From Chthoniobacterales bacterium (lineage in GTDB: Bacteria > Verrucomicrobiota > Verrucomicrobiia > Chthoniobacterales > UBA10450): a DNA stretch of 15,855 bases. Each line of letters opens with the position of its first letter. The stretch's first letter is position 1. The DNA lies in contig QHBM01000070.1 in NCBI GenBank assembly GCA_003244145.1, positions 204 to 16,058 on the forward strand. Reading direction: 5' to 3'. The position numbers and the translations under genes are program-made. The notes under the pieces are model-generated. The model was not told the DNA's origin. It did no database searches and saw only the letters and a program-made list of their open reading frames with translations. This document shows positions 1 to 15,855 of the stretch, one piece after another.

Positions 1-485
1 TGGTTTTCGGAACGCTCCACACCAACAACGCGCGCAAGACCATCGATCGCATGGTCGATGTTTTCCCCGCCAACAAACAGGCCCAGGCGCGGACGATGCT
101 CGCCAATTCGCTCCGCGGCGTGCTGGCGCAGTTGCTTTTGAAAAAGGCGGACGGCTCCGGCCGGCTCGCGGTGAACGAGATCCTGATCGCAAGTCCCGCC
201 GTATCGGCCATTATTCGCGAGGGCGCGACGCAGAAACTTCAGGACGTAATTGTTGCCGGCAAAGGGCAGGGGATGCAGTTCATGGACGACGCGATCCACG
301 CCTTGTTGCAACAGGGCGCCGTCACGCCTCACGAAGCTTTCATGAAGGCGATCGACAAGCGGCGCTTCAAGATATTTCTCCCGGCGGAGGAGGCGAGCCT
401 TGGGGACGCCGCCGGTTCCGCGCCGGACGACCAGAAGCGGGCGCCGGGCGATTTCGTGAAAGCCAAGGGTTCGCGCCCTAGATAG
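1..485 (+). CDS. pilT: PilT-family type IV pilus retraction ATPase, C-terminal ~160 codons (5' end outside the window)
   Basis: The frame is open from the window edge (codons start at nt 3). The translation VFGTLHTNNARKTIDRMVDVFPANKQAQARTMLANSLRGVLAQ...GRLAVNEILIASPAVSAIIREG...GMQFMDDAI matches the conserved His-box-to-C-terminus layout of PilT/PilU ATPases. The stop is TAG at 483-485. PilT and PilU cannot be separated without the N-terminal half. Confidence 0.75.
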   Translation, partial: VFGTLHTNNARKTIDRMVDVFPANKQAQARTMLANSLRGVLAQLLLKKADGSGRLAVNEILIASPAVSAIIREGATQKLQDVIVAGKGQGMQFMDDAIHALLQQGAVTPHEAFMKAIDKRRFKIFLPAEEASLGDAAGSAPDDQKRAPGDFVKAKGSRPR

Positions 486-496
486 CACCGCCTTCG

Positions 497-525
497 TTGA
501 CAGGAAAATTGCAGGGTGATACCGT
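497..525 (+). promoter_or_regulatory. Candidate sigma70-type promoter for the HNH gene
   Basis: A perfect TTGACA sits at 497-502, followed by a 17-nt spacer, an extended -10 style TG at 517-518 and TACCGT at 520-525. It lies directly after the pilT stop and about 20 nt upstream of the GTG at 545. The -10 hexamer matches consensus at only 3 of 6 positions, and the promoter consensus of this lineage is unknown. Confidence 0.3.
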
Positions 526-544
526 CGCCGCAATTTACGCCGAC

Positions 545-1156
545 GTGCACACGCTACTTAATACGCAGGTTCTGGTGCTGAACCGCCTCTGGCAGGCGGT
601 CAATATTTGTTCGGCGCGGCGGGCCTTTACTCTCCTTTACCAAGGCCACGCCCAGGTTGTTTCCTCAGATCCAGCCAACAATTTTCTGACTCACGACTTT
701 GCCAGTTGGCGCGATTTCTCCGCCACCGCGCCAGACAATGAAGTAGTCACCACGATCTCTTGGAAGATCCGGGTCCCACGCGTGATTGTGCTTCTCCTTT
801 TTGATCGGTTGCCGAAAAAGGAAGTGAAGTTCACCCGGCATAACGTCTTCGAGCGGGATAAGAACACCTGCCAATATTGCGGCCACATTTTCGAGCGAAC
901 GGAGCTGAATCTCGATCATGTCCACCCACGCGATAAGGGCGGCCTAACGACTTGGGAGAACGTCGTCTGTTCCTGCATCGCTTGTAATACACGAAAAGGA
1001 AATCGGCTGCCCCACGAGGTGCACATGACTTTGATTCGCAAACCGAAGCGGCCGAAATGGCGACCGTTCGTGCATGTGACCTTCACCTCGCAACATCACG
1101 AGAGTTGGCGGCATTTCGTCGACCTCGCGTATTGGAACGTCGAGCTCAGCGACTGA
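545..1156 (+). CDS. Stand-alone HNH endonuclease (HNH_5/McrA-like, ~200 aa)
   Basis: The core ERDKNTCQYCGHIFERTELNLDHVHPRDKGGLTTWENVVCSCIACNTRKGNR has the C-x2-C ... DH ... N ... C-x2-C-N HNH zinc-finger layout. The N-terminal VLVLNRLWQAV...ARRAFTLLYQG module is typical of the widespread ~190-aa single-domain HNH family. The ORF is open from the TTG at 497. I prefer the GTG at 545 because 497-502 looks like a -35 box and family members start a few residues before VLVLN. The start is uncertain. The stop is TGA at 1154-1156. Confidence 0.75.
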   Translation: MHTLLNTQVLVLNRLWQAVNICSARRAFTLLYQGHAQVVSSDPANNFLTHDFASWRDFSATAPDNEVVTTISWKIRVPRVIVLLLFDRLPKKEVKFTRHNVFERDKNTCQYCGHIFERTELNLDHVHPRDKGGLTTWENVVCSCIACNTRKGNRLPHEVHMTLIRKPKRPKWRPFVHVTFTSQHHESWRHFVDLAYWNVELSD

Positions 1157-1180
1157 TTCCGGCAAAATCGATAGACCGCA

Positions 1181-1242
1181 GATTGCGCGGATTTAGACGG
1201 ATGAAGAAGGTGTCTTATCCGTGATATCCGCGTAATTCGCGG
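1181..1242. repeat. Compound CGGAT/ATCCG palindromic element between convergent HNH and nuoN genes; possible bidirectional terminator
   Basis: The outer stem pairs GATTGCGCGGAT (1181-1192) with ATCCGCGTAATT (1226-1237), 10 of 12 complementary. The inner stem pairs ACGGAT (1197-1202) with ATCCGT (1217-1222) around the loop GAAGAAGGTGTCTT. An alternative hairpin is CCGCG-TAATT-CGCGG (1228-1242). There is no clean U-tract on either strand. Confidence 0.5.
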
Positions 1243-1245
1243 TCA

Positions 1246-2670
1246 TCATTTCAGCGCATCCAGAATGGGCTGCGGATAAACGCCCAGAAAAATAATGCCG
1301 CCGATCATCGCAGCCATCGCGAACCGCGAAATTCCGCTCAACGGAACGGCGACATCGCTCGTGGACGCTTCCCAGTACATCGCGCGCACGACTTTCAGAT
1401 AATAGTAGAATCCGCACGCCACCGTGATCACACCGACCACCAGCAGCGTGGTTTGATGATGCCGGATCGCGGCGTCGAAGATGTAGAATTTCCCGAGAAA
1501 GCCCGCGGTGAACGGAACGCCCGCGAGCGAAGCCATCGCGATGGTCATGGCGAAGGCGAGAAAGGGCGAGCGCTTCGAGAGCCCGTTAAAGTCCTCGATG
1601 TTGTCGCCGGTTTGTTTCGCGACCACGATCAGAACGGCAAAGCTCAAAAGCGTCATGAGCAAATAGGCGACGAGATAAAACGCAATCGCTTCCCCCGCCA
1701 GGCAAACGATTCCCACCAGCAGATACCCGGCGTGCGCGATGCTCGAGTAGGCGAGGAGCCGTTTCAAATTGCTTTGCGGAAGGGCTGCGAGATTTCCGTA
1801 GATCAAGGTCAAAAGCGCCATCACCAGAAGGACCCGCTCCATCTGCGGGAGGACGAAGAACGGTTGCAGTACCCGCAAAAGGACGACGAATCCCGCCGCC
1901 TTCGAGCCGACGGAAAGATACGCGGTAACCGGGGTCGGCGCGCCTTGGTAAACATCGGGCACCCAGAGTTGGAACGGCACCGCCGCAATTTTAAAGCCGA
2001 GCGCCACGAGCACGAGCACCATGCCGAAAAGCGCCGGACCACTCTCGATCGCCGGATCGGCCAGCGCGACGGCGATGCGGGCGAGATTCGTCTGGCCGGT
2101 CACGCCGAAAATCCAGGTGATCCCGTAAACGAGGAACCCGGTCGAGAGGGCGCTCAGGATCAAATATTTCACGCCGGCCTCCAGCGTGGCCGGATTGCGG
2201 CGAGTGAAACTGACCAGCACGTAAAACGACATCGTCACCAATTCCAGCGAAACGAAGATCATGACGAAGTCGATCGCCGACGCCATCCACATCAGGCCTA
2301 CGCAGGTGAAAACTGGCAGCGCGAAGAATTCGCCGAGACCTGCTTGATGCGTGGTGCCGTGGATCGATTCCCGCACGATCGGCGCGTAGTCGATCATCAT
2401 GACGAGAACGAAAATGGTGGTGACGAGAGCGAAGCGTTTGAAAAAGATTGCGAGCGGGTCGGCGGTGTAGAAACTCCAGAAGCCACTCGTCGCAACATCC
2501 GCGGGCGAGGGCGTGAGAAAAAAACTGGCAACGAGAACAGCGGCGAGGCCGAAGATGGCGGTGAAAGCGAGGGTGCGTTTGTCGATGCGCTCGAAGAACG
2601 CTTCGACCATCAGCACGAACAGGCCGATGAGGAGGACTTCAATTTCCAGGATGGGCGCGCCGATCGTCAT
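1246..2670 (-). CDS. nuoN: NADH-quinone oxidoreductase subunit N
   Basis: This is a polytopic antiporter-like protein with WVPDVYQGAPTPVTAYLSVGSKAAGF and RLLAYSSIAHAGYLLVG, and it is the last gene of the string. I set the start at Met26 of the track ORF (ATG 2668-2670), which overlaps the nuoM stop as ATGA. The 25-codon upstream extension overlaps nuoM and is not hydrophobic. Confidence 0.9.
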   Translation of the reverse strand: MTIGAPILEIEVLLIGLFVLMVEAFFERIDKRTLAFTAIFGLAAVLVASFFLTPSPADVATSGFWSFYTADPLAIFFKRFALVTTIFVLVMMIDYAPIVRESIHGTTHQAGLGEFFALPVFTCVGLMWMASAIDFVMIFVSLELVTMSFYVLVSFTRRNPATLEAGVKYLILSALSTGFLVYGITWIFGVTGQTNLARIAVALADPAIESGPALFGMVLVLVALGFKIAAVPFQLWVPDVYQGAPTPVTAYLSVGSKAAGFVVLLRVLQPFFVLPQMERVLLVMALLTLIYGNLAALPQSNLKRLLAYSSIAHAGYLLVGIVCLAGEAIAFYLVAYLLMTLLSFAVLIVVAKQTGDNIEDFNGLSKRSPFLAFAMTIAMASLAGVPFTAGFLGKFYIFDAAIRHHQTTLLVVGVITVACGFYYYLKVVRAMYWEASTSDVAVPLSGISRFAMAAMIGGIIFLGVYPQPILDALK

Positions 2671-4142
2671 GGCTTCGAGGTAAAATAACTTTTGAAGGTC
2701 GGCGTGACGATGCGCACAAACGTTTGCGGAAAGAACCCGAACCAAAGTGTGAGCGCGACGAGCATTCCAATCGGGATCCGCAAGCTCCGTTGCAGGTCGG
2801 TCGCGCCGCTCAGCGATTCAAGCGCGGGGCCCATGAAGACGCGGCGATAAGCGCGCAACATATAGACGGCCGAGATCACCACACCCCAGAGACCAAGGAC
2901 GGCTGCGATCTGGTAAATGCCGAACCGTTCCGGGTTGGCGCCGTTTCGGAACGCACCGAAGAGCACCATCACTTCGCCGGTGAAATTGGCGAAGCCCGGC
3001 AGACCGATCGACGCGAATGCGGCCAGGCCGAACGCGAAGGCTGCGCGCGGCATGATTTTTCCGAGCCCGCCCAGCTCGCGCAACACCAGTGTGCCGGTCC
3101 GCTGCCGGATTTCGCCGCTGATTGCGAAAAGCAACGCGATCGAAATTCCGTGCGCGAAAATCAGGACGGCGGCCCCGCTCGTGCCGAGCAAAGTGCCGCT
3201 GGCGATGCCGAGGAAAATGTAACCCATGTGCATCACGCTCGAATAACCGAGCATCCAATCGAGACGCTTCTGCGCGATCGTGACCAGGCCGATGTAGATG
3301 ATGTTGCCGAGCAGAAGCACGATCAGAAGCGTGTTCCATCGTTCGGCGCCACCGGGCAGGAGCGGGATGGCCACACGGAGCAAACCGTAAAGGCCAAATT
3401 TTTTGAGCACGCCCGCGTGCAGCATCGCTGCCGGCGCCGGAGCGGAGGCGTACGCTTCCGGAGCCCAACTGTGAAACGGAAAAAGCGAAACGAGAATGCC
3501 GAAGCCGACCAGAAGAAGCAGAAAAATATTACTCTGCGCCTCGGCCGGAATCAGGCCGGCTGTTTTTTGGAGCGCGCGAATGTCAAAGCTCCGCGCCGCT
3601 TCCGGCAGGCTGCGATAAAGCATGATCAGTCCCAGCAGAAGAATGAAACTTCCGGTTGCGAGATAGATCGTGATTTTCCACGCGGCCGCCTGACGGTTTC
3701 CCGTTCCCCAGATCCCGATGAGAAGGAACGTCGGGATCAGCGCGAGTTCGTGGAAAGCGTAGAAGAAGAAAAGATCGAGGGACGCGAACGCTCCGAAGGC
3801 GCCGCCCGCGATAAGAAGAAGGCAGGCGTAGAACGCGTGTTCGTGTTGCGTAATCTTCCCGGTGAACCAGATGGCGGCGAAGGTCACGACCGCCGTGAGC
3901 AGCAACATCATCAGGCTCAGCCCGTCGACGCCGAGAGTGAAATTGATCTTCCAATCGCTGCTGATCGGGAACGAGATGACGGCCTGAAAGCCGCGTTGCC
4001 CTGCTTCGAATCCGAGATACATCAGCACGGTCGCGACCAGGGTGAAGCCCGCGGCCCAGAGCGCGGTCCGCCGCGGAGGCGCGCCAAATAGAATGGCGAT
4101 CGCGGCCAGAATCGGCAAAAGAACGATGAAGAGCAGAATCAT
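2667..4142 (-). CDS. nuoM: NADH-quinone oxidoreductase subunit M
   Basis: This is an antiporter-like membrane protein with HSWAPEAYASAPAPAAMLHAGVLKKFGLYG and LGYSSVMHMGYIFLG. The start is set at Met37 of the track ORF (MILLFIVLLPILAA..., ATG 4140-4142), which overlaps the nuoL stop as ATGA. Confidence 0.9.
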   Translation of the reverse strand: MILLFIVLLPILAAIAILFGAPPRRTALWAAGFTLVATVLMYLGFEAGQRGFQAVISFPISSDWKINFTLGVDGLSLMMLLLTAVVTFAAIWFTGKITQHEHAFYACLLLIAGGAFGAFASLDLFFFYAFHELALIPTFLLIGIWGTGNRQAAAWKITIYLATGSFILLLGLIMLYRSLPEAARSFDIRALQKTAGLIPAEAQSNIFLLLLVGFGILVSLFPFHSWAPEAYASAPAPAAMLHAGVLKKFGLYGLLRVAIPLLPGGAERWNTLLIVLLLGNIIYIGLVTIAQKRLDWMLGYSSVMHMGYIFLGIASGTLLGTSGAAVLIFAHGISIALLFAISGEIRQRTGTLVLRELGGLGKIMPRAAFAFGLAAFASIGLPGFANFTGEVMVLFGAFRNGANPERFGIYQIAAVLGLWGVVISAVYMLRAYRRVFMGPALESLSGATDLQRSLRIPIGMLVALTLWFGFFPQTFVRIVTPTFKSYFTSKP

Positions 4143-5935
4143 CGGAAAAGGGTGAAGTAGATCAGGCCGACGATTCCCAAACCAAAGAGGAACGAATAAG
4201 CCTGCAGGTTCCCGACTTGGAGCAGCCGCAGGAGCGAGCCGATCCCCCAAGTCGCCGTGCTCGAGCCGCGCACAAAGCCGGCATCGAGGATCCAGCGATC
4301 GATGAACGCGCTCAGTTTTGCCAGCAGCTCCTGGGTCGCGCCGATCAGGAATGCGTAAAGTTCATCGAAGTAGAATTTTTTCCGGAGCAACGCGAAATCG
4401 ATCGGATCGGTTTGCCGATTCCGGTAGAGCAGCGTCGCGCAAATCACGCCGGCCACGGTCGCGCCGAGCGCCATTCCCGGGACGAGCCAGTTCGTTTCCT
4501 TCTCCGCCGGCAACGCCACAAAAAGTTTCGCGACGAACCCGAATCCGGACGCGAACGCCGGGATCGCGAGAAGAATGAGCGGCCCGATCATGATCCACGG
4601 CGCTTCCCGGCCGGCGCGCGCGTGATCGCTGCGCGGTTTGCCGAAGAAGACCACCACGACCAGGCGCAGCATATAGAACGCGGTCAGGAACGCCGTAAAA
4701 AGCGCGAGCCAGAAAATGGCGCGATCTTTTTCGTAAGCCAGCGCGAGAATTGCGTCCTTGCTGAAGAAGCCGCTGAAGGGCGGGAAGCCGATCAAGGCCA
4801 GCGTGCCGACCAGGAAAGTGAGGAACGTGATGCCGAGACGGCCTGCAAGTCCGCCCATCTTCCAGATGTTTTGCTCGTGATGGAGCATGACGATGATCGA
4901 ACCGGCGCCGAGGAAAAGGAGCGCCTTAAAAAAAGCGTGCGTGAACAAATGGAACATCGCCGCCTGGCCCGAAGCGAGCCCGACGGCCATGATCATGTAG
5001 CCGAGCTGTGAAAGAGTGGAGTAGGCGAGAATGCGTTTGATGTCGTTCTGCTGCGTCGCGATGAGCGCGGCCATCACGGCGGTGATCGTCCCAATCCAGG
5101 CGATGACCCAAAGCGCTTCCGCCGACGCCTGAATTAGAAAACTGACCCGCACCAGCATGTAAACGCCCGCCGCCACCATGGTCGCGGCGTGGATCAACGC
5201 CGAGATCGGCGTCGGACCTTCCATGGCATCCGGCAACCACACGTGAAGCGGGAATTGCGCGGACTTTCCGACCGCGCCGCAAAAAATTAGAAGCGCGGAA
5301 ATGGTGAGATAACCGGGGTAACTTGTGATCCGGCCGATCTGTTGCGCCATCTCCCCGAAAACCACCGAGCCGGTCGCGGCCCACGCCATCATGATCCCGA
5401 GCATGAATCCGAAATCGCCGAGGCGATTGGTCAGAAACGCTTTCTTTGCCGCTTCGGCAGCGGCATCGCGTTCGAACCAATGGCCGATCAGCAAGTAGGA
5501 ACTGAACCCGACCAGGTCCCAAAAGATGAACATCATCACGAAATTGTTCGCGAGGACGATGCCGAGCATCGAGAACATGAAGAACGAAAGCGACGCGAAG
5601 TAGCGCGACTTGCCCGCATCGTCGCGCATGTAGCCGAGCGAATAGACGTGGATGAGCGCGCCGATGCCGGTGACAAGGACGAGCATCGTCTTGCTCAAAT
5701 CATCGAGGACGAATCCGAGCGGCACGTAAAGAACCGGCCGGAAATCGAGCCAGGTCAGCTCGAGCGCGTGGATGTTCGGCGTGGCGAAAACGACGCAGCT
5801 CAGTGCGAAGCTGGCGAGAACGGCGGCGACGGAAATGAAGCTGCTCAAGCCGCGATATGATTTCGTGAACAGGACGATCACGACCGCTGCGAGAAACGGC
5901 AGGAGCAAAATATACCAGGGCAGTGCGCTGCTCAT
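4139..5935 (-). CDS. nuoL: NADH-quinone oxidoreductase subunit L
   Basis: The 598-aa product contains WLPDAMEGPTPISALIHAATMVAAGVY and ILAYSTLSQLGYMIMAVG. Its C-terminal amphipathic stretch plus a final TM segment (FDELYAFLIGATQELLAKL...LGIVGLIYFTLF) matches the NuoL lateral-helix layout. Confidence 0.92.
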   Translation of the reverse strand: MSSALPWYILLLPFLAAVVIVLFTKSYRGLSSFISVAAVLASFALSCVVFATPNIHALELTWLDFRPVLYVPLGFVLDDLSKTMLVLVTGIGALIHVYSLGYMRDDAGKSRYFASLSFFMFSMLGIVLANNFVMMFIFWDLVGFSSYLLIGHWFERDAAAEAAKKAFLTNRLGDFGFMLGIMMAWAATGSVVFGEMAQQIGRITSYPGYLTISALLIFCGAVGKSAQFPLHVWLPDAMEGPTPISALIHAATMVAAGVYMLVRVSFLIQASAEALWVIAWIGTITAVMAALIATQQNDIKRILAYSTLSQLGYMIMAVGLASGQAAMFHLFTHAFFKALLFLGAGSIIVMLHHEQNIWKMGGLAGRLGITFLTFLVGTLALIGFPPFSGFFSKDAILALAYEKDRAIFWLALFTAFLTAFYMLRLVVVVFFGKPRSDHARAGREAPWIMIGPLILLAIPAFASGFGFVAKLFVALPAEKETNWLVPGMALGATVAGVICATLLYRNRQTDPIDFALLRKKFYFDELYAFLIGATQELLAKLSAFIDRWILDAGFVRGSSTATWGIGSLLRLLQVGNLQAYSFLFGLGIVGLIYFTLFR

Positions 5936-5942
5936 GGGTTCG

Positions 5943-6263
5943 TCAGAATTTCAAACTGCTCACGTCTTCCACATGCGTCGTCTGCCGCGCCCGATAGAGC
6001 GCGACGATAATGGCGAGCCCGACCGCAACCTCCGCGGCCGCCACGGTGATGATAAAAAAGACGAAGACCTGCGCGTTGTAATCGGGCATCCCGGCAGAGG
6101 TGAGCCGGAAACGCGAGAAGGCCACGAGCGAAAGGTTGGCCGCGTTCAGCATCAGCTCGAGCGACATGAAAATGATGATGATGTTGCGGCGCAGGAGCAC
6201 ACCCGCGAAGCCGATGGTGAAGAGCAATCCGCTGACGATGAGATATTGCCCGAGTGTAACCAT
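5943..6263 (-). CDS. nuoK: NADH-quinone oxidoreductase subunit K
   Basis: The 106-aa product is a three-TM protein with the signature [16 protein letters not shown]. It sits between nuoJ and nuoL. A GGGAG lies about 10 nt upstream of the ATG. Confidence 0.9.
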
Positions 6264-6264
6264 G

Positions 6265-6768
6265 CTAGCGCAGCTCCCGTTTGCTAAGCACGATCACACC
6301 AATCGTCGCGACCAGGACCAGCACGCCGATAATTTGGAACGGCAGATTGTAATTCGTGAAAAGAAGCAGACCGACGCTGTGGACGTCATCCGTCTTCGGT
6401 GACACCAGTGGCGGGAAGGTTTTTTGCGCGGCGCTCAGTTGTCCGACCACAAAACAAATCTGAATGAAGAACGCCAGCGCGACCCCCGCGCCGCCCACGA
6501 CCGCGACCAGATTGATTTTCCGCCTCTCTTCCATCCGCAGATCCAGCAGCATGATGATGAACAAAAAGAGAACCATGACCGCGCCCGCATAGACCAGGAC
6601 CTGGATGATTCCGATGAAGAACGCATCGAGCGACATGAACAGCGCCGACAATCCCATGAAGCAGACGACGAGACTGAGCGCGCTAGCGATCGGGTTGCGA
6701 TTGATGATAACCGCCGCGCCGAAGACCAGCATCACGAAGGCGAAGAACCAAAATAATACCGGGGACAT
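6265..6768 (-). CDS. nuoJ: NADH-quinone oxidoreductase subunit J
   Basis: The 167-aa hydrophobic protein contains [21 protein letters not shown], the NuoJ-type YxGA(V/I)xVLF motif. It sits between nuoI and nuoK, and its stop is 1 nt from the nuoK start. Confidence 0.85.
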
Positions 6769-6775
6769 TTTAGGG

Positions 6776-6856
6776 AGCCACGGATGAACACGGATGAAAC
6801 ACGGATAACAGATCCGAAAAGAAGAAATCCGTGTTTGTCCGTGTTAATCCGTGGCT
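6776..6856. repeat. 81-bp imperfect palindromic (REP/MITE-like) element in the nuoI-nuoJ spacer
   Basis: The left arm carries CACGGAT at 6779, 6789 and 6800. The right arm carries ATCCGTG at 6827, GTCCGTG at 6837 and ATCCGTG at 6847, plus GATCCG at 6811 in the loop. The arms AGCCACGGATGAACACGGATGAAACACGGAT and ATCCGTGTTTGTCCGTGTTAATCCGTGGCT pair over about 28 bp with 2 to 3 mismatches or bulges. The element fills nearly all of the only sizeable non-coding gap in the operon (6769-6858). Confidence 0.8.
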
Positions 6857-6858
6857 AC

Positions 6859-7389
6859 TCATTTCTTTTCGTTCCATTTCAAAACGACGCCGTGCATGAC
6901 ACCGCCGATTTCCAGCAGTTTCTCTTTGTTGTGGACCATGTCGGCGCGGGTGAAGCCCGTGATGGCGTAATCTTTTCGGAGGTAAATCGCCTGCTCGGGA
7001 CAAACTTCTTCGCAAAGGCCGCAATAAATGCAGCGGATCATGTCGATATCGAATTCCTGCGGAAATTTTTCAACCTTGGCGAAGCGATCGCCCGCCGCAA
7101 ATTCGCCCGGGATAATTTTGATCGCACGCGGCGGACAGATGAATTCGCAGAGCTGGCAAGCCACGCAACGGACCCGGCCGGTGTCGTCGCGCACGAGGGC
7201 GGGCGCGCCGCGATAATGTTCCGGCATCTGGTTGTCCCATTTCTCCTCGGGATATTGCATGGTCACTTTGGTGCGACCGAAAAGCATGTTTCGGAAATGC
7301 TTTATCGTGATCGCCATCCCGCTCAGGATCGCCGGCAAATAGGCGCGCTCGCGCCAATTGAGTTTCGGTCGTGAAACGGTAATCGCCAT
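6859..7389 (-). CDS. nuoI: NADH-quinone oxidoreductase subunit I (2x[4Fe-4S] ferredoxin-type)
   Basis: The 176-aa product has two CxxCxxCxxxCP motifs, CVACQLCEFICP and CIYCGLCEEVCP. The ATG at 7387-7389 lies 1 nt after the nuoH stop. Confidence 0.93.
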   Translation of the reverse strand: MAITVSRPKLNWRERAYLPAILSGMAITIKHFRNMLFGRTKVTMQYPEEKWDNQMPEHYRGAPALVRDDTGRVRCVACQLCEFICPPRAIKIIPGEFAAGDRFAKVEKFPQEFDIDMIRCIYCGLCEEVCPEQAIYLRKDYAITGFTRADMVHNKEKLLEIGGVMHGVVLKWNEKK

Positions 7390-7390
7390 A

Positions 7391-8452
7391 TCAAGCAGGG
7401 AAGTAAGCGAGAATGATCGCGGCGATGAAAATGTTTACGAGCGCGATCTCGAAAAAGAAGACCCAGCCGAGCCGCATCAGTTGATCGTACCGAAAACGCG
7501 GCAGCGTCCAGCGCACCCAGATGAAAACAAAAAGGAGCACGGCCACCTTCGAGAAAAAGACAAAAATGTTCACCAGCCCCCAGCTCCAGCCCTGCGAACC
7601 GTCCGGAATGCCGGGAAAATGCCAGCCGCCGAGAAAGAGGGTCACGATGATCGCGCTGCCAGTGATCATGGCGACGTATTCGCCGAGAAAAAAGAGCCCG
7701 AACTTCATCGAGCCGTACTCGGTGTGATAACCGCCCACCAGTTCCGTCTCCGCTTCCGGCAAGTCGAAGGGCAATCGGTTCGTTTCCGCGAAAATCGCAA
7801 TCGTGAAAACGACGAACGAGATCAGCATCGGAATCGCGAGAAGCCATTTGCGAAGATTCGTCCAATCGCCCACGAACGGTGCGATCATCCAGCCGTGCTC
7901 GATTTGATAACTCACGACCTCGGTTAACCGGAGCTGGCCGATGAGAAGGAAAACCGGAATGACGGCGAGACCGAGCGAAAGTTCGTAGGAGATCATCTGC
8001 GAACTGGAACGGACTCCGCCGAGGAATGGATACTTGGAGTTGGACGACCAGCCGGCAATGACGATGCCGTAAACGCCTAACGAGGCGATCGCGAAGACGA
8101 AAAGAACTCCGACATTGATGTCCGCGATCACCATCGGCACACCGAAGAGCGAGCTGCCGAAAGGGACGACGGCGAGCGTCGTGATCGCGGGGATCATCGC
8201 GAGGCAGGGCGCAAGCCAGTAGTAAAACTTGTTTACGTGTCCCGGAGTAAAATCCTCTTTCAGGAGAAACTTCGCGGCATCGGCGATAGGCTGGAATAAT
8301 CCGAAGGGACCGACGCGATTCGGTCCGAGCCGGTCCTGGATCAGCGCGCTGATCCGGCGTTCGGCATAGACAGTGTAGTTCATGATGCCGAGCACGACCG
8401 CGAGCAGCGCCACGATTTTCACTAGCGAGGTCGTGAGGTAGAAATAATCCAT
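7391..8452 (-). CDS. nuoH: NADH-quinone oxidoreductase subunit H
   Basis: The protein contains LIQDRLGPNRVGPFGLFQPIADAAKF and a polytopic body. The start is set at Met59 of the track ORF (MDYFYLTTSLVKIVALLAVV..., ATG 8450-8452), sharing one base with the nuoG TGA (TGATG). The upstream 58 codons overlap nuoG and are hydrophilic and Arg-rich. Confidence 0.9.
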   Translation of the reverse strand: MDYFYLTTSLVKIVALLAVVLGIMNYTVYAERRISALIQDRLGPNRVGPFGLFQPIADAAKFLLKEDFTPGHVNKFYYWLAPCLAMIPAITTLAVVPFGSSLFGVPMVIADINVGVLFVFAIASLGVYGIVIAGWSSNSKYPFLGGVRSSSQMISYELSLGLAVIPVFLLIGQLRLTEVVSYQIEHGWMIAPFVGDWTNLRKWLLAIPMLISFVVFTIAIFAETNRLPFDLPEAETELVGGYHTEYGSMKFGLFFLGEYVAMITGSAIIVTLFLGGWHFPGIPDGSQGWSWGLVNIFVFFSKVAVLLFVFIWVRWTLPRFRYDQLMRLGWVFFFEIALVNIFIAAIILAYFPA

Positions 8453-10116
8453 CAGGCGGGGCTCCCTGCGTTTTCCAGAATCTGCACACCGAGATCGCCG
8501 ATCTTGCTCAGGCTCAATCCCGCGAATTGCGGCACTGACTCGCTCATTTGCCGAAAGACATCCTCGATCGAATAAATTCCATTGCGGCCCGAGCAGGCCT
8601 GAATCAAGTCGCGCAGAATTTCCCAATCATCGCGTGCCTGGCCCGGACCGCGCACAGCCCGATTGAGCCTTTGCAACCGGCCTTTGCCATTAATCATCGA
8701 CCCGCGTTTTTCGGCGAAACCGAACGAGGGCAGAAGAGCGGTCGCCGCGGGCGTCGAGTCGTTGGCCAGGATATTCATCGCGATGAACGCGGGCAACGCG
8801 GTGATCTGCGCGACGGTCAATCCGATCTCGATCGGATTCTCCCCGAGCGCGACCAGCGCCTTGATTCGGCCGGACGCAACGCCCTGCACTATTTCCGGAA
8901 GTCGAGCGCCGGGCTGCGACGTCACGCCGAGGAGCCGCGCGCCGTTCGTATTGGGATTGCGGTCCGCGCTCAAAAGAATGTTGTCCGCCGGCCCGTGGCG
9001 CGGAACGATGTCGATCGATTCGACGCCGAGCGTTTTTGCGAGTTGCGACGTCAGCCAAAGCTCTTCATTGGTCATCCGGCCGGAAGCGAGGATCGCAATT
9101 TCCCAACCGGAGAAATGTTTCAACTGCACGGCCGCATGCGTGATCGCGACGCTCCATTCGGCCGGGATGAGTTTGTCGCCGGAAAGAATTTCCGGCTGAA
9201 GCAGCCGCTTCTCCGATTGGAGATACCCGAAGTTCAGACGGCCGTAGTCGCACATCCAGCAGGAATTAACGGCGTCGTTTTCGCGCGGTGTTTGCCGGTA
9301 GATCACATCTTCGCGCGTCCCGATGATGGTGTTGCAGCCGGTCGCGCAACTCGTGCAAAAACTTTTCGTTTCCTTTAAAAACCAGACGCGCATCTGGAAC
9401 CGGAAATCGGAAGAGGTCAGCGCGCCGACCGGGCAGATATCGACGGTGTTGAGCGAATAATTATTTTCCAATCGTTTGCCGGGATGGGCCGTCAGGACAC
9501 TGTGGCTGCCGCGATCGACGAACCCGAGGACGTCGTCCTGCGCCACTTCCTGGCAAAAACGAATGCAGCGCGAACAGAGAATGCAGCGCTCGTCATCGAG
9601 CGTGACGCGCGGCCCGAGCTCGATGTTCTTCGGCTTCTTCACCTTGTTTTCGAGGAAGCGCGATTCGGCGCTGCCGTATTCCACGCTGAATTCCTGCAAC
9701 CGGCATTCGCCCGCTTGATCGCAGATCGGACAATCGAGCGGATGATTGATGAGGAGAAATTCCATCACGCCTTTGCGGCATTCCACTGCCAGCGGCGAAT
9801 CGGTCCGGACGCCCATGCCTTCACTGACGTCCTGCGCGCAGGAAATTTGCGGGCGCGGCATCCAGTTGATCAGCGGTTTGCCATCCGGGCCGAGCTCGGG
9901 TTTGCGGTCGGGCCCCATTTTCGGGAGTCCCATTTCGATCAGGCACATGCGGCAGTTGCCCGGCGAGCTGAGCTTCTTGTGGTAGCAATACCGCGGCACG
10001 TAGCTGCCCGCCTTTTCGCAAGCCTCGATCACGCGCGTCCCTTTCGGGAACTCGTGCCAGACGCCGTTGATCTGGACGTTGACCATTTGCGGTGGAGCTG
10101 AGACTTGGTCACTCAT
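8452..10116 (-). CDS. nuoG: NADH-quinone oxidoreductase subunit G, short form (554 aa)
   Basis: The N-terminal 2Fe-2S region is ...CEKAG...RYCYH...GNCRMCLIE. Further cluster motifs are HPLDCPICDQAGECRLQ, ERCILCSRCIRFCQEV...DICPVGAL, and an extra Cys motif CTSCATGCN...SCWMCDYG (N7-like). These are followed by only part of the molybdopterin-oxidoreductase-like domain. Confidence 0.9.
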   Translation of the reverse strand: MSDQVSAPPQMVNVQINGVWHEFPKGTRVIEACEKAGSYVPRYCYHKKLSSPGNCRMCLIEMGLPKMGPDRKPELGPDGKPLINWMPRPQISCAQDVSEGMGVRTDSPLAVECRKGVMEFLLINHPLDCPICDQAGECRLQEFSVEYGSAESRFLENKVKKPKNIELGPRVTLDDERCILCSRCIRFCQEVAQDDVLGFVDRGSHSVLTAHPGKRLENNYSLNTVDICPVGALTSSDFRFQMRVWFLKETKSFCTSCATGCNTIIGTREDVIYRQTPRENDAVNSCWMCDYGRLNFGYLQSEKRLLQPEILSGDKLIPAEWSVAITHAAVQLKHFSGWEIAILASGRMTNEELWLTSQLAKTLGVESIDIVPRHGPADNILLSADRNPNTNGARLLGVTSQPGARLPEIVQGVASGRIKALVALGENPIEIGLTVAQITALPAFIAMNILANDSTPAATALLPSFGFAEKRGSMINGKGRLQRLNRAVRGPGQARDDWEILRDLIQACSGRNGIYSIEDVFRQMSESVPQFAGLSLSKIGDLGVQILENAGSPA

Positions 10117-10131
10117 GAAGAAGGATGAATT

Positions 10132-10153
10132 AGGAAAGCAGGAAAAAAGGAAA
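10132..10153. repeat. Left terminal inverted repeat of the GxxExxY cassette: (AGGAAA NN) x3, period 8
   Basis: The sequence is AGGAAAgcAGGAAAaaAGGAAA, with units at 10132, 10140 and 10148. It abuts the stop codon of the cassette ORF (10154-10156) and ends 15 nt from the nuoG ATG. Positions 10132-10145 are the perfect reverse complement of 10554-10567. Confidence 0.8.
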
Positions 10154-10582
10154 CTAAGATCGAAAATCGGCCACTGGGTTTGCTGATTCCCGGCAGAACC
10201 TCTTGATCGTCAGCGGAGCAGTTGCGAAATTTAGCAAGAGGCCGTCTTGAAGATTGGTGGCTTTTAGATAGCTGCGACCAATGGCGAAGTGAATGTCCTC
10301 GAGAGCGCTGATGGCTTTTAGCTCCACGACAATTTGATCTTCCACCAGGAAATCGAGTCGATGCTCGCCGATTTGGTGATCCTTGTAGAAAAGCGCGATT
10401 GGCTTCTGTCGGACGAATTGAATTCCGCTCAAAGCGAATTCCACAGCGAGTGCCTGCTCGTAGACCGACTCCAGAAATCCGGGTCCCAGTTCACGATGCA
10501 CCGCAATGGCGGCGGCGATGATTCGTTGAGTTACGTCTCGTCCCCTTAGATCCTTTCCTGCTTTCCTATTTTCCTGATTCAT
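10154..10582 (-). CDS. GxxExxY family protein (PD-(D/E)xK nuclease superfamily, PDDEXK_3-like), 142 aa
   Basis: The protein contains IIAAAIAVHRELGPGFLESVYEQALAVEF, which holds the eponymous G-F-L-E-S-V-Y. It then has HRLDFLVEDQIVVELK (a D...E-x-K nuclease motif) and the typical LLLNF...TIKR ending. The ATG at 10580-10582 lies 2 nt after the nuoEF stop. Confidence 0.85.
   Translation of the reverse strand: MNQENRKAGKDLRGRDVTQRIIAAAIAVHRELGPGFLESVYEQALAVEFALSGIQFVRQKPIALFYKDHQIGEHRLDFLVEDQIVVELKAISALEDIHFAIGRSYLKATNLQDGLLLNFATAPLTIKRFCRESANPVADFRS
10554..10575. repeat. Right terminal inverted repeat of the GxxExxY cassette: (TTTCCT NN) x3, period 8
   Basis: The sequence is TTTCCTgcTTTCCTatTTTCCT, with units at 10554, 10562 and 10570. 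It lies inside codons 3-10 (QENRKAGK) of the cassette ORF. An outer ATTCAT (10577-10582) mirrors ATGAAT at 10125-10130. Confidence 0.8.
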
Positions 10583-10584
10583 TT

Positions 10585-12570
10585 TCAGATTGTTCCCGCG
10601 GTGGCCGTTTCTTCCCGGCCTGGATTACGGGCCAGCGGCATCGTCTCGATCTTTGCGTGATCGATCAATTCGCCGGATGTGTATTCGGGCGGCATCGGCG
10701 GCGGAATTGGTTTCTGACTGCGTGCGGTAAACTCTTCGCGAAATTTTTCGACAAAACTTTGGGTCGGCCACGCGCACGCTTCGCCAAAGGCGCAGATGGT
10801 CCGGCCCGCGATATTGTCGGCGACAGTTTTCAAGGTGTCGGGGTCCTGGACCACGCCGCCGCCGAGCAACATCCGGTCGGTGATCTTTTGCATCCAGAGT
10901 GAACCTTCGCGGCAGGGGGTGCATTGGCCGCAGCTCTCGTGCGCGTAAAATTCGTTGATGTTGTTCAGCGTCCAAACCATGTCGCGCGAATCGTCGAGCA
11001 CGATGACGCCGCCGGAGCCGGCCATCGACCCCGCCGCAGCGAGCGAATCGAAGTCCATCGGAATTTCGAAGAGCGACACTTCCTGTTCCGCCATCGAACC
11101 GTCGGATTGCTTGAGTTTGAGTTTGAAGCGCTCGTCCCCGCGCAAGACTTTTGCGGAGCTGCCGCCGGGGATAACGGCTTTGATCGTGCGACCGTGGCGC
11201 GGACCGCCGGCCATATCGTAAATCAATTGGCCCATGGTGACGGCGCCAACTTCGATTTCAAAATATCCGGGTCGCTGCACGTCGCCGCTCACACAAACGA
11301 TGCGGGTGCCGGTGTTATTCGGGCGTCCGAGCTGCGCGTATTTTCCGCCGCCCATCTCGATGATGTGTTTCACGTGGCAAAGCGTTTCCACGTTGTTGAC
11401 GATGGTGGGGCACATGTAGAGGCCGAGCACCGCGGGGAAATACGGCGGCTTGATCCGTGGGTACGCGCGCTTGCCTTCGAGCGATTCGATCAGGCCGGTT
11501 TCTTCACCGCAGATATACGCGCCGGCGCCGCGGTGGATGTAAACCTCGACGTCGAATCCGGTGCCGAGCATGTCCCGCCCGAGAAAATTCTTGGCGCGCG
11601 CTTCCTCGATCGCGCGCTCGAGGATCTGCGCGCCTTCGGGAAATTCACCGCGGATGTAGATGTAGGCCGTCTTCGCGTTAAGCGCGAAACAGGAGATCAG
11701 AATGCCTTCGAGGAGTTGATGCGGATCTTCGTGAAGGATGTAGCGATCCTTGAACGTGCCCGGCTCGGATTCGTCGGCGTTGCAAATCAGGTAGACTGGC
11801 TTTTTTTCGTCGGCTTTGATGAAGCTCCATTTCACGCCGCAGGGGAAACCGGCGCCGCCGCGTCCGCGGAGCCCCGACGTTTTCACTTCGTTGACGATTT
11901 CCGTCCGCGACATCTTGACGGCTTTTTTTAACTGCTCGTAACCGCCGCCGCGCAGGTAGCAGTCAATGTCCGTCGTCCAATCTTTGCGTCCGATGTTTTG
12001 GAAAATGAGACGATGCTCGAGCGGGTGGGGGAGTCGGTTCTTGGTTATTGGAGATTGGTTATTGGTAAGAAGAGCGGAGGCAGCGGCCGGTTGCACGTTC
12101 TCGATCAATTCATCCTGGACCATGCAGACGGGCGCGGTGCCGCAACTGGCTAGGCACTCGACAAATTCGATGCTGTATTTGCCGTCCTTGCTCAGCGAAA
12201 TCGGAGTGTGCACGCCCTTGTCGTCATGCTTGCGCACAATCCCGGCGGCGGCGGACGCTTTCTCCATGACCTGATAACTTCCGGCCATGGCGCAGCTCAA
12301 AGTGCGGCAGACACGAATATGCGTTTTCCCGGCCGAGGCCTGCCGGAACATCGGGTAGAACGTGACCAGCTCGAGAATGTTGATCGGCTGCAGCTCGAGT
12401 TTGGCGGCGATCCACTGCACGCCCGCGTCGCTGATAAATCCAAACTCCTCCTGCCAAAGATGGAGCAGGGGCATCGACGCGCTTCGCTTCCGATCGGCCG
12501 GATAATGGCTGATCGCTTCGTCCATTTTCCGCTCCAGCTCGGCGGAGATGCGCGTGTTCGTCGGGTCCAC
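10585..12570 (-). CDS. nuoEF: Fused NADH-quinone oxidoreductase subunits E and F (NuoE-NuoF, 661 aa)
   Basis: Residues ~1-165 form the NuoE module (ISHYP..., [23 protein letters not shown], i.e. the 2Fe-2S Cys set). The linker is [17 protein letters not shown]. Residues ~185-615 form the NuoF module ([43 protein letters not shown]). A ~45-aa Pro-rich tail follows. It is one uninterrupted frame. The start is either the GTG at 12568-12570 or the ATG at 12523-12525, which has a GGAG 6 nt upstream. Confidence 0.88.
12041..12065. repeat. 11-bp perfect direct repeat (TTGGTTATTGG x2, 3-nt spacer) in the NuoE-NuoF linker
   Basis: The copies are at 12041-12051 and 12055-12065, with AGA between them. 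On the coding strand this reads CCAATAACCAA tct CCAATAACCAA. The 14-nt period means the two copies are read in different frames (TNNQ / SPITK). Confidence 0.85.
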
Positions 12571-12581
12571 AGACGACGCGC

Positions 12582-12887
12582 TTAATCGGACAACGTGCTG
12601 ACTTTCGACTGCACCTTGTCGTCTTTGAAAATGATGGTGACCGACTCTTTCCCCTGGGCGTAAACGTAAGTCGTCTTTTTCAGGAGAACGAAATCCTTCG
12701 TATCGACGGTCGTGGGCGAACCCAAAATCGATTCGACCTGCTTCTTCGACATGCCATCGATCACTTCATCGACGTTGGCCTTGGTCAGCCGCTTGGACGA
12801 GTGGCACGCCGTCACCGCGCAGGCCAGCACCGTCACGATAGTGACGAGGCTGAGAAACCGGGCGGCGTGTTTTAGCAGGTGAGTCAT
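12582..12887 (-). CDS. Small lipoprotein, BamE(SmpA/OmlA)/DUF3862-like, 101 aa (paralog B)
   Basis: The signal peptide carries a lipobox (LACAVTA|C). The mature domain is RLTKANVDEVIDGMSKKQVESILGSPTTVDTKD...KKTTYVYAQGKESVTIIFKDDKV, following the x-Y/V-x-x-I-x-x-GMS-x-x-QV-x-x-ILG-x-P pattern of small BLIP-like or BamE-like lipoproteins. By hand alignment it is about 50% identical over the mature part to the adjacent ORF. Confidence 0.75.
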   Translation of the reverse strand: MTHLLKHAARFLSLVTIVTVLACAVTACHSSKRLTKANVDEVIDGMSKKQVESILGSPTTVDTKDFVLLKKTTYVYAQGKESVTIIFKDDKVQSKVSTLSD

Positions 12888-12893
12888 CCGAGT

Positions 12894-13199
12894 TTATCTT
12901 CCGAGGTTCGAATCCTTCCCATCCACTTCGTCGTTCTTGAACGTGATCATCGCGAATTTCTTTCCGTCCTCATAACGGTAGGTCGTCTTCTTGAAGATGA
13001 GCATGTCCTTTGTCTCGACCGTGCTGGCTGGTCCCAGGATTTTTTCCACCTGCGCCTTGCTCATGCCGACGCTGATCTGGTTGTAATTATCCAGAGTGAG
13101 GCGCGAACCGGAGATCGCGTTGCGATCGCAAGCGGCAAAGGTGATAAGAACGAGCAAAGCAAGAATGCCGATAACTGACCGCGAGTTTTTTTGTTTCAT
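12894..13199 (-). CDS. Small lipoprotein, BamE(SmpA/OmlA)/DUF3862-like, 101 aa (paralog A)
   Basis: The start is set at the internal Met (MKQKNSRSVIGILALLVLITFAA|C, lipobox; ATG 13197-13199), 11 nt after the nuoD stop. The longer track ORF (to 13523) overlaps nuoD and is Arg/Ala-rich noise. The mature part is RLTLDNYNQISVGMSKAQVEKILGPASTVETKD...KKTTYRYEDGKKFAMITFKNDEV. Confidence 0.75.
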   Translation of the reverse strand: MKQKNSRSVIGILALLVLITFAACDRNAISGSRLTLDNYNQISVGMSKAQVEKILGPASTVETKDMLIFKKTTYRYEDGKKFAMITFKNDEVDGKDSNLGR

Positions 13200-13210
13200 A
13201 AAGTGGTTTG

Positions 13211-14467
13211 TCACCTGTCGCATTCGCCCATAACGAAGTCCAGACTGCCGAGCACCGCTACGACATCGCTCAGCGAACAGCCCGGCAGGAGCTCGGGCAA
13301 AATGCTCAGATTCACAAAGGACGGCGCGCGAATTTTCAGCCGGTGCGGGACACCGCCGCCTTTGCTGTTGATGTAAAAGCCGAGCTCGCCTTTGGGGTTT
13401 TCCGCCGCGAAATAGATTTCCCCCGGCGGCGCGTCGAGACCTTCGGTCACGACGATAAAATGGTGGATGAGCTCCTCCATTTTTGTCATGACGTGCGATT
13501 TGGGTGGCGGCATGTTTTTCCAATCGACCACGTTGATCGGCCCGCTCGGCAGCTTTTCGATTACCTGCCGCAAAATGCGCACGCTTTGCCGCATCTCTTC
13601 AATCCGCACGAGATAACGATCGTAACAATCGCCCGCGGTCCCTACGACCACTTCGAAATCGTACTTCTCGTAATCGAGATAAGGATGCTTCCGGCGAAGA
13701 TCGTGTTCGACGCCGCTCCCGCGCAGGTTCGGTCCGGAAAGCGCGTAAGCGATCGCGCGTTCGCGCGGGATCACGCCGATGCCGCGGGTCCGGTCCACGA
13801 AAATCCGATTGCGGGTCAGGAGCTTGTCCACCTCGTCGAGCTGCGGAATGAAATCGTCGAGAAACTTCTCGAGTTGCGGGATGAATCTCTCCGGCAAATC
13901 CCGAATCTGCCCGCCGACGCGGGTATAGGAAGTGGTGAAGCGAGCGCCGGTGAGCAGCTCGAAAAGGTTATAAAGTTTTTCGCGCTCGGTGAAAGTGTAG
14001 AGAAACGCGGTCATGGCGCCGAGATCGAGCGCCATCGCGCCCAGGCCGAGAAGGTGCGCGGAAATGCGCGCCGTCTCGCAGCAGATCACCCGGATGGCTT
14101 TCCCGCGCGGCGGCAATTCCCAGCCCATCAATTTCTCAACCGCGAGCGCGTAAGCGACGTTGTTCGCGAGTGGCGCGAGATAATCGAGCCGGTCCGTGTA
14201 AGGCACGAATTGGTTGTACTGCATGTTCTCGGCGATTTTTTCATCGCCGCGATGCAGGTAGCCGACATCCGGGGTCGCCTTGGTGATGGTCTCGCCATCC
14301 AGTTCCAGGACAAGGCGCAACACCCCATGCGTGGCCGGATGCGACGGCCCCATGTTGAGGACCATTTTTTCCCCGATGTCGCCGAGATTTTCGCGCATCC
14401 GCGCGTCCGCTGCGACCACGCGCGTGACAGCATCGGGAGATTCAATTTCGCGCGTGGTAAAAGCCAT
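13211..14467 (-). CDS. nuoD: NADH-quinone oxidoreductase subunit D
   Basis: The protein contains MVLNMGPSHPATHGVLRLVLELDGE near the N-terminus and ends in DVVAVLGSLDFVMGECDR, and it is 418 aa long. I prefer the ATG at 14465-14467 (MAFTTREIE...) over the TTG two codons upstream. It is not a NuoC-NuoD fusion, because only about 35 residues precede the LNMGP motif. Confidence 0.92.
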   Translation of the reverse strand: MAFTTREIESPDAVTRVVAADARMRENLGDIGEKMVLNMGPSHPATHGVLRLVLELDGETITKATPDVGYLHRGDEKIAENMQYNQFVPYTDRLDYLAPLANNVAYALAVEKLMGWELPPRGKAIRVICCETARISAHLLGLGAMALDLGAMTAFLYTFTEREKLYNLFELLTGARFTTSYTRVGGQIRDLPERFIPQLEKFLDDFIPQLDEVDKLLTRNRIFVDRTRGIGVIPRERAIAYALSGPNLRGSGVEHDLRRKHPYLDYEKYDFEVVVGTAGDCYDRYLVRIEEMRQSVRILRQVIEKLPSGPINVVDWKNMPPPKSHVMTKMEELIHHFIVVTEGLDAPPGEIYFAAENPKGELGFYINSKGGGVPHRLKIRAPSFVNLSILPELLPGCSLSDVVAVLGSLDFVMGECDR

Positions 14468-14572
14468 GGGCAACCTTGCGATTATGCTCGCGAGAGGGGC
14501 GCGAGACGCAAGGGCAAAGTCGCGCCGAAAAGATTCGGCGGAATGGAAGGTTGCCTCCGCGAATGGTGAGGC

Positions 14573-14651
14573 AAAAAGAGGAAACTACCCCGAGGCGGCG
14601 GATGGGGCTTCCGCCGCCGGACGGCTAAAGAGTCGCAGTTAAACGACTCTT
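14573..14651 (-). terminator. Two stem-loops downstream of the TonB-like gene (candidate terminator separating it from nuoD)
   Basis: On the minus strand after the TAG (14659-14661), the first hairpin is AAGAGTCG-8 nt-CGACTCTT (14628-14651). The second is the GC-rich GGCGGCGGA-7 nt-TCCGCCGCC (14594-14618). The T-rich run TAGTTTCCTCTTTTT (14573-14587) follows about 6 nt later. The U-tract is not immediately adjacent to the stem, so the efficiency is uncertain. Confidence 0.4.
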
Positions 14652-14658
14652 CGCGCGA

Positions 14659-15069
14659 CTACCTGCTCAACTGCGCCCAAAACGGCCGAGCGTCCGGAAG
14701 GAGCTGCTTCGGTGGATTGGGGTTTTTGAACGTCATCAACTCGACCCGGCCCTTGCTGATATCAGAGGGCAGGACGGAGTCGGGGCTCAGCCGCCAGCTC
14801 ATGGCAGCATTGCGTGCCAGCTCGTCCAACGCGGCGTGTCCGCTGCTGCGCAACACTTCCGTGCCGGTAACGCGGCCACTCTTGTCCAGCGTTAGAGACA
14901 ACACGACCGAACCCTGCAAGCCTTGAAAATAAACGCCGAAGGGTAAATTCGGGGTCGATTTTTCAAGCCATCTGGCATTCGCCGTTGTCAGCGGCAATGC
15001 GACTGCCAGCGCAATAATCGCTCCACAGACTATGGAACGAAGCGCTGATGTGCGTGCACTTGTTTGCAT
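14659..15069 (-). CDS. Small secreted or anchored TonB C-terminal-domain protein (~136 aa)
   Basis: The start is set at MQTSARTSALRSIVCGAIIALAVALPLTTANA (signal peptide or anchor; ATG 15067-15069). The domain is GLQGSVVLSLTLDKSGRVTGTEVLRSSGHAALDELARNAAMSWRLSP, matching the TonB_C pattern G-x-V-x-L/V-x-F/L-x-(I/L)-D-x-x-G-x-V...SSG...LD-x-A-A...W-R-F/L-x-P. There is no Pro-rich spacer. Confidence 0.7.
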   Translation of the reverse strand: MQTSARTSALRSIVCGAIIALAVALPLTTANARWLEKSTPNLPFGVYFQGLQGSVVLSLTLDKSGRVTGTEVLRSSGHAALDELARNAAMSWRLSPDSVLPSDISKGRVELMTFKNPNPPKQLLPDARPFWAQLSR

Positions 15070-15261
15070 ACGCCACAGTATTTTGACCACATGACAAAAA
15101 TGCAAGCTGATTCATTTGGTCATTGCGAGCGATGCGAAAGACGGGCTTTCCATCCGGCGTTGTTAGGCTTAGAATAAATATTCGGCGTCCTTCGATTCCG
15201 CTCGGGATGCCCGGTAAATAATCGCTCGCGTCGCTCAACGCGTAGCGTTACCTAGTTTTTC

Positions 15262-15855
15262 ATGGGAAAAAAAATAGCGCTTCTTTTCGCCGGCCAGGGT
15301 GCGCAAAGAGTCGGCATGGGACGCGAGCTGGCCGCGCATCATCCCGATGCGGGCGATTTGTTTCAGCAGGCCGACGAAATTTTGGGACGTCCGCTGAGCG
15401 CAATCGCGTGGAACGGGCCGCTCGAGGAATTGACGAAGACGTCGAATTGTCAGCCGGCGCTTTACGTTCACGGCCTCGCCTGCCTGGCGGCGTTGCGCGG
15501 AGTCGCGGGGGATTTTGCGATTGAGGCGGCGGCCGGCTTGTCGTTAGGCGAATGGACCGCGCACGCCGCCGGCGGGACATTCGATTTTGGCACCGGTCTG
15601 AAATTGGTCGAGACGCGTGGCCTTTTAATGGATGCGGCCTGCGCCGCAACGGCTGGGGCGATGGCCGCGATGATTGGCGCGGACGAGAACGCGGTCCGCA
15701 CGCTCGCCGCCGACACCGACGTGGATGTGGCGAACATCAATGCGCCGGGACAGATCGTGATTTCCGGGGAGAGCGCGAAGGTTGAGCTCGCGGTCAGCCT
15801 GGCCAGGGAGCATGGCATCCGGCGCGCGACTTTGTTGAATGTGGCGGGCGCATAT
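15262..15855 (+). CDS. fabD: Malonyl-CoA:ACP transacylase, N-terminal 198 codons (3' end outside the window; absent from the ORF track)
   Basis: I hand-translated from the ATG at 15262: MGKKIALLFAGQGAQRVGMGRELAAHHPDAGDLFQQADEILGRPLSAIAWNGPLEELTKTSNCQPALYVHGLACLAAL...AAGLSLGEWTAHAAGG...NINAPGQIVISG. This shows the FabD hallmarks F-x-GQG-x-Q-x-x-GMG, TxxxQPA and the GxSxGE nucleophile elbow. The frame is open to the last base (594 nt, 198 codons). Confidence 0.9.
   Translation, partial: MGKKIALLFAGQGAQRVGMGRELAAHHPDAGDLFQQADEILGRPLSAIAWNGPLEELTKTSNCQPALYVHGLACLAALRGVAGDFAIEAAAGLSLGEWTAHAAGGTFDFGTGLKLVETRGLLMDAACAATAGAMAAMIGADENAVRTLAADTDVDVANINAPGQIVISGESAKVELAVSLAREHGIRRATLLNVAGAY

What the first reader, a model, noticed from the sequence alone, without database searches (positions are those of the whole stretch)
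10117..10587. TIR-bounded GxxExxY (PD-(D/E)xK nuclease-like) cassette wedged between nuoEF and nuoG
A 142-aa GxxExxY-family ORF (GFLESVY motif plus a D-x(n)-E-L-K nuclease-like motif) sits co-oriented in the middle of the complex I operon, 2 nt after the nuoEF stop and 37 nt before the nuoG ATG. It has no respiratory function that I know of.

Its ends are marked by a structured inverted repeat. The left end, 10132-10153, is AGGAAAgcAGGAAAaaAGGAAA. The right end, 10554-10575, is TTTCCTgcTTTCCTatTTTCCT. Each end therefore carries three hexamer units at exact 8-bp period. The two ends have a 14-bp perfect complementary register (10132-10145 with 10554-10567) or an 18/22 full-length register. Outer ATGAAT (10125-10130) and ATTCAT (10577-10582) sequences extend the symmetry.

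A perfect 14-bp inverted repeat within 500 bp is expected only about 0.03 times per window on a uniform-base estimate. The low-complexity purine content makes it somewhat less surprising. The left repeat abuts the ORF stop codon, and the right repeat encodes residues QENRKAGK, which look like translated repeat rather than conserved protein. Hand-counted G+C inside the cassette is about 48-50%, against about 62% in nuoG.

From memory, GxxExxY/PDDEXK_3 genes are multi-copy in some genomes and are among the ORFs found inside 23S rRNA intervening sequences, which are stem-bounded and excised by RNase III. This locus looks like the mRNA-operon analogue. The termini could pair in the polycistronic transcript, closing a ~400-nt loop containing only this ORF. 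That would create an RNase III-type processing site at the nuoF|nuoG boundary or occlude the SD-less nuoG start. Alternatively the repeats are DNA-level termini of a small selfish, homing-type element whose nuclease is the ORF. Neither the mobility mechanism nor the function of this family is established as far as I know.
Basis: partly seen in the sequence, partly recalled or inferred. Interest (0 to 1): 0.72.

Follow-up and report, generated by a model that had tools for sequence, protein, structure and literature searches.

The report
Hairpin-bounded nuclease-gene cassette in complex I operon
A small nuclease-like gene, enclosed by inverted repeats that can pair into a long stem, has been inserted exactly between two respiratory complex I genes. 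Related soil bacteria show that this junction is a fast-changing landing site for a seemingly undescribed class of elements built like the intervening sequences of ribosomal RNA.

Summary
A 142-aa GxxExxY/PDDEXK_3 ORF (PF13366 E=1e-37; TIGR04256 E=2e-39) lies 2 nt after the nuoEF stop and 37 nt before the nuoG ATG. It is bounded by 29-nt inverted arms, each made of three 8-nt units.

- **Variable site.** Across 77 Chthoniobacterales junctions, 40 carry a GxxExxY cassette and 8 are empty (stop, about 1 nt, ATG). Nineteen carry ORF-less 80-110-nt hairpins. [quoted passage not shown] States are intermixed between sister species.
- **Arms.** They covary: 28 pairs, 91.8% paired, 11 pairs with compensatory changes. 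Arms of the same type form ORF-less hairpins at dozens of unrelated intergenic sites.
- **Other phyla.** GxxExxY genes in Bacteroidota and Alphaproteobacteria show the same architecture.
- **Geometry.** The 5' arm starts at the upstream stop and the 3' arm ends near the downstream ATG. RNA folding pairs the arms (median P 0.89). ORF-less versions carry relay mini-ORFs.

My reading is an intervening-sequence-like, insertion-derived cassette that persists because it preserves translational coupling. RNase III cleavage, nuclease activity and the mobility mechanism are untested.

The parts
10554..10582 (-). 5' arm on the transcript strand. Sequence AUGAAUCAGGAAAAUAGGAAAGCAGGAAA, three 8-nt units. 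It contains the cassette ORF start codon (10580-10582) and encodes residues 1-10 (MNQENRKAGK).
   Evidence: Conserved and covarying with the 3' arm in 39 species.
10154..10582 (-). GxxExxY / PDDEXK_3 ORF of 142 aa. The start is 2 nt after the nuoEF stop.
   Evidence: PF13366 E=1.1e-37 and TIGR04256 E=1.7e-39. E38, D77, E87 and K89 are invariant across phyla. Core dN/dS is about 0.07-0.08. The AF2 model's best PDB matches are PD-(D/E)xK nucleases, all weak.
10125..10153 (-). 3' arm on the transcript strand. Sequence UUUCCUUUUUUCCUGCUUUCCUAAUUCAU. It starts immediately after the ORF stop codon and is non-coding.
10117..10124 (-). 8-nt pyrimidine spacer (CCUUCUUC) between the 3' arm and the nuoG AUG. 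Bases 10115-10119 (UUCAU, including the AU of the nuoG AUG) are predicted to pair with the cassette AUGAA at 10578-10582.
   Evidence: Base-pair probabilities of 0.84-0.96 in constructs of 511, 601 and 1001 nt.
10585..12570 (-). Fused nuoE-nuoF gene, the upstream neighbour. Its stop codon abuts the 5' arm.
   Evidence: Pfam and NCBIfam.
8452..10116 (-). nuoG, the downstream neighbour.
   Evidence: Pfam and NCBIfam.
6770..6858 (-). Second element of the same general class in this window. It is an ORF-less hairpin at the nuoI|nuoJ junction. Its arms are three units of about 10 nt (ACACGGAnnn). It carries a 30-codon relay mini-ORF that starts at the ATGA overlap with the nuoI stop and ends 1 nt before the nuoJ ATG.
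   Evidence: RNA MFE -45.4 kcal/mol, z = -7.2. Mini-ORF read by hand from the sequence.

Best explanation
The segment is an insertion-derived, stem-bounded gene cassette. A GxxExxY (minimal PD-(D/E)xK nuclease fold) gene is enclosed by about 29-bp inverted arms, each built from three tandem 8-mers. The cassette sits exactly between the nuoEF stop and the nuoG start.

It is one occupant of a fast-turning-over intercistronic site. It belongs to a wider population of hairpin elements, with or without an ORF, that colonise gene junctions in Chthoniobacterales. [quoted passage not shown] In architecture they are the mRNA counterpart of ORF-bearing 23S rRNA intervening sequences.

Shown here:
- the architecture, its conservation and covariation;
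- presence/absence and replacement among close relatives;
- decayed derivatives;
- dispersed ORF-less copies of the arms;
- recurrence of the architecture in other phyla;
- purifying selection on the protein.

Inferred:
- In the polycistronic nuo mRNA the arms pair and loop out the ORF, which places the nuoEF stop next to the nuoG start.
- A ribosome terminating at nuoEF melts the base of the stem and exposes both the cassette AUG and the nuoG AUG. Translational coupling across the insert is thereby kept, and this is why the insertion is tolerated in an essential operon.
- The same long stem is also a plausible RNase III substrate.

Unknown: how the cassette moves, and what the protein cuts.
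For: 1. **Family.** HMM hits are far above the curated cut-offs. The catalytic-type residues are invariant.

2. **Site census.** In 77 nuoEF|nuoG junctions there are 40 GxxExxY cassettes (3 truncated) and 8 empty sites. There are also 19 hexamer-unit hairpins, 2 repeat-only derivatives, 3 PF05635 cassettes (plus 2 more on cut contigs), 2 short remnants and 3 other ORFs. These states are intermixed between sister taxa on a NuoEF tree.

3. **Host versus cassette divergence.** Hosts 7% apart in NuoEF carry GxxExxY proteins 33-45% apart. The correlation between the two distances is only rho = 0.45 and 0.20 for the two subfamilies.

4. **Arm covariation.** The 28 pairs are 91.8% paired against 84.5% in shuffles (0 of 500 reach it). 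Eleven pairs show double changes, covering 79 cells against 31.5 expected. Slid controls give 31-55%.

5. **Conserved geometry.** The ATG lies 0-4 nt after the upstream stop or overlaps it, in all but a few cassettes. The 3' arm starts at the ORF stop in most cassettes and ends within about 15-20 nt of the nuoG ATG.

6. **Arms elsewhere.** 24 were nuo junctions and 96 were other contexts. 38 of those 96 are clear 64-146-nt ORF-less hairpins. A repeat-only copy lies at nuoH|nuoI in L035.

7. **PF05635 cassettes.** Cassettes with hexamer-unit arms occur at nuoEF|nuoG and nuoH|nuoI.

8. **All junctions.** Four of the five nuo junctions with adequate sampling show empty and hairpin-sized gap classes. 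The 400-500-nt cassette class occurs only at nuoEF|nuoG and nuoH|nuoI.

9. **Relay mini-ORFs.** 77 of 119 hairpin-sized inserts have one, against 26.5 expected. At nuoEF|nuoG the count is 19 of 21 against 7.7.

10. **RNA pairing.** In the window the central 12 pairs have P of at least 0.93 and the flanking segments 0.6-0.97. Arm pairing is predicted in 36 of 39 cassettes, median P 0.89.

11. **Other phyla.** Sphingomonas fabD|gx|fabG, Bacteroides radA|gx and Bernardetia have 25-30-nt arms of 8-nt units, 387-412 nt apart. None of 200 shuffles matches them.

12. **Coxiella comparison.** The Coxiella intervening sequence is 428 nt with a 28-bp terminal stem. It has tandem heptamer repeats in its 5' region and an S23p ORF, and RNase III excises it (PMC4990558).

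13. **Transcription.** No promoter-like or terminator-like site lies in the cassette on the transcribed strand, which fits co-transcription.
Against: - Among arm mismatches G:U (41) equals A:C (44). There is therefore no signature that complementarity is selected on the sense RNA rather than at DNA level or by common descent.
- In the window the full-length register has P of about 0. Only the 8-nt-shifted register is predicted.
- Sequestration of the nuoG start is predicted in only 17 of 39 cassettes, and nuoG starts were inferred from alignment.
- In 1.2 Mb of fetched DNA, GxxExxY-bearing copies were found only at nuoEF|nuoG. The ORF-bearing unit has therefore not been seen to move to new sites within this clade.
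- The dispersed hairpins share arms but not loops, unlike a classical transposon-derived repeat family.
- No target-site duplication is evident.
- Five of nine GxxExxY genes in plasmid or chromid records have no detectable arms.
- Related species are not independent samples, so the shuffle-based statistics overstate significance.
- All sequences come from metagenome-assembled genomes. No expression data were available.
Confidence: 0.62

Rival explanations
1. The GxxExxY protein serves the hairpins, as RAYT transposases serve REPIN repeats. It would be a single-copy nuclease kept at one conserved site and flanked by its cognate repeat arms. It would act in trans on hairpin or cruciform forms of those arms to spread or maintain the dispersed ORF-less hairpins.
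For: - The gene is flanked by the same arm type that forms many ORF-less hairpins elsewhere.
- In this clade it is found at one site only.
- The protein is under strong purifying selection and keeps an intact active-site motif.
- Protein subfamilies and arm variants co-diverge: the CAGGAAAG, CAGGAACG and CCAGGAAG/CUGGAAGC arm types each go with a different protein subfamily.
Against: - Co-divergence of protein and arms is expected from common descent alone.
- Other hairpin families with different units are associated with a four-helix-bundle protein (PF05635), which is not an enzyme as far as is known.
- I could not test whether hairpin abundance tracks presence of the gene, because whole genomes could not be scanned.
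- About half of the related species lack the gene at this site.
Confidence: 0.2
2. Site-specific homing. The GxxExxY nuclease cuts empty nuoEF|nuoG junctions, and the cassette is copied in by recombinational repair using the conserved nuo flanks.
For: - The same site is occupied or empty among close relatives.
- Cassette lineages are incongruent with host distances.
- The gene was seen only at this site.
- PD-(D/E)xK homing enzymes are known (I-Ssp6803I; established knowledge, not tested here).
Against: - Homing needs no inverted arms, yet the arms are conserved and covary.
- The same site also receives ORF-less hairpins and PF05635 cassettes.
- In other phyla the gene sits at unrelated junctions.
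- Cleavage of the empty site is untested.
Confidence: 0.15
3. A host regulatory device. The stem would be an intercistronic processing or stability element, for example an RNase III site, that sets the ratio of upstream to downstream nuo products. The ORF would be incidental cargo.
For: - A long, near-perfect stem is predicted robustly.
- Most nuo junctions in this clade can carry hairpins.
- Intercistronic stem-loops are known to tune segmental mRNA stability (established knowledge, not tested here).
Against: - Occupancy is highly variable between sister species, and 8 of 77 junctions are empty. No conserved requirement is therefore visible.
- The ORF is under purifying selection, so it is not inert cargo.
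- No expression data were available.
Confidence: 0.1
4. An ordinary, vertically inherited accessory gene of the operon whose flanking complementarity is low-complexity coincidence.
For: The arms are purine-rich or pyrimidine-rich low-complexity sequence, and the 5' arm is coding.
Against: - The pattern is expected 0.01 times per window.
- The arms show compensatory changes in 39 species.
- Empty sites and decayed copies exist.
- The same architecture occurs in three other phyla.
Confidence: 0.02

Closest known systems
ORF-bearing intervening sequences of 23S rRNA (Coxiella, Leptospira; S23p / PF05635 protein)
   Same: - The size is about 430-470 nt.
- The terminal stem is about 28 bp and formed by inverted ends.
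- Short tandem repeats lie in the 5' arm region (GACAGAT x3 in Coxiella).
- A small ORF lies in the loop.
- Distribution is patchy (PMC4990558).
- In relatives of this organism, PF05635 cassettes of this architecture occupy the same junction and the neighbouring one.
   Different: - The cassette lies in a protein-coding operon between two cistrons, not in 23S rRNA helix 25 or 45.
- The ORF is GxxExxY/PDDEXK_3, not S23p.
- The ORF start lies inside the 5' arm and is translationally coupled to the upstream gene.
- RNase III excision is untested here.
REPIN repeats and their RAYT transposases
   Same: A single-copy gene at a conserved site is flanked by its cognate inverted repeats. The same repeats form many short ORF-less hairpins in intergenic DNA.
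   Different: - The protein has a PD-(D/E)xK fold and is not an HUH/Y1 transposase.
- The arms are tandem arrays of 6-10-nt units.
- Loops of the dispersed hairpins are unrelated to one another.
- Any action of the protein on the hairpins is hypothetical.
Correia elements of Neisseria and other co-transcribed miniature inverted-repeat elements (ERIC, RUP, Rickettsia palindromic elements)
   Same: These are short inverted-repeat elements inserted in or between genes and co-transcribed. They fold into hairpins that RNase III can process or that change mRNA stability. This comparison rests on established knowledge and was not tested here.
   Different: - Those elements are non-coding copies of one consensus, usually with target duplications.
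- Here an ORF lies in the loop and the arms are periodic.
- No target duplication is seen.
- The inserts keep a reading-frame relay between neighbouring genes.
Translational coupling through long-range mRNA pairing (MS2 coat-replicase, rpmI-rplT)
   Same: A downstream start region pairs with an upstream translated segment, so translation upstream unmasks the downstream start. This matches the predicted pairing of the 5' arm (first 10 codons of the cassette ORF) with the region just upstream of nuoG.
   Different: In the known cases the pairing is a fixed regulatory feature of the operon. Here it arrives with a variable insertion, and its function is inferred only from geometry and folding.

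Membership tests
GxxExxY / PDDEXK_3 (TIGR04256, PF13366) | Profile match above the curated cut-off over the full domain | tested here: met
   PF13366 scores 129.4 bits (cut-off 22) over profile positions 2-116 of 117. TIGR04256 scores 134.8 bits (cut-off 35).
GxxExxY / PDDEXK_3 (TIGR04256, PF13366) | GxxExxY motif and PD-(D/E)xK-type acidic and lysine residues | tested here: met
   G35-F-L-E38-S-V-Y41, D77 and E87-L-K89 are invariant in a nine-sequence cross-phylum alignment. They are at least 90% conserved in 37 junction copies.
GxxExxY / PDDEXK_3 (TIGR04256, PF13366) | PD-(D/E)xK fold | tested here: inconclusive
   The AF2 model has pLDDT 75.6. The top Foldseek PDB matches are all PD-(D/E)xK nucleases (LHK-Exo, Cas4 SSO0001, lambda exonuclease), but they are weak: E of at least 8e-3 and TM 0.42-0.49. 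There is no sequence relative in the PDB.
GxxExxY / PDDEXK_3 (TIGR04256, PF13366) | Nuclease activity | not testable with these tools
   Needs purified protein.
23S rRNA intervening sequence | Inserted in a 23S rRNA helix (25 or 45) | tested here: not met
   The cassette lies between nuoEF and nuoG. No rRNA match was found in the window or in 40 hairpin loci.
23S rRNA intervening sequence | Terminal inverted repeats forming a stem of about 20-30 bp that closes the element | tested here: met
   The arms are 29 nt. Pairing probability is at least 0.93 for the central 12 pairs in the window. Median P is 0.89 across 39 cassettes.
23S rRNA intervening sequence | Loop ORF of the S23p / PF05635 family | tested here: not met
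   The ORF here is PF13366. PF05635 ORFs occur in equivalent cassettes of relatives: L051 E=5.5e-22 and L003 E=3.2e-20.
23S rRNA intervening sequence | Excision by RNase III | not testable with these tools
   Needs transcript end mapping or in vitro cleavage.
Transposon or miniature inverted-repeat element | Terminal inverted repeats | tested here: met
Transposon or miniature inverted-repeat element | Target-site duplication | tested here: inconclusive
   Comparing empty and filled junctions shows no consistent direct repeat. The spacer after the 3' arm is variable.
Transposon or miniature inverted-repeat element | Multiple copies at unrelated sites | tested here: inconclusive
   Arms and ORF-less hairpins occur in many contexts. 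The ORF-bearing cassette was found only at nuoEF|nuoG in this clade. Loops of the hairpins are unrelated to one another.
Transposon or miniature inverted-repeat element | Encodes a recognised transposase | tested here: not met
   The only ORF is PF13366, with no transposase family hit.
REPIN-RAYT system | HUH/Y1 (RAYT) transposase | tested here: not met
   The protein is a PDDEXK_3 member.
REPIN-RAYT system | Gene flanked by cognate repeats that also form dispersed hairpins | tested here: met
Homing endonuclease gene | Presence or absence at one homologous site among relatives | tested here: met
Homing endonuclease gene | Encoded enzyme cleaves the empty site | not testable with these tools
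   Needs biochemistry.

The most novel reading that the evidence does not exclude
GxxExxY cassettes, 23S_rRNA_IVP cassettes and their ORF-less hairpin derivatives would form one cross-phylum class of mobile elements that can be called intercistronic intervening sequences. Their periodic inverted arms would be the substrate of the encoded protein. For GxxExxY this would be a structure-specific PD-(D/E)xK nuclease acting on hairpin or cruciform arms. Their stem and relay-ORF design would let them sit invisibly between translationally coupled genes. The classical 23S rRNA intervening sequences would then be the special case in which such an element landed in an rRNA operon. This would finally assign a role to two large, paralogue-rich protein families of unknown function.
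Probability: 0.3. Interest if true: 0.9.

Novelty: new variant of a known kind. Interest (0 to 1): 0.78.

Why it matters
[quoted passage not shown] The origin and mobility of rRNA intervening sequences have been open since the early 1990s. The data here link both families to one architecture: a cassette of about 450 bp closed by a stem of about 28 bp built from tandem 6-10-mers. This architecture occurs at intercistronic junctions of essential operons and turns over between sister species, leaving decayed hairpins behind.
- **Testability.** The question becomes directly testable through genome-wide association of protein and hairpin, cleavage assays on defined substrates, and coupling reporters.
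- **Gene expression.** Insertions into tightly coupled operons appear to be tolerated through relay mini-ORFs and start codons placed at the base of a stem. This matters for operon evolution and for annotating "hypothetical" mini-genes and gaps in metagenome-assembled genomes.

Tried and rejected
- **Rfam.** The window (E-value mode) and 40 hairpin loci gave no relevant family. There was one sub-threshold miRNA-precursor hit to the nuoI|nuoJ hairpin, one RNase P RNA about 70 nt from a hairpin, and one tRNA.
- **PDB by sequence.** No relative was found.
- **Phage records.** There was no GxxExxY match.
- **Strand-specific RNA signature.** G:U 41 against A:C 44 shows no bias.
- **Full-length pairing register in the window.** P is about 0. 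The shifted register is the predicted one.
- **Target-site duplication.** None was consistent.
- **Promoter and terminator scan.** No promoter-like site was found, and no terminator-like site inside the cassette.
- **Reaching distant GxxExxY genes.**
  - A profile search of the protein database again returned almost only the Chthoniobacterales subfamily.
  - Two divergent hits were Prevotella-like contexts and added little.
- **Association within the loci.** I looked for a link between GxxExxY presence and cognate hairpins inside the 10-kb loci. There were too few events.
- **Literature.** Searches for GxxExxY, PDDEXK_3, TIGR04256, intervening-sequence protein and IVS-like elements found no description of these cassettes. 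A library miss is not proof that they are undescribed.
- **Rejected explanations.** A chance low-complexity repeat and a fixed vertical operon gene are both ruled out (see rival explanations).


Full report
**Source and observation**

The window comes from a Chthoniobacterales (Verrucomicrobiota) metagenome-assembled genome, contig DAIRXU010000034.1 of GCA_036819535.1. The complex I operon runs on the minus strand.

The ORF at 10154-10582 encodes 142 aa. It starts 2 nt after the stop of a fused nuoE-nuoF gene (10585-12570) and ends 37 nt before the nuoG ATG at 10116. It matches PF13366 (PDDEXK_3) at E=1.1e-37 and TIGR04256 (GxxExxY) at E=1.7e-39, both far above the curated cut-offs.

The repeats are as described. 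The arms are 10125-10153 and 10554-10582, 29 nt long and 83% complementary. An 18-nt, 94% register lies shifted by one 8-nt unit. The (AGGAAANN)2AGGAAA pattern occurs only at these two ends, against 0.01 expected. G+C drops to 0.48-0.51 inside the cassette, against about 0.55-0.65 in the flanks. No promoter-like site was found, and no terminator-like site lies inside the cassette.

**The junction in relatives**

I fetched the nuoEF locus from 80 related species and located nuoEF, the GxxExxY ORF and nuoG in each. The 77 scorable junctions include the window's own contig:

| State of the junction | Count |
|---|---|
| GxxExxY ORF at exactly this position (3 truncated) | 40 |
| Empty (stop, about 1 nt, ATG, or overlapping) | 8 |
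| ORF-less hairpin of 78-107 nt with (CTCGTG)n / (CACGAG)n-type arms | 19 |
| Internally deleted GxxExxY cassette that keeps both arms | 2 |
| Short remnant | 2 |
| Cassette with a different ORF flanked by hexamer-unit arms | 3 |
| Unrelated 127-aa ORF | 3 |

[quoted passage not shown] L051 scores E=5.5e-22.
- A simple profile found further PF05635 cassettes at nuoEF|nuoG on two cut contigs. It also found ten loci with one at nuoH|nuoI, for example L003 at E=3.2e-20.
- On a NuoEF neighbour-joining tree the junction states are thoroughly intermixed. Sister species differ in state.
- Hosts only 7% apart in NuoEF carry GxxExxY proteins 33-45% apart. GxxExxY distance correlates weakly with host distance, rho 0.45 and 0.20 for the two subfamilies.

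**The arms are a conserved, covarying feature**

Every GxxExxY cassette begins with ATGAATC[A/T]GGAA... at the upstream stop. Each carries the reverse complement just after its own stop codon.

Different protein subfamilies have different but internally complementary arms. One pairs CAGGAAAG with CTTTCCTG, another CAGGAACG with CGTTCCTG, and a third CTGGAAGCCAGGAA with TTCCTGGCTTCCAG.

I counted 28 proposed pairs on 39 sequences:
- 91.8% of cells are paired, against 84.5% in shuffles (0 of 500 reach it).
- 11 pairs show changes on both sides, covering 79 cells against 31.5 expected.
- Controls with the partner slid by 1-3 columns give 31-55% paired.

The sequences are related, so these figures overstate independence. 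The subfamily-level compensatory switches are nevertheless unambiguous.

Transition-type mismatches are symmetric, G:U 41 against A:C 44. Nothing therefore shows that complementarity is maintained specifically on the sense RNA.

**Geometry and the RNA-level model**

- The cassette ATG lies 0-4 nt after the nuoEF stop, or overlaps it, in all but a few cassettes. The 3' arm begins at the cassette stop in most cassettes and ends within about 15-20 nt of the nuoG start.
- In the window the partition function pairs 10555-10567 with 10132-10144. P is at least 0.93 for 12 of these 13 pairs. This is the shifted register; the full-length register has P of about 0.
- The cassette AUGAA (10578-10582) pairs with UUCAU (10115-10119), which includes the first two bases of the nuoG AUG, at P 0.84-0.96.
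- These pairings are stable in constructs of 511, 601 and 1001 nt.
- Across 39 cassettes the arms pair with median P 0.89, and 36 of 39 exceed 0.6. The cassette AUG is sequestered in 26. The nuoG start, inferred by alignment, is sequestered in 17.

The ORF-less inserts give independent evidence that translation across these elements matters.
- At nuoEF|nuoG, 19 of 21 hairpin-sized inserts contain a mini-ORF. It starts at or just after the upstream stop and ends overlapping or adjacent to the downstream ATG, often as TAATG.
- Shuffling the interior gives 7.7 expected.
- Across five nuo junctions the count is 77 of 119 against 26.5 expected.

From this I infer how the cassette is tolerated.
- Termination at nuoEF opens the base of the stem.
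- That exposes both the cassette start and the nuoG start, which preserves coupling.
- The stem is also long enough to be an RNase III substrate.

None of these three points has been tested.

**The arms are not private to this gene**

- 24 are nuo junctions. All 22 GxxExxY hits among the metagenome loci fall in this group.
- 96 are other contexts.
- 38 of those 96 are clear ORF-less hairpins of 64-146 nt with these arms. They lie between convergent, divergent or co-directional genes, often within a few nt of an ORF end.
- Some are nested or composite with the other arm type.
- The loops are unrelated to one another.
- Solo arms recur in the 5' leader of an rdgB-like gene and in frame in an aminoacyl-tRNA-synthetase-like gene.

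In relatives, repeat-only copies of GxxExxY-type arms sit at nuoH|nuoI in L035 and L033. Other unit families, (GACGAAT)n and (AACGCCS)n, form hairpins nearby.

The window itself has an ACACGGA-unit hairpin at nuoI|nuoJ, 6770-6858, with MFE -45.4 kcal/mol and z = -7.2.

Four of the five nuo junctions with adequate sampling show empty and hairpin-sized gap classes. The 400-500-nt cassette class occurs only at nuoEF|nuoG and nuoH|nuoI. In all 1.2 Mb of fetched DNA, GxxExxY ORFs occur only at nuoEF|nuoG.

**The protein**

- The core is strongly conserved. dN/dS is about 0.07-0.08 where dS is not saturated.
- G35, L37, E38, Y41, D77, E87, K89 and H98 are invariant in an alignment spanning four phyla.
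- An AlphaFold model has pLDDT 75.6. The N-terminal 10 residues, which the arm encodes, are disordered.
- The best PDB matches are only PD-(D/E)xK nucleases: LHK-Exo, Cas4 SSO0001, lambda exonuclease, RecE and tRNA splicing endonuclease. All are weak, with E of at least 8e-3 and TM 0.42-0.49.
- The PDB holds no sequence relative.

**Beyond this clade**

GxxExxY genes in annotated plasmid or chromid records from other phyla are also wedged co-directionally between housekeeping genes:
- fabD | GxxExxY | fabG in Sphingomonas;
- radA | GxxExxY | FAD-dependent protein in Bacteroides;
- ade | GxxExxY | guanylyltransferase in Bernardetia.

Three of the nine genes have flanking inverted repeats of 25-30 nt, 86-92% complementary and 387-412 nt apart. 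These arms are again built of 8-nt tandem units, CGCGAAGG-like and CACAGAGG-like, and none of 200 shuffles matches them. One more gene has a weaker pair (3 of 200 shuffles) and five have none.

In Bacteroides the 5' arm starts 1 nt after the upstream stop and the 3' arm ends 5 nt before the downstream ATG. This is the same geometry as in the window.

**Comparison with what is known**

The closest described object is the ORF-bearing intervening sequence of 23S rRNA. The Coxiella element is 428 nt and is closed by a 28-bp stem of inverted ends. It has three tandem heptamers in its 5' region and an S23p (PF05635) ORF, and RNase III excises it. Its origin and mobility are unresolved (PMC4990558).

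The present cassette shares that architecture but differs in three ways. It lies in an mRNA between two cistrons. It carries a different protein family. It is wired into translational coupling.

Full-text searches found no paper describing GxxExxY cassettes or intercistronic elements of this kind. The PD-(D/E)xK survey lists PDDEXK_3 as of unknown function (PMC3424549). Absence from the searchable library does not prove the elements are undescribed.

**Verdict**

The insertion and intervening-sequence-analogue reading is well supported by comparative data. The mechanisms remain inferences: pairing-dependent coupling, RNase III cleavage, and nuclease-driven mobility or maintenance. I rate this a new variant of a known kind with high interest. 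It ties two orphan protein families and rRNA intervening sequences to one testable element class.

Noticed in passing
window 6770-6858 (minus strand is the sense strand): An ORF-less hairpin lies at the nuoI|nuoJ junction. Its arms are three units of about 10 nt (ACACGGAnnn). MFE is -45.4 kcal/mol with z = -7.2. A 30-codon mini-ORF runs from the ATGA overlap with the nuoI stop to a TAA 1 nt before the nuoJ ATG.
   Followed up: partly
window 12582-12887 and 12894-13199 (minus strand): Two tandem 101-aa BamE/BLIP-like lipoprotein genes sit inside the complex I operon, between nuoD and the fused nuoEF. Relatives have one or two copies (nuoD-to-BamE gaps of about 0-30 nt or about 320 nt).
   Followed up: no
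window 10585-12570 and 8452-10116: nuoE and nuoF are fused into one 661-aa ORF. NuoG is short (554 aa), and its best-scoring stretch covers only the first 342 of 606 positions of the TIGR01973 model.
   Followed up: no
L043, L045, L046: nuoEF|nuoG junction (about 380 nt): In three related species the junction holds an unrelated 127-aa ORF (MGYVFAQL...) with only a faint Asp_protease_2 match (E=0.0096). It reads in frame into the start of nuoG. No periodic arms were seen.
   Followed up: partly
L091, L105, L120, L136, L148, L173, L183, L196 (metagenome contigs): The (CAGGAAAG)3 array occurs without a partner arm and in frame inside an aminoacyl-tRNA-synthetase-like gene (...NLxDFESGKQEKQEK...DRWIL...). 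This looks like a repeat array inserted into a coding sequence.
   Followed up: no
L095, L106, L123, L125, L139, L145, L147, L154, L170, L181, L187, L190: The same array recurs as a solo arm 6-8 nt upstream of the ATG of an rdgB-like gene (MDLLLATRN...), between divergent genes. It may serve as a purine-rich leader or be a half-element remnant.
   Followed up: no
L128, L135, L156, L189, L199 and L122, L185; L033 9261-9425: These are composite hairpins in which arms of one unit type enclose, or interleave with, arms of the other type. In L094, L159 and L198 the enclosing units are ACACAGATGA. The ACAGAT core resembles the GACAGAT heptamers of the Coxiella intervening sequence.
   Followed up: partly
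L058, L063, L064, L068, L074: 5' arm of the cassette: In five subfamily-B cassettes the arm-borne ATG is mutated to AGG, ACA or ACG. An in-frame ATG 9 codons downstream, preceded by the AGGAA units, could serve as the start. The arm may therefore double as a ribosome-binding region.
   Followed up: no
L112 (metagenome contig), original coordinates about 2760-2844 and 2267-2690: A hairpin with these arms lies about 70 nt from a bacterial RNase P RNA gene (RF00010, 166 bits). That match spans 424 nt against a 367-nt model.
   Followed up: no
L207 1605-1677 (Gemmatirosa chromid): A 32-nt-arm hairpin made of CGCGGATn units lies directly downstream of a GxxExxY gene that has no flanking arm pair of its own.
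   Followed up: no
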